NCBI GenBank assembly: GCA_963769935.1
Contig: CAVYNY010000013.1
Coordinates: forward strand, 512,001-576,000
Reading direction: 5' to 3'
Origin: an uncultured delta proteobacterium
GTDB taxonomy: Bacteria > Desulfobacterota > Desulfobacteria > Desulfobacterales > JAFDCJ01
Length of the DNA: 64,000 bases
Position 1 is the stretch's first letter; the number at the start of each line of letters is the position of its first letter. Both the position numbers and the translations under genes were made by a program. The notes under the pieces are model-generated. The model was not told where the DNA came from. It searched no databases and saw only the letters and a program-made list of their open reading frames with translations. Shown one piece after another: positions 1-64,000 of this stretch.

Positions 1-834
1 AGGGGCTTGCTGGGCAGTTCGATCTGGACCGGAAGACTGGACGCCGGCCGGTTGAGCGCAATTGCGGATGTGAATGGGGTGGCTTATCCGGAGGCCATGG
101 CTCAGGCAGGGCTGAAGGTCACCGACAACCGAATACTGAGTCCGCCTGCGCTTGCAGCGATGCTGGAAGTTCACATCGAGCAGGGGGCGGTTCTTGAAAA
201 ACAGGGTGCCAGGATCGGTCTGGTTGAGGCGATTACCGGCATCCGGCAGCTCGATGTCACCGTTAAAGGCACAGCCGACCATGCCGGCACCACGCCGATG
301 GAAGAGCGCTCGGATGCGTTGCAGGCTGCCGCCCGGATCATTACGGCGGTGGATGAAATTGCGCGGCACAACGGTTCCAGGACAGTGGCCACAGTCGGCC
401 GCATAGCATGTGAGCCGGCCCAGGTCAACGTTATTCCGGGTCGGGCCCGGTTCAGCGTTGATGTGCGGGACCCCGACAAGGCGCTGTTGGAGGCAGCCGT
501 GGCTGCAATAAGCCGAACTGTGGAGCAAATATGCAATGCAAGAAAGCTTGAGTTTGACCTGGTGTGGTTGTCGGAGGCTGAGCCGGTAAACTTGTCCGAC
601 AGCATCCTCGATTTGCTGGAGAAAAAGGCCCGCGCAAGACGTGTAACGCCCCATAGAATGATCAGCGGCGCGGGACACGACACCGCGCTGATTGCTGCCT
701 TGACCAAGGCCGGCATGATTTTTGTTCCCAGCCGGGACGGACTCAGCCACTGTCCGCAGGAGTTCACCCGGCTTGAGGATATCGCCCTGGCCTGCGAAAT
801 TCTAATGGCGGCGGTGGTGGAACTGGCGGCCTGA
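1..834 (+). CDS. Zn-dependent amidohydrolase, M20 family (allantoate amidohydrolase / N-carbamoyl-amino-acid hydrolase-like); 5' end outside window
   Basis: Motifs EVHIEQG, DHAGTTPM, SGAGHD, SHCPQE; frame is open from base 1. Confidence 0.85.
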   Translation, partial: RGLLGSSIWTGRLDAGRLSAIADVNGVAYPEAMAQAGLKVTDNRILSPPALAAMLEVHIEQGAVLEKQGARIGLVEAITGIRQLDVTVKGTADHAGTTPMEERSDALQAAARIITAVDEIARHNGSRTVATVGRIACEPAQVNVIPGRARFSVDVRDPDKALLEAAVAAISRTVEQICNARKLEFDLVWLSEAEPVNLSDSILDLLEKKARARRVTPHRMISGAGHDTALIAALTKAGMIFVPSRDGLSHCPQEFTRLEDIALACEILMAAVVELAA

Positions 835-1100
835 TTTGACGAATTGATGACGCTTTCTTCGTTTTGAATTTTCGTTATTTGCTATTCGAATTTGTTTCGA
901 ATTTCGTGCTTCGGCCCGCCCTGGCGCGACTTATTTGGTTCAGATTGCCGGCCTGGGCGCTTGATCGTTATATATCGTAAACAAAAACCTAAGCCCAAAC
1001 GGTCTGGGCCAGGGATTTCGAATTTATAACATAAAGATATGTATTGCCCTATTAACAGACGGGTTCGTAAAAATACTGTTGTTTGATCGTCCATGCCGAC

Positions 1101-2021
1101 ATGTTAAGTTACCTGATAAAACGCTTACTCGCAACCATCCCGGTGCTGATCGGGATATCACTGCTGCTCTTTTTCATGCTGCGGATGCTGCCCGGCGATC
1201 CGGCCCAGGTTCTGGCCGGTCAAATGGCCACGCCGGAAGAAATAGAAAACATCCGCCATCAGCTCGGTCTGGATCGACCCATTTATGAGCAGTATGCAGC
1301 TTATTTGAGCCGGCTGGCGCGGTTCGACCTGGGGCGATCGGCCCGCACCCAAAATCCGGTGACCCAGGAAATCTGGGCCCGTCTGCCGAACACCCTTCTG
1401 CTGGCCGTGGTAGCCATTGCGCTCGCCTGTCTTTTCGGCATACCGGCCGGAATTATTTCGGCGGTCAGGCCCTACAGCTGGATAGACTATCTGGTGACCG
1501 TCTCCGCCCTTTTCGGCATGTCCATGCCGGTATTCTGGCTCGGCCTGATGCTGGTGGTCGTTTTTGCGGTTATCTTAAAGTGGCTGCCGGCCGGCGGTAC
1601 CGGGGGCTGGCAGAATGTTATCTTACCCTCGATTACACTGGCGGCGTTTGTCGTGGCGTTCATCGCCCGGATGACCCGCTCCACCATGATAGAAACCCTT
1701 TCCCAGGATTTTACCACCACCGCCCGCTCCAAGGGACTTCCGGAAAGGGTGGTGGTCATAAAACATGCCCTCAAAAATGCCATGATTCCGATCATCACGG
1801 TGGTCGGCCTCCAGTTCGGCCTGCTGCTGGGCGGGGCGGTGTTAACCGAAACCGTATTTGCCTGGCCGGGTGTGGGCCGTCTCATCGTCGATTCGATTCT
1901 GGCGCGGGATTATCCGGTAATTCAGGGGGCAATTCTCGTATTTGGATTGCTTTATATCATGGTCAATTTGGTGGTGGATCTCATTTACGCGCTGGTGGAC
2001 CCAAGAATTCGCTATGACTGA
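1101..2021 (+). CDS. dppB: Peptide/nickel ABC transporter permease (DppB/OppB type)
   Basis: LPGDPA, LGLDRP, ARSKGL, VFAWPGVG motifs; ATG at 1101 chosen. Confidence 0.9.
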   Translation: MLSYLIKRLLATIPVLIGISLLLFFMLRMLPGDPAQVLAGQMATPEEIENIRHQLGLDRPIYEQYAAYLSRLARFDLGRSARTQNPVTQEIWARLPNTLLLAVVAIALACLFGIPAGIISAVRPYSWIDYLVTVSALFGMSMPVFWLGLMLVVVFAVILKWLPAGGTGGWQNVILPSITLAAFVVAFIARMTRSTMIETLSQDFTTTARSKGLPERVVVIKHALKNAMIPIITVVGLQFGLLLGGAVLTETVFAWPGVGRLIVDSILARDYPVIQGAILVFGLLYIMVNLVVDLIYALVDPRIRYD

Positions 2022-2904
2022 TATTGCTGAAAATAACATCGCCGGAGCCGGACGGCTCACAGCCGACAGTCCGCTGCGCCGCAACTGGGCCAAGCTCAAA
2101 CGCAACAAGGCGGCCCTGGTCGGCGGTGCCCTGATTATTATTTATGTGCTGAGTGCAGTGTTCGCCCCGCTTCTGTTCAGCGGCAATCCATCCGCCCCGA
2201 ATCTGATAAATTCTTTGGAACCGCCTTCCATGAAAGACCCCCTGGGCACGGATGAATTGGGCCGCTCGATTCTGGGACGCATCATCTACGGTTCGCGCAT
2301 CTCCCTTGTGATCGCAGTGGGGGTGGTTTTCGTTGGGATGATTTGCGGCATTCCATTGGGGTTGATATCCGGCTACTATGGCGGCAAAATCGATTTTTTA
2401 ATCCAGCGGGCAACCGATGCGATGCTGGCCTTCCCGGGTTTTCTTCTCGCCCTGGCCCTGGTAGCGGTTCTGGGCGTTGGGGTTAAAAATACGGTAATAT
2501 CAATCGGCATCAGCATGATCCCGATGTACATTCGTCTTGTCAGAGGCTGTGTCCTGGCGATAAGGCAAGAAGTTTACGTTGAGGCCGCCCGGGCGGTCGG
2601 CACCCGTGATGCCACAATATTACTGCGGCACATCCTGCCCAACGTCATGGTGCCGATCACCGTCCAGACCAGCCTGAGCATGGGTACCGCAATTCTGTTT
2701 GCGGCCGGTCTGGGTTTTCTCGGCATCGGTGTTCAGCCGCCCACACCGGAATGGGGCACCATGCTGGGCTCGGCCCGATCCTACCTTTTCCACGCACCGC
2801 ATGTGGCGACGTTTCCGGGTATTGCCATCTTTCTGGCCGTGCTCAGCTTCAACCTGCTGGGAGACGGCTTGCGCGATGCCCTGGATCCGAGGTTCAAGCT
2901 ATGA
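2014..2904 (+). CDS. dppC: Peptide ABC transporter permease (DppC/OppC type)
   Basis: LGTDELGR, YVEAARAVG, PPTPEWG, DALDPR; ATG 2014 overlaps the upstream gene end. Confidence 0.9.
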   Translation: MTDIAENNIAGAGRLTADSPLRRNWAKLKRNKAALVGGALIIIYVLSAVFAPLLFSGNPSAPNLINSLEPPSMKDPLGTDELGRSILGRIIYGSRISLVIAVGVVFVGMICGIPLGLISGYYGGKIDFLIQRATDAMLAFPGFLLALALVAVLGVGVKNTVISIGISMIPMYIRLVRGCVLAIRQEVYVEAARAVGTRDATILLRHILPNVMVPITVQTSLSMGTAILFAAGLGFLGIGVQPPTPEWGTMLGSARSYLFHAPHVATFPGIAIFLAVLSFNLLGDGLRDALDPRFKL

Positions 2905-3884
2905 CGGCACAGATAGCCCCCCTGCTCGCCATCGGCAATCTGCACATCCGTTTTCACACGCTGGATGGGATCGTAGAAGCCGTGGCTGGAATCGATTTTG
3001 AAGTCTACCCCGGGGAAACACTGGGGCTGGTCGGTGAAAGCGGCTGCGGCAAGAGCGTCACCGCCCTTTCTATATTGCAGCTTTTACGGTGTCCGCCGGC
3101 TGAGATCCAGGGCCAAATTTTTTTTGAAGGCAAAGATCTGCTCAAATTGGGTCGGGAGGGTATCCGAAAAATCAGGGGCAACGACATCTCGATGATCTTT
3201 CAGGAACCCATGACTTCCCTGAATCCGGTTTTAAAGATCGGGGAGCAGATTGCCGAGGCCGGCCGCCTGCATAAAAACATGAATCGGCACCAGGCCTGGC
3301 GCTGGGCGGTGGAGATGCTGCGCATGGTCCAGATACCGGGACCGGGTTCCCGCAGCCGGCAATACCCCCACAAGTTCTCCGGCGGCATGCGGCAGCGCGC
3401 GATGATCGCCATGGCGCTGTCCTGCAACCCGCGCCTGATACTGGCCGATGAACCGACAACCGCCCTGGATGTCACCATCCAGGCGCAAATCATGAGCCTT
3501 ATGCAGCGGCTCAAAGATGAATTCCGAACGGCAATCGTGCTGATTACGCATGATCTGGGTGTTATTGCCGAAATGGCCAGCCGGGTGGTCGTCATGTATG
3601 CCGGAAAAGTCGTCGAGGAGGCACCGGTTAAAGCGCTTTTTAAAGACCCCCGGCACCCGTATACCGTGGGACTGCTGGGGTCGATTCCGGTCATCGGCCG
3701 CAAAGAGCAAACCGGCCGGCGCCTCCATGAGATTAAAGGGATGGTGCCCAGTCCGTCGAATATGCCCGTGGGCTGCAGGTTTCATCCGCGCTGCGGCCGG
3801 GCAATGGACCGCTGCCGCCGCCAGGAACCGCCGATGATTCAACTGGGAGAGCATCGGAGGGTCAGCTGCTGGTTGGAGGCCTAA
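2901..3884 (+). CDS. dppD: Peptide ABC transporter ATP-binding protein (DppD type)
   Basis: Walker A GESGCGKS, FSGGMRQR, DEPTTALD, C-terminal Cys cluster; ATGA overlap with dppC stop. Confidence 0.9.
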   Translation: MTAQIAPLLAIGNLHIRFHTLDGIVEAVAGIDFEVYPGETLGLVGESGCGKSVTALSILQLLRCPPAEIQGQIFFEGKDLLKLGREGIRKIRGNDISMIFQEPMTSLNPVLKIGEQIAEAGRLHKNMNRHQAWRWAVEMLRMVQIPGPGSRSRQYPHKFSGGMRQRAMIAMALSCNPRLILADEPTTALDVTIQAQIMSLMQRLKDEFRTAIVLITHDLGVIAEMASRVVVMYAGKVVEEAPVKALFKDPRHPYTVGLLGSIPVIGRKEQTGRRLHEIKGMVPSPSNMPVGCRFHPRCGRAMDRCRRQEPPMIQLGEHRRVSCWLEA

Positions 3885-4022
3885 TTAGTTGAAGAGTTTA
3901 TTGAGTTTGTTGAGTTTATTGGGCTGATTGAGTTGATCAAGTTGACTGGGGTTGGCCAATCGCAAATTAAAAATGATAGAATACATTCATTCGACATTCG
4001 TCATTAGTCATTCCAATATACT

Positions 4023-4982
4023 ATGGCACTTCTTGAGGTTGAAAATCTAAAAAAATACTTTCCCGTCAAAAAGGGAGTCTTTTCCCGTACGGTCGGACAG
4101 GTGCGGGCGGTGGACGGGGTCAGTTTCACTTTAAACCGGGGGGAAACCCTGGGGCTGGTTGGCGAAAGCGGGTGCGGCAAGACCACTGTCGGACGCTCGA
4201 TTTTACGTCTCATCGAACCCACCGCAGGCCGGGTAACCTTCAACGGAAAAAATCTGCTTGAGTTGGATCGGGAAGATCTCAGGAGCACGCGCGCTTCGCT
4301 TCAGATTATCTTCCAGGACCCCTTCTCTTCGCTCGATCCCCGGATGAGTGTCAGCCAGATTATCGCCGAGCCGATTTGCAACCACCTGCATCTTTCAAGA
4401 CCGGAAATACAGGACCGGGTGGCCTATTTGATGGAACGCGTCGGCCTGCACCCGGAGCAAAGAAACCGTTACCCCCATGAATTTTCCGGTGGACAACGCC
4501 AGCGGATCGGCATTGCCCGGGCGCTGGCATTGAATCCTCTGGTCATCATCTGCGACGAACCGGTGTCGGCCCTGGATGTTTCCATTCAGGCTCAGGTGAT
4601 CAATCTTCTGGCTCAGCTGCAGGAGCAGATGAATCTTTCCTACCTTTTCATCGCCCATGATCTGAGTGTGGTGGAGCACATCAGCAATCGCGTGGCGGTC
4701 ATGTACCTGGGCCGCATTGTCGAACTGACAACCGACAAGGAGCTTTATAAAAATCCTCTGCATCCCTACAGTCAGGCGCTGTTGTCAGCCGTTCCCATTC
4801 CGGACCCGGAATTCCACCAGCAGAAAATTGTCCTGCAGGGGGATGTACCGAGCCCGGCAAACCCGCCGCCGGGATGTACTTTTCACACGAGATGTCCGGA
4901 GCGCGAGGCAATATGCTCACGGGAAATTCCCGTCTTTAAAAATATAGGCCGGGAGCATTGGGTTGCATGCCATCTGCGGTAG
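4023..4982 (+). CDS. dppF: Peptide ABC transporter ATP-binding protein (DppF type)
   Basis: [29 protein letters not shown]-terminus. Confidence 0.9.
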
Positions 4983-5248
4983 GGAAGTGTTACACGCTGG
5001 ACTCCGTCATTTAGTTTCGGTTCCATGAAGAAATAAGGTATTCTTTGTGGGATCATTTCAATTCCGATGAACTTCGGAGTGTTGGAGTAATGGAGTAATG
5101 GCGCAAGGCTTGATATCTTCTTTCTCAATACTCCAGCACTCCATCACGCCCTTACCCCGTTTGTCAGGGGCACGGAACGAATTGACAATGTGCTGCGAAT
5201 TTCTATAGGATACGACTTGGAGCTCACTCAAACGTAAAGGAACAGATC

Positions 5249-6673
5249 ATGACCACAGCCCGTGATTGGGAAAAACCGATTCGCCGGTTGGAACTTTTGA
5301 TGCGGCTCAAGTCTTTTCCGGTGGCCTTCAAGCTTTTCGAAGACCGGGAGGCTATTGCCGCTATTCCTTTTGTCCGGCGCATGAACCACAAATCCACCCT
5401 CTGCCAGTTGATCAATCTCGTCAGGAACTTTGACTGGACGGTCGGCGCCGAACTCGATGACTTTATGTCGGTGGTCTGTCCTTCCATCATCGGGCTGACC
5501 GATATACCCGCCTACATGAAAGATGGCACGTTTCGCAGCATCGTGTGGACCAAAAGCCGCAGCGACGCCAAAAAGTACGAAAGCGAAATTCCGCGCCTGC
5601 CGGCCGGCAAATACAAGGCGGTGGCAATGGCCCCCCTCGTTTACAATCCGTTCGATCCTGATATTGTTTTAATCTATGCCAATCCGGCCCAGATGATGCT
5701 GCTGATCAATTCCCTGCAGTTTGAAGATTACGAGGTGATGCAGTTTCACTGCGTTGGTGAGAGTTCGTGCAGCGATGCGATCGCCCGATGCTACCTGCAG
5801 GGAAAGCCGGCCCTGAGTATTCCCTGCTACGGCGAACGCCGCTACGGACACGCCCAGGATGATGAACTGGTCATGGCGATTCCGGCCGCAATGATGGATA
5901 AAGCCCTGAACGGCATGGAAGCTCTTTACCGCAGGGGGATACGCTACCCGATCAGCTACGCGGGAGCGGAAACCGATGTGGCCCACGCTTTCCCCGCGGC
6001 CTACGGCGCCGAAGATATGATCAATAAGCTCAGAGGCGACGGCAACCGGTTGCTGCTCGGTGTAACGGGCAGCATTGCCACCGGCAAGTCCACTGTTGCC
6101 GGTATGCTGGAAGAACTGGGCGCACGCACCATCGATTTCGATGTCTTGAGCCGGGTTGTGGTAGCGCCCGACAAACCGGCCTGGCAGGATATTGTCGCTT
6201 ACTTTGGTGAGCAGGTTTTAGCTGAGGACCGCACGCTGGACCGCACCAAACTGCGTGAGATCGTATTTAACGATCTCGAGAAGAAAAAGAAACTCGAAGG
6301 TTTCCAGCATCCCCGCATTTTTGAAGAATTCATCCGACAGGTCGAGCAGTATACCAGTGAAGACGCGAACGCCGTCATCCAGGCCGTGGTGCCGCTTCTG
6401 ATCGAAGTCAACATGCAATCGCTGTTTCACAATATTTTAATGGTCTATGCCACCGAAGAAGAGCAGAAAAAGCGTCTGATGAAACGCGACGGTTCGACGG
6501 AGGAAATGGCTATGACTATGATCAGATCCCAGCTCTCGGCGGATGAAAAGAAGGGATATTGTGATTTGATCATTGATAATTCGGGCCCCCTGGAAGAAAC
6601 CCGCAAACAGGTCGAAAAAATCTGGAAGCAGTTGGAGAAGATTCAGAAGGAGCGCAAGGGAAGTAAAATTTGA
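5249..6673 (+). CDS. coaE: DUF169-like domain fused to dephospho-CoA kinase (CoaE)
   Basis: N-terminal ~255 aa with CQ..VR, PDIVLIYANPAQMM.L, SCSD, SIPCYGER; C-terminal GVTGSIATGKST Walker A, LDRTKL, HPRI, PLLIE, IIDNSG. Confidence 0.8.
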   Translation: MTTARDWEKPIRRLELLMRLKSFPVAFKLFEDREAIAAIPFVRRMNHKSTLCQLINLVRNFDWTVGAELDDFMSVVCPSIIGLTDIPAYMKDGTFRSIVWTKSRSDAKKYESEIPRLPAGKYKAVAMAPLVYNPFDPDIVLIYANPAQMMLLINSLQFEDYEVMQFHCVGESSCSDAIARCYLQGKPALSIPCYGERRYGHAQDDELVMAIPAAMMDKALNGMEALYRRGIRYPISYAGAETDVAHAFPAAYGAEDMINKLRGDGNRLLLGVTGSIATGKSTVAGMLEELGARTIDFDVLSRVVVAPDKPAWQDIVAYFGEQVLAEDRTLDRTKLREIVFNDLEKKKKLEGFQHPRIFEEFIRQVEQYTSEDANAVIQAVVPLLIEVNMQSLFHNILMVYATEEEQKKRLMKRDGSTEEMAMTMIRSQLSADEKKGYCDLIIDNSGPLEETRKQVEKIWKQLEKIQKERKGSKI

Positions 6674-6923
6674 GGCCGGACGATCAGGTTTTCAATATCA
6701 AGTTTTTTTAAATGCCTAAAATGTCTAAAGTGCCTAAAATGCCTAAAATTAATGAATCAGGCCCGTTTTAAATGCGAAGGCCGTAACTTAACCGAGAAGC
6801 ATTCGCGCTTCGCGGCTTTCCAGCTTCCCAGCCTTCAAGCCCGAAGTATAGTTGGCAGGCCGGGGAATTATTTTAAACGCCTAAATAAATTCGCAACATG
6901 ACAACCGCATCGGGAGAACCAGC

Positions 6924-7406
6924 ATGACCATTCGTTTTTTGAGAAACAAAGTCGTCGAAGTGGAAGGGCAGTCCGACGGCAGTCTGGCAGTGTCGTGGCG
7001 GCTGACCGACGATCTTCTAAAGGCCGAAGTTAAAATAACGGTGCAGCCGCCGGATCTTGAAATAACGACCGCCGCAGCCGCCCTGGACCGGCTGGTTCCC
7101 CGGGCCTGGTCGTCGGCCCCTGAATTAATCAAAAAAATAGAAGGTGTCAGAATCGGCTCCGGCCTGCGCAAGATCGTCAAAGGTCTGCTCGACGGCCCGC
7201 AGGGCTGCCCAATACTGGCGCAGGCCGTGCTTGAAAGTGCAAATGCCGTCATCCTGCACTTTACCCGGCCCGGGCTTCAGGCGGGCGAACAGCTTGCCGG
7301 TGAAGAAGAATTGAATTTCTTGAGGGAAATGATCAAGAATAACCCCCGTCTGGTGCGAAGTTGCGTCGCCTTTCAGGACGAAAGTCCTATTATGCAAGGG
7401 CTTTAA
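6924..7406 (+). CDS. DUF2889-like protein
   Basis: L.DDL..A, IEGVRIGSGLRKIV, GCP.L, SC.AF pattern; GGAG RBS. Confidence 0.6.
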   Translation: MTIRFLRNKVVEVEGQSDGSLAVSWRLTDDLLKAEVKITVQPPDLEITTAAAALDRLVPRAWSSAPELIKKIEGVRIGSGLRKIVKGLLDGPQGCPILAQAVLESANAVILHFTRPGLQAGEQLAGEEELNFLREMIKNNPRLVRSCVAFQDESPIMQGL

Positions 7407-7408
7407 GT

Positions 7409-7544
7409 GATTGAATATTGTCGATTGAATAATGAATATTTAAGATTCGCCTCCGGCGGATCAATTTAAAAATCGCGGATAAAATTAATGACGGAGCGAA
7501 GCGACTTCCACAAATATTCAATTTACAATCTTCAATCTTCAATT
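7409..7544. repeat. Heptamer-repeat palindromic intergenic element, (ATTGAAT)n ... (CTTCAAT)n
   Basis: Arms are reverse complements; core GACGGAGCGAAGCGAC.TCC.CAAAT; related copies at 16536-16737, 26527-26656, 32300-32335. Confidence 0.8.
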
Positions 7545-7563
7545 ATTAGATAAGGAGATCCTC

Positions 7564-7989
7564 ATGATTACATTCAACCGCAGCCAGGTGATCGGCGCCG
7601 AGTTCCCGAATGAGGAGACGGTGCGGTTTAACGGTACCCAGGTAGACCATATCTACAGCATGGAGATCAATATGGATGTGCGCCTTTCAGACGGCGAGAT
7701 ATTGGCCATCGAGGGGCACATGAAACGCTACACCAATTTTGTGTGTCCGCAGGCCGTACCCGTGCTTCAGAATGCCGTCGGCATGTCCCTGCTTGAAGAA
7801 GACTGGGACCGCCGCATCATGAAAGAAATCGGGCGCAAGGGCTGCGAACATTTCGCCGAGATCATCATCGAGTGCGGCCGCAGCCTCGAGCAGGCCTGCC
7901 TGAGCAAGGCCCTCTGGCAGGCGCTTGAAAAAAGCCCCGAATTAGATCAGTTGGAGTTTATAGAAAAATGGGCAATGGCATCAATGTAA
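7564..7989 (+). CDS. Second DUF2889-like protein
   Basis: VDHIYSMEI.MDV, VCPQA, GCEHF; AGGAG RBS. Confidence 0.6.
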   Translation: MITFNRSQVIGAEFPNEETVRFNGTQVDHIYSMEINMDVRLSDGEILAIEGHMKRYTNFVCPQAVPVLQNAVGMSLLEEDWDRRIMKEIGRKGCEHFAEIIIECGRSLEQACLSKALWQALEKSPELDQLEFIEKWAMASM

Positions 7990-8042
7990 AACGTGGATAT
8001 CGCGCTTTTTCTACTGTCAACTGCCTATGGGAAGATACGAGC

Positions 8043-8072
8043 TTGACATCGGTCTTAATTTAGTACTATAAA
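8043..8072 (+). promoter_or_regulatory. Sigma70-type promoter of toxin-antitoxin operon
   Basis: TTGACA at 8043 and TATAAA at 8067, followed by GGAGG RBS; similar layout at 60510. Confidence 0.6.
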
Positions 8073-8090
8073 AAGGCCGGAGGTGATAAA

Positions 8091-8372
8091 ATGAATATTT
8101 CGCAGGATATAAAACCGGTAACTTATCTTAAATCGAGGGCAGCTGATTTGCTGAAACAAATTAATGAAACCCATCGCCCGGTGATCATTACGCAAAACGG
8201 AGAGCCGAAAGCAATATTACAAGATCCAAAAAGTTATGAAAATATGCGTAATGCAATCGGGCTATTGAAACTGATCTCCCAAGGTGAGGATGAGATAAGG
8301 AGCGGTAATTCGAAGTCTCAGAAAGAAGTCTTCGAGAACATGGAAGATTTTCTGAAAGACAAAATGAAATGA
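8091..8372 (+). CDS. Phd/YefM family antitoxin
   Basis: DIKPVTYLK, PVIITQNGEPKAIL. Confidence 0.9.
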   Translation: MNISQDIKPVTYLKSRAADLLKQINETHRPVIITQNGEPKAILQDPKSYENMRNAIGLLKLISQGEDEIRSGNSKSQKEVFENMEDFLKDKMK

Positions 8373-8373
8373 A

Positions 8374-8709
8374 ATGAACCAAAAGTATGACATCATATGG
8401 TCAAATATTGCAGAGAATGATTTAAAATATATCGTTGAATACATTGCCGACGACAGCCCATCGAACGCCTTAACAATATTTAAGCGCATAAAACAAAAAG
8501 CTTCAAGCCTTTACACCTTTCCTGAAAGAGGACGAATCATCCCGGAATTGCGGGATCAAGGCATACTTCAATATCGGGAATTAGTCGTTTCCCCGTGGAG
8601 AATCATATATAGAATTTCAGAAAAGAGTGTCTTCGTATTGTCAGTTTTGGATTCACGCCGAAATATTGAGGATCTTCTATTGAAAAGGCTCACAAATTCA
8701 AAGTTTTAA
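8374..8709 (+). CDS. RelE/ParE family toxin
   Basis: AENDL..I.EYIA.DSP, FPERGR..PEL, WRIIYRI, LDSRR. Confidence 0.9.
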   Translation: MNQKYDIIWSNIAENDLKYIVEYIADDSPSNALTIFKRIKQKASSLYTFPERGRIIPELRDQGILQYRELVVSPWRIIYRISEKSVFVLSVLDSRRNIEDLLLKRLTNSKF

Positions 8710-8899
8710 ATCTGCTGATAGAGGCATGGAGATGGAGGGGATGTATCCTGCGGTTCAAATGAATGATAATTGGTTCTAACTTTTGCCCCGTCAGATTTTT
8801 CGTGTTTGCACTCGTCCGCAGCTTATGTTTGGCGATGGGCCTACAGAATTTAATCTTGATGCCTGAAACGAGGGCACATGGAACAGAGGAAGGTTAACC

Positions 8900-9568
8900 A
8901 TGCGCATCGATCTTCATATGCACACTTCACCGCTCTCGGCCTGCAGCTACCTCGATCCGCATGAGCTGGTGCAGCAAGCCCGGCGTTTAAAGCTGGATGG
9001 GATCTGTCTTACCGAACATCAGGTCTTGTGGGACCCCCGGGAGATGGACGCCCTGGCCCGCGAAGGGGGCATTAAGATCTTTCGGGGCAACGAGTATACT
9101 ACCAATCAGGGAGACGTCCTGGTTTTCGGCTTCTATGAGGATATCAAGGAACTGCTGTTGATCCAGCAGCTGCGTGACGAAGTAAAAAAGGCCGGCGGCT
9201 ATATGATCGCCGCCCACCCCTTCCGCGGGTTTAAAACTTTCGGCATCGGCCAACTTCAGATGACCGTAGAGCAGGCCTGCAAACGCAAGGTGTTTGAATA
9301 TGTCGATGCCATTGAAGTGCTAAACGGCAAACTGTCGGAAGAGGAAAACGACATGTCCCGCAAGGTTGCTGAAAAACTGGGACTGCCGGGGACCGCCGGC
9401 AGTGATGCCCACCGGGTAGATGAAATTGCGACAGCGGTGACTGTCTTCGAGAACGAAATCCGGGATGAAAAAGAACTGGTGGCGGAGCTCCACGCGGGAA
9501 GGTTCAAGATAGAGGACCCGTCTTCGCTCTTCGAGCTACGCCGTGGCAAGCAGAAGACCAATGACTGA
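8900..9568 (+). CDS. PHP-domain metal-dependent phosphoesterase
   Basis: DLHMHT, LTEH, AAHPFR, GSDAH motifs. Confidence 0.85.
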   Translation: MRIDLHMHTSPLSACSYLDPHELVQQARRLKLDGICLTEHQVLWDPREMDALAREGGIKIFRGNEYTTNQGDVLVFGFYEDIKELLLIQQLRDEVKKAGGYMIAAHPFRGFKTFGIGQLQMTVEQACKRKVFEYVDAIEVLNGKLSEEENDMSRKVAEKLGLPGTAGSDAHRVDEIATAVTVFENEIRDEKELVAELHAGRFKIEDPSSLFELRRGKQKTND

Positions 9569-9821
9569 GGGCCGAGGATTGATAAAATCGGTGTAAGGTT
9601 CAGGGTATAAGGAGTAGGGGTAAATGATTTCATTCAATTTATCTATAACGTCATGTTGAACGGCACCTCATTCACTTTATCAATATCGATATCTATTAAC
9701 TATTTACCTTAAACCATACACCCTATACCATAGACCTTATATCTGGAATGTCGCGTTAGGGAAATTCAGAATATTTTTACGATTAGGCCCTATATTCGAA
9801 CAATGAAGGGAGCGTTTATTG

Positions 9822-10295
9822 ATGACGGAAAAAGCAGTTCAGGATTACTACCCGGATGATATCGCCGTATGCTACGGATGCGGCAAGTTGAACGAACATG
9901 GACATCAGATTAAAAGCTACTGGGAGGGGCAAGAGACTGTCTGCCGGTTTCAACCCAAACCCTACCACACGGCTTTTCCCGGTTATGTTTACGGCGGTTT
10001 GATCGCTTCCTTAATCGATTGTCACGGCACCGGCACCGCTGCCTCTGCAAAATTTCTCGAACAGGGCAAGCCCCTGGGCAGCGAAACGTTGGAGCGGTTC
10101 GTGACGGTGTCGCTGCACGTCGATTATGTGGCACCGACGCCTATCGATAAAACGCTGGAGCTGCGGGGACGGGTGAAGGAAAGCAAAGGGCGCAAAATGG
10201 TGGTTTCCGTGACGGTGTTTGCCGAGGGTAAAGAAACGGCCCGCGGCGAGGTGGTATCCCTTCAAATGCCGAAAGACTTTCTCCCCAAAAAATAG
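9822..10295 (+). CDS. PaaI-family (hotdog fold) thioesterase
   Basis: CYGCG, YGGLIASLIDCHG, VTVSLHVDY..PTP. Confidence 0.85.
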   Translation: MTEKAVQDYYPDDIAVCYGCGKLNEHGHQIKSYWEGQETVCRFQPKPYHTAFPGYVYGGLIASLIDCHGTGTAASAKFLEQGKPLGSETLERFVTVSLHVDYVAPTPIDKTLELRGRVKESKGRKMVVSVTVFAEGKETARGEVVSLQMPKDFLPKK

Positions 10296-10323
10296 TAAAG
10301 TAAACAATCCTGACCCCAAAGAC

Positions 10324-10731
10324 ATGGACCAGAGACCCTTCGTCGGTATTGCCGTTATCGTCATAAAGGATAACCGGGTTCTGCTGGGCAAGCGTAAAAA
10401 CGCGCACGGCGCCGGCAGCTGGGCTTTTCCCGGCGGCCATCTCGAGTTCAATGAATCCATCGAAGGCTGTGCCGTCAGAGAGGTATTCGAAGAAACCGGC
10501 ATCCGCATTAAAAACTTAAGATATGGTCCATACACCAACGACTTCTTCGAAGCCGAAGGCAGGCACTATGTCACTTTGTTTGTAATCGCCGATCATGATT
10601 CAGGCCAACCGACCGTTAGAGAGCCCCATAAATGTGAAAAATGGACATGGTCGGAATGGCCGCCGAGCCTGCAACCCCAATTTCTGCCAATAAAGAACCT
10701 GCTCAAGCAAAATTTCAGGCTCCCCGAATGA
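10324..10731 (+). CDS. Nudix hydrolase (MutT/NUDT15-like)
   Basis: Nudix box GGHLEFNESIEGCAVREVFEETG; RPFVGIAV, HYVTLF, EPHKCEKW. Confidence 0.9.
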   Translation: MDQRPFVGIAVIVIKDNRVLLGKRKNAHGAGSWAFPGGHLEFNESIEGCAVREVFEETGIRIKNLRYGPYTNDFFEAEGRHYVTLFVIADHDSGQPTVREPHKCEKWTWSEWPPSLQPQFLPIKNLLKQNFRLPE

Positions 10732-10854
10732 AAACCTTATCATCACAATTTGATGGCAAAGCTGTGTATCGGCAGCCAATGACAGAAAAAATAGGCATGA
10801 GCTGCAACCTTTGAACCCTGAACCTTGTGTGTGGGATCGTAGCCCGGAGGGCGG

Positions 10855-10883
10855 CTTGTCCCGTCGTAGCTCGAAGAGCGAAG
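10855..10883. repeat. REP-like element CTTGTCCCGTCGTAGCTCGAAGAGCGAAG
   Basis: Near-identical copy at 43487-43515; inverted copy at 9522-9550. Confidence 0.75.
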
Positions 10884-10921
10884 CCGGAAGTCCCAAACCC
10901 TGAACCGATCAATATACTCGC

Positions 10922-11863
10922 ATGAGAGGCTGCGCCGTTAAAAAGACCTTAAAATACATCCTCGGATTTCTGTGTGCCCTGCTGCTGCTCTTTGAGGTGG
11001 TGCGTCTGCTGGCCGTTCCGGTCCCCGACTATCCGTACTTCAACCCGGATAAGTTCCTGGTGATCGCCCACCGCGGCGGCCGCAGCTTAGGGCCCGAAAA
11101 TACGCTTTATACCTTCCAGCGGGCAGTGGATCTGGGAGTTGATGTGCTGGAAATGGATGTGCACCGCACCAAAGACGGCCAACTGGTGGTGCTGCATGAT
11201 GCAACCCTGGACCGGACCACCAACGGCACCGGACCGGTGGATCGTTATACGCTGGCGGAGCTGAAAAAATTGGATGCCGCCTATCACTGGTCACCCAACG
11301 GAAAATCATTTCCGCTGCGCGGCCAGGGTCTCTCAATTCCGGCCTTGTCTGAAGTGTTTGAAGCGTTTCCTCAGATGCGCCTGAACGTCGAAATTAAAGA
11401 CGCCGGTCAAACAGAGTTGAGCTCTTTTTGCCGGTTAATCCATGATTCCGGCATGTCGCCAAAGGTCATGGTCGCGTCATTTGAGTCCGGTGCCCTGCGA
11501 AAGTTCCGTTCGGTCTGCCACGGCATCGCGACTTCCGCCGGCGCCTCGGAAGTCATGTGGTTTTATGCGCTGCAGAAGATGCACCTGGAATCGATTTATT
11601 CACCTGCCGCCCAGGCATTGCAGGTACCCCTGACCTATGGTGATCTCAAGGTGGTGACGAAAAGATTTGTGGAAGCCGCCCACGCCTGCAATCTAAAAGT
11701 ACATGTGTGGACAATCAACGACGTGGATGAGATGCAAAAACTGCTGCAGCTTGGCGTGGACGGCATCATGACCGATTATCCCCGGCGCCTGTTGGAAATG
11801 ACAAAAAAATATAAAAAAAGATCGACAGCCCATAAAGAGGAAGAAGCTGGAAAAGATGATTGA
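10922..11863 (+). CDS. Glycerophosphodiester phosphodiesterase with N-terminal membrane anchor
   Basis: IAHRGG..GPENT, EMDV..TKDG.LVVLHD, VHVWTIND, GVDGIMTDYP. Confidence 0.9.
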   Translation: MRGCAVKKTLKYILGFLCALLLLFEVVRLLAVPVPDYPYFNPDKFLVIAHRGGRSLGPENTLYTFQRAVDLGVDVLEMDVHRTKDGQLVVLHDATLDRTTNGTGPVDRYTLAELKKLDAAYHWSPNGKSFPLRGQGLSIPALSEVFEAFPQMRLNVEIKDAGQTELSSFCRLIHDSGMSPKVMVASFESGALRKFRSVCHGIATSAGASEVMWFYALQKMHLESIYSPAAQALQVPLTYGDLKVVTKRFVEAAHACNLKVHVWTINDVDEMQKLLQLGVDGIMTDYPRRLLEMTKKYKKRSTAHKEEEAGKDD

Positions 11864-12065
11864 AATTATTGGATAATTTCAGAATTTCCGGGGTCATGTT
11901 GAGCGACCGGATTTAATGCTTATACTAAGTTTGATTGTTTTGGCCGGTGCTGAAATCAACCTTTTTAATTGGTTAAGGCCACATAACATTATAACAGAAA
12001 TTAAAGTTTAATTGCCAACCAGTCTTAGTCTTCTAAGATTGCAGATATAATCGGAGGAAATTAAA

Positions 12066-12671
12066 ATGTCTCATAAGTTACCCGAGCTTTCCTACGCATA
12101 TACTGCGTTGGAACCATATATTGATGCTAAAACCATGGAGATTCACCACAGCAAACATCACAAAGCCTATATTGACAAACTGAATGCCGCTTTAGAAGGG
12201 CACGCCGACCTTCAGAGCAAGAACGTTGAAGATCTATTGCGCAATCTCAATGCCGTCCCGGAAAGCATTCGGACCGCGGTCAGAAATCACGGCGGCGGCC
12301 ATTTCAACCATTCCTTTTTCTGGCCCATGCTCAGAAAGGAAAGCAAATTTAGCGGTAATATAGCCGATGCCATCAATTCACGGTTCGGCGGCTTTGACAA
12401 GTTTAAGGATCAGTTTTCAAATGCCGCCGCTACGCTTTTCGGCAGCGGCTGGGCCTGGCTTGTCTGGAGCAACAAAGAATTGCAGATCATGGCCACACCG
12501 AATCAGGACAATCCGATCAGTCAGGGCAAAACGCCGATCCTCGGCATCGATGTCTGGGAACATGCTTACTATCTGAAGTACCAGAATCGCAGAGCCGAAT
12601 ATGTCAGTGCGTTTTTCAACGTCATCAACTGGGATAAGGTCAATGAGTACTTTAAAGCAGCTAAAGGATAA
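12066..12671 (+). CDS. sodA: Superoxide dismutase, Fe/Mn family with Mn-type signature
   Basis: [34 protein letters not shown]. Confidence 0.93.
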
Positions 12672-12700
12672 TTCTGAAACCGCTTTTTGTTGATTCAATC

Positions 12701-12732
12701 AAAAGGGCAGGTTCCAATGAATCTGCCCTTTT
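12701..12732 (+). terminator. Intrinsic terminator after sod
   Basis: AAAAGGGCAG ... CTGCCCTTTT 10-bp inverted repeat. Confidence 0.6.
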
Positions 12733-12883
12733 CAGCTATTATCATTCCGACAACTTCACAAATCGGCAGGCAGACCCCCTGTATGCCGAGGGCGTCGCTG
12801 ACGGGGAATCCCGGAGCGAGTGGTTTTTGTGTCGGACAGCCTCCGACAAGCCGCAACCGTTTTCATATTAAAGGAGACAAGTT

Positions 12884-14311
12884 ATGCAAACCAAACTTCA
12901 CATTGGCGGAGATTTCATGACCGGTGATGGACAGGATCTGGCCATCCTCGATCCGGCCACGGGCGAAACCATCGTGAGCGTCTCAGAGGCATCGCCGGAA
13001 CAAATCAACCATGCCGTCGAGGCTGCATCGGCCGCGTTTTCAACATGGTCCGGCTCCACACCCCGCGATCGGGCCGGCATGCTGCTCAAACTGGCTGAAC
13101 GCATCGAAGAAAATGCCGAGGAATTTGCCCGTCTCGAGTCGCGCAACTGCGGCAAGCCCTATAAGCTTGCACTCGACGACGAAATCCCCGCCGTGGCGGA
13201 CTGCTTTCGTTTTTTCGCCGGAGCATCCCGGTGCTTGAACGGCAGCGCGGCCAAGGAATACTTACCCGGCTTCACCAGCATGATCAGACGCGACCCGGTC
13301 GGTGTCGTGGCGTCGATTACGCCCTGGAACTACCCGCTGATGATGGCGGCCTGGAAACTGGCGCCGGCGCTGGCGGCCGGCAACACGGTGGTTATCAAGC
13401 CCTCCGAACTTACGCCGCTGACAACGCTCAAGCTGGCCGAGTCGATTGCCGAGATCTTCCCCCAGGGCGTTGTTAATATTGTCGCCGGCCGCGGAGAAAC
13501 CGTCGGCGCTCCCTTGATCGAACACGAAAGTGTGCGCATGGTGTCGCTAACCGGTTCCATTGCCACCGGCCGGAAGGTGATGCAGGCGGCCGCTGCAACC
13601 ATAAAGCGGACCCACCTCGAACTGGGCGGCAAGGCGCCGGTGATCATTTTTGAAGACACCGATCTCGAGGCCGTGGTTGACGGGATCCGGTCCTTTGGTT
13701 ATTACAATGCGGGACAGGACTGCACCGCGGCTTGCCGCCTCTACGTGCAGGATGAAATTTATGACCGCTTGGTCGCCGACCTGGGAGCAGCGGTCGCATC
13801 GATCAAGTATGGCAAACAGGATGAAAAGGGAGTCCAAATGGGTCCGCTGATCAGCGAGGCGCAGCGCCGGCGGGTGGCCGGCTTCGTTGAAAGAGCTTTA
13901 GCGCAGAAACACACCGAACTGATTACGGGCGGCACCGTCGTGCAGGGCGCAGGTTTCTTCTATGAACCGACGATCGTCGCCAATGCCGGACAGACGGATG
14001 AAATTGTGCGCCGCGAGGTATTCGGGCCGGTAGTTTCGGTGACCCGCTTCAGTGACGCCGAAGATGCCATCGCCTGGGCCAACGATTCCGACTACGGACT
14101 GGCATCATCGGTATGGACCCGAGACATCGGCCGCGCCATGAAAGTGGCGAGTCGGCTCCAGTATGGCTGCACCTGGATCAATACCCACTTTATGCTGGCC
14201 AACGAAATGCCTCACGGCGGCATGAAGATTTCCGGCTACGGCAAGGACATGTCCATGTACGGCCTGGAGGATTACACCACCGTCCGACATGTAATGGTCA
14301 AGCTGGATTGA
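12884..14311 (+). CDS. patD: Gamma-aminobutyraldehyde dehydrogenase (PatD/YdcW-like)
   Basis: [52 protein letters not shown]. Confidence 0.85.
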
Positions 14312-14620
14312 CCGCATTGGGCGCCGCGGCACGGTCATAAAAGTTTCTGTAATCCAGGCCGGAGAGCCTGGGGTAGAATTCATCCCAGAGAACCAGGTTT
14401 CTAAGCTTGTACAAATATCCCGTTGAAATTATCTGATTTCCGAGGTATATTATCCCCAAAAGCTTCTTAATATGTATATAATAAGATGTATAGAGCGCTT
14501 AAATCAAAATCGGGAACGGATCAAATCTGACCCCGATTTTTTTTAACTGTCTGCCGGGCAGCAAAATCTTTTTGCCGTACTTTTGGCGCTGCCAGGAGGT
14601 TTACCATTAAAGATTACAGC

Positions 14621-16531
14621 TTGTTTGAAAATATTCCCAGGAGCAGCTATGACGCGTCGTCGTTGGAAGTATTAAAGGGACTGGATCCGGTCAGGCGCCG
14701 TCCCGGCATGTATACCGATACCTCGCGTCCGAATCATCTGGCCCAGGAAGTCATCGACAACGCCGTCGACGAGGCCATCGCCGGATTCGCCAAACGGATC
14801 GACGTCGTTTACCATGCGGACGGCTCCCTCGAAGTAAGTGATGACGGCCGCGGGATGCCGGTCGATCAGCATCCCGAGGAAAAAATGACCGGCGTCGAGG
14901 TCATCATGACCAAGCTGCATGCCGGCGCCAAATTCAGCACTAAGAATTACCGCTTTTCAGGCGGCCTGCACGGCGTCGGGGTTTCGGTCGTAAATGCGCT
15001 GTCGGCCAGACTCGAGGTGGAAATCAAACGGGCCGGCAACCGGTATGCAATTTCCTTTGCCAACGGCAAAAAAACTTCCAATCTTGAAAAAATCGGAACG
15101 GTGGGCATGCGCAATACCGGCTCGACGGTTCGATTCTGGCCGAATGAACAGTATTTCGATACGGTTGTCTTTTCCGTGCGCAGGTTAAAGCACGTCTTGC
15201 GCGCCAAAGCCGTCCTGTGTCCGCGCCTGACGGTTACCTTCACCGACAAGCACACCGGCGAAACCGATTCCTGGTATTTTGAAGATGGTCTGAAGGACTA
15301 TCTGCTTGAAAATCTGCAGGAATTCGATCGAATTCCTGAGGAGCCTTTCATTGGTGAAAAAGAAGGTAAAGAAGAAATGGTGACCTGGGCGATTATCTGG
15401 TTGCCGGAGCAGGGACAGGTCATCGCCGAAAGTTACGTCAACCTCATTCCGACCTCGCAGGGCGGCACCCATGTATCCGGCTTTCGCAGCGGCCTGCTGG
15501 CGGCCGTGAAAGAATTTTGCGAGTTTCGCAATCTTATCCCGCGGGGCATCAAACTGGCACCCGACGATGTCTGGGACAAGTGCAGTTATGTTCTGTCGGC
15601 CAAGATGAACGACCCCCAGTTTTCCGGGCAAACCAAGGAACGCCTCGGGTCGCGTCAATTCGCAACCTTTGTCTCAAATGTAGTCAGAGATGCCTTTGCC
15701 CTGTGGCTCAACCATCACACCGACGTGGGTGAAAAACTTGCCGAGATGGCCATCGAAAGTGCCCGCCGGCGACTTAATGCTGCTAAAAAGGTCGTGCGCA
15801 AAAAAATCGGCGGCGGCCCCACCCTGCCCGGCAAACTTGCCGACTGCATCTCCCAGGACCCCGTCGAAACCGAGCTTTTTCTGGTGGAGGGCGACTCGGC
15901 GGGCGGGTCCGCCAAGCAGGCCCGCGACAAACAAATCCAGGCGGTGCTGCCGTTAAGGGGCAAAATACTGAATACCTGGGAAGTGGATACCGCCGGCATC
16001 TTAAAATCAACCACTGTTAATGATATCGCGGTGGCCGTCGGTGTTGATCCGGATAGTACCGACCTTTCAGGTCTGCGCTATCGGAAAATCATAATATTGG
16101 CCGATGCCGACTCAGACGGGCTTCACATTGCATCGCTTCTGTGTGCCCTGTTTTTGAAACATTTCAATCCGCTGGTCAAAGCGGGCAATATTTTCGTGGC
16201 CATGCCCCCCCTTTATCGAATTGATCAGGGAAAGGAAGTTTATTATGCCCTGGATGAAACGGAAAAGGAAGATATCTTAAGACGGCTGAACGGTTCGCAA
16301 AAAAAGGGCAAACCCAATGTTCAGCGTTTCAAGGGGCTGGGGGAGATGAATCCGTCTCAGCTGCGTGAAACCACCATGCTTGCCGACACCCGACGATTGA
16401 TCCAGCTGACCCTCGATGGTGAAAAGAAAATTTTGGAAACCATGGATATGCTCCTGGCCAAAAAAAGATCTCAGGACCGCAAACAATGGCTCGAAAAAGA
16501 AGGCGACCTGGCGGATCCTGAGGTGATTTGA
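14621..16531 (+). CDS. parE: DNA topoisomerase IV subunit B
   Basis: RRPGMYTDT.RPNHL.QEVIDN, LFLVEGDSAGGSAKQARD, PLRGKILN, DADSDG, RFKGLGEMNP; short (~636 aa) ParE-type. Confidence 0.93.
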   Translation: MFENIPRSSYDASSLEVLKGLDPVRRRPGMYTDTSRPNHLAQEVIDNAVDEAIAGFAKRIDVVYHADGSLEVSDDGRGMPVDQHPEEKMTGVEVIMTKLHAGAKFSTKNYRFSGGLHGVGVSVVNALSARLEVEIKRAGNRYAISFANGKKTSNLEKIGTVGMRNTGSTVRFWPNEQYFDTVVFSVRRLKHVLRAKAVLCPRLTVTFTDKHTGETDSWYFEDGLKDYLLENLQEFDRIPEEPFIGEKEGKEEMVTWAIIWLPEQGQVIAESYVNLIPTSQGGTHVSGFRSGLLAAVKEFCEFRNLIPRGIKLAPDDVWDKCSYVLSAKMNDPQFSGQTKERLGSRQFATFVSNVVRDAFALWLNHHTDVGEKLAEMAIESARRRLNAAKKVVRKKIGGGPTLPGKLADCISQDPVETELFLVEGDSAGGSAKQARDKQIQAVLPLRGKILNTWEVDTAGILKSTTVNDIAVAVGVDPDSTDLSGLRYRKIIILADADSDGLHIASLLCALFLKHFNPLVKAGNIFVAMPPLYRIDQGKEVYYALDETEKEDILRRLNGSQKKGKPNVQRFKGLGEMNPSQLRETTMLADTRRLIQLTLDGEKKILETMDMLLAKKRSQDRKQWLEKEGDLADPEVI

Positions 16532-16780
16532 GGTCAATTGAAAATTGAATATTGAAGATTGAATATTAAAGGCGTTCCGTCTGTTTAATTATTCAGGCTG
16601 CTATTTTCGAAAGAGGCTAACAACGCCCGCTATCTTCTAAAAGAGGCTTAATTGCCTGCCAACCTTATAAAAAAGACTAAAAACGACAGTATTCCACAAA
16701 TCTTCAATTTTCAATCTTCAATCTTCAATCTTCAATTACAACCCTAAACCTATGAACTCAGAACCCTGAACCCACATGAT

Positions 16781-19075
16781 TTGGAGTCAAACAACACCAT
16801 GCCCGAAAACGAAGTAGTTTCCTATGACGGCATTGAGCAGCTTTCGCTCGACGCTTTTGTCAAGCCCTCCTATCTGAACTATGCCATGTACGTCATCAAT
16901 GATCGGGCTTTGCCGTTTATCGGCGACGGTCTCAAACCCGTTCAGCGCCGGATCTTATATGCCATGAGCGAACTCGGCCTGCGCGCATCGGCCAAATACA
17001 AAAAATCGGCCCGCACCGTCGGCGACGTGCTGGGTAAATTTCATCCGCACGGCGATACCGCCTGCTACGAAGCCATGGTGCTGATGGCCCAGGATTTTTC
17101 TTACCGCTACCCGATCGTCGACGGTCAGGGCAACTGGGGATCCAACGCCGCACCCAAGGAGTTTGCCGCCATGCGGTACACGGAAGCGCGTCTGTCGGGT
17201 TATGCCGATGTTTTTCTCGGCGAGCTATCCATGGGCACCGTTGACTGGACGCCTAATTTTGACGGCACGCTCAGCGAGCCGCGCATGCTGCCGGCCAGGC
17301 TGCCGAATGTCATCTTAAACGGGGCCACCGGAATTGCGGTGGGCATGGCAACCGACATTCCGCCGCACAACCTTCCTGAAATCGTCACTGCCTGTGTCCA
17401 TCTGATTGATAATCCCAGGGCATCCCTTGAAGATATTTGCCAAATCATCCAGGGTCCCGACTTTCCGACCGGCGCAGAAATCATAACGTCCAGGGAAGAA
17501 ATTATAAACATTTATCGATCCGGCCAGGGCCTGATTCGCATGCGGGCCACCTATGAATACGAAAATGGGGATATCATCATCACCTCCCTGCCCTATCAGG
17601 TGTCCCCGTCCCGGATTATCGAACAGGTGGCCCTGCAGATGCGGGAAAAAAAGCTTTCCATGGTTTCGGATATCCGCGATCTGTCCGACCAGGATGAACC
17701 CACCCGTCTTATGATCATGCCGCGGTCCAACCGGGTGGACAAAGATGCCCTGATCAGCCATTTGTTTGCAACCACCGATCTTGAAAAAAGCCACAAAATA
17801 AACATGACCGTCATCGGGCTGAACCGCAAGCCCCAGACGCTCGGATTGCTGGAAATATTAGAACAATGGCTTAAATTCCGCCGGCAAACGGTGATTCGCC
17901 GGCTGGAATTTCGTCTGAATAAAATCCTCGAACGGCTGCACATCCTCGATGGGCTTCTGGTTGCCTATCTTAACCTCGATGAGGTCATTCAGATTATCCG
18001 CGAAAACGACGAACCCAAGCCGGTCCTGATGCAAAGGTTCAAACTGAGCGACGCCCAGGCGGAAGCGATATTGCAGATAAGGCTGCGCCAGCTGGCCAAA
18101 CTGGAAGAAATCAAAATCAAAACGGAAAAAGGGGAGCTGGAAAAAGAAAAAGACTGGATCGATAAAACACTGGCATCCAATCAGCGCTTGAAGACCCTTA
18201 TGAAAAAAGAGCTCACGGACGATGCTGCCAAGCACAGCAACGAGCGCCGCACCCGGATGGTCGAGCGCGAGGAAGCCCAGGCCATCAAGGAAGTAGAACT
18301 CACCGCAGTCGAGCCCGTGACCGTCGTGCTCTCGGCCGGCGGATGGGTGCGCGCGGCCAGGGGGCACGACGTCGATCCCACCGCTCTCAATTTTAAAGCC
18401 GGAGATGAATTTTTAAGCGTCGCACGCGGCAAAACCACACAATCGGCCGTTTTTCTGGATACAAGGGGCCGGTCCTATTCCCTGCCGGCCCACACCCTGC
18501 CCTCCGCCAGGGGTCAAGGCGAACCGCTGACCGGCCGGCTGACACTTTCGGACGGGGCCAGGTTTCTGGCGGTTGTCATGGGGCCGTCCGACCGCAAGGT
18601 GCTGCTGGCCAGTGATGCGGGATACGGCTTTGTCACCGAAATTTCCAACATGGTGACCAAAAACACCAAGGGTAAAGCCATGCTCAGCGTCTCAAAAGAT
18701 TCCGAGCCACTGACGCCCATTTATGTCAACAATTATGGAAACGACTATCTGGCCGCGATTACCACGGAAGGATACATGCTGGTGATCTCCGTCAATACGC
18801 TGCCGGAGCTTCCCAAGGGCAAGGGCAACAAGATCATCCAAATCCCGCCGGCCCGGCTCAAAAAACGTGAAGAATACGTTAAGTTGATCGAGATCATACC
18901 GGAAGGTGCGTCGATAAAAATCCACGCCGGCAGACAGTCCGTGCGGTTTACTCCGGGCAATATCGCTGCTTTTATCGGCGAGCGCGGCCGCCGCGGCAAA
19001 AAGCTTCCCCGCGGCTTCAGAAAAGCGGATCGAATTGAAATTCTTCCGGTAGAAGAAGAAGGAGAGTCCGAGTAA
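16781..19075 (+). CDS. parC: DNA topoisomerase IV subunit A
   Basis: [53 protein letters not shown] alternative at 16799. Confidence 0.93.
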
Positions 19076-19309
19076 GCAATCCCATAGCCGGCAGGTTAAG
19101 GTGAACGGTTTTAATCGTTCAGGATTCATATGTTCAAAGTTTAAAGGGTACGGGGTTCAAGACGCAATTTTCGAGCAGAGCACAGAAGACAGAGATCAGA
19201 GAGGATAGCGCAGGGAAATAAAAGATGACAGAAGATAGATGACCCAAAAAAAGTTCTCACGAGGTGCCGCGCGCCCGTTGCCCAACACTGCGCTGTCCGT
19301 CGCGCGTTC

Positions 19310-21073
19310 CTACCTTGGCAGCCCTGCGGCACGCAGACCCATGGCCAATCTGCTCCGATCTTCCCGCTGGTAATAGAGAAAGGTCTCCTCGACGCTGGCA
19401 GCCGTAATATTCGGGACGAGGTTGGTCAGCTGCGTTATCGCCCTCTTGGCATGGTCAGTCTCGCCTGCCAGGCCGTATGACGCGGCCGCCATGAGGTACA
19501 GAGTGGGATGTCCCGGGCGTAGTTGAATGGCCCGCTCAGCGGCAGAAGCGGCTTCGCTGTACCTGCCGGCCTGAAAGTGGGAAAAGGCGTAATATAGCGC
19601 ATATTCATCGCCAAAGATATCCCGGGGACTCAAACGGACGCCTCGATCGATGCACTCGATGGCCTGGTCAGGCCGTCCGCCGAAAGCATGGGCCGCCCCA
19701 AGCAGGCCATGCGCGTATGCAAAGTTGGGGCTGGCATCGATGGCGCGGCTTAGCGCAGCGACTGCTTCGGAATCACGCCGGTTCGCGACCGCGATGAAGC
19801 CATGCGCCATATAGGCCCATGGTTCCCCCGGATCACATGCGACCGCGCGATCGGCACTTTCAGCGGCTTGCGCAAAGGCTGCAACGCGATTCTCCCAGCC
19901 CTGAAAAGCGCGCCATGCAAGGCAGACGGCACGCAAGCCATGGGCTTGCGCATAGCAGGGATCCAGCTCGATAGCGCGGTCGAGCATGTTTAGAGCGTCT
20001 TTGGTGCCTGCGTCCGAATGCTGGCTGTAGAGGAACATGCCGCGAATAAAGCTCTCCCAGGCATCCAGGCTTTGGGGCGGCTTCCTTTTCAGGCGGTCAT
20101 GCTCTGCAGTATAGACTTCAGGCTGAATGCAGCCGATCACGCTTTCGGTGATTTCGTCTTGGATTGCGAAGACGTCGTCAAGCGCCCGATCGTAGCGTTC
20201 CGCCCAAAGGTGGCTGCCGGTCTCCGCCTCTATGAGCTGCCCGGTGATCCGAATGCGGTTGCCGCCCCTTCGCACGCTGCCTTCGAGGACATAACGCACC
20301 CCTAACTCGCGTCCGACTTGACGCACATCCACGTTGCGGCCCTTGTAGCTGAAGCTCGAGTTGCGCGCGATAACGAACAGCCATCTCAGCCGCGCGAGGC
20401 CGGTGAGGATGTCTTCGACGATCCCATCGGCGAAGTAGTCCTGCTCCGGGTCACCGCTCATGTTGAGGAAAGGAAGGACGGCGATGGACGGCTTGTCCGG
20501 CAGCTGTAAGACGGCATCCGGGGCAGGTGCTGCCTTCGGCTCGGCCGACATCCGGAGGCAATAGACGCGCACCGGCCGCGCGATGTTCTTGAGCTCGCGC
20601 TCGCCCAAATCCTCGAAGACAAGGTCGAGACGGTCGCGCACCTGGTCGTGGATCGCTTGCGAAACGATCACCCCACCCGGTGCAGCGAGCGCTTGGAGAC
20701 GGGCCGCGACGTTGATGCCGTCACCGTATATCCGGGTCTCGTCGTGGATGACGTCCCCGAGGTTGATGCCAATGCGAAACAGCATCCGGCGATTTTCGGG
20801 CGCATCCTGGTTGCGTGCCGCCATGACGGTCTGGATCTCTACCGCGCATTGGATCGCGCCGATCACGCTGCGGAACACAGCGAGAATGCCATCGCCGGCC
20901 GTGTCCATGATGCGGCCGCCGTGGCGGGCCACCAGCGGCAGGATCACGGCCTGGTGGCCTTTGAGATCGCTGACCGTGGCGGCTTCGTCCTGGCCCATGA
21001 GCCGGCTGTAGCCGGCGATGTCGGCGGCAAGAATGGCAGCGAGCCAGCGCTTGATAGCGGGTTCTTCGTCCAT
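19310..21073 (-). CDS. Class III adenylate/guanylate cyclase with TolB-like and TPR domains
   Basis: AILAADIAGYSRLM, TAGDG, RIGINLGDV, YGDGINVAARLQ, PSIAVLPF.NMSGDPEQDYFADG, TPR repeats. Confidence 0.9.
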   Translation of the reverse strand: MDEEPAIKRWLAAILAADIAGYSRLMGQDEAATVSDLKGHQAVILPLVARHGGRIMDTAGDGILAVFRSVIGAIQCAVEIQTVMAARNQDAPENRRMLFRIGINLGDVIHDETRIYGDGINVAARLQALAAPGGVIVSQAIHDQVRDRLDLVFEDLGERELKNIARPVRVYCLRMSAEPKAAPAPDAVLQLPDKPSIAVLPFLNMSGDPEQDYFADGIVEDILTGLARLRWLFVIARNSSFSYKGRNVDVRQVGRELGVRYVLEGSVRRGGNRIRITGQLIEAETGSHLWAERYDRALDDVFAIQDEITESVIGCIQPEVYTAEHDRLKRKPPQSLDAWESFIRGMFLYSQHSDAGTKDALNMLDRAIELDPCYAQAHGLRAVCLAWRAFQGWENRVAAFAQAAESADRAVACDPGEPWAYMAHGFIAVANRRDSEAVAALSRAIDASPNFAYAHGLLGAAHAFGGRPDQAIECIDRGVRLSPRDIFGDEYALYYAFSHFQAGRYSEAASAAERAIQLRPGHPTLYLMAAASYGLAGETDHAKRAITQLTNLVPNITAASVEETFLYYQREDRSRLAMGLRAAGLPR

Positions 21074-21316
21074 CAGGTTATATCACCTGGCATCGGAGGT
21101 GCAACGCCAATGCCGGCGGTATTTTCGCGCAACCCATCGTCTTCACCTATCAGAAGGACAGAGCACAGAAAAAGGGCATCGTTATTTGGTATTGCTTTCA
21201 GAAGTCCGAAGAGGCGACATGCAGGGGACTTTCGTACCCACCTTTTTCCTTTAACCTTTTACCTTATTTTATCCAGCACCCAGACCAACTCAATCTAATC
21301 AACAAACCCAACAAAC

Positions 21317-22999
21317 TCACCCAATCCCCTCGGCTTTGATAATGACCAGGGTAATATCATCCACGGTTTTTTGACCTCTGGTAAATGAATCGAGTTCGGC
21401 ATAAACGGCATTTAAAATGTCGCCGGCACTCGCAGCAGCGTTTTTCCGGATGACATTTTTTAGCCGTTCCTTGCCGAACATTTCACCTTCTTTGTTGAAC
21501 GCCTCCCAGATACCGTCCGTTCCGACGGCTATGACCTGACCTTTCGTCAGGCCGCTGCGATGATTCTGCTCGTAGTTAAAATGATCGTTGACTCCCAGGG
21601 CAACCCCGCTGCCTTTCAATTCATCAAATTCGTCCTGCGCCGGGTCATATAGCACGGCCGGATCATGCCCGGCCCGAACCCACTCGAGACGCTTTGCTGC
21701 GGGATCGATCGTCAGATAAAACAAGGTCATGAATCGGCCGCTTTCAAGCACATCGCGGGTGAGATGGTGGTTCATGGCGGTAACGATTTCGGCAATGGTT
21801 CCGGGCTGGGAAGCCCGCATGCGCAGAAACGCCCGGGCGGTCGTCATCAGCAGGGCGGAATCCACCCCGTGGCCGGAGATGTCACCCACCACGACACTGA
21901 ACGGACCTTTCCTGGAATCCCGCCGCCAGATAAAATCGAAGTAATCGCCGCCGATCTCATCGCAGGATACGTTTCGCCCGGCAATATCAAGCCCCTTCAC
22001 CCGGGGTTTGTCCTGGGGCAGCAGGCTTTTCTGGACTTCACCGGCCAGCGCCAGGGCTTTTTTGTGTTCGGTCATATCGGTTATAAAGGCCATGTTGCCG
22101 ATCACATGGCCCTGATCATCCCTGAGGGTGCTGCCGTGAACCAGAATCGGGATGATACGGCCGTCTTTGGCCACACTGCTGCCTTCAAACTCACGATACT
22201 CCCTGGTCAGGATGCTGTCTCGGTTGCTCAGCATATATTGTCTGAAATTATCGGTGGCCAGATCTAAGGGGGTTTTGCCGATCAATTCTTCCCGGCTGAA
22301 TCCGAGCATCTTGCAGTAGGCGGCGTTGACATCCAATATCACCAGATCTTCGTTCATCAAAATGAACCCTTCGCCGGCAGTTTCGACAATGCGGCGAAAT
22401 TTTTCTTCGCTTTTGCGCAGCGCGTCTTCGGCAAGCTTGCGCTCGGTGATGTCTACCAGAATACCCTGATTATGCGTTTTAACCCCGGCGGCATCCCGCA
22501 CCACCGAGGTTTGGTCTTCAACCCAGCGAACGTCGCCGGATTTTGTCAGGCAGCGATAGTACTGGGTGTATTCCTCCACATCCTGTTCGGCATATCCCAT
22601 AATCTCTTTTCCGATTCTTTCCATATCATCGGGATGTACGATCTCTCTGAAATGTATCTTGCCGCTTAAAAAGTCTTCCGCCTTATAGCCCATTTGACTG
22701 ATATTTTCGGAAACGTATTCCAGCCGGGCTTCATCGCCGGCTGTCCGCCGGAAAAGGATCACCGGACTCCGGTCGACAATCACCTCCGCCATGCGCAGCG
22801 CTTCTTCGGTCTGATCCCGCTGGGTACACTCCTGGTTGAGTTCCTCGGTTTGCGCCTGGCAGCGGGTTTGAATCTCAGCACATTGTTTTTGAACTTCTGC
22901 CAGGCGCCGGCGCAATTCGTCGGCTTCGGCAGACCGCCGCCTGAGATAATTCAGCTCTTCCATGAGCTCATTTTTTGTTTTTGCTGAATCCGCTTTCAT
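21317..22999 (-). CDS. Coiled-coil, two PAS domains and PP2C/SpoIIE phosphatase (RsbU/RsbP-like)
   Basis: VHPDD, DITERK, GGDYFD, GDISGHG, RAGH, TDGIWEA, DDIT. Confidence 0.9.
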   Translation of the reverse strand: MKADSAKTKNELMEELNYLRRRSAEADELRRRLAEVQKQCAEIQTRCQAQTEELNQECTQRDQTEEALRMAEVIVDRSPVILFRRTAGDEARLEYVSENISQMGYKAEDFLSGKIHFREIVHPDDMERIGKEIMGYAEQDVEEYTQYYRCLTKSGDVRWVEDQTSVVRDAAGVKTHNQGILVDITERKLAEDALRKSEEKFRRIVETAGEGFILMNEDLVILDVNAAYCKMLGFSREELIGKTPLDLATDNFRQYMLSNRDSILTREYREFEGSSVAKDGRIIPILVHGSTLRDDQGHVIGNMAFITDMTEHKKALALAGEVQKSLLPQDKPRVKGLDIAGRNVSCDEIGGDYFDFIWRRDSRKGPFSVVVGDISGHGVDSALLMTTARAFLRMRASQPGTIAEIVTAMNHHLTRDVLESGRFMTLFYLTIDPAAKRLEWVRAGHDPAVLYDPAQDEFDELKGSGVALGVNDHFNYEQNHRSGLTKGQVIAVGTDGIWEAFNKEGEMFGKERLKNVIRKNAAASAGDILNAVYAELDSFTRGQKTVDDITLVIIKAEGIG

Positions 23000-23125
23000 T
23001 TTATATCTTCTTTATCCCGTGAAGATCGCAGCCAATAAAGATAAATTGATCACGAATGCATCAAAATCAAGGATGATGCTAAATTAACTTAATTTGAGCG
23101 ATATCCAAATGCCCACCCCCAGTCC

Positions 23126-23150
23126 GGGCGGGCGTAAAGCCCGCCCCTAC
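23126..23150 (-). repeat. GTAG-type REP (GTAGGGGCGGGCTTTACGCCCGCCC on minus strand)
   Basis: GTAG tetranucleotide followed by a GC-rich hairpin. Confidence 0.6.
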
Positions 23151-23208
23151 GATACTTTATCTTCCGGCATCCAGCAGCCGGCATCGAGTATCCAGCTTTC
23201 GCCATTTG

Positions 23209-24630
23209 TCATTTTTTATTTAGGATATGGGTGGCACTGCCCAGAAAAATTTCGGCCGCCTCCCCCTCGGTTTCGGAAAGAGTGGGATGGGGATGAATGC
23301 TCAGCGCCATATCTTCGGCCAGGGCGCCCATTTCCACGGCCAGCACCCCTTCGGAGATCAACCCCTCGGTATCGCGTCCGGCTATCCCGACGCCCAGGAT
23401 ACGCAGGGTTTCGGGCTCTGCGATGATTTTGGTTACGCCTTCGGGGGCCCCCATGGTTGTGGCCCGGCCGGAAAACTTCCAGGGAAAGCGCTGCACTTTG
23501 ATGGCCCGATTTTCCCGGCGGGCATCTTCCTCGGTCAGGCCGCACCAGGCGATTTGAGGATCGGTGTAGACAACGGCGGGAATGGCCCGGGCGTCGAAGG
23601 CCGAGGGTTGTCCGGCAATAACCTCGGCCGCGATTTTGCCCTCACGCGTGGCTTTGTGAGCCAGCATCATTCCGCCGGCGACATCGCCGACGGCAAATAT
23701 TTTTTTATCCGTTGTGCGCATCTGTTCGTCGATGATCACAAAACCTTTGTCATCCAGTTTGACTTTGGTATTTTCAAGTCCCAGCCCCTGCGATGCCGGA
23801 CGGCGTCCGATGGCAACCAGCACCCGGTCAAAAGTCTGCGGCCGACCATCGACCTCGCCTTCCAGCTTAACATCCACGCCGCTATCGTGTTCCTCCAGTG
23901 AAACCACTTTGGTTTTTAAATGAATGCCGGCAAATATGCTCTTGAGCTTGCGATGCAACGGTTCCACCAGGTCCTGATCAACGCCCGGCAATAGCCGATC
24001 CAGGTATTCAACCAGCGTGATCTGCGATCCCAGGGCCGCATAAACGGTACCTAATTCCAGACCGACGTATCCGCCGCCCACTATCAGCAGCCTTGGTGGG
24101 ATGTCCGCCAGGCTCAGGGCCCCGGTGGAATCCATTATTCTGCCGCCCGCCTTGAACTCAGTGCCGGGAAATGGGACCGGCCGGGATCCTGTCGCTATGA
24201 TTGCATTCCGGAATTTAATGCGCCTGATCTCAGAATCGCGCAAACGAACCGTATCGGCGCTTTCGAATTCCGCCCGTCCTCTGATAAGCTGCACCCCCCG
24301 CCGGTTGCTGAGGCTGACCAACCCATCGGCCATCTTATCGATTACCCGGGCTTTCCAGCTGCGCAGTCCCTCTAAATCAATTTGCGGTTTGCCGAACGAA
24401 ATCCCCATCGACGGGGCCTTTTCGGCATCATAGATAAGTTCCGCCAGGTACAAAAACGTCTTGGAAGGAATACACCCCTCAAACAAGCACACGCCGCCGG
24501 GACGCGCAGCCGTATCTACCATGGTCACGTCCAGGCCCAGGTCCGCCGCGCGGAATGCAGCGGCATATCCTCCCGGCCCGTTGCCGATAACCAGCAATTC
24601 CGCCTCCTGCATCAATTCACCCATGACCAT
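23209..24630 (-). CDS. lpdA: Dihydrolipoyl dehydrogenase (E3)
   Basis: G.GPGGY, GGVCLFEGCIPSK, GGGYVGLE, HPHPTLSE. Confidence 0.95.
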   Translation of the reverse strand: MVMGELMQEAELLVIGNGPGGYAAAFRAADLGLDVTMVDTAARPGGVCLFEGCIPSKTFLYLAELIYDAEKAPSMGISFGKPQIDLEGLRSWKARVIDKMADGLVSLSNRRGVQLIRGRAEFESADTVRLRDSEIRRIKFRNAIIATGSRPVPFPGTEFKAGGRIMDSTGALSLADIPPRLLIVGGGYVGLELGTVYAALGSQITLVEYLDRLLPGVDQDLVEPLHRKLKSIFAGIHLKTKVVSLEEHDSGVDVKLEGEVDGRPQTFDRVLVAIGRRPASQGLGLENTKVKLDDKGFVIIDEQMRTTDKKIFAVGDVAGGMMLAHKATREGKIAAEVIAGQPSAFDARAIPAVVYTDPQIAWCGLTEEDARRENRAIKVQRFPWKFSGRATTMGAPEGVTKIIAEPETLRILGVGIAGRDTEGLISEGVLAVEMGALAEDMALSIHPHPTLSETEGEAAEIFLGSATHILNKK

Positions 24631-25175
24631 GGAAAAACCTCCGGTTTTGTGTTTTGCAGATTGTATGTTGTGTATTGTTAATCGTTAGTTGTCAATTGTC
24701 AGTGGTCAGCCCGGCCGCCGGCCAAAACAACGGCCGATCTGATCAAAAAAGAAACTAATGAACGTCGGACATCAATTCACTGTTCCAAACTCCTGAAGTT
24801 TCACACGAGCCAGGCCGCTGGCCCAAAAGACGGCCAGATTAATCGAGAAAGAAACTTTTGGAAATTCGGGCTCAGTTGGATTTACTATCACGCCCACTCC
24901 GTTAGAGCTCACAGAGGCCGCGGAGAACATTTTTCTTTCGCCGCAGGCGGCTGCCAACCCGAACCTCTGTGACCTCTGAGCGCTCTGTGTGAGATGTAGT
25001 TTCATATAAGCACCGCCTCCGGCCGCCAGCGTCCAGTCTGATCGTAGAAGAAACTTAATGTAGCTTCATATAAGTTGTATAGAAAGTGCTTAGGGTATCG
25101 CCGATTTTTACATGCTGTTCGACTGACCTGCCAAAAACACACAACATACGACCTACAACACGCAATTCCCATTTT

Positions 25176-26450
25176 TTACACCATACTCATTAAAAGCTCA
25201 TCCGGGTCTTCCAGCGTATCCACCAGGACTTTGAGAAACCGAATGGCATCCGCTCCGTCCAGCACCCGGTGATCGATGCACAACACAATCGGCATCATCA
25301 GCCGCGGGACAATCGTGTAATCGCCTTTTCCCTGTTCCCTGACAACGGGTTGCATACGCGCCTGGCCCATGCCCAGAATGGCAACCTCGGGGTAATTGAT
25401 GATCGGCGCAAAAAAACCGCCGCCCATGGCTCCGGCATTGGTAATCGTAAACGTGCCGCCCTGCATTTCTTCGACGCTCGTTTTGCGGTCCCTCGTTCGC
25501 TGCACCAGGCCGGTCAACTCAATAGCCAACTCTTTGATGCTTTTGCGGTCCACATCCCGAACCACCGGCACAATAAGGCCGCGGTCGGTGTTCACGGCCA
25601 CTCCGACATTGTAATAGTGCTTGACGATGATCTCGTTGTTTTGAACATCCAGCGTCGCATTAAAATTCGGATAGGCTTTCAATGCGGTGGCAACCGCTTT
25701 AAGGGCAAATACGGTTATGGTTAGTTTTCCGCCGACAGCTTCAATTTCCTTTTTATGCTTTTGGCGAAACGCTTCCAGCCGGGTGACGTCGATGACATCC
25801 TGGCTGTTGACGTGGGGAATCTGCGACCAGGCCAGAGACATTTGCCGGGCGGTTGCCCGGCGGATGGAACGAAACGCAATTCGTTCGACATTACCCCACC
25901 TGGTAAAATCGGGCAGGGGTGGAATGGTTTCTGGAGGCCGGGGCTCGGGAGTGGAAGGCGCAACCGCCGCTGCCGGCTTTTCTTTTCCGGCAAAGCCACG
26001 CACATCCTCGGCTGTTACCAGGCCTTTTGATCCGGTGGGTGTCACCTGGTGAATATCAACCCCCAGCTCGCGGGCCAGCCGTCTGGTCGCCGGTGAAGCC
26101 GGAACCGGACCTTTTTTAGGCGCCGGCTGCACCGGCCCGGCTGCGGCGGGTTCCCCGGCCGGCGCCGCCGGTTTCTGCGGGGGTTCCTTCTCTGCAACCG
26201 GCCGCGCCTCTTCGCCATTGGAGAACGTCATCATCACATCACCGACCTTGACGATATCGCCCGGTTTGACCAATATTTCCTGGACCCTGCCGTTAAACGG
26301 CGACGGGATTTCCACCGCCGCCTTATCCGTTTCTACTTCCAGGATAATATCGCCCTCTTTTACTTCCTGCCCGACTTCAACCGGTACGGCCAGGACTTCA
26401 CCTTCATGGATGCCTTCTCCGAGATCCGGCAGTTTGAACGACTTGGACAT
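25176..26450 (-). CDS. pdhC: Dihydrolipoamide acyltransferase (E2), one lipoyl domain
   Basis: LPDLGEG, VETDKA, ASPATRRLARE, DHRVLDG. Confidence 0.92.
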   Translation of the reverse strand: MSKSFKLPDLGEGIHEGEVLAVPVEVGQEVKEGDIILEVETDKAAVEIPSPFNGRVQEILVKPGDIVKVGDVMMTFSNGEEARPVAEKEPPQKPAAPAGEPAAAGPVQPAPKKGPVPASPATRRLARELGVDIHQVTPTGSKGLVTAEDVRGFAGKEKPAAAVAPSTPEPRPPETIPPLPDFTRWGNVERIAFRSIRRATARQMSLAWSQIPHVNSQDVIDVTRLEAFRQKHKKEIEAVGGKLTITVFALKAVATALKAYPNFNATLDVQNNEIIVKHYYNVGVAVNTDRGLIVPVVRDVDRKSIKELAIELTGLVQRTRDRKTSVEEMQGGTFTITNAGAMGGGFFAPIINYPEVAILGMGQARMQPVVREQGKGDYTIVPRLMMPIVLCIDHRVLDGADAIRFLKVLVDTLEDPDELLMSMV

Positions 26451-26647
26451 TGAGACCCCCCTAACTCATTAATGGAGTTCACCTTGGCTTTTCAGATAAA
26501 ATTTTGATACCCAAGCATAGCCAAAGGATTGAAAATTGAAGATTGTAAATTGAATATTGGAAGGTATGCGATCCTTATTTTAAGGTCAGTTATAAAAAAA
26601 CAGACGGAGTGAAACGACATCCGCAAATATTCAATATTCAATTTTCA

Positions 26648-27631
26648 CTATTCATTTTTGAGCACTCTTCTGGCTGCTCTGATAATCCGCTGCGCATTCG
26701 GGATATAGGCTTTCTCGCGACTGAACAACGGCGGGATGAGGTCAAAACCCGTCACACGCGCGATCGGGGCTTCCAGATAGTAAAACGCCTTTTCCATTAT
26801 GCGGGCGACGATTTCCGCCCCCGGACCGAAGCTGCGGGGGGATTCGTGAACAACCAGGGCGCGGCCGGTTTTTGTTACCGACCGGACAAAAAGTTCATCG
26901 TCCAGCGGAGAAACGGTCAGCAGATCGATGACTTCGGCTTCGACGCCTTCCTCGTCTCCTAAGACGGCAGCGGCTTCAAGCGTTGGACGCATCATGGCGC
27001 CATACGATATCATGGTCAAATCCCGGCCCTCCCGCACAACCCGTGACCGTCCGATGGGCATGGTTTCCTCCTCTTCGGGTACTTCTTCCCGAAAGGCCCG
27101 GTAAAGCGCCTTGGCTTCATAAAAGATCACCGGGTCGGGATCGCGTATGGCACTGACCAGCAGCGCCCGGGCGGTGCGCGGACCGGACGGAATAACCATC
27201 TTCAAACCCGGTGTATGGGCCCAGTAGGCTTCGCGGCTTTCGGAATGATGCTCAAGGGCCCGCACGCCGGCGCCATAGGGGGCTCGAAGCACCATGGGCA
27301 CGTGGTACCGGCCCTGGGTTCGCGTTCGGAATCGGGCGGCGTGATTTTCGATCTGGTGAAACGTCTGATAGCTGAAACCTGAAAATTGGATTTCACAGAC
27401 CGGCTTGAGACCGTAAAGCGCCATGCCGATTGACATTCCCGCTATGGCGGATTCCGCCAGGGGTGTATCCAGCACCCGCTCCTCGCCAAACCGGTTGATA
27501 AGCCCGTCGGTTACGCGAAAAACGCCGCCGTCCACGCCGACATCTTCACCGAGCACGATAACCCCGTCATCTTTCTCCATCTCCTGACGCAGGGCCAGGT
27601 TGAGGGCCTGAACCATCGTCATCTTAGCCAT
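26648..27631 (-). CDS. pdhB: 2-oxoacid dehydrogenase E1 beta subunit
   Basis: GEDVG..GGVFR, DTPLAES, EIQF, EHHS. Confidence 0.92.
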   Translation of the reverse strand: MAKMTMVQALNLALRQEMEKDDGVIVLGEDVGVDGGVFRVTDGLINRFGEERVLDTPLAESAIAGMSIGMALYGLKPVCEIQFSGFSYQTFHQIENHAARFRTRTQGRYHVPMVLRAPYGAGVRALEHHSESREAYWAHTPGLKMVIPSGPRTARALLVSAIRDPDPVIFYEAKALYRAFREEVPEEEETMPIGRSRVVREGRDLTMISYGAMMRPTLEAAAVLGDEEGVEAEVIDLLTVSPLDDELFVRSVTKTGRALVVHESPRSFGPGAEIVARIMEKAFYYLEAPIARVTGFDLIPPLFSREKAYIPNAQRIIRAARRVLKNE

Positions 27632-28730
27632 CCTGCCCCTCCTTTGCCATCGCTTCCAATTCTCCGATCAATTCTTCTTTTTGTTCCTTCAAGGTGGGAG
27701 GCATCTTCTCATAGTGGTGGTTGAACATATCTATTGGATCGCCCAGGGTTTTCATCTTTTCTTCAGCCCTGTCGACGGCCGATTGAATTTCATCCAGCAC
27801 GGCGGTCTCGATATCGGCAATTTTTTCTTGTGCCAGAAGCCCCCTTTCAGACAAATACTTCTGAAACCGTATTAGCGGATCCCTTTGTTTCCAAAGTTCC
27901 ACTTCCTGATCCGTACGATAGCGCCGCGGATCGTCGGCCGTGGTGTGCATCGTCATCCGATAGGTAACGCACTCGATCAATGTGGGGCCGCCTCCGGATC
28001 GGGCGCGCTGGACGGCTTCTTGAGCGGCGGCATAAGATGCCAATATGTCATTGCCGTCAATTTGTATGCCCGGCATGCCGTATGCCAGGGCTTTTTGGGC
28101 GATTGTTTCGGATCTTGTCTGTTTTGCGCGCGGGTGCGATATGGCCCATTGATTGTTCTGGCAGACAAAAATTACCGGGGTCTGAAATACACCGGCGAAA
28201 TTGAGCCCCTCGTGAAAATCGCCCTGAGAAGTTGCTCCGTCTCCAAAAAAAACCATCACAACCCGATCTGTTTTGCGGTATCTGCCGGCCCAGGCTAAAC
28301 CTACCGCATGCAGAATTTGGGTTCCGACCGGAACGGACATAGGGAGATCATTGCTGTCCTGCGGTATCTCAACCCCCTCACTGAAGCCATTGTTGTAAAT
28401 AATCATGCTTTCCAGCGATCGTCCCCGCCATATTTCAGCGCCGGCCTCCCGAAAGGCCGGTACAAACCAGTCGGAAGGCTCCAGAACGGCTACGGCCCCC
28501 AGGTGCGATGCTTCCTGCCCGCTGGTGGGTGGAAAGGTGCCGATCCGTCCCTGCCGCTGCAGGTTCAACAGGCGCTCATCGAATTTTCGAGCCAGCACCA
28601 TGGTGCGGTAAAGTTTGAGGAGAATTTCTTCAGGAATATCCGGTACAAGCTTCGCATCGCAGGCGCCCTTCTCATCTAAAATTGAAAGATATTCCAGATG
28701 CTGCGCCAATTTGATCTTTTTCCTTGGCAT
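27624..28730 (-). CDS. pdhA: Pyruvate (2-oxoacid) dehydrogenase E1 alpha subunit
   Basis: LQRQGRIG, GQEA, GDGATSQGDFHE, NNQWAIS, HTTADDP; ATG at 28730 preferred. Confidence 0.9.
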   Translation of the reverse strand: MPRKKIKLAQHLEYLSILDEKGACDAKLVPDIPEEILLKLYRTMVLARKFDERLLNLQRQGRIGTFPPTSGQEASHLGAVAVLEPSDWFVPAFREAGAEIWRGRSLESMIIYNNGFSEGVEIPQDSNDLPMSVPVGTQILHAVGLAWAGRYRKTDRVVMVFFGDGATSQGDFHEGLNFAGVFQTPVIFVCQNNQWAISHPRAKQTRSETIAQKALAYGMPGIQIDGNDILASYAAAQEAVQRARSGGGPTLIECVTYRMTMHTTADDPRRYRTDQEVELWKQRDPLIRFQKYLSERGLLAQEKIADIETAVLDEIQSAVDRAEEKMKTLGDPIDMFNHHYEKMPPTLKEQKEELIGELEAMAKEGQDG

Positions 28731-29057
28731 GGTTTTACTCCCGATTATTGTTAAGTGCAATATGTTACCAAATTTCACTTAGTCAAGGTTGAAAGAATTT
28801 AACTACTTAATATTCACATTGCTTCTAGGCAGGGGGGGAAGTATTGAGGCCAGGCCTGTTTAGAACCGGTTCGACCGTAGGTTCTAAACCCGGCTCTAGT
28901 AAAAGGAAAAGAAAACATTAAACGGGCAAGTAAGAAAAGAGTCCAACAAAGGAGTTTGAAAGCCTTGGTAACGTTGGCTTCATCCGGCAACCCGCTGCAG
29001 GCAAAACACCAGTTGACTGAAAAACGGAAATACTCACAGCGAGTATTTTTCAGGAAA

Positions 29058-29294
29058 TTATTCTACAATTTCAAGCACAACCCGTTTGCGCTCCTTGGCT
29101 GAAGCTGCACCTATAATTGTCCGCAGCGATCTTGCCGTCCGGCCCTGTTTGCCGATAATTTTGCCGAGATCCTCTTTGGCCACTTTCAGTTCCAGCACGG
29201 TTGCCTGATTGCCTTCTATTGCCGTCACCATCACTTCTTCGGGCTTGTCCACCAGCGCACGGGCGATAAGTTCGACCAGATCTTTCATTGCCAT
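29058..29294 (-). CDS. khpA: KH-domain RNA-binding protein (KhpA/YlqC family)
   Basis: [28 protein letters not shown]. Confidence 0.9.
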
Positions 29295-29478
29295 TCTCCT
29301 TCATTACCCGTTAAAACCGTGTTAAAATTTATTTAATAGTTTCATCTTCTCGACTTGTAAATAGGGTAAACAATGTATTTTATAATGAGAAATGCAGTAT
29401 TGTATTGACTTGTTTTCTCTTTTATCTGTTGTATTTTCTAAAGGCTGTCACAATTTCAGATATTGGAGGGATTCTATC

Positions 29479-30634
29479 ATGGATTTTGCTGTCCCGCCGT
29501 CCGTATCGCAAGATCTTAGTCGTTTCAAGGAGTTTATCAAAACCCATGTATCGCCGGACCTGAAATCCTGGACTCGTCAACGAGAGTTGCCGCCGGCCTT
29601 CTTCCAACGCATGGGAGAAGGCAGCTGGTTTGGTCTGGGGTTTCGGGACGGGCGCCTCACCCGGGAGTCGGCCTTAAAGGAAGCGCTGGTGGCAGAGGAA
29701 CTGGCTGTTGTCTCACCGGGAGTCGCTATCGCTGCTTTAGCGCATGTTGATTTGGGGTTGATGGGCGTGTTCCTTTTCGGGGCGCCCAATCATCATCAGA
29801 CTTACGGGGCATCGGCCGTGCAGGGCCGGACCGTGATGTGTCTCGGAAACACCGAAAATATGGCGGGCAGCGATGTCGCCGGCATTTCCATGACCGCGAC
29901 GAAAGTCGACGGCGGGTGGAGTCTGAACGGAACCAAGGCCTATGTCACCAACGGGAATATCGCCGATCTGGGCGTCATGACCGCTGTCTCGGATCCGCAG
30001 GCGTCCAGGAACAGCCGCTTATCCATGTACCTGGTCAATCTGTCCTCCGCTGGGGTCGGCCGCACAAAATTGAACAAACAGGTATGGATTCCATCTGATT
30101 TGACGCGCTTGAAATTTGACAATGTCTTCGTGCCGGATGATCACCTTTTGGGGGTCCGGGGTCGGGGATTGCAGCAGGTACTTGAAATCTTTACCAACAG
30201 CCGGGTGCCGATTTCCGCCCTGACGTTGGGCGGTGCGGTCGGCGCTTTCAACCTGGCCGTCAGCCATATGCAAAAACGCCGGATTTTCGGCCAAAAAATT
30301 ATGGATTTTCAGGCCAAAGCATTTGAGACTGTCGGAATTTTACGCCAGGCTTGAAGCCGCCCGGCTGATGCTGTGGAAAGCCTGTTGGGAAATTGATCAG
30401 GGTGGGGATTTTCGCCAGGCGGCATCCCTGGCCAAATACCTTTCGGTTGAGGTCGCCCGGGAAGTAACTGTCTGGGCGGCGGATATTTTCGGCGCCGCTT
30501 CGGTGGTTCATGAGCACCCCATCCACAAATACCCCATGGACACCTGGGGCGCCTCCCTGGGTGAAGGCACGCAGGATGTGCAGAAGCTGATAATATTTCG
30601 GGAATTTATGAAGCGCCGGCACGCGATTGGGTAG
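29479..30634 (+). pseudogene. Acyl-CoA dehydrogenase with a single frameshift near 30328 (pseudogene or sequence error)
   Basis: GSDV, LNGTKAYVTNG, R.IFG..I.DFQA in frame 1; continues as LSEFYARLEAAR...AKY...GEGTQDVQK in another frame; removing one base in GAGACTG restores the frame. Confidence 0.8.
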
Positions 30635-30717
30635 TCAGTTGTCCGTTGCTTGTAGTTTCTGATTCCTGGTCTAACGTAGCAGAGTGCCGCAGCCTGCTCC
30701 GGAAGTGCAATTTGCAG

Positions 30718-31050
30718 TTATCTGCTGGGGTCGACTGCCCAGCCTTCTACCTCTAATTTTACTATACGATTGAATTCCTTTGTGTTGTGCGTGACGACGA
30801 CTAATTTGTTAGCCCGTGCAATGGCAGCGATTTGAAGATCTCTTTCACTTATAACTATTCCGTCTTTTTCGAGCTGAGTTCTTATTGTGGAGTACATGCG
30901 AGCAGCAAGCTCGTCAAAAGGATATACTCCAAGCTGCGAATGAATGTGTTCAATTTTATTGCGCCGCTCATTCTTCTTGACTGGCGATTTTTCAATTCCG
31001 TAATATATCTCCGCCAACGTAACAGTGCAAATTGAAATCCTGGTCCTTTG
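30718..31050 (-). pseudogene. 5'-truncated VapC/PIN toxin
   Basis: ISICTVTLAEIYYG, ISERDLQIAAIA, VVTHNTKEF; N-terminal LDTN motif and antitoxin absent. Confidence 0.75.
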
Positions 31051-31136
31051 GGACCGTCGGAGTTCCCGCTCAGCGGGGTCAGAGTAACCGGCTATGCCGA
31101 AAACAGATGCCGTGGAACGAAGGAAAAACTGAAAAA

Positions 31137-32165
31137 TCAGGGAGCCAAAACAATCTTGCCAAACTGCTTTCCCTCCTGCATTATTTTATAGGCCTCACGC
31201 CCCTCGCTTAAGGGCAGGATTTGATGGACAACCGGCTTGATTTTCCCGGCCCACAGTAAATTGATCACATCGCGAAAGTCCTGGTGGGAGCCCATGGTGC
31301 TGCCGATCAGGCTGATCTGCTTGCCGAATATGAAACGGATATCGATTTCAGCCTGCGGCCCGCTGGTATTGCCGACAATCACAATCCGGCCGCCGCGGGC
31401 AACGGCCTGCATGCTGGTATTGATGGTAGCCTTGCCCACATTGTCTACCACGACATCCACCCCCCGTCTGGAGGTGAGTTTAAATATCTCCTTGCCCCAA
31501 TTAACCTGCGACCGATCCAGCACCACATCCGCACCCAGTTGCCGGGCCTGCTCGGCTTTATCCGGATTGCTGGCCACGGTATAAACAAAGGCACCCGCCA
31601 ATTTGGCAATCTGGATGGCAACGCTGTTGACCCCGCCGCCCGCGCCGACCACCAGCACGGTTTCACCGGCACGCAGACCGGCCTGATGCATCAGCATACG
31701 CCAGGCAGTGAGGCTGACCAACAGCGGAGCGGCGGCTTTTGGAAAGTCCATACTATCGGGCATGCCCGCCAGGTTGCCGGCTGAAATCGCTAAATATTCG
31801 GCGGCCCCGCCACGTCTGTGTTCTCCCAGGATATGATATCCGGGGCTGACACTGTCCCGGCCGCGCCGGGTATATTCGTCTTCAAACAGATTGACGCCGG
31901 GATCGACCACGACCCGCTGTCCGACCTGCCAGTCGGCAACATTTTCACCCAGTTCAACAATTTCACCGGCGACATCCGCTCCGCACCAATGGGGCATTTC
32001 CAGTTTGAGACCCGGCCATCCCCTGCGAACCCAGATATCCAGAAAATTAAGCGCGCAGGCACGCACCCGAACCAGAACCTCTCCCGGCCCGGGTTTAGGG
32101 TCAGGCACATCGCCGTACTTTACGACATCCAATTCACCGTGCTCGTCAAAATATAATGCTTTCAT
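31137..32165 (-). CDS. Medium-chain dehydrogenase/reductase (quinone oxidoreductase-like)
   Basis: ALNFLD.W.R.G, GAGGGV, GSTMGS, FGKIVL; no structural-Zn Cys cluster. Confidence 0.85.
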   Translation of the reverse strand: MKALYFDEHGELDVVKYGDVPDPKPGPGEVLVRVRACALNFLDIWVRRGWPGLKLEMPHWCGADVAGEIVELGENVADWQVGQRVVVDPGVNLFEDEYTRRGRDSVSPGYHILGEHRRGGAAEYLAISAGNLAGMPDSMDFPKAAAPLLVSLTAWRMLMHQAGLRAGETVLVVGAGGGVNSVAIQIAKLAGAFVYTVASNPDKAEQARQLGADVVLDRSQVNWGKEIFKLTSRRGVDVVVDNVGKATINTSMQAVARGGRIVIVGNTSGPQAEIDIRFIFGKQISLIGSTMGSHQDFRDVINLLWAGKIKPVVHQILPLSEGREAYKIMQEGKQFGKIVLAP

Positions 32166-32336
32166 CGAATCCCCCCTTGGAATTTATAATTTGTATGATT
32201 TTAGCCTTTTAAAATTAGTCAGCCACGAATTGACACCAATAACCACGAATTATGGCAATCGGCGAAAGCAGGGTCACTGATAGGGGAAAAATATTTAAAA
32301 TCGACAGGATTCCTCAAATCTTCAATCTTCATTCTA

Positions 32337-32885
32337 TCAGATCTCGTTAACGTCAAAGGCCTCCACCCAGGTTTCAATCAGCTTTTCGGTGCGCTTCTTG
32401 AGTCTTTTCGAAATGATATCACTCATTTTTTTCATGATGACATAACCCAGCGCCGGGTCCGCTTCGAACATGGCCTTGAGTTCGGCAGCCGGCAGGGCAA
32501 TGACACGGACGGCCTTCAGACAATGGGCGGTGACGGTCCGCCGGCCGGGTCCGACCAGCGACGCCCAGCCGAACACCTGGCCCGGTTGAACCGAGTCGAC
32601 CACAATCGATTTTTCTTCTTCGACCATCCTGGCCTGGATGGCTTCTTCATATTCAATTTCGGTCTTCAGCACTCTGTCTTTGAACACAACATTTAATCCG
32701 ACTTCTCCCTCCAAAACGCCATAGAGATGCGCGGCCGGCTCGTCGTAACGAAAGATAACCTCGCCGGCTTTAAACGCCAGTATTTCTCCCCGGCGGGCGA
32801 TTTGTTCGAGTTTTTCGGGTGAAACATCGCTGAAAAACTTAAACCCCGCTAATAGATTTTTTTCGATCATGGTGGTCTCCTTCAC
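32337..32885 (-). CDS. Cyclic-nucleotide-binding (Crp-like) domain protein without an obvious HTH
   Basis: F.AGEVIF, LYGVLEGEV, GQVFGWASLV...RTVTA. Confidence 0.75.
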   Translation of the reverse strand: MKETTMIEKNLLAGFKFFSDVSPEKLEQIARRGEILAFKAGEVIFRYDEPAAHLYGVLEGEVGLNVVFKDRVLKTEIEYEEAIQARMVEEEKSIVVDSVQPGQVFGWASLVGPGRRTVTAHCLKAVRVIALPAAELKAMFEADPALGYVIMKKMSDIISKRLKKRTEKLIETWVEAFDVNEI

Positions 32886-32945
32886 CAGTATGGCCCACAG
32901 GTTCCCGGGTCATCATTACTTTATTTACAGGCGGCGGCTTAGGGC

Positions 32946-33446
32946 TCACTCCAGCATGGGTTCACGTCCCGCCTGCCCGCCCGGCTCCAAATCCGAATTG
33001 TTCATGATGGTGCGCGCGCAGGCATTCCAGCGTAAAACAGCATCATCGTTGCCGGCCAATCGCTGGTCCAGCGCCTTTTCGTAAGCGCTCATCGCCTGCC
33101 GGAACCAGTCGTAGGCCAGGTGGCCTGATCCGGGATTGCCCCGACCAAAATGAACCTTGGCGCGGCGTTCACAGATAATCCCTCGATAATAATTCCGGCA
33201 GTAATTGTCGGTCAGCCGCTGAACCGCCTCCCGCGCCTTTGCGAACGGTTGACTTAACTCGTTGGCAAACTGGTCGGTTAAGGCCAGGATCAGCGTCATC
33301 AGCGCCTGTTGATTTTCCGGTTCAACTTCCAGAATATCCAGACAGATGCTCTCCGCTTCTACGGGCTCGTTCAGGTATCGGTAACAGGTTGCTTTTTCAA
33401 GCGCGGCCGGAATTGCTTCCGCGGATAGAGGTTTGAGCTTGAACAT
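32946..33446 (-). CDS. Hypothetical helical (TPR-like) protein
   Basis: Starts 1 bp after the sdhB stop; AESICLDILEVEPENQQAL TPR-like helix pair. Confidence 0.65.
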   Translation of the reverse strand: MFKLKPLSAEAIPAALEKATCYRYLNEPVEAESICLDILEVEPENQQALMTLILALTDQFANELSQPFAKAREAVQRLTDNYCRNYYRGIICERRAKVHFGRGNPGSGHLAYDWFRQAMSAYEKALDQRLAGNDDAVLRWNACARTIMNNSDLEPGGQAGREPMLE

Positions 33447-33447
33447 A

Positions 33448-34158
33448 TTAGTCCCCCTTTTCTTTCTTTTTCAGCACGCGTTTGATCTGAGCCAGACATT
33501 TGGTAACGGGAATATTTTTGGGGCAAACATCCGTGCACCACCACATGGTTTTGCAGCCCCAGATACCGTCGTCACTGTCGATTTCTTCAAGCCGATCGTC
33601 GGTGGCCGCATCGCGGGAATCGAAGATGTATCTGAAAGCCCTCAAAAGAGCCGCCGGACCTGCATAATCCGGATTGGTCCGGGTAATCGGACAGCTGGCG
33701 GTGCAGGATGCACACAGGATACAGCGCAGCGCAGGCTCAAAAAATTGCTGCGTTTTGCTGTCCTGAAGCCGTTCTTTGTCCGGGGGCGTTTGGTCATTGA
33801 TTAAATACGGCCTGACTGAGCGGTGCTTTTCAAAAAACGGTCCCAAATCGACTACCAGGTCTTTGATAACTTTAAAAAACGGCAGCGGCTCGATCACAAA
33901 ATTATTCCCGGTTTTAAAATCCCGCACGAGTTTTTGGCAGGCCAGTTCGACGCGACTGTTGATAACCAGGGCATCCGATCCGCATATTCCGTGCGCGCAC
34001 GAATAGCGGTAGGCCAGTGTGGGATCCTGCTCCCAGCGGATTTTGTTCATACAGTCCAGTATTTTGTCGGTGGGCGCGGCCTCCACCTCATATTCCTGAT
34101 AGCGGCTTGCTTTATCAACCGCGGGGTCGAAACGGTAGATGATAAAGGTGCATTTCAT
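33448..34158 (-). CDS. sdhB: Succinate dehydrogenase/fumarate reductase Fe-S subunit
   Basis: SCAHGICGSD, CILCASCTASCP, CKTMWWCTDVCP. Confidence 0.92.
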   Translation of the reverse strand: MKCTFIIYRFDPAVDKASRYQEYEVEAAPTDKILDCMNKIRWEQDPTLAYRYSCAHGICGSDALVINSRVELACQKLVRDFKTGNNFVIEPLPFFKVIKDLVVDLGPFFEKHRSVRPYLINDQTPPDKERLQDSKTQQFFEPALRCILCASCTASCPITRTNPDYAGPAALLRAFRYIFDSRDAATDDRLEEIDSDDGIWGCKTMWWCTDVCPKNIPVTKCLAQIKRVLKKKEKGD

Positions 34159-34159
34159 T

Positions 34160-35884
34160 TTAATATTTCCTTTCCTTGGGTTGGAACCGGGTAATCGTTA
34201 CGGGTTTTTCGAAAATCTGCGGCGCAGCGCCCGTGAAACGGACCAGCGTGTGCACCAGGAACTGCACATCGTCGCGCACCGGATAATCTTCCCGGAAATG
34301 GGCCCCGCGGCTTTCTTTACGATACAGGGCCCCCGCTACGATGACCTCGGCCAGATCCAGCATGTGCCCCAGCTCGACGGCATCCAGCAAATCCCGGTTG
34401 AAACAGCTGCCCTTATCCTTCAGGCGGATGCCCTGATAGCGCTGTTTCAATTCCCGAATCTGCTCCAGTGCTTCGCCCAGACCCGCCGCGGTGCGGAAAA
34501 CCGATGCTTTTTCCATCATAATTTCCTGCATTTGCGCCATGATAGGACCGGCGCTCTCCGTTCCCTTCCCGTTCATCAGTTCTGCTATGCGCGCGGCGGC
34601 TTTTTCAGCGTATTCAGGCGAAGCCGGCGGCATCTCAACGGTCTTAACAAAGCGACGGATTTCCATACCGGACCTGCGGCCGAACACCAGGGTATCCAGC
34701 AGGGAATTGCATCCCAGCCGGTTGGCGCCGTGGACCGAAACACAGGCACACTCGCCGGCCGCAAACAGTCCCGTAAAAACCGTGCCATCGGCGTCGAGGA
34801 TCACCCGCCCATCCACGTCGGAAGCGATGCCGCCCATCATGTAATGACAGGTCGGCTGGACCGGAATAGGCTCCTTGGCGGCATCAACACCGGCATAGGT
34901 TTGGGCAAAACCGGTAATTTCGGCCAGCTTGGATTTGATGACATCCTCGCCGAGATGGGTCATATCCAGATGAACATAATCCTTGCCGTCTATCCCCCTG
35001 CCGGCTCGGACTTCCTCCAGAATGCAGCGGGAAACCATGTCCCTGGGAGCCAGGTCTTTGATAACCGGAGCGTAGCGCTCCATAAACCTTTCCCCTTTGC
35101 TGTTGCGCAGGATGCCGCCTTCACCGCGGGCGGCTTCACTGATCAGAATTCCGAGTTTGTAAATTCCCGTCGGATGAAACTGCACGAATTCCATGTCTTC
35201 CAGCGGTGCGCCGGCGCGATAGGCCAGCGCCATGCCGTCACCGGTTGATGCAAAGGCATTGGAAGTGGTCTTATATATTTTGCCGGCGCCGCCGGCGGCC
35301 AACAATACGGCCTTGCTGTAGAAGGTATGCAGTTTGCCGGTGGCCAGTTCATAGGCAACCGCACCGCAGCAGCGGCCGTTGTCCACAATCAGGGACAATA
35401 CCTGAAACTCATCATAGAATTTAATGCCTCTTTGCAGGCACTGTTCCCACAGGGTGTCCAAAATGACCCGGCCGGTGCGATCGGCTGCGAAACAGGCCCG
35501 TTTCACAGGAGCCTTGCCGAAGTTGCTGGTGTGTCCGCCGAAAGCTCTTTGAGCAATTTTGCCTTCCGCGGTCCGGTTGAAGGGCACTCCCAAATGCTCC
35601 AACTCGTAAATGGTGCGCGGCGCATCTTTGGCCATGGTTTCGATGGCATCCTGATCGCCCAGGTAGTCGCTGCCCTTGACGGTGTCAAACATGTGCCATT
35701 CCCAGTTGTCGTCTTCCTCGTTGGCCAGGGCGGCACCAATCCCGCCCTGGGCGGCTCCCGAATGGGAACGGGTGGCAAACACCTTGCTGAGCACGGCGAC
35801 CTCGGCATCGTGGCCGATCTCTATGGCAGCGCGCATTCCGGCCAGGCCGGCACCGATAATAATGGCGTCATACTGATGTTCCAT
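34160..35884 (-). CDS. sdhA: Succinate dehydrogenase/fumarate reductase flavoprotein
   Basis: RSHSGAAQGG, QFHPT, EAARGEG, HYMMGG, HGANRLG, ESRGAH. Confidence 0.95.
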   Translation of the reverse strand: MEHQYDAIIIGAGLAGMRAAIEIGHDAEVAVLSKVFATRSHSGAAQGGIGAALANEEDDNWEWHMFDTVKGSDYLGDQDAIETMAKDAPRTIYELEHLGVPFNRTAEGKIAQRAFGGHTSNFGKAPVKRACFAADRTGRVILDTLWEQCLQRGIKFYDEFQVLSLIVDNGRCCGAVAYELATGKLHTFYSKAVLLAAGGAGKIYKTTSNAFASTGDGMALAYRAGAPLEDMEFVQFHPTGIYKLGILISEAARGEGGILRNSKGERFMERYAPVIKDLAPRDMVSRCILEEVRAGRGIDGKDYVHLDMTHLGEDVIKSKLAEITGFAQTYAGVDAAKEPIPVQPTCHYMMGGIASDVDGRVILDADGTVFTGLFAAGECACVSVHGANRLGCNSLLDTLVFGRRSGMEIRRFVKTVEMPPASPEYAEKAAARIAELMNGKGTESAGPIMAQMQEIMMEKASVFRTAAGLGEALEQIRELKQRYQGIRLKDKGSCFNRDLLDAVELGHMLDLAEVIVAGALYRKESRGAHFREDYPVRDDVQFLVHTLVRFTGAAPQIFEKPVTITRFQPKERKY

Positions 35885-36330
35885 GATTCACCTCATATTC
35901 CCGCTTTTACCCGGGTCGGTTCATGTTTAATTAATCTCTGGTTGCCTTTTCCGGGCCGCAGGCCCTGCCCGCTCTCCAAGCTGGAAGCAGGGCCGGTCCG
36001 GGTATGAAATTTCCGGTTATTCCAAATTCGGGGGTTTAGATGAAAGACAAAGCGTGATTCTGAACAGCCATTTTATAAATTACCGCCCGGCATAAGTAAA
36101 GCCTTTTTTATTAGGCGGATAGGATCACAATTGAAGCTTGACAACATTGGACGAAGTGTTACATCTTATGCATGCCGACGGCTTACCGGGCCTTTACGCA
36201 GCAAGCTTAAAACCCTAATCCCGGATTCAGCAGCGTTATCCGTGGCGATACGGGGGCGATATTGCTGGTGAAATATTTTCTTGAAAATAAGTTACTGTAT
36301 TTACGAAATAGAGTACCTATCAGGCTATAA

Positions 36331-36780
36331 ATGTTAGGGGAAAAATCCGGAGACAGATCCGCAGCGTCGCATACGACAGCCTTCGAAGAGGTCGAACACA
36401 CAGCCGACAGGGCGCTGAAAATTTACGGATCCGACCTGCGCCAGCTCCTGGTCAATGCGGCCCATGGAATGAACAGCCTTATGCTCAAAGAGCCGGCTGC
36501 CGCTTCGACGCCGGTTGAAAAGCCGGTGGTACTGGAGGCCATGGATGCTGAAGGTCTGCTGGTCGAATGGTTGAGCGAACTGGCGTTCTGGGCGGAAACC
36601 GAGATGCTCGTTTTTTCCAGATTTGAACTGCATGAGGTGTCGTCGATCCGCCTTGAAGCGACCCTATATGGCAGCAAGGCGGATCAGCTGGAAAAACATA
36701 TCAAGGCGGTAACCTACCACAATTTGGAAATTGTTCGGACCGCCGCCGGATTGTCGGCCGTTGTGGTGTTTGATGTGTGA
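36331..36780 (+). CDS. Archease
   Basis: EEVEHTAD, LLVEWLSEL, IKAVTYH, VVFDV C-terminus. Confidence 0.9.
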   Translation: MLGEKSGDRSAASHTTAFEEVEHTADRALKIYGSDLRQLLVNAAHGMNSLMLKEPAAASTPVEKPVVLEAMDAEGLLVEWLSELAFWAETEMLVFSRFELHEVSSIRLEATLYGSKADQLEKHIKAVTYHNLEIVRTAAGLSAVVVFDV

Positions 36781-36998
36781 TAGGTTTGCCGGTTCGCCCG
36801 TTGACCGGTCAGCCGGCTTATATTCAACCTAATCCGGCAAAGCGAGCTAAGCAGGATACTCAACATTGTTGAGTTAAGTTGACCACTGTTTTCTTAGGGA
36901 AAAAAACTGAACTTCTGGGGGTAGCCGTCAACGGGCAAACGGGTCAACCGGCCAACGGGCAAAACCCAAGTATCTCTCCGCATTGATGGAGGTGCCTT

Positions 36999-38450
36999 AT
37001 GGTCAGCATCAATGATTTTAAACATATCGAGGAATTCGTTTACGAAGTTCCGACCTCGTATCGCAAAGACATGCGCGTTCCGGCGCGGTTCTACGCAGAT
37101 GCCGTCCTGCTGGAAGGTGTTAAAAATGACCTGAGTTTGGAACAATTGGTCAACACGGCCGCACTGCCCGGGGCCGTCAAATACGCTCTGGCCATGCCGG
37201 ATATTCACCAGGGATACGGGTTTCCCATCGGCGGGGTCGTGGCCACCAAATTGCCCGACGGGGTGATATCGCCGGGCGGCGTTGGTTATGATATCAACTG
37301 CGGCGTGCGTCTGCTGGCAACCCATCTGGAGCATGAAGAAGCAAAACCCTACCTGGAAGATCTGGCCTCGGCCTTATATGTCAATTGCCCCAGCGGGGTC
37401 GGCAAAGGCGGCAGCATCAAACTGAAGTCCGGTGAGCTGGATCAATTGCTGGAGGCCGGTTCGGCCTGGGCGTTAAAGCGCGGTCTGGCCGACGAATCAG
37501 ACCTGGAGCGCACTGAAGAAAATGGATGTCTGGCCGGGGCGGATGCGGCCAGGGTGAGCCCGCGTGCCAAGGAGCGCGGCAAAGGACAGGTGGGAACCCT
37601 GGGTGCCGGCAACCACTTCATTGAGATCGATGTGGTCGAGACTGTTTTCGACGAACCCGTCGCCCGTCGCATCGGCCTGTTTGAGGGCCGGATTGTCGTT
37701 CAGATTCATTGCGGATCGCGCGGTCTCGGTCACCAGGTTTGCACCGACTATGTCAAACGGTTTCAGAAGGTGACCGCAAAATATGGCTTTATCCTGCCTG
37801 ACCGGGAGCTCGTTTGTGCGCCGTTGAGCAGTCCGGAAGGTCAGGATTATCTGGCGGCCATGAAAGCCGCTGCAAACTATGCCTTTGCCAACCGCCAGGT
37901 GCTGGCCCATCACATTCGACGCAGTTTTGAGAAGGTTCTGGCCGGCAAAGTCGACAACCATCACATCTACCAGATTTACGACATTGCCCATAACATGGCC
38001 AAAATCGAAACCCATGAGGTCGAAGGCAGCAGGGTCAAACTATGTGTTCATCGCAAGGGGGCCACCCGGGCCTTCGGTCCCGGTGCAGCGGAGCTGCCCT
38101 CCGCCTTCCGCGACATCGGCCAGCCGGTCCTGGTGCCCGGCTCCATGGGAACCGCCAGCTGGGTGCTGGTTGGAACGCCCGCCTCGATGAACCGGACTTT
38201 CGGCTCCACGTGCCACGGTGCCGGCCGCACTATGAGCCGCAATAAGGCAAAAAGATCCGTGCACGGCACCCAATTGCGCGACCGGCTCGAATCCCAGGGA
38301 ATTCGTGTGCGGGCCGGCAGCATGTCCGGCCTGGCGGAAGAGGCCCCGATTGCCTACAAAGACGTCGACCGGGTGGTTGAGGTCGTACACGGCGCCGGCA
38401 TTGCCAAAAAGGTGGCACGGTTGACGCCGGTAGCGGTGGTGAAGGGTTAA
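36999..38450 (+). CDS. rtcB: RNA-splicing/repair ligase RtcB (long, archaeal-like type)
   Basis: [50 protein letters not shown]. Confidence 0.95.
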
Positions 38451-38546
38451 GGAGCGCCGTGGCTCAAGTCCAAAAAAAAACATTGATGCTTCATTGGATT
38501 TTGTATTAAACATAAGAGAGCTGAAAAAAAAGGGGGAAGGGCCATC

Positions 38547-39464
38547 ATGCGAGTACAATTTAAAAATATTTTGTGCGCGACTGATTTTTCGGATTTCTCT
38601 AATAACACTGTTAATTACGGCGCGGCCCTGGCCAAGGAATTTGATGCCAAGCTGACCATCTGCCACGTAATAGATTTATCCTCGGTGGCCATTTACGGCG
38701 AATTCCAGCTGGATCCCATCGGGCAGCAGAATCGCATTGTGGAAGATGCCGCCGCCCAGCTGCAGGAATTGACGGGCGACCAGGCGGTGGCCTGGGAGCC
38801 GTTGATCACAGTCGGCAAACCGGCGGATGAAATCGCCCGGGCGGTTGAAGACAAAGGCATCGATCTGGTAATTACGGCCACCCGCGGCCGGTCGGGATTC
38901 AAGCGTTTTATCCTGGGTTCCGTTACCGAGCGTCTGATTCGCACCCTCACCTGTCCCCTGCTTGTGGTGCGCAGCCCGGAGCATGAATTTGTCAAAGCCC
39001 CGGGCGAAGAAATCAGGCTCAAAAAAATCCTCGTCGGCTGCGACTTCTCGCCGGACTCCGGCCAGGCATTTGATCACGCTGTAAGCCTGGCCCAGGAATT
39101 TGAGGCCGAATTGCATCTGACCCATGTAATTGAGCCCCCGGCGCAGCCGAATTTAATCAGAGAAGATAATTTAGTGTCGGAAAAAATCCAGGAAGATTAT
39201 CATAACCTGCTTATCCAAAAGCTCAGAGAGAAGGTTCCCCAGGAAGCCGTCAATTGGTGCATCCCGCAAACAAGCATCCTGGTAGGACAAGCCTATGAAG
39301 AAATTGTCAAATACGCCTATACCAGAGACATCGATATGATCGTGCTGGGAGTCCGCGGCCATGGACTGGTTAAAACCCTGTTTCTGGGCTCCACCACGGA
39401 TCGTGTTATTCGAAACTCGCCCTGCCCGGTTCTATCAGTAAGCTCGAAGGTGCAAAAGGAGTAG
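38547..39464 (+). CDS. Tandem universal stress protein
   Basis: Two USP repeats: ILCATDFS...GSVTERL and ILVGCDFS...GSTTDRV. Confidence 0.9.
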   Translation: MRVQFKNILCATDFSDFSNNTVNYGAALAKEFDAKLTICHVIDLSSVAIYGEFQLDPIGQQNRIVEDAAAQLQELTGDQAVAWEPLITVGKPADEIARAVEDKGIDLVITATRGRSGFKRFILGSVTERLIRTLTCPLLVVRSPEHEFVKAPGEEIRLKKILVGCDFSPDSGQAFDHAVSLAQEFEAELHLTHVIEPPAQPNLIREDNLVSEKIQEDYHNLLIQKLREKVPQEAVNWCIPQTSILVGQAYEEIVKYAYTRDIDMIVLGVRGHGLVKTLFLGSTTDRVIRNSPCPVLSVSSKVQKE

Positions 39465-39594
39465 CTGTAGAAGACCTGGATTGGTCAATGGTTTAAAATT
39501 CGTCCAAGTTCGTGAAATGAAGACAGGGGCGTCTTATAGCGAAGTGGATGTCACCGTCCTTGGATGCTGATACTAATAAGATCGGAGATAAAAA

Positions 39595-39774
39595 ATGAAA
39601 TCCGGCAAAATGTCCCGCTATGAAAGTCCCTGCGCCAAATACATCTACGATCCCGAAGCGGGCGACTACGAACGCAATATTCCCCCGGGCACACCCTTTG
39701 AAGACTTACCCCCTGACTGGTGCTGCCCCAAATGCGGCGCCGAGAAGGAATTTTTCGAGGAGCTGGAAGACTGA
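39595..39774 (+). CDS. Rubredoxin, atypical (59 aa, absent from ORF track)
   Basis: Hand translation MKSGKMSRYESPCAKYIYDPEAGDYERNIPPGTPFEDLPPDWCCPKCGAEKEFFEELED; GGAG RBS at 39584. Confidence 0.85.
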   Translation: MKSGKMSRYESPCAKYIYDPEAGDYERNIPPGTPFEDLPPDWCCPKCGAEKEFFEELED

Positions 39775-39957
39775 AACCTTACCCTGGAATTAGAGTCTTA
39801 ATTGTAATTTCTTTGCATTTTATGAAATCCGGCTGAGGCGGATCATCACGAAAACACGAAAACTATCTTTTATTGTTTTCGTGTTTTCGTCCCTTCGTGC
39901 TTTCGTGATTAATTTGTTCTTTTTGGCTTCGGCTTGTCCGCGTTAGGAATACTCTTA

Positions 39958-40241
39958 TTACGCCCAATACAACGTCAGGGAATCGTCGTCATGCAACTGC
40001 ACATGCGTCCCCAAAGCATGATCTTCCCTGCTCGAAACATCCCTCACCCATAATGCATCGTCTCCGGATACGCGGTTCAATCTGAAGCGTCTGATTAGGA
40101 TTCATGGATACGGGGATCCCCCGGATGGGGCAGCACCTGGTCGATACCCCTACCCGTCATGACGTCGCCGCCCATAAATATGGTTAGCGGGGTCGAAATA
40201 AGCGCCGGCGGATTTGTCTTTTTTTGAGCAATGTTTATCAT
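39958..40241 (-). pseudogene. CapA (poly-gamma-glutamate synthesis) family remnant with large internal deletion
   Basis: N-terminal GDVMTGRGIDQVLPHP.DPRIHES joined out of frame near 40095 to a C-terminal IRRFRLNRVSGDDALW...LTLYWA*. Confidence 0.7.
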
Positions 40242-40356
40242 TGGGGTATTTAGATACTGTTTAATCACGCGTGGCCGGATTGCAACCCGGGGGAGCCAAC
40301 GGCCGGAAGTTGGAAACTTTCGAATCCAAAATCGAATAAAACAAGGAGAAAATTTC

Positions 40357-41409
40357 ATGAACTCGAAGACAATGGAACTATTAGGCAATGAGGCTGAGAA
40401 TCTGCTGAACCATCAATGCAAAACAATTCCCAAAGAAGGGCTTCATCTGCCGGGACCCGATTTTGTGGATAAGGTCACGGCCGCTTCCGATCGAAGCGTG
40501 CGCGTGCTGCGGAATTTGCAGTCGCTGTTCAGTTTCGGCCGGCTGGCCGGAACGGGCTACCTTTCCCTGCTGCCGGTGGATCAGGGCGTCGAGCACACCG
40601 CGGGTGCCTCCTTTGCTCCGAACCCCATCTATTTTGACCCTGAAAATATCGTTAAGCTGGCTCTGGAGGCCGGCTGCAACGGCGTTGCCTCCACCCTGGG
40701 CATCCTGGGCGCAGTTGCCAGAAAATATGCTCACAGAATCCCGTTTATCCTGAAGTTCAACCACAACGAGCTTCTCACCTATCCCAATAAATATGATCAA
40801 ATCCTGTTCGCGAACATCGATCAGGCGTTTGATATGGGGGCGGTGGCGGTCGGCGCCACCATCTATTTCGGTTCTGCGGAAAGCAACCGGCAGATCCAGG
40901 AAGTTTCCGAGGCCTTCGCGCATGCCCATCAACTGGGCATGGCAACCATCCTCTGGGCCTATCTTAGAAATTCCGCTTTCAAGACCCAGGACGCCGACTA
41001 TCATGTCGCCTCCGATCTGACCGGGCAGGCCAATTACCTGGCCGTCACCATCGAAGCGGATATCGTCAAGCAAAAGCAGGCCGAGAACAACGGCGGTTTC
41101 AGGGCGCTGAAATTCGGGAAAACCCATGAAAAGATGTATTCGGAGCTGGCATCGGATCATCCGATCGACCTGGTCCGCTACCAGGTCGCCAACTGCTTCA
41201 TGGGGCGCATCGGCCTGATCAATTCCGGCGGCGGTTCCGGCAAAAATGATATGGCCCAAGCCGTGCGCACTGCAGTTATCAACAAACGGGCCGGGGGAAT
41301 GGGACTGATTTCAGGCCGCAAAACGTTTCAGAAACCCATGCCGGACGGCATCGCCATGTTTCACGCGATCCAGGACGTCTACCTGGACAAAGACATAACC
41401 GTCGCCTGA
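40357..41409 (+). CDS. fbaB: Class I fructose-bisphosphate aldolase (FbaB/DhnA)
   Basis: [45 protein letters not shown] before ATG 40357. Confidence 0.93.
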
Positions 41410-41446
41410 GCGGCTGCCGAAAATAGTCACCGGCGGCAGACATAAT

Positions 41447-41574
41447 GCAGGGGAGGAGTTTATCCGCTCCCGGAAGGGGCGCTCTGATCCTTCGGTTACC
41501 GCCTGTCGGCCTTTCAAGTCGCATGGGTGTTTTCGGAGAGACGTTGCGGGAGAGGATAAAAACCTCTCCCCTAC
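41447..41574. repeat. REP doublet (REPIN-like) between convergent genes
   Basis: GCAGGGGAGGAGTTTATCCGCTCCCG ... CGGGAGAGGATAAAAACCTCTCCCCTAC imperfect inverted pair. Confidence 0.6.
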
Positions 41575-41981
41575 GATGAAGGAGATTCGACTTTAAGGGG
41601 TTTAAAATAGTCTCGGTAAAAACCACGGTCGCGGGTCAGCAACCGGTCGGCCAGAACAAGCGCATGTCCCCCAACCAGAAAGTCGGCAACTATGCGATCC
41701 CGCGGTTTCTGTTTCTTTCTGAAGGCGTACCAACGATTTGCTGCTTCCAACGCAGCTTCCAGCGTCATTGGGGAGTATTCAATTCCAATTCGGCTCATAA
41801 CATCCGCTGCTTTTTTAATCTTGCCGCCGTAGGCCGTCACCACCTCGGCCCACACCACTTCACATGCGATGACGGAACCATCCTGAAAGCAGCGCTTGAG
41901 CGCTTCTTTTGAGGCCGGACCAAATACGGGGTCAGGTTCGAGAATATCGATGAGTATATTGGTATCAATTGCCGTTATCAC
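41571..41981 (-). CDS. VapC/PIN toxin
   Basis: IDTNILID, VWAE, ADFLVGGHA, LLTRDRG. Confidence 0.9.
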   Translation of the reverse strand: MITAIDTNILIDILEPDPVFGPASKEALKRCFQDGSVIACEVVWAEVVTAYGGKIKKAADVMSRIGIEYSPMTLEAALEAANRWYAFRKKQKPRDRIVADFLVGGHALVLADRLLTRDRGFYRDYFKPLKVESPSS

Positions 41982-42199
41982 AGACTGCCCCGAAGCTCCT
42001 GCATGATATCATCGGTTCGGCGACCGCTCCCGAGGGTGCCATAGAGCTGATCGACAGCATCCGTGGCCACGGCTTTAACGGCAACCAGTTTGCCTTGATC
42101 CTCTTCGAATTCCAGGATAGTCCCGGGTCTAATACCCAATCGGTCCCGCAGGATTTTGGGGATCGTTACCTGCCCCCGATCTGCCACTTTTGCCTTCAT
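41978..42199 (-). CDS. AbrB/MazE/SpoVT-type antitoxin
   Basis: RGQVTIPK.LRDRLGIRPG; overlaps toxin start; TTGACA upstream on the minus strand (~42259). Confidence 0.88.
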   Translation of the reverse strand: MKAKVADRGQVTIPKILRDRLGIRPGTILEFEEDQGKLVAVKAVATDAVDQLYGTLGSGRRTDDIMQELRGSL

Positions 42200-42474
42200 T
42201 AAAAGATGCTCCTTGCTGATGATGGTATGAATTCTATGTAACGAATACATATTTGTCAAGTATGTATTGAATATGCGACTTGAGGAAGGCCCATGCGTAA
42301 CTGGCAGGACAATTTGAATTGATTGAAGAAGAAAAGACTTGAACATTTCAGAATTATCGTGCGATATATCATCACTTGTAGGCGATCAGCTGTGCAGCCT
42401 TGGTGGATGCGCTTGCCAATTCGGTGTTGCCGGCAAGATAACAGGAACGAAATTGAAAAAATGATGGTATATCA

Positions 42475-43179
42475 ATGAATGAACAACAGGAGATTCATCA
42501 GACCGAACCTCCGTTGCAAAGGATACGGCTGCTTGAAGTCGGCGTATTTCTTTTTCTCATCCTACCTTCGATGCTATTGTCGGCTCCGATAGCGCGGACC
42601 GGCACCCTGAACTTTTCCTTTGTTGCGACGGTCAGTATGCTGCAGGATTTAGCGCTTCTCAGCCTGATTCTGTTTTTCGTATATAGGAATGCGGAAGGAT
42701 GGCAGTCGCTCGGACTGACTGCGAGAAATGGGGTGCGGGAACTTCTGGTGGGCATCCTGCTTTACATACCGTTCACTTTCATTGTCCGGCTCATCTCCCA
42801 TGCTCTCCAGTGGGCCGGCATCTCCCTCCCTCAAGAAGCACCCAAGTTTCTGATTCCTAATAATCCAGCGCAGACCGTGCTGGCCATCGTATTTCTCATC
42901 GTCGTCGCGGTGACTGAAGAGGTGCTTTTTCGCGGATATCTTCTTCTGCGTTTCAGGCAGCTGATAAAAAACACCACCGCGGCCGTGCTCTTTTCGGCAA
43001 TTATTTTTTCCGTCGGGCACGGGTACCAGGGACTTGCCGGAATGATTGCCGTGGGCGCCATGGGGATTGTGTTCGCCTTGATCTATCTGTGGAGACATAG
43101 CCTGCTGGCTGTCATGATGATCCACTTTTTGCAGGATTTCATGGCCATGATAGTCGGCCCATCTTTGCTGGGGCAATAA
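42475..43179 (+). CDS. CPBP (CAAX/Abi) intramembrane glutamic endopeptidase
   Basis: EEVLFRG, FSVGHGYQG, IHFLQD; multiple TM segments. Confidence 0.88.
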   Translation: MNEQQEIHQTEPPLQRIRLLEVGVFLFLILPSMLLSAPIARTGTLNFSFVATVSMLQDLALLSLILFFVYRNAEGWQSLGLTARNGVRELLVGILLYIPFTFIVRLISHALQWAGISLPQEAPKFLIPNNPAQTVLAIVFLIVVAVTEEVLFRGYLLLRFRQLIKNTTAAVLFSAIIFSVGHGYQGLAGMIAVGAMGIVFALIYLWRHSLLAVMMIHFLQDFMAMIVGPSLLGQ

Positions 43180-43605
43180 CGGCGGACGGTTAGAAAAGAA
43201 TCCCGGACCAGAGAGCCGGGCTTTGACTTCATCCCCGAGGGTAGTGTTGGCCGCCAGAGAATTCATGGAATAATGGAATAGTGGAAAAATGGAATATTGG
43301 GAGGAAATCCATGAAGCGATGACGGGCTTTATAATCTTTCTAATAGCTGCCCACCTGGTTATTTAATCAGATTAACCGCAGATATAAATTTTACATTATT
43401 TCCAAACCATGCAATTCGAGGATCAGGATTGTGATTTGCCCATAGGGCTTTAACTTTTTTATTTGCGGTCCTCCTTGCCGTGCCATCTTGTCCCGTCGTA
43501 GTTCGAAGAACGAAGTCGGGAGCTTTAGCGACGGTTGGTCAACGGCAAATAATAAATATTTTCTCTCTGCGTCCTTCGCGCCTCTGCGGTGAGATCCAAT
43601 TGTCG

Positions 43606-44237
43606 TCAGCTTCGTTTGAATGCAAGCTGCAGCCCGAGCCCGATAAACACCGTCCCGCTCACTTTCTGCATGAATTTTCCGATTTTTTCATTATTTCTGA
43701 GAGTGTTTGTCATAGATGAGGCCGAATAGGCCAGAATTGAACACCAGACCGCACCGGTCGCCATAAAGGTGCCGCCCAGCATCAGAAATGGCAGCGGACC
43801 ATAAGCGTTGTTCGCATTGATGAACTGCGGCAAAAAAGACAAAAAGAAAAGTGCCACTTTAGGATTCAGGACATTCGTAAGAATTCCTTGACGGTAGATT
43901 TTCAGCAGATCCGATCGTTCAAAGCTCAGGTTCTTGTTTTCAAATATCGGCGCGCGCGCTGCCAGCATTTTTAGGCCCAGATAGACCAGATACCCTGCGC
44001 CGACATATTTGACAAACAAAACAAAGTCGCCGAGGACCTTAAAATGAGCGATAAGCCTAAGGCGGCCAGCAGGGTATGGATTAGGCACCCGGTCTCTATA
44101 CCCAGCACGGATGCGATTCCGGCTTTTTTGCCTTGCGCCACACTGCGGGTTAAAATGTAAATTGTATCGGAGCCTGGGGTAAGATTAAGCAGGATGCCGA
44201 CCAGAATAAATCCCAAATAATTTTCGATACCGAACAT
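43606..44237 (-). pseudogene. LysE/RhtB family exporter, frameshifted near 44015-44022
   Basis: LNLTPGSD...G.ETG in one frame and KYVGAGYL, NPKVALFFL.FLPQF in another; shift lies in a T homopolymer (minus strand). Confidence 0.8.
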
Positions 44238-44432
44238 ATTGTTTTCTCCTATAAAAAAATGACAATTTTAACCGCCCCGAGATACAAGATTCATCCTATT
44301 GCCAAAGTTAAAATCGTGCCAATAATCATTATATCGGCAATATTCCGGCATTCCAATGCCGGTTAATCATTAAACCGCGTTTGTAAAACATAATTTCGAA
44401 CCTTTCCCGGATCCACCGGTCTGCAATGCATT

Positions 44433-46238
44433 ATGTATGCGAACCACTATCATTTAAAAGCCAAGCCCTTCGAAATAAGTCCGGACAGCCGTTTTTTCTG
44501 GCTTAGTGAAAAACATGCCGAAGCCCTCGCGACGCTTAAATATGGAATATTGGACAACAAAGGCTTTTTGCTGATTACCGGAGATGTGGGTACCGGAAAG
44601 ACCGCTCTGATCAATCGATTGATTGAAGATCTGAAAATAAAAGTAATTGTCGCCACTATACCTGATCCAGGTTTGGATTTAGTGGACTTTTTCAAAATAC
44701 TTGCATTTGAATTCAAAATAAAGGCTGAATTCCGCAGCAAGGGGGAGTTTCTAGTCCTATTCAAGAAGTTCCTGCATATTGCTTATGCCAAACACAACAG
44801 AGTGGTTCTAATAATTGATGAAGCTCAGCGATTGAGCTATGAACTGTTGGAACAAATTCGTCTTTTATCAAATATCGAATTGATCGAAAGGAAATTGATC
44901 AATATTTTCTTTGTCGGCCAAAGCGAATTCAACCATATTTTGATGGAAGAAAGAAACCGGGCGGTCAGGCAAAGAATAACATTAAGGTACAATATCGACC
45001 CCTTGACTCAAGAAGAAACGAACCGCTATATCAGGCATCGGCTTAAAATCGCCGGCGAGGCGGGTGAAATCTTCACTCCGGATGCAATTCGCGCAATATT
45101 TGCTTATACCCATGGGAATCCCCGTTTAATAAATATTATCTGCGATCATGCCTTGCTTGCCGGGTATATATTGGGCATCCATTCGATAGACCGCCCGGTG
45201 ATCGAAGATTGTGAAAGGGATTTAAATTTCAGCCTCCCTTTTTATGATAAATTTGCTCCCAACGAGAAACAAGAAGATATCCTGATTGCTGAAGAAGTCA
45301 TGGTGTATTCGACCGGATCCGGGAAAAATTCCGGTGCCAGAAAGATGGGGCTGATCCTTTCACTGGTAATGGCGGCGGTGTTCGCTTTCAGCGCTCATTT
45401 GTACAAATATTTAAACGGCAGGCACGCCGGGCGCCCTGTAAAGATAGCCGCATCTGATGCATATCACGGATTTTTGCCGGCCAAAGGCGGACCATTTGGA
45501 GCTATTGCCGATATCGCCAACCGGCATAGAGCAGTGCAGCCGGAAAAAAACGGCAGCGTAAACGACCAGCCGAATCAAACCCGAGACCGGCAGCCCGCAG
45601 AATTCGAAAAACAAACCGGCAGTATATTCGAAATGGACATTGCCGATGAAGTATCTCCGGTTAATCGATCCGGGGATAATGCGGCCGGAAAGGAACAGAC
45701 TCAACCGGTTGACTCGACAGGATTGAATGAAAAAACACCGACGGTTCGAATCGTCAGGAAACCGATAGAACCGATTGCGCCGGCAACTTCAGGGCCGCAA
45801 AAGACAGAGGCTGCTTCATCCGCTTCCGACAAATTCAGCTTCAAATACCCTGAGGTTGCCGGGCTGTCTTTGGAAAAAACAGCGCGCCCGGCGCCTGCGA
45901 CCAAGAAAGTTACCTTGAATTTCGACCGCTATTCAAGTGAGCTGTCGGCTTTTGATATAGAAAAACTTGACATGGTTGCCCGCCTCATATCACATTACCC
46001 GAAAGCGAAAATAATAATTGAAGGTTATACGGATTCTGCCGGAAATTATGACTTCAACAAAGAGCTTTCGGAATTTCGAGCGCGGGTGGTAGAAAACTAT
46101 TTCATAGCCGCAGGGCTAGCGCCGGAAAATATTCGGGTTATTGGAAGAGGGTCTGAGAATCCGATCGCAGGAAATGACACCCTTGAGGGAAGAAGACGAA
46201 ACCGTCGGGTTGAAATAAAAATTAAGGATAAGATATGA
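44433..46238 (+). CDS. ExeA-like AAA ATPase with TM segment, linker and C-terminal OmpA-like domain
   Basis: GDVGTGKT, IIDEAQ, GNPRLIN.ICDHALL; IEGYTDS.G, N..LS..RA, RRNRRVEI. Confidence 0.85.
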   Translation: MYANHYHLKAKPFEISPDSRFFWLSEKHAEALATLKYGILDNKGFLLITGDVGTGKTALINRLIEDLKIKVIVATIPDPGLDLVDFFKILAFEFKIKAEFRSKGEFLVLFKKFLHIAYAKHNRVVLIIDEAQRLSYELLEQIRLLSNIELIERKLINIFFVGQSEFNHILMEERNRAVRQRITLRYNIDPLTQEETNRYIRHRLKIAGEAGEIFTPDAIRAIFAYTHGNPRLINIICDHALLAGYILGIHSIDRPVIEDCERDLNFSLPFYDKFAPNEKQEDILIAEEVMVYSTGSGKNSGARKMGLILSLVMAAVFAFSAHLYKYLNGRHAGRPVKIAASDAYHGFLPAKGGPFGAIADIANRHRAVQPEKNGSVNDQPNQTRDRQPAEFEKQTGSIFEMDIADEVSPVNRSGDNAAGKEQTQPVDSTGLNEKTPTVRIVRKPIEPIAPATSGPQKTEAASSASDKFSFKYPEVAGLSLEKTARPAPATKKVTLNFDRYSSELSAFDIEKLDMVARLISHYPKAKIIIEGYTDSAGNYDFNKELSEFRARVVENYFIAAGLAPENIRVIGRGSENPIAGNDTLEGRRRNRRVEIKIKDKI

Positions 46239-46904
46239 AGCACCAAATAATCCTCCCATAGTTTAACTGGTGAACCGGCTGCAACAACCGGCAGACCATT
46301 CCCGTCTGTCTCCGTTTCTCCGGTTCACCGTCTCATCCCTTCAAACCCCATTCCCCAATTTCTAACTTTTTCATACCCTCACACCCTCTTACCTTCCTAC
46401 CCTCTATCCGTCCACCGTTTCCCCGATTCTCCGATTCTCCGGTTCATCCTTTCATGCCGTTTCCCCGCTTCTATTTCCAATTTCGGTTCTATCTTTTAAC
46501 AATAAAATTTTTTGGTTTACACTCAAAAATTCTTTCGCTATTATCAAAACCAGATTGTTTCCACAAAATTCTCTCACCAAAAAGATATTAAACTGCAGGG
46601 CCGTGTTACATACAAAATATGCAACTCTCAATAGTGGATTTGAATTTGCAGAATCCGGAGCATTCCGAAGGATAAAAAATCCAAACAATCCGGTGCCTGT
46701 ATTTTTTTAAATAATTCAGCCGTCAATCCATTTACTAAGACGAGCATAATTCATTAGATATAAGGCTGGAATCAGAACCGAAAATCGACCTTCACCGTGC
46801 GCCGAATACCCTTCGCCGAATGCCGCTTATCAACCGGCAAAATCTTGCTGTGTGGCATAGGCAGTTTATGTCTACTTAATTATGGCCTTCTCTGCAACAC
46901 GTTC

Positions 46905-46972
46905 GTAGGGTGGGCAATGCCCACCGTCAACAGCCGGGATAGACGCTATTTTGTGGGCATTGCCTACCCTAC
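46905..46972. repeat. GTAG-family REP doublet (REPIN)
   Basis: GTAGGGTGGGCAATGCCCAC ... GTGGGCATTGCCTACCCTAC inverted pair, each arm with an internal hairpin. Confidence 0.8.
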
Positions 46973-47093
46973 GATATAAAATTTCCGCAAGGTTAGCACA
47001 CAGTAAATAATTAGCACACAGTATATAAAATGAATCTGGCTTGCTTGAACTTGGATGCAATTTCCCTTTGGGAAAAGGTGTCCGGAATAATTT

Positions 47094-47304
47094 TTAATTT
47101 TCTTTGACGATTATAGGAGCCTGCTGTTTTGGAGTCGATTTTTTCCGGCAATCATCAAATTCTGACCGGATGAGTTCGTAATAAAAACGGATTGCCACGT
47201 CGGCCTGCTTTTGTTGAGCGGCAGTTTGTTTTTTCGCTTTTAATTTTCCGATAAAATCCGGGAGGATTTGCGGATTGGATTCGCTGATACCGTTCTTATG
47301 ACCC
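47094..47304 (-). pseudogene. Fragment resembling the N-terminal extension of long integron integrases
   Basis: Hand translation HKNGISESNPQILPDFIGKLKAKKQTAAQQKQADVAIRFYYEL; no start codon. Confidence 0.5.
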
Positions 47305-47388
47305 CAATTAAGCAGAGCAATATCGCTGTCAACACAAAAGATCGTAATTGGTTTCGTATCACAATTGAATAGAGATTTTTAGGATAAA

Positions 47389-47447
47389 GGGTCGCGTTTT
47401 GATTTGTGATTATAGAGGCCCTTTAATCACTGATTAAGATCTGACCC
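47389..47447. repeat. ~60-bp GGGTC...GACCC palindromic element
   Basis: GGGTCGCGTTTTGATTTGTGATTA ... TAATCACTGATTAAGATCTGACCC; second copy at 60345-60406. Confidence 0.75.
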
Positions 47448-47627
47448 TGGCGTCTGCTTATTCTCTTTTATTTTTGACACAATATGGACTGCTTTCTATT
47501 ATTACAGAATAGTAAGCGCTTTTGATCCATAATTGCCTACTTTCGCCCATGTTGTTATTGCAACTATGCGGTACTTGCTATAAAGACCAAACGGATATTG
47601 AGCCCCGGCAACTTGACCCGAAAAATC

Positions 47628-48442
47628 CTAAAAGTCCGCAGGGTTTATTACCGACAGGCCAGGCCTGTTCAGTACGTGGGTGTAAATCATTGTAGTGGAG
47701 ACATCCGCATGCCCTAGTAATTCCTGCACTGTGCGAATGTCGTAGTGCGCTTCAAGGAGATGCGTGGCAAAGGAGTGGCGCAAGGGTATGGCAACTGACC
47801 TTTTTGTTTATCCCCGCCCGCATAGCCGCCATTTTGACGGCCCTTTGCACCAGGTTTTCATTGATATGGTGCCGCCTTACCTTGCCGCTGCGGGGATCCA
47901 CAGACAGGCTTTTCGCTGGAAACACATACTGCCAGATCCATTCGGAGGCCGCCTCCATACATCAAGCCCGCCATGAGCGCGGTGATCCCTTCCATCTGAT
48001 CCAAAAGGGCCCGGACCTCATCCCGGGTCATCACCTCGGACAACCGCTGCGGACGCTTGGCCCTCACAAAAGTCTCCATCTCGCCAATGGGCTTTTTCAG
48101 GGCATGATTGAAGAAAAACACCAGAGCATTGAGGGCCTGGTTTTGTGTGCTGGCCGCAACTTCCCTCTCTACCGCGAGATAGTCAAGGTATTCCTTCACC
48201 GAGCGGGTTGCATCGATCCCTCCAGGGTCGGCGTAACCCTGAAAGGCGATGAAGCGCCTTACCCAATCCAGATAGGCTTTCTCCGTGCGGATCGAATAAT
48301 GGCGGCTGCGAATTTCCGTCCTGAGGGCATCGACCAGCGGAGAAAAAAGACGCTCAATCTCGCCTGGAATCACCCGGTCACGGAAAGTGCCCGTATTCTG
48401 TGTAACGCGAGTGGTCCGTTTCTTTTTCTCAGTCTGCGTCAC
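47628..48442 (-). pseudogene. intI: Integron integrase IntI with an internal deletion and a frameshift
   Basis: [29 protein letters not shown] joined to [14 protein letters not shown], then after one extra base RHSFATHLL...[22 protein letters not shown]. Confidence 0.9.
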
Positions 48443-48626
48443 GGACTCGGTCGTGCTTTCAGGAGTATAATCAGGAAGAAATGCCTCATAAAGAATTTTA
48501 TTTATCTAGTGGTTTTTAGATTTTGGTACAAACCGATGTTCGCAGGATATATAGCGATAATTTGTTTCTTTGTGTATTTATTTCTGCATGTGTTTGAGTT
48601 GCTTACTCCAATAATGAAATTCAAGC

Positions 48627-48729
48627 GATAAAAAAAGCGTAGAGCAGACGGCGTGTAGTTCGCGGTTTTACGTAAAGGCTGTGCAAACTTGAAACTCTTC
48701 AGGGCCGCTGCTCACGCTCAACGTTGGCC
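48627..48729 (+). other. attC site 1 (R'' box degenerate)
   Basis: GCGTAGAGCAG ... CTGCTCACGC with one unpaired base; R' GTTGGCC at 48723. Confidence 0.65.
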
Positions 48730-48737
48730 GCACAGGG

Positions 48738-48766
48738 TTGACAAATTCTATCGATGTCGCTATCGT
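48738..48766 (+). promoter_or_regulatory. Cassette-internal sigma70 promoter
   Basis: TTGACA, 17-bp spacer, TATCGT; repeated ATCGAT palindromes as possible operator. Confidence 0.6.
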
Positions 48767-48797
48767 AATACCATATTATGATCGATGGAGGTGTTAC

Positions 48798-49004
48798 ATG
48801 CAAACCGTTACAGTTTCTCCGAAATATCAGGTCGTTATACCGAAAAACATAAGAGACGCTTTGAAACTGCGGCCTGGTCAGAAAATGAGAGTGTTTGAAT
48901 ATGATGGACGAATTGAACTGATTCCCGACCGGGATATCTCCGAACTCAGGGGATTTCTGAAGGGAATCGACACACGCGTCGAGCGTGAGAAAGACCGCCT
49001 ATGA
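48798..49004 (+). CDS. AbrB/MazE-type antitoxin (gene cassette)
   Basis: VSPKYQVVIPK.IR.AL.LRPGQ; GGAGG RBS. Confidence 0.9.
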   Translation: MQTVTVSPKYQVVIPKNIRDALKLRPGQKMRVFEYDGRIELIPDRDISELRGFLKGIDTRVEREKDRL

Positions 49005-49372
49005 ATATCATTGATTCCTCGGGCTGGCTGGAATATTTTTCAAATGGACCGAATGCAAAACACTATTTGCCTCCCTTAAATGATACATCCTCATTAATAG
49101 TTCCCGTCATAACAATTTACGAGGTATTTAAAGTCGTGCTCCGAGAATCCGCTGAAAATGAGGCACTTCAGGCGGTTGCAGCAATGCAAAAGGGAAAAAT
49201 CGTCGATCTCAACGCTAATTTAGCGATGGATGCTTCAAAACTGAGTCTGCAACACAATCTTCCCATGGCCGATAGTATCATTTTAGCAACTGCGCGAGCG
49301 CACAATTGTGTTATTTGGACACAGGATTCAGATTTTCAAGATATTGAAGGTGTGAATTACTTTCCAGTATAG
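49001..49372 (+). CDS. VapC/PIN toxin (gene cassette)
   Basis: IDSSGWLEYF, IYEVFK, LPMADSIILATA, WTQDSDF. Confidence 0.9.
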   Translation: MNIIDSSGWLEYFSNGPNAKHYLPPLNDTSSLIVPVITIYEVFKVVLRESAENEALQAVAAMQKGKIVDLNANLAMDASKLSLQHNLPMADSIILATARAHNCVIWTQDSDFQDIEGVNYFPV

Positions 49373-49380
49373 GCGGGCTC

Positions 49381-49466
49381 AGCCAACATCGGCGTGGAGC
49401 AGACGCCGAGGAATTGGCGCCTAAAGCGGAATGCCGAGGCGGTGCTGCTCACGCCGGGCGTTGGGT
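49381..49466 (+). other. attC site 2
   Basis: AGCCAAC ... GCGTGGAGCAG ... CTGCTCACGC ... GTTGGGT; GCCAAC complements the cassette-opening GTTGGC. Confidence 0.85.
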
Positions 49467-49489
49467 GCCCTCCTTAACAAATTCACCTC

Positions 49490-49517
49490 TTGACTTGATA
49501 TCATTATGTGATATCAT
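49490..49517 (+). promoter_or_regulatory. hicAB promoter with palindromic operator
   Basis: TTGACT ... TATCAT overlapped by two TGATATCA palindromes (49496-49503, 49509-49516). Confidence 0.6.
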
Positions 49518-49523
49518 TTTGCT

Positions 49524-49778
49524 ATGAACAAAAAACAACGGCGAACGTTTGAACGAATTTTTGAGCAACCAGTACGAAGCGATATCCTGTGGACTGAAAT
49601 TGAAAAATTGTTTCAGGCGTTGGGAGCGGATATATCGGAAGGGAGAGGATCACGAGTCCGGGTGGCTCTGACTGATGTACGAGCTATTTTTCACAGACCT
49701 CACCCGGAACGTGTGACAAACCAATCCACAATCCGTTCAGTGCGTAGATTTTTAAAAGAAGCGGGGGTGAAACGCTAA
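49524..49778 (+). CDS. hicA: HicA family toxin (gene cassette)
   Basis: EGRGSRVRV.L, FHRPHP. Confidence 0.9.
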   Translation: MNKKQRRTFERIFEQPVRSDILWTEIEKLFQALGADISEGRGSRVRVALTDVRAIFHRPHPERVTNQSTIRSVRRFLKEAGVKR

Positions 49779-50119
49779 TGGAATACAAGGGTTATTCTGC
49801 AAAAATCGAATTTGACGAAGATGCAAATATCTTCCACGGTGAAGTCATTAATTTGCGTGACGTTATCACATTCGAGGGTGAAACCGTTGATGGGTTACGA
49901 CAGGCTTTTCAGGAATCGGTGGACGATTATTTAGAATTTTGTGCTGAGCGGGGGGAAGACCCGGAAAAGCCTTATTCTGGAAAATTTGTAGTTCGTGTTG
50001 AACCCGAACTGCACAAACGCATTACAATTGAGGCTCGAAAAAGAGGGGTGAGCATCAATGCGCTAGTAGGCGAAGCGCTATCAAAAACAATGGATGAAAG
50101 CTCCCAACAAAGCATTTGA
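49778..50119 (+). CDS. hicB: HicB family antitoxin (gene cassette)
   Basis: MEYKGY, DVITFEG, SVDDYL, SGKF.VR..PELH. Confidence 0.9.
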   Translation: MEYKGYSAKIEFDEDANIFHGEVINLRDVITFEGETVDGLRQAFQESVDDYLEFCAERGEDPEKPYSGKFVVRVEPELHKRITIEARKRGVSINALVGEALSKTMDESSQQSI

Positions 50120-50226
50120 GAGGGACGGCTAAAACGAGGCGCTTGGAAGAGTTCCTTACGCACCCGGGGGTGCAGTTGTTGAAAATGCACGCATCATGAC
50201 CGCCGCCCCTCAATTCCACGTCGGCT
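50102..50226 (+). other. attC site 3 (R' GTC variant), overlapping the hicB 3' end
   Basis: TCCCAAC complements the cassette-opening GTTGGG; TTGAGAGGGACGGC pairs with GCCGCCCCTCAA; ends in GTCGGCT. Confidence 0.7.
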
Positions 50227-50241
50227 ACTGGATTGTACTCA

Positions 50242-50871
50242 ATGAACCACAATGTTCCGCTGGCACACTTCGACCGAGGGGAGGCGTTCTACCCGCTGAC
50301 AATGCAGTACGTCATTCAACTATTCGGGTTTAAGGAACTGGCGGTTCGCAGCGTCGTGGCAGAGCATGGCGCACAAGAGGTTGTCGGTAAAATCACAGGA
50401 CTGTCCCCTGATAAATTCGCAGATGCAGCGAACATGGCTACGAACCTCGATAAGCTGCTCGGTCCGTTGAGTTTGCGATCCTCGATCAGAGCGGAGCCAC
50501 TGCAAGTTCCTATTGATGACATCGGGACGGAGGTCGGGTCCAACGTCTGATTCTTAGGCAACTACCTCCTGTTGTCCGCCGGGAGCATGCTGGTTTTGGC
50601 GCATGGGCTGTGCAAGGGCAAGGCAGCCCATGACACCGGACCACTTTGGGAGTTTCTTCGTCACTGCCGGAATGCGGCGGGACACGGCGGCAAGTTCAAC
50701 TTCAAGCACGGGGAGCCACGGCGGCCTGCAAAGTGGGGCGCTGTTGAAATCGTCTTAGGGCTTCAAGGAAGCCCGCTGTTTAAGGGAGCGGACGGTGTTG
50801 GCCTTCTGGGTCCAGCTGACCCGATTTTGCTTCTTTGGGACATCGAACAGGCCTACCCCACGCTCACATAA
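50242..50871 (+). pseudogene. Cassette ORF with HEPN-like RNxxxH motif, interrupted by in-frame TGA at 50548
   Basis: ORFs 50233-50550 and 50572-50871 share one frame; EFLRHCRNAAGHGG. Confidence 0.55.
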
Positions 50872-51076
50872 CTTCAGCAGCCGCCCGCCCCACTATTGCG
50901 TGGTGCGCAGGCAAGGCAGGCCGACGGGATACCCGGACGCCCATTTGGCTCATTGGTGGCGTTGTGTTCCATGCATTGCCCGAGCCATCCGTGCCTTTGA
51001 AAAAGATCGAGATCTGATTATGTTCTGCTTAATAGCACAGAATACAGTCAAAAAGAGTTAAGGAGGAAAGTGAGAC

Positions 51077-51592
51077 ATGGCGACTTCAACCGGGAAACAA
51101 TTGGCTCAAAACGTTCGGCAGAAGATTGAAGACCTGAAGAAAGTCTGTGAAGGGGTTGATGAGAACACAGCCTCGCGTGCGCCCGAAGGACGATGGTCTC
51201 CCAAGGAAATCCTTTCTCACCTATCGGGACCCGAAGGCTCGGGCCATCTTCCGATTCTGAAATCATTCCTGGACCAGGACACGCCCAGGATCGATCTTCA
51301 GGCCGAGGACCCTTTTTTTTCTGAAAAACGCGCCCGAATGACCTTTGCAGAGCTCTTTTCAGAGGTCGAGAAGGAATACGATCGTATCTCTGAGTTTGCC
51401 GCCGGCCTATCCGGGGAACAGCTCGACCGAAAAGCGCATATTCCCCTGCTCAAAGACTCGCCGCTGGGGGAGTACCCGACGCTGGAGGGGCTGATCGGGG
51501 GCTTGGGATCCTATCATATCCAATTTCATATTGACCATATGCGTGAGATCCTGAAGGGTCTGGGCACTCGAACTGGAGTCGGACTTCAGTGA
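51077..51592 (+). CDS. DinB-like family protein
   Basis: [29 protein letters not shown]. Confidence 0.75.
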
Positions 51593-51759
51593 AAGCCCGA
51601 CAATTATGGATGTATGCTGAAAATAGTCCCGTTTTTCGGGCTTAACTGATATTTTTGACACCAAAAAGCTCGGTTTAGGAAAAATACCAATTACTGGACG
51701 GCCCCATAGCTGCCTATACCCCTAAATGTATCTTTTCGCCGGTATAAAGAGCATTCTAA

Positions 51760-53659
51760 CTTATATTTCGTATATCGAAAATATTTTAATTTTAATTCAA
51801 GCTATATTTATCAAAAATTCAGTTACGTACCTTCAAACAACCACCATTGATCATGTAAATTTTTATAAGCCGAACTCGGTACCTCAACTAGCTCGCAGAC
51901 TTTTATATGCATATCGCTAAGCCCTTGCACATCTACCTGGATTGCAACTTTATTTCTGAGGATTACTGACAGGTGAATATCTCGACAAAAATAGCGAATA
52001 TTATTCCAGGTCGGCTTTTTGGTATTCATTTTCTGGGGCAGTATCGGAAGTTTTTCTATCTGCTGCTTTGTCATATTCAATCGTATATTTCTTTCAATAA
52101 GAGATACGATCATCAGTGCAAAAAAATAAAGCAGCAATACGGCTTCAATCCGCCTTTCCTTTTTAAGAAAGACCGGGGCAACATCTAATATTGACTTTTT
52201 GGTATACATCCTTTTTTCAAGATAGGCTTGACGTTTGTACATTCTGAGCACTTCGCCGGCATCCAACAAGTGATTATTGGTGATAAGAGGGAACAGCCCG
52301 TCTGTTTTTGATTCGTCTATAACGGCTTGTTCATTTATCTTCCATTCAAGTCCATAATTAAATGACCATTTATTTTCATAAATTGGATCGCCTGATTGCC
52401 GCTTGGTTGATGGGATTCTCTTGCAAATCTGCTTGCGACCTTTTGTGATTTTTACATCGATTAACCCTTGTACTGGCTTACAGATTGTATTAACCGCTTT
52501 GCTAATCTGTTTTTGTGTTTTGAAGTGATACGCGTTAAGCTTTGGTATCAGTTCTTCCATCGCCTGTTGGGCTTTTTCTATCTGCTTGCGCCTTCTATTT
52601 TTTTCATCCTGATCCTTAGAACTGGAATGCACCCATATAACTCGATAGCCTTTTTTGTTTTTGCCAGCCTCATATGTTCTATACTTATTGGCTTGTTGTT
52701 TTTTGCGAGAATGTTGGATTTCAAAAGCATCTTCCCATTCAACCTCATTGGTTTTAATATATTGCATAAAGCTTGTTGATTCTTTATGAAATTTTGGGAT
52801 GATGGTAATGAAGTAGCCGTTATTTTCATCAATGTATGCCAGATTTTTGTTGCTGCATAATTTACAGTCGGCGATGTAAATAAAGTCTTCTTTGCGTATC
52901 AAGGCACGCAGTTGATTCCAGTTTGGAATATGAGTTGTGTCATCATCTTGGTTGCCATTATAAGCCTTGTAGCTGAGCGGGACATGACCGTCAGCAGTGA
53001 TGTTCAGACCAAAAACAATCTGCTTGCAGTCCGGACGAAAATCCTTATTATGCCCATGCTTGAGTTGAACTGCATCCGGGTCAGCGGTTGCGTATTGGCC
53101 TTTGAATGTAACCGTGGTGCTGTCATTATGGATCTCATCTGTCAGCAGTTTGTGCAGTTTAATGGCATTGCATGATACCTCGGTCATTAACGAGTGCCGA
53201 TCTGCCTGGAAAAGTGCGCAAAGAGACCTTCCTAAGCGATCATCGTTAAACTTGTCGGCATTTACGGATTCATTTGTCAGTCCGTCGGCATATCTTGCCA
53301 GCCACTCTTGAACTTTGTATAGTGGCTTGTTGTCACAGATAATATTAGCGGTAATAATGCACAGACTTTCCGCATGCTCGGCCAGGCAACTGTTAGAGGC
53401 TGGAACATATTTTTTAAATAAGTTATACAGATCAAGCGAGCTCATATAATGCTTGACCATTGGTAAAACATCGACCTGTTTGAACCGCGTCTCAAATTGC
53501 TTCATAAACGCCTCCTATTTGGCTGATATAAGGCGTTATAAAACAATTAAAGGGCAATGTCTAGATTTTTTTATTTGTTGTAATATAAGCAAGTTAGGGT
53601 GATTATTGGCGATAACTGCATAAATTCTGAAATTTAATTTTACAGGCGCGAAATGTAGG
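51760..53659 (-). mobile_element. IS1634-family insertion sequence (1900 bp)
   Basis: Ends CTTATATTTCG / CGAAATGTAGG (9/11 inverted match); flanked by TTCTAA at 51754-51759 and 53660-53665; AT-rich. Confidence 0.85.
51823..53505 (-). CDS. IS1634-family DDE transposase
   Basis: NDDRLGR.L, HNDSTT, GHNKD.RPD.KQ, YIADCK, FPLITN, Y..Q..LEKR...KK. Confidence 0.88.
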   Translation of the reverse strand: MKQFETRFKQVDVLPMVKHYMSSLDLYNLFKKYVPASNSCLAEHAESLCIITANIICDNKPLYKVQEWLARYADGLTNESVNADKFNDDRLGRSLCALFQADRHSLMTEVSCNAIKLHKLLTDEIHNDSTTVTFKGQYATADPDAVQLKHGHNKDFRPDCKQIVFGLNITADGHVPLSYKAYNGNQDDDTTHIPNWNQLRALIRKEDFIYIADCKLCSNKNLAYIDENNGYFITIIPKFHKESTSFMQYIKTNEVEWEDAFEIQHSRKKQQANKYRTYEAGKNKKGYRVIWVHSSSKDQDEKNRRRKQIEKAQQAMEELIPKLNAYHFKTQKQISKAVNTICKPVQGLIDVKITKGRKQICKRIPSTKRQSGDPIYENKWSFNYGLEWKINEQAVIDESKTDGLFPLITNNHLLDAGEVLRMYKRQAYLEKRMYTKKSILDVAPVFLKKERRIEAVLLLYFFALMIVSLIERNIRLNMTKQQIEKLPILPQKMNTKKPTWNNIRYFCRDIHLSVILRNKVAIQVDVQGLSDMHIKVCELVEVPSSAYKNLHDQWWLFEGT

Positions 53660-53756
53660 TTCTAAGGCCTAAAATCGCCCCCGCATTTAAGCTCATGTCT
53701 TATTTGGCGCCGATCTAACGTGGTCCGACCCAGGTTTGGACAGGTTTGGGGGATCG

Positions 53757-54065
53757 CTAAGACGGCAGCGGTGCAAGGTGGTAGCGTTCAAGGTGCTTTT
53801 TCCCGTCGGATGATGTAATCACCAGCAACCGGTCCCCCGCTTGAAGGAGGGTGTCCCGATGGGGCAAACGAATCTGCCCATCGCGCAAAATAGCGATAAG
53901 TTCAAATTCGCCTCCCAGTTCTTCCGAAGAACCGAATTGGGCTGGTTTGCCAACCCAGGTACTTTCCGGCCTAAGGATGCCGATAGCCAACTGCTTTCCC
54001 TCCGACAGGTTTACAGCTACCCCCGATTTCAAGAGTGTCATAAGGTCCAGATGACAAACCTTGTT
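53757..54065 (-). pseudogene. C-terminal TrkA-C (RCK_C) domain fragment
   Basis: S.WVGK, LIAILRDG....P..DT.LQAGDRLLVI; cut off upstream near a GGGGAC motif (~54074). Confidence 0.55.
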
Positions 54066-54144
54066 GGAGAAATGGGGACGTCCGTTCTATTCCTATATTT
54101 GAGCTAAATAGACAAAAATTATGAGATCTGATAGATAAACGCCA

Positions 54145-54300
54145 TATCTAGGAAAGCTTGGATGGATGCTCAAGGTGCTCAGCATCATTTTGTTATCCAA
54201 AGAATGGAACGCAAAGCGATCTTTTAAGACGCTGACACTGGTAACAATTTTGTAATATGCTTTGGATGCAATCCGGACAGAGTATCTCACGGGCTCTCTT
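54145..54300 (+). pseudogene. Degenerate N-terminus of a RAYT/IS200-like Y1 transposase
   Basis: ISRKAWMDAQGAQHHFVIQRMERKAIF*DADTGNNF resembles the family start MPRKARIDAPGALHH..RGIER..IF. Confidence 0.55.
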
Positions 54301-54456
54301 TCCTGTGGCAGATGAAGGCTCGGCATCCGGTACCTTCAGGCCTCGGGGAAGGCCTTGTGACCTACAAAGACAATTGATCGAGGGGCGAAGCGAACTGCCC
54401 GTATTTCAGACTAAATGAAAGACGATACGAAAAATCCGAACAGAGAGCGAGGTGAC

Positions 54457-55665
54457 ATGATGTCGAAACAGACTTACAAGTATATTGTAGTCGGCGCTGG
54501 CTTAGCAGGTGCGTCGGCGGTGGAAGGGATCCGGAAACATGACAAATCTGGATCTATACTGCTGATCGGTGAAGAGCAGCATCTACCATACAACCGTCCG
54601 CCCCTGTCCAAGGAATTATGGTTCGGGAAGAAGAAAATCGATGACATTTTCGTGCACCGGCAGGATTTCTACGATCAAATGGGAGTGAAGTTGGCTCTCG
54701 GAACTAAGGCGGTGAGGCTTGAAATCGATCAAAAAAATATCCTCGCCAAGGGAGGAAAAAGTTATCACTACGACAAATTATTGTTGGCTACGGGCGGAAG
54801 ACCGAAGGCCTTGCCTATTCCCGGCGGGGAACTCGACAGTATCTGCTACTACCGCTATCTCGATGATTATCAGCGCATAAAGCAAGAAGCAAAGGACGGG
54901 CGGTCGGTTATCATCTTGGGAGGGGGATTTATTGGATCGGAAATGGCTGCGGCACTCCGCATCAATAAATTGAAGGTAACGATGGTGTTCCCTGCCGATC
55001 GCCTTTGTAGCCGCGTATTTCCTGAGTCACTTGCGCGTGCTGTGACACAGAGATACCTGAGTGCAGGCATAGAGATTTCAGCAGAGGATACGCCCGCCTC
55101 AATAAGCAGAAGGAAAGACGTGTTTGTGGTTCAAACGACAAAGGGCCGGCAGATTGAATCGGATATCATCATAGCCGGCATAGGGATCGTGCCGGAAACG
55201 AAATTGGCTGAAGAAGCCAACCTGGAATTATCGAACGGTATTGTCGTGGACCAATACCTTAGGACATCGAACCCCGATATCTACGCGGCGGGAGACAGTG
55301 CCGTTTTCCCGTACCCGGCCCTTGGACTGACAATGCGCGTGGAACATTGGGACAATGCTATAAACCAGGGAAGATCGGCCGGAGAAAACATGGCAGGCAG
55401 TCAGCAGCCTTATACCTATATGCCATATTTCTTTTCGGATCTATTTGAATTTGGCTACGAGGCGGTTGGACAGGTTGATTCGAGGCTGGATACGTTTGCG
55501 GACTGGAAGAGAGAAAATGAGGCAGGCGTCATATACTACCTGAAAGATCAGAGAATCAGAGGAGTGATGTTGTGCAATGTCTGGAAGAAGGTAGAAGTGG
55601 CTCGCGAACTGATTCGAAGGGCAGACTTGGCGACCCCCGAAAACCTGAAAGGTCTGATCCGCTAG
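54457..55665 (+). CDS. FAD/NAD(P)H-dependent oxidoreductase (ferredoxin reductase/AIF-like)
   Basis: GAGLAG, PYNRPPLSK, LLLATGG, GGGFIGSE, AAGD, RVEHWDNA, PYFFSD. Confidence 0.88.
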   Translation: MMSKQTYKYIVVGAGLAGASAVEGIRKHDKSGSILLIGEEQHLPYNRPPLSKELWFGKKKIDDIFVHRQDFYDQMGVKLALGTKAVRLEIDQKNILAKGGKSYHYDKLLLATGGRPKALPIPGGELDSICYYRYLDDYQRIKQEAKDGRSVIILGGGFIGSEMAAALRINKLKVTMVFPADRLCSRVFPESLARAVTQRYLSAGIEISAEDTPASISRRKDVFVVQTTKGRQIESDIIIAGIGIVPETKLAEEANLELSNGIVVDQYLRTSNPDIYAAGDSAVFPYPALGLTMRVEHWDNAINQGRSAGENMAGSQQPYTYMPYFFSDLFEFGYEAVGQVDSRLDTFADWKRENEAGVIYYLKDQRIRGVMLCNVWKKVEVARELIRRADLATPENLKGLIR

Positions 55666-55687
55666 CCGGGAATTTGCAGCAAATTTG

Positions 55688-56277
55688 GGGACGAGCCAAG
55701 TTTACAGGCTATAAATATTGAGAATGAGCTTACTTATACCCCTGAAAACAGGGCTATATTGAGCTTTTTGGAGCAAAAAACAGCGATATAGAAATGGCAA
55801 GAGCGAAAAGGCATTACATAATCGACCTTAATATGGTGAGGGCGGGAGTCGTAAAACATCCAAGCGAGTGGTCATATTCAGGCTACAATGAAATTCAGCA
55901 ACCAAAACGAAAAAAGATTCTGATCAACTACGAAAAGTTAAAAGAACTCCTTGGATTTGATTCTTACGAGCATGTGAAAACGGCTCACAAGCAATGGGTG
56001 GAAAGCTGCCTTTCTGATGGTGATAATTTCCGTGACGGTAAATGGACAGAGAGCATCGCTGTTGGGAGTGAATCTTTTATTCAAAATGTAAAAGTGCTGA
56101 TGGGTGCCATGGCATTGGGACGAAAGGTCCTTGAAACGGGAGAATCGTTTCAACTTAAAGAAGTGCAATATCCCTATATAGCCCATTTTGGGGCGAAAAA
56201 GAGCGAAATAGGCGACCAAAACACCTATGTTTGGGATCAAAACTTTGAAAATGCAACGACGTAGCTTGGCCCGTCCC
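55688..56277 (+). mobile_element. Non-autonomous RAYT-type element with terminal inverted repeats; internally deleted transposase ORF 55794-56264
   Basis: GGGACGAGCCAAG / CTTGGCCCGTCCC (12/13); MARAKRHYI joined directly to IDLNMVRAGVVKHPSEW, with no HUH motif. Confidence 0.7.
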
Positions 56278-56435
56278 TGAGGGCTGGTGGTCGGGCTTTG
56301 AGAAGGAGCTCGTTATGTCGATCCGCATAACACGCCAAGATTAATGGCGGGCAAAGAGCAACAAATTGAAAACACGAGTTTTAGATTATAGAATCATACT
56401 AGAGTGATGAGATCAACAACAAGAAGGTATCAAAA

Positions 56436-57638
56436 ATGAAAAATTGGCTGACAATGATAATTATGCTTGCCGTGCTAACCCAGTTTGTTGCCTGCAGTGG
56501 CTCGAATGGCTCCTCCACCTCAACAGACGCAAATAAGTATTCTATTGCGTCCAACTGGCAAACTCTCCCGGAGAGTGCGTCACAACCCGTAGATGTATTC
56601 TTCTTCTATCCCACAACCTACTTCCCAGATCCGGACAACAACGGCCCTGAATACTCTGCGGGTTGGAACCAGACCATTGAGCAAGCCCAGGCAGATCCAG
56701 CAATTCAAGCTCAGGTCGATTCTAAATCAAGCGTCTTCTACGAAGCGGGCACCAACCTGTACGTACCGTATTACCAGCAGGCTGCGGGCATCGATATTCT
56801 TGAGGCGCTACTTTGGAAAACAAAACCAACAAACAAGGATGCCGCAACCACGGCGTTGGAAATCGCGTACAAGGATGTTGAGAACGCATTCGATTACTAT
56901 ATGGCTCACTACAACAAAGACTCCAATCATAAGCCGCGCCCGTTTATTCTCGCAGGCCACAGTCAGGGCTCCAACCTGCTGCTCATGCTTTTAGAGAGGA
57001 GGTTCTCGGATGCAGCCCTCCGCGCGCAACTGGTTGCCGCCTATGTGATTGGCTGGTCAGTCACCGAGGATGACATGGCAAACTACCCCGCTCTCGCGCA
57101 ACTCGGCATCTGCAGCAGCAAGACGCAAACCGGATGCATCGTCACGTACAATACGCAGCAAAATCCAGGGGATTTTTCACAAACTCTCCCTTTCCCGACC
57201 GGGATTGTGCAAGCGAACGCATACAGTGTCAACCCGTTGACCTGGGTTGCAAGCAATCCGAACGAAATGGAGCCCACCGCCGCTGCCGCCACCGCAAATC
57301 TCGGGGCTCTCTTCATGAGTTAGGAGTTTCAGCCGCCCGTAAAGCCCCAACTGGGACCTCCCCCAGACACCAAAGTTCCACCCAATTGGGAAAATTATTT
57401 CATTGGTGGCGTCGATGTCTCCGCCGTAGTGATCGTCGACTACACCGGCGCGCAAAACAATGATGGCGCTTTAGTGATTGACCCATTCGCGTTGCCAGTA
57501 CCCGGAGACTACGGGAACCTAAACTTCCCCTACGATGATATACCGGGTTGGTATCACAGCTACGATTATAGTTTCTTCTTTTTCAACCTTGAACAGAACG
57601 TCATCGATCGGATCGCATCTTATAACGCCAGCCGATAA
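56436..57638 (+). pseudogene. DUF3089-like lipoprotein esterase with in-frame TAG at 57321
   Basis: Lipobox FVAC, DVFFFYPT, AF..Y, LAGHSQG; same frame continues to WYHSYDY...NLEQNV.DRI. Confidence 0.75.
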
Positions 57639-57910
57639 CCGAGGACAAAGAATGATGGGGACATCCCCATTTTAGGGGATTGGAAGTTCGAGTAAAAATA
57701 AGGGGCAGACCACGAATTCCCCTATTCCTGATACTCTTTTTGTTTCCTTGGCCTGCCTGGTGCACCAGGTATTACTTGTTGCCCAAACGGTCGGACAATT
57801 TTAAAATTTTAAAACCTGTCTGCGAGATTCTGCGTGTGCTTGGCATGGGCGATTTTCGCCAATTCGCAAGCCTTGCTCAAACCTTCGCGGCGACGAGATC
57901 CGTCATGGGG

Positions 57911-58636
57911 TCGCCCATTAAAGGGCGTGTCAAGAAAAAAAATACCTCCCCACAGAAAAAACATGCTGTTTTTTCTTTACACTTAATCGGTTGTCGACTC
58001 GGTCTTAAGCTGCTGATTATTTTGTTTCGCGCCCGTTATTTCCGTTTATGGTCCGCGTGGTCTTTGACCCGCATCAGTCACCCATCTGGTTCAAGGCGAT
58101 TGTGTTATTAGCTCAAATAACACAGGCCCCTTCCGCATTGGCGGACCAGAAAATCATCGGTGCCATGCCGGTTCCAATTGTATCATTGCAGATCATGTGG
58201 TTATGAACCAACCCCTTTGCGGCTGCCGGCATAGGCGAATCAAAATAATAAACAGGTTATGGGTGCAGCAAGTTCCAATCAGACCAGTTGGATTAATACC
58301 AAACCCCAGAGCGGTTCTATGCTGCACCCAAAAGCATTATTGGAACAACTTGTCCTTATCAAAGGCTACCTGATCGCGCATGATGTAATAAGTTGCTTTT
58401 GTCAGTTTGTTGGCTAAGGCTTTGGTAGCAAGGACCCGTTCGCTTTTGGCCAATTTACGTTGAAAAAATTTCTGGGCTTTCGGGCAGCATCGAATGGCAT
58501 GGTTTGCCGCTTCAACATAGGCCCAGGCCAGATAACGGTTTCCGTTTTTCTTATTGTTTTCGCCTTTTTTCTTGCCATTGGAAATTTTTTTACTTTCAAC
58601 GCAGCGGCAATAGGAAGAGTAGTTGCCAACTTTGGG
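57911..58636 (-). mobile_element. IS110-family (IS1111-like) remnant: transposase C-terminus (58636-58337) plus ~420-bp 3' non-coding end
   Basis: Hand translation PKVGNYSSYCRCVESKKISNGKKKGENNKKNGNRYLAWAYVEAA...KALANKL.KA.YYIMRD; outward TTGACA near the end; end ...AATGGG joined to CGACCCC. Confidence 0.8.
58060..58330 (-). ncRNA. Putative bridge/seekRNA of the IS110 remnant
   Basis: Two tandem stem, internal-loop, hairpin units (58260-58330; 58162-58236) and a segment ATGGGTGAC matching the IS end ATGGGCGAC. Confidence 0.55.
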
Positions 58637-58648
58637 GGGTCAGGGGGG

Positions 58649-59015
58649 GGGTCGGGGGCCACGGCAAGTAATTGACATTGCATAAAAAAAGGCCTAAAAA
58701 AGGCCCAGAATCAGTCTTAATCGACCGATTTTGATCAAATACTGGCCATTTAAAAGATTCGACGAAAAAAGGCTTTGGTTTTAGGGCAAAATGCAGAAAG
58801 ATAATTTCTGATGATGATACCTTTGGACTTCAGGAAGTGATCAAGTTGTTTGGAGAAATTTACTATTTGGATTCCGGAAACACATTCCTATAACATTTAA
58901 AACCACAACCGTTAATCGGGCAGTTTTTGCACAAAAATCGGCCGATTAAGATTGAAAAACCGGCGCTTTTAGGCGTCTATTATAGATTTTCCAATAAGTT
59001 ACTGTGGCCCGACCC
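58649..59015 (+). mobile_element. MITE-like RAYT derivative with ~100-bp imperfect terminal inverted repeats
   Basis: GGGTC..GGGCCAC...TCTTAATCG.CCGATTTT at both ends in inverted orientation; interior reads GFRAKCRKIISDDDTFGLQE...NTFL*, similar to the C-terminus of ORF 55794-56264. Confidence 0.7.
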
Positions 59016-59043
59016 TCTGGGAGCGTTGACCCTCTGGGAGCGT

Positions 59044-59356
59044 TTCTCGCCGGCGCGATGTTTCTGGCGCATGACCGGATCGATCTGATGGGCCCACTGA
59101 CGGTACAAATGACAAAACTGGCTGTATTGATAGCCCTGGGGAAATTGCTCTTTATATTCCTGCCACAGCCGCATCAGAGTAACACTTTTGTGGCGCAGCT
59201 GTTGCTGAATATAGGACCAGTCGGCAACAGCGCGCTGGTCCGCCGGCGCAGCGGGCAGCTGGGGATACAACCGTTGCTCCAGCTGGTTATCGTCGATATC
59301 AACCGGCAGGGGCCAGCTCAGGGCGGCCTGTTTAAAACGAAACAGATACTCGGCTA
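59044..59356 (-). pseudogene. IS21-family IstA transposase internal fragment
   Basis: LSWPLP, LE..LY, DW..I, VTL..LWQEY, GYQYSQFC, MRQ.H.AGEK. Confidence 0.85.
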
Positions 59357-59425
59357 GGAAAGGGTCTTGGACCCTCGAAAGCTCAACTGCCTGCACGGGA
59401 TCCGCAACGTTTAGGCTTATATCAC

Positions 59426-59869
59426 ATGCACGAAATAAGAACTGAAATTGAAATAGAATCAACGCCGGAAAGGGTCTGGTCAATTCTCGTTGACTTTGCC
59501 GCCCATACCCAGTGGAATCCATTTTTACGTTCAATCGAGGGAGTGGCAAAGAAGCGTGAGAAACTAAAGGTTTTCATTCAACCGGTAGGTGGTAAGGGAA
59601 TGACATTTCGTCCCACCGTGCTTGTTGCGATACCCAATCAGGAGTTGCGATGGCTTGGGCGGTTCCTTTTGCCAGGTCTATTTGATGGTGAACATTACTT
59701 CCAAATTGCACCCATTTCATCTGATCGAGTGCGCTTTATCCAAGGAGAAAAGTTCAGGGGAATCTTGATCGCGCTTTTCAAGTCGAGTCTCGATAGTGGA
59801 ACCAAGGCCGGTTTCGTGGCAATGAATCAGTCTCTAAAAGATCGGGCTGAAGGTGATGCTATCCCCTAA
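59426..59869 (+). CDS. SRPBCC (polyketide cyclase-like) domain protein, probable gene cassette
   Basis: IEIE..PERVW, WNPF, ELRWLG, LFDGEH.F, MNQ.LK.RAE; preceded by GTTTAGGC, stop lies within CCCTAAC. Confidence 0.85.
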   Translation: MHEIRTEIEIESTPERVWSILVDFAAHTQWNPFLRSIEGVAKKREKLKVFIQPVGGKGMTFRPTVLVAIPNQELRWLGRFLLPGLFDGEHYFQIAPISSDRVRFIQGEKFRGILIALFKSSLDSGTKAGFVAMNQSLKDRAEGDAIP

Positions 59870-59982
59870 CCATGCAGCCCGGGTGACAGCCAGGGCCGGG
59901 TAGTTTTATAATTTTATGGAATATTGCGGACGATGGAATATTGGGAACGGGTATTGATATATTGATTAATTAGCAACAAATC

Positions 59983-60111
59983 AGCCAACCAAAATGATTG
60001 AGCAGATGCCAAAAATCAGATTGTATTAAATCTGTTGCAATCTTTGGAATCGTATTTTTTATTTGAACTGATAGGCAATTAATCCGACCCTGCTCACCAT
60101 CGTCGTTATGA
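59983..60111 (+). other. attC-like site
   Basis: AGCCAAC ... ATGATTGAGCAG ... CTGCTCACCAT ... GTTATGA; same GAGCAG/CTGCTC L-box family as attC1 and attC2. Confidence 0.65.
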
Positions 60112-60565
60112 GTACAAAGACTATTATCTACAATAATGATGACATCGTTATTAAAAGGGATCCAAGGTTTCGTTACAGACTACTGTGCTCTGATTACGAG
60201 CTGATTTTCTATAATGATACTGTGACTGATAGAAATGAATCAGAAATCCTGTCTTCCAAGCCAAAACAATAAATGTGGTGGGATTTTAAACTATTTCTGA
60301 ATAAAACAGTATGAGGGTGCTTTATATCACGTATGGAGAAGAAAGGGGTCGTGTCTTGATTTGTTATTAAAAATGCCAGTCAATCACTAATCAAGATTTG
60401 ACTCCCAATTTCTACAGACGAAATTCTATCATGTTGCTAAAAAAGGGACGCCCGAGAGATAACCGTGTTTTCGCGCGACGAAGCCGTTTGCATGGCTACT
60501 GGAAAAAACTTGACACATGACCTTTTTAAGGACTATATTTGGTCATCATTTAAAGGAGGTGGCCG

Positions 60566-60841
60566 ATGTCCCTATCAAGTCAAATCAAGCCGATCAGCTA
60601 TCTGAAGGCGCATGCCTCCGAGATCGTGCGCAATATCGGAAAGCAGCAGGAGCCTTTGATCATCACCCAGAACGGCGAGGCCAAGGCGGTTGTGCAGGAT
60701 ATCGAAAGTTACGAGCAAACGCAGGAGGCGATGGCCCTGTTGAAAATTCTGGCGCTCGGCGGGCGTCAGATCGAAGAGGGTAAGGTTCAACCTGCTGCCG
60801 ATGTCGTCAAACGCCTGCGAAACAGGCGGGAGTCCCGCTGA
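60566..60841 (+). CDS. Phd/YefM family antitoxin
   Basis: QIKPISYLK, PLIITQNGEAKAV; TTGACA...TATATT promoter at ~60510. Confidence 0.9.
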   Translation: MSLSSQIKPISYLKAHASEIVRNIGKQQEPLIITQNGEAKAVVQDIESYEQTQEAMALLKILALGGRQIEEGKVQPAADVVKRLRNRRESR

Positions 60842-61167
60842 TGCATTTTTCTGTGCTGTTGACCGATGACGCGTCGCGTGACCTGGAAGATATTTACGAT
60901 TACATTGATCTGCACGATGGTCGAGGTAAGGCTGATCACGTTCTCAATCGAATCGAAAAAGCGTTCAACAGCCTGTCCGAGAATCCTGAGCGCGGAGCCT
61001 GCCCGAAGGAATTGCTTACCTTTGGATTGCGGGAGTTCCGCGAAATATTCTTTAAGCCCTACCGCATCATTTACCGGGTCATGGAAGACAAAGTCTATGT
61101 GCTCCTGATTGCCGATGGGCGTCGTGGCATGCAAAAGCTCTTGCAGCGGCGCCTGTTGCAGACATAA
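60841..61167 (+). CDS. RelE/ParE family toxin
   Basis: A.RDLEDIYDYI, PERG..PKEL, KPYRIIYR, DGRR. Confidence 0.9.
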   Translation: MHFSVLLTDDASRDLEDIYDYIDLHDGRGKADHVLNRIEKAFNSLSENPERGACPKELLTFGLREFREIFFKPYRIIYRVMEDKVYVLLIADGRRGMQKLLQRRLLQT

Positions 61168-61269
61168 GAACGCTGATTGTCTAGTCGGCGCCCTGGTCTT
61201 TCTGATCTGATATTTGTTATTTTTGTTATGCGCGCTGCTTTCCCCCCGAGATATTGAACCCTGCCTCCG

Positions 61270-61620
61270 CAATCACTACCACCTATTAATGCGAACCCGA
61301 AGGGCTAACCTGTCCAAAAGCATGCAATGGCTGGGCGCAACTTACACCAAACGATTCAACACACGGCATTTTCGAAGCGGGCATCTTTTTCAGGGGCGCT
61401 TTAATAACATGCTGGTGCAAAATGATGCCTATTTGCTGGAGCTGTCCTATTATATTCATCGAAATCTTGTCCGGGCCGGGATGGTGAAAAGGTTATCAAG
61501 CTACAGACGGAGCAGCTATCGTGCCTATGCCTATGATGACCAAAGAGTAAAATGGCTCAATACCGAGCTGCTGTTGTCGCAATTTTTAAATGTGACAGAC
61601 AGCCACGGAGCGGACGCAAT
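61270..61620 (+). pseudogene. RAYT/IS200-like Y1 transposase fragment
   Basis: NHYHLL (HUH), GHLFQGRF, YIHRN.VRAG, SSY; both ends truncated. Confidence 0.75.
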
Positions 61621-61743
61621 ACCGGGGCCTTTTTTATATACCATGCAGAAGGTACAGCGATTGTGGGAGCAGCCGACCATTGCCTGGATCAACAAAAAGT
61701 CCGCCTCGCCGGGAGGCCGGTATATGGGACCTGTGTAGCGCAT
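61620..61743 (-). pseudogene. N-terminal fragment of a radical SAM protein
   Basis: [30 protein letters not shown] (CxxxCxxC), then runs into the RAYT fragment. Confidence 0.7.
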
Positions 61744-62000
61744 TCAAGTTATCTTTAGACACCGACCCTCCCGCTAACAACCCCGGACTTTATTGTCAAT
61801 GTTGATTATTTTTCATCTTTTTCGATACGATGACCTCATCTCATCCGGGGCGCCTTGTCCGGTTTCTGTGCTTGCATACTCAAACGTAATTTGATTTTCA
61901 GTACAATATAGCGAATCAACGAAATACCTTACATTTTGAACTGTAAGATCTGCTTTCATTCTCTATCCCGGCAAAGGAGAATAAATGATGCAGCGCAAAT

Positions 62001-62036
62001 AAAAAACCCGCTTTTCAAAAATAAAGCGGGTTTTTT
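62001..62036. terminator. Bidirectional intrinsic terminator
   Basis: AAAAAACCCGCTTT / AAAGCGGGTTTTTT perfect 14-bp inverted repeat. Confidence 0.8.
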
Positions 62037-62239
62037 GTTCCTCTGAAAAAAATAAGAGCTGATACTCACATTTTGGCGTATTAAATTCAGGGATATATCC
62101 GGCGAATATTTCCACAAAACACCTTAATAGGGATAGTTTTAAACAATCAAAATCAAGGTTGCCATAATTATTTTCTTCCGAGAATTCGAGGAACGTCCGT
62201 TAAGTACCCCCTCTTTGTACAATGGTTCGGTCCGGCGAT

Positions 62240-63640
62240 CTACCTGTCTACCAGCCCGTAATAATGAAGCCTCTTGTACAAAAGCGCCCGAGATATCCCC
62301 AGTTTCTTTGCCGCTTGTCGGCGGTTGTTGTTGGTGGTCACCAGGGCCTGACTGATGGCAGCTTTTTCCGTGCTCTCCAGCAGGATCTTGAGTTTGCAGT
62401 CCGGATTTAACGCACAGGCTGCGGGACAAAGATAGGTTTCACCGAAAATAATGGTGTTAATATGATCAGCGGTGATGGTTTCCTGGAGCACCAGGATCAA
62501 GGCCCGCTCCAGCACGTTGCGGAGTTCCCGGATGTTTCCGGGCCAACTGTAGTCGCAAAGCGCCGACAAGGCCCCCTGGTCCAGGGACTTATGGTAGATC
62601 CCGTGTTCCTTTCTGAGCTTTTCCCAGCTTATTCGGATCAGTTCGAGGATGTCGGCGCGGCGCTCGCGCAAGGGCGGGATATAGATGGGAATCACGTTGA
62701 TACGGTAAAACAGATCTTTTCTGAATTTACCTTCCTCCACCAGCCGGTCCAGGTTTTTATTGGTGGCGGCGATGATGCGCACATCTACATTGTTAAGTTT
62801 TTCGCTGCCGACCTTGTCGATTTCCCTTTCCTGAATCACCCGCAGCAGTTTGGACTGGGTCTTTAGCGGCATATCCCCGATTTCATCAAGAAAAATCGTT
62901 CCGGTGTCGGATAGTTCGAATTTGCCCTTTTTTCCCCCTTTTTTTGCGCCGGTAAAGGCCCCCTCCTCATAGCCGAAGAGTTCCGCTTCGAAAAGCTCTT
63001 CCTGGATGGCCGAACAGTTGAGTCGAATAAAGGGTCCGCTGCAGCGGGAACTCAAGGCATGGATGCTATGGGCAAAAACCTCTTTTCCGACCCCGCTTTC
63101 ACCGAGAAGCAAAATCGTGGCGTTAGATGAAGCGGCCATCATGGCGGTTTTTTTTAGATTCTGGCTGGAAGGCGAGACAGCGAGAATATCATTGAAGGTA
63201 AAGCGGGTATCCGGAATCCGTGTGTCGCCGCGTCGTAATTTTTCTTCGAGCTTCAGGATGCTTTTGGTGAGGGCCTTGACCTCTTCCAGGGTCAGGTACT
63301 TGATCTTTCCCACCACTCCGACGCATTGGCCGTTCTCAATAATGGGAATGCGGGAGACAATGACTTCCTGGTTCTTGATAGTCTGGATGCGGTCCAGTTC
63401 CGGCGTGGCGGTCTGGGCCACGATATGCATGCGCGTGTTTTCAATGATTTTGGTCACATGCTGTCCGACAGCCTTCTCTTTGGGGATATTGTGTATTTCT
63501 TCAAAGCTTTTGTTGACATAGGTGATAATCCCCTCGCGGTTGACGATCATCATGCCATCGGCGCACAGGTCCAAAACCTTCCGAGTAATATTGGGATTTT
63601 CGAAAATATTGTCGATGCCAAATTCGCTGACCTCCGCCAT
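62240..63640 (-). CDS. PAS-domain sigma54-dependent transcriptional activator
   Basis: GESGVGKE, ELFGYEEGAFTGA, FLDEIGDM, WPGNIREL, C-terminal HTH. Confidence 0.92.
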   Translation of the reverse strand: MAEVSEFGIDNIFENPNITRKVLDLCADGMMIVNREGIITYVNKSFEEIHNIPKEKAVGQHVTKIIENTRMHIVAQTATPELDRIQTIKNQEVIVSRIPIIENGQCVGVVGKIKYLTLEEVKALTKSILKLEEKLRRGDTRIPDTRFTFNDILAVSPSSQNLKKTAMMAASSNATILLLGESGVGKEVFAHSIHALSSRCSGPFIRLNCSAIQEELFEAELFGYEEGAFTGAKKGGKKGKFELSDTGTIFLDEIGDMPLKTQSKLLRVIQEREIDKVGSEKLNNVDVRIIAATNKNLDRLVEEGKFRKDLFYRINVIPIYIPPLRERRADILELIRISWEKLRKEHGIYHKSLDQGALSALCDYSWPGNIRELRNVLERALILVLQETITADHINTIIFGETYLCPAACALNPDCKLKILLESTEKAAISQALVTTNNNRRQAAKKLGISRALLYKRLHYYGLVDR

Positions 63641-64000
63641 TTCACCTCCCGCTCCGCAAAGGGTTCCTGCGTCTCTTGCAAGTATATGCTGTTTTGATGG
63701 CGCAATAATCTGCTACCGCCCGGGTGTTGGTTTCCGCTCACCGATCCGGGAGGAGCCAAATGCAGAGAAGGAGGATCTGGTCCGCAACCGGGCACCGGGG
63801 GCCACTCCGATCAGCAAAGCTTACGCTGGTTCGGTTTTTCTGCAAATCTTGAGCCAATTTTTCGCACCGACCGGGATAAGGGCGATCGAAGTTCCTACCG
63901 GCTCGCAAAAGGACCTGCGAACAGGTCCTCTATAGGCGACGCTGAAACCAGGCAGCTAAACACCGCCAATGCCATATGGACTGCTGTGTAAATCTCATTA

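Follow-up and report, generated by a model that had tools for sequence, protein, structure and literature searches.

The window, a 64,000-nucleotide stretch of DNA, carries the right end of a 5′-truncated IS1111-type insertion sequence of the ISGsu4-like group. On the minus strand, a remnant recombinase gene is followed by a non-coding end with several guide-like loops; the features discussed below are the following.

53720..53731, plus strand: empty repeat from the family that unit 1 reads (word search in the genome)
57907..57913, minus strand: target-derived right half of the target, CGACCCC (junction counts; empty sites)
57914..57925, minus strand: right end of the element, subterminal inverted repeat plus 3-nt extension (common to own-genome copies and relatives)
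57928..57933, minus strand: outward-facing −35 hexamer TTGACA near the right end (TTGAC[ACT] there in 90 of 94 right ends)
58066..58241, minus strand: bridge module, outer stem 58241-58235/58072-58066 around unit 2 and the donor loop (RNAalifold; covariation)
58077..58158 (span also given as 58158-58066), minus strand: predicted multibranch donor-binding loop (matches the element ends); right-donor guide at ~58158-58152 (complement of the left end), left-donor guide GATGGG plus TGA at 58086-58077
58163..58234, minus strand: unit 2, second target-like loop within the bridge module, stem 58234-58226/58171-58163; left guide 58197-58191, then TGCA (no donor match); 10-nt insert
58260..58330, minus strand: unit 1, predicted free-standing target-binding hairpin (structure covariation; flank covariation; handshake counts), closing stem 58330-58320/58270-58260; top-strand guide 58311-58302, bottom-strand guide 58288-58282, donor-matching handshake TGAT 58281-58278
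58337..58633, minus strand: C-terminal remnant of an IS110-family (IS1111-type) recombinase, residues ~242-338 (Pfam Transposase_20; NF033542 partial)
58634..59030, no strand assigned: foreign piece between inverted TGGCCCGACCC-like repeats, in place of the 5′ part of the gene (genome comparison)
G000 C9:360975, C11:461706 and C12:3511: AGATGCGACCCC at the stops of Y1 + DnaA-C-like genes

The remnant frame encodes the last ~96 residues of an IS110-family recombinase and ends at a stop codon at 58339-58337, with both units directly after it. The earlier note was right that this copy has lost its N-terminal DEDD domain: only the C-terminal part is left, about residues 242-337 of a 338-aa relative. 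Intact relatives contain both DEDD_Tnp_IS110 and Transposase_20 and pass NF033542 (183 > 140). The window copy is unable to move by itself. Its protein is 77% identical to those of three intact copies in the same genome, and a search of the rest of the assembly did not find the missing 5′ part of the gene. The foreign piece that stands in its place (~400 bp) is bounded by inverted repeats that are copies of the element's own target-type repeat, and similar pieces are found at six other places in the genome, several adjoining Y1 hits. Other mobile genes cluster in the window (51823-53505, 58980-59549, 55794-56264 and 61214-61738), namely an IS1634 transposase (NF033559), an IS21 istA fragment (NF033546, under the cut-off) and two remnants of Y1 type; a unit-1-type repeat comes after the stop at 56264.

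The boundaries of the element were defined from its relatives, since the window retains no left end and the left flank of this copy is not readable from it. The left end begins TGA and the right end finishes GGG. The left junction was T in 71 of 71 loci, the right junction read TGA in 57, CGA in 13 and CGG in one, and the empty sites for the own-genome copy on contig C15 carry C. Given the invariant T on the left and the C at the empty sites, we assign this base to the target and see no genuine core duplication. A TGA repeated at either junction was excluded as a core, since on the right the target contributes its own C or TGT. The subterminal inverted repeats share a perfect CCCTTTA and span 10-11 nt with a single indel, which is less than the 11-13 nt given as typical of IS1111 elements in the available text of PMC11187229. 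They are flanked by a 7-nt left and a 3-nt right extension, with the crossover set by the T of the 71 left junctions and by the empty sites, in line with the 7+3 end rule in that text. Right non-coding ends measure about 420-870 nt versus about 200-300 nt for left ends. The TTGACA hexamer may be part of a circle-junction promoter.

The predicted structures of the non-coding end are supported by covariation. For the unit 1 hairpin, an alignment of 76 sequences gave 18 pairs with 93.1% of positions paired and two-sided changes at 14 of the 18, a result reached by 0 of 500 shuffles. The bridge module (~180 nt; 30 sequences) gave 36 pairs, 96.5% paired, 16 of them with two-sided changes, again with 0 of 500 shuffles. 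A covariance model of the hairpin gave 76 bits for unit 1, which was in the training set, and 18.6 bits for the inner part of unit 2; across the whole 8-Mb genome it found seven matches, all behind IS110 genes. The Rfam search of the window at the gathering threshold returned 0 matches. In both units the top-strand guide lies 5′ of the bottom-strand guide, which is the order of the IS1111 group. The earlier note had described two IS110/IS1111 guide loops on the minus strand, and their places, segments and assignment hold after folding and covariance modelling; it had overlooked the donor-binding loop at 58158-58066 and the actual right end at 57914.

The donor-binding loop was recognized by its match to the element ends, GATGGG-TGA being the right end followed by the beginning of the left end. 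Its right-donor guide covaries with the left-end base (20 of 20 when this is A, loci not deduplicated) through a short pairing of 4-6 nt, and its third base tracks the target core in 14 of 15 distant loci. We rejected unit 2 as the donor loop of an ordinary two-loop RNA because this distinct donor loop is present downstream of it and because the ends of the element find no match in unit 2. The RNA predicted from these sequences probably consists of three loops, namely unit 1, unit 2 and a donor loop matching the joined element ends. Contigs of four RNA libraries, from four studies, cover 57907-58633, with strand and RNA ends not shown and DNA carry-over possible. One of them spans all three loops with 6 differences, and coverage stops at the right end; contigs also continue the gene in frame past 58633, and no circle junction was seen in them.

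We evaluated the conservation of this layout in 156 relatives, 60 further loci from phylum and order searches (43/401 and 105/401 genomes matched), 20 targeted stretches, 15 plasmid regions at 46-53% identity, one ISEc11 copy and extra phylum loci. Guides were parsed with a profile and a regular expression, with two manual fixes, and the relatives are not phylogenetically independent. Among 161 loci, 131 had a gene end and a module, and every one of these had free hairpins, one in 67 and two in 64. All 131 thus show two or three target-like loops instead of exactly one target and one donor loop, and none (0/131) relies on unit 2 alone. A free hairpin was also present in 49 of 49 later loci (45 with one, four with two; partly the same elements as the 131) and in all 18 distant loci (46-55% identity) that could be parsed. 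From the distant parse, L253 was dropped for its tandemly duplicated right end, and relatives at 36% identity or lower (L256, L261-L272) were left out; these, at 29-36%, seem on inspection by eye to have two similar loops after the gene. In a tree of 92 proteins one hairpin is ancestral, and two were gained and lost repeatedly in one subclade (12 parsimony changes); the lineage of the window has one. Hairpin and module profiles revealed no module on G002 (two stretches), G005, G647 (two), G001 (one) or G463 (one), and the viral contigs searched gave no match.

Several relatives are informative individually. L095, L096, L100, L101 and L149 have transposases at least 97% identical (single linkage) and differ in guide sequence and hairpin number; compared at the sequence level, their guides are re-aimed fast. 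L043-L048 carry a degenerate first hairpin (14 bits) ahead of an intact one, which is a decaying guide. In L243 the free hairpin (2499-2576) starts before the gene is over, within its final codons. L007, L008, L009 and L071, all from one assembly, showed neither target loop; L007-L009 have in common a deletion that removes the two target loops together with a part of the donor loop, at insertion sites that differ, which points to movement by an RNA provided in trans or to an error of assembly.

To establish which loop tracks the insertion site, the guides were compared with the flanks of 86 loci with a left flank, which yielded 70 unique combinations of guide set and flank. The best free hairpin matched the left flank better than unit 2 in 45 events, equally well in 16 and worse in nine; held-out events (n = 14) split 7/5/2, and one event per 90% cluster (41 clusters) gave about 29/8/4. 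Scoring the better of two hairpins gives them an advantage, but unit 2 is still beaten, 36 to 17, when only the first hairpin is counted. Perfect 5/5 matches in the 70 events belonged to the first hairpin only in 26, the second only in five and unit 2 only in four; four were shared and 31 events had none. Where the loops of single-hairpin elements differ (positions −6 to −2), the flank base equals that of unit 1 in 38 of 57 cases and that of unit 2 in 12. In 13 deep lineages, loop 1 matched the left flank at 3.08 of 4 positions versus 1.44 after shuffling and the right flank (n = 12) at 5.0 of 6 versus 3.14 (both p < 1e-4). For loop 2, the match to the left flank was 3.0 of 4 versus 1.39 (p < 1e-4), with no significant match on the right (3.25 versus 2.87, p = 0.12). 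The close clade repeats this pattern, with right-side p values of 0.004 for unit 1 and 0.11 for unit 2, and there too the left guide of unit 2 covaries with the flanks (p about 0.01-0.02). The proposal that unit 1 spells the target is borne out for both halves, and in unit 2 covariation is found for the left half only. We consider the three-loop layout, and unit 1 as the loop that chooses the site, to be well supported by these comparisons and very likely correct.

The earlier note had further claimed that unit 2 aims at a second subfamily of repeats. Instead, in the 13 distant lineages unit 2 tracks the left half of the site that unit 1 reads. Its predicted site, TGATC[TC]GACCCC, is not enriched in the genome (4 copies versus 2.5 expected). 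The four relatives that share its guide and have a left flank (L036, L037, L062 and L066) sit at AGGCC, TAGTC, CGGCC and TGGCC, with 0 of 4 at TGATC, so that its use in the window lineage is judged on four events. Perfect matches to unit 2 only numbered 5 of 42 in the combined sets versus 3.0 by chance (p = 0.12). Of all 1024 5-mers, AGATT, the commonest unit-2 guide, is the best generalist for the sites in use. The flank of L028 agrees with unit 2 and cannot be explained by the hairpin of this locus even with wobble.

In contrast to the site predicted from unit 2, the family matching the window's guide, TGGTCCGACCC, occurs 14 times in the genome versus 3.0 expected. The enriched words carry C before GA (TGGTCCGACCCC, 7 versus 0.68 expected; TGGCCCGACCCC, 4 versus 1.08). 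Of the four window repeats quoted as resembling the predicted targets, all exist, but only that at 53720 belongs to this family: at 57702-57713 the GA core is missing its A, and among the five proximal bases the repeats at 47436 and 14523 have one and two mismatches to unit 2, respectively. The two 16-mer targets that had been predicted have 0 copies in the genome, even as 13-mers.

Some of the target repeats are the ends of Y1/HTH (RAYT-like) genes. AGATGCGACCCC (11 copies versus 0.48 expected) overlaps the stop codon of a gene with Y1 and DnaA-C-like HTH parts in 3 of 3 cases; this gene scores under the cut-off of NF047646 (62 < 80). The suggestion that the targets are RAYT-associated probably holds for at least some of them. 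Y1 hits were found at 10 of 85 relative loci versus ~0.9 expected, and five of 18 AGATG-type and three of 11 unit-1-type repeats lie within 2.5 kb of Y1 (background 1.9%); for three other repeat families the count was 0 of 4 each, and distant relatives have other targets. AGCTACGACCC is present in genome G000 in 30 copies versus 1.4 expected, away from Y1 genes. The left flank of L001 (G000 C15, ~146100-146640) contains what we take to be a sequence like the end of a group II intron. It abuts the same repeat at this flank and at four empty sites, and may represent a second element using the target repeat of L001. L284 and L285 are presumably toxin-antitoxin-like bacterial gene pairs with integron-cassette-like ends, adjoining Y1 genes.

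The idea of dual targeting holds for relatives with two copies of unit 1 and is not supported for unit 2 as the second guide. The three near-identical intact copies in the same genome carry hairpins with the guides AGCTT (A) and AGATG (B). L002 and L003 sit after AGCTT, where hairpin A matches 5/5 and the other 3/5, and L001, at ~146647-148625 of G000 C15, sits after AGATG, where hairpin B matches 5/5 versus 3/5; unit 2 scores 4/5 at each of these sites. Empty sites of both families are present in this genome. In another assembly, four copies are split alike (L014 and L053 versus L015 and L016, the latter two through wobble). Of the 20 events in which the first hairpin fails, six are matched perfectly by the second (2.4 expected, p = 0.013; unconditional strict p = 0.085), a modest signal, and of the 28 in which the second fails, 14 are matched perfectly by the first (2.7 expected). 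Two-site use, like the layout, the ends and the covariation of guides with flanks, is apparent from sequence comparison, and we regard it as likely that the duplicated hairpins are used for two sites. Split target-binding (TBL) and donor-binding (DBL) loops function in engineered systems, according to the available text of 10.1101/2025.05.14.653916, which makes it plausible that free hairpins share one donor loop.

The two target-like loops also differ in the bases that follow the left guide. In 14 of 16 distant loci (exceptions, L274 and L279), the four bases after the left guide of loop 1 coincide with the four that open the left end. TGAG/TGAG and TGAA/TGAA are among the pairs seen, and there are two compensatory states, one in L241 and one in L242, L278 and L281, which are the only two independent changes. 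These bases remain TGA where the target core is TGT (7 of 15 distant loci). In loop 2 they match the donor in one of 16. The close clade shows TGAT in 186 of 191 free hairpins versus one of 129 unit-2 loops. The post-guide bases of unit 2 match the target core only in part, TGT with TGT in three of the seven TGT loci, which speaks against its excision role.

Tracking of the left half only and the lack of a donor handshake suggest that unit 1 directs insertion and that unit 2 would help copy-out; from these patterns we consider the insertion role of unit 1 likely and the excision role of unit 2 an even bet. Handshakes good for insertion disfavour excision (PMC13626964, available text). In IS621, excision is reported to proceed without a target match (10.64898/2026.08.31.748434, available text), which weakens the need for an excision guide. 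In the model that we propose, a rare excision would produce a circle, and its junction promoter would drive the recombinase and the RNA. With one recombinase dimer on the free hairpin and one on the donor loop, the circle would be inserted between TGG(T/C)C and (C/T)GACCCC, and TGAT after the left guide would pair with the incoming donor end and drive the reaction forward. Since this handshake would oppose excision, the handshake-less unit 2 would hold the left flank while the circle forms. Doubling and re-aiming of the free hairpin in one subclade would allow one element to read two repeat families. We infer the processing of the RNA, the strand order and the excision role from the comparisons above, and hold the whole model, with unit 1 as insertion guide, unit 2 as copy-out aid and a donor loop, to be reasonably probable.

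Other explanations for unit 2 were weighed against the same data. It could be a helper in insertion or direct strand transfer, gripping the old or the new left flank while the free hairpin picks the site. This accounts for the same left-only covariation, fits almost as well as copy-out, and agrees with the different steps served by the TBL-only RNA and the full bridge RNA of CazIS110-1 in the available text of 10.1101/2025.10.25.684509; by itself, however, it does not account for the consistent loss of the donor handshake (1/129), and we consider it unlikely. That units 1 and 2 are equivalent insertion guides for two repeat subfamilies is more doubtful still. The guides in the window do differ (TGGTC versus TGATC), four of the 70 events and one of the 14 match only unit 2 perfectly, and one RNA-library contig end has a right flank like the right guide of unit 2, with no left flank read. 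Yet these five matches are close to the chance number given above, four of them are wobble-compatible with the free hairpin, the right guide of unit 2 does not follow targets, and neither the predicted site, nor the relatives with the same guide, nor any locus dependent on unit 2 alone supports a second subfamily. A vestigial or purely structural loop, similar through descent or gene conversion, would fit the insert, the missing donor handshake and the weak right guide, but is very improbable because the left guide of unit 2 tracks unrelated targets across 46-55% protein identity, and because its right guide and scaffold do not follow unit 1, when conversion would copy both halves.

These elements share several features with the IS1111 seekRNA elements ISEc11, ISPa11 and ISKpn4 as presented in the available text of PMC11187229: a non-coding stretch after the gene, subterminal inverted repeats extended by about 7 nt on the left and 3 nt on the right, a top-strand guide 5′ of the bottom-strand guide and, for unit 1 (~75 nt), the size of a short seekRNA. 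They differ in having two to three target-reading loops, where that text gives one. The ISEc11 copy L283 has one guide pair by eye, and its protein is ~26% identical over the C-terminal half. IS621 and ISCro4, whose protein is homologous to that of the element (E 2e-7 to 8WT6), likewise have a target loop, a donor loop and handshake bases, and a multi-branched donor loop is noted for IS1111 orthologues (PMC11208160 and PMC13626964, available text). Unlike them, as far as they are described there, the RNA lies at the right end, the guide order is reversed, the bottom-strand guide bears the handshake, the main target loop stands apart as a hairpin of its own, and there is an additional left-half loop. 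The nearest named element found was the ISGsu4 family (annotation of L242; 46% identity), with the same three-loop layout and ends, a different target and one free hairpin; our literature search found no description of its RNA.

Bridge RNAs of IS110 elements are described with one target and one donor loop in the available text of PMC11208160 and PMC12045711, and likewise of PMC13604230 and 10.64898/2026.10.21.760802; that of 10.64898/2026.08.14.744561 mentions a single locus for which several donor loops are predicted and whose tandem non-coding repeats are nearly identical. A literature search, made without figures (PMC11208160 Fig. 6d, Extended Data 10c) and supplements, which may show such RNAs, found no description of several target loops in one element, nor of RAYT targets with such a layout. 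A target loop that functions apart from the donor loop has parallels in the engineered split bridge RNA (10.1101/2025.05.14.653916) and in CazIS110-1, for which copy-out and TBL-only RNAs are reported (10.1101/2025.10.25.684509). In the available text, those loops are engineered, or processed from a single TBL, whereas here the free loop is separately encoded and aimed, and sometimes duplicated. By eye, the units also resemble TIGR arrays, with repeated two-guide units and CC(A/G)...UG borders for a Nop-domain protein. The available text of PMC12045711 describes TIGR arrays as long, regular and serving Tas nucleases or binders, and the IS110 RNA as a single two-stem unit; the elements here, with one or two hairpins behind a full IS110 recombinase, are not TIGR-Tas systems.

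A broader reading, to which we give somewhat less than even weight, is that a widespread IS1111 subgroup may encode separate guides for each direction and in this way solve the trade-off between insertion and excision, the insertion guide being expanded and quickly re-aimed as a small natural array that follows the diversifying ends of HUH-transposase elements. If true, this would be a multiplexed bridge system, midway between a bridge RNA and a TIGR array. The structures of bridge recombinases leave open how elements depart efficiently when handshakes tuned for insertion hinder excision, and a natural free guide with a handshake, together with a left-half loop without one, makes this question directly testable. 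The duplicated, separately aimed hairpins provide a natural template for multiplexed targeting, and covariation pipelines that assume a single target loop will mis-assign guides in this IS1111 group.
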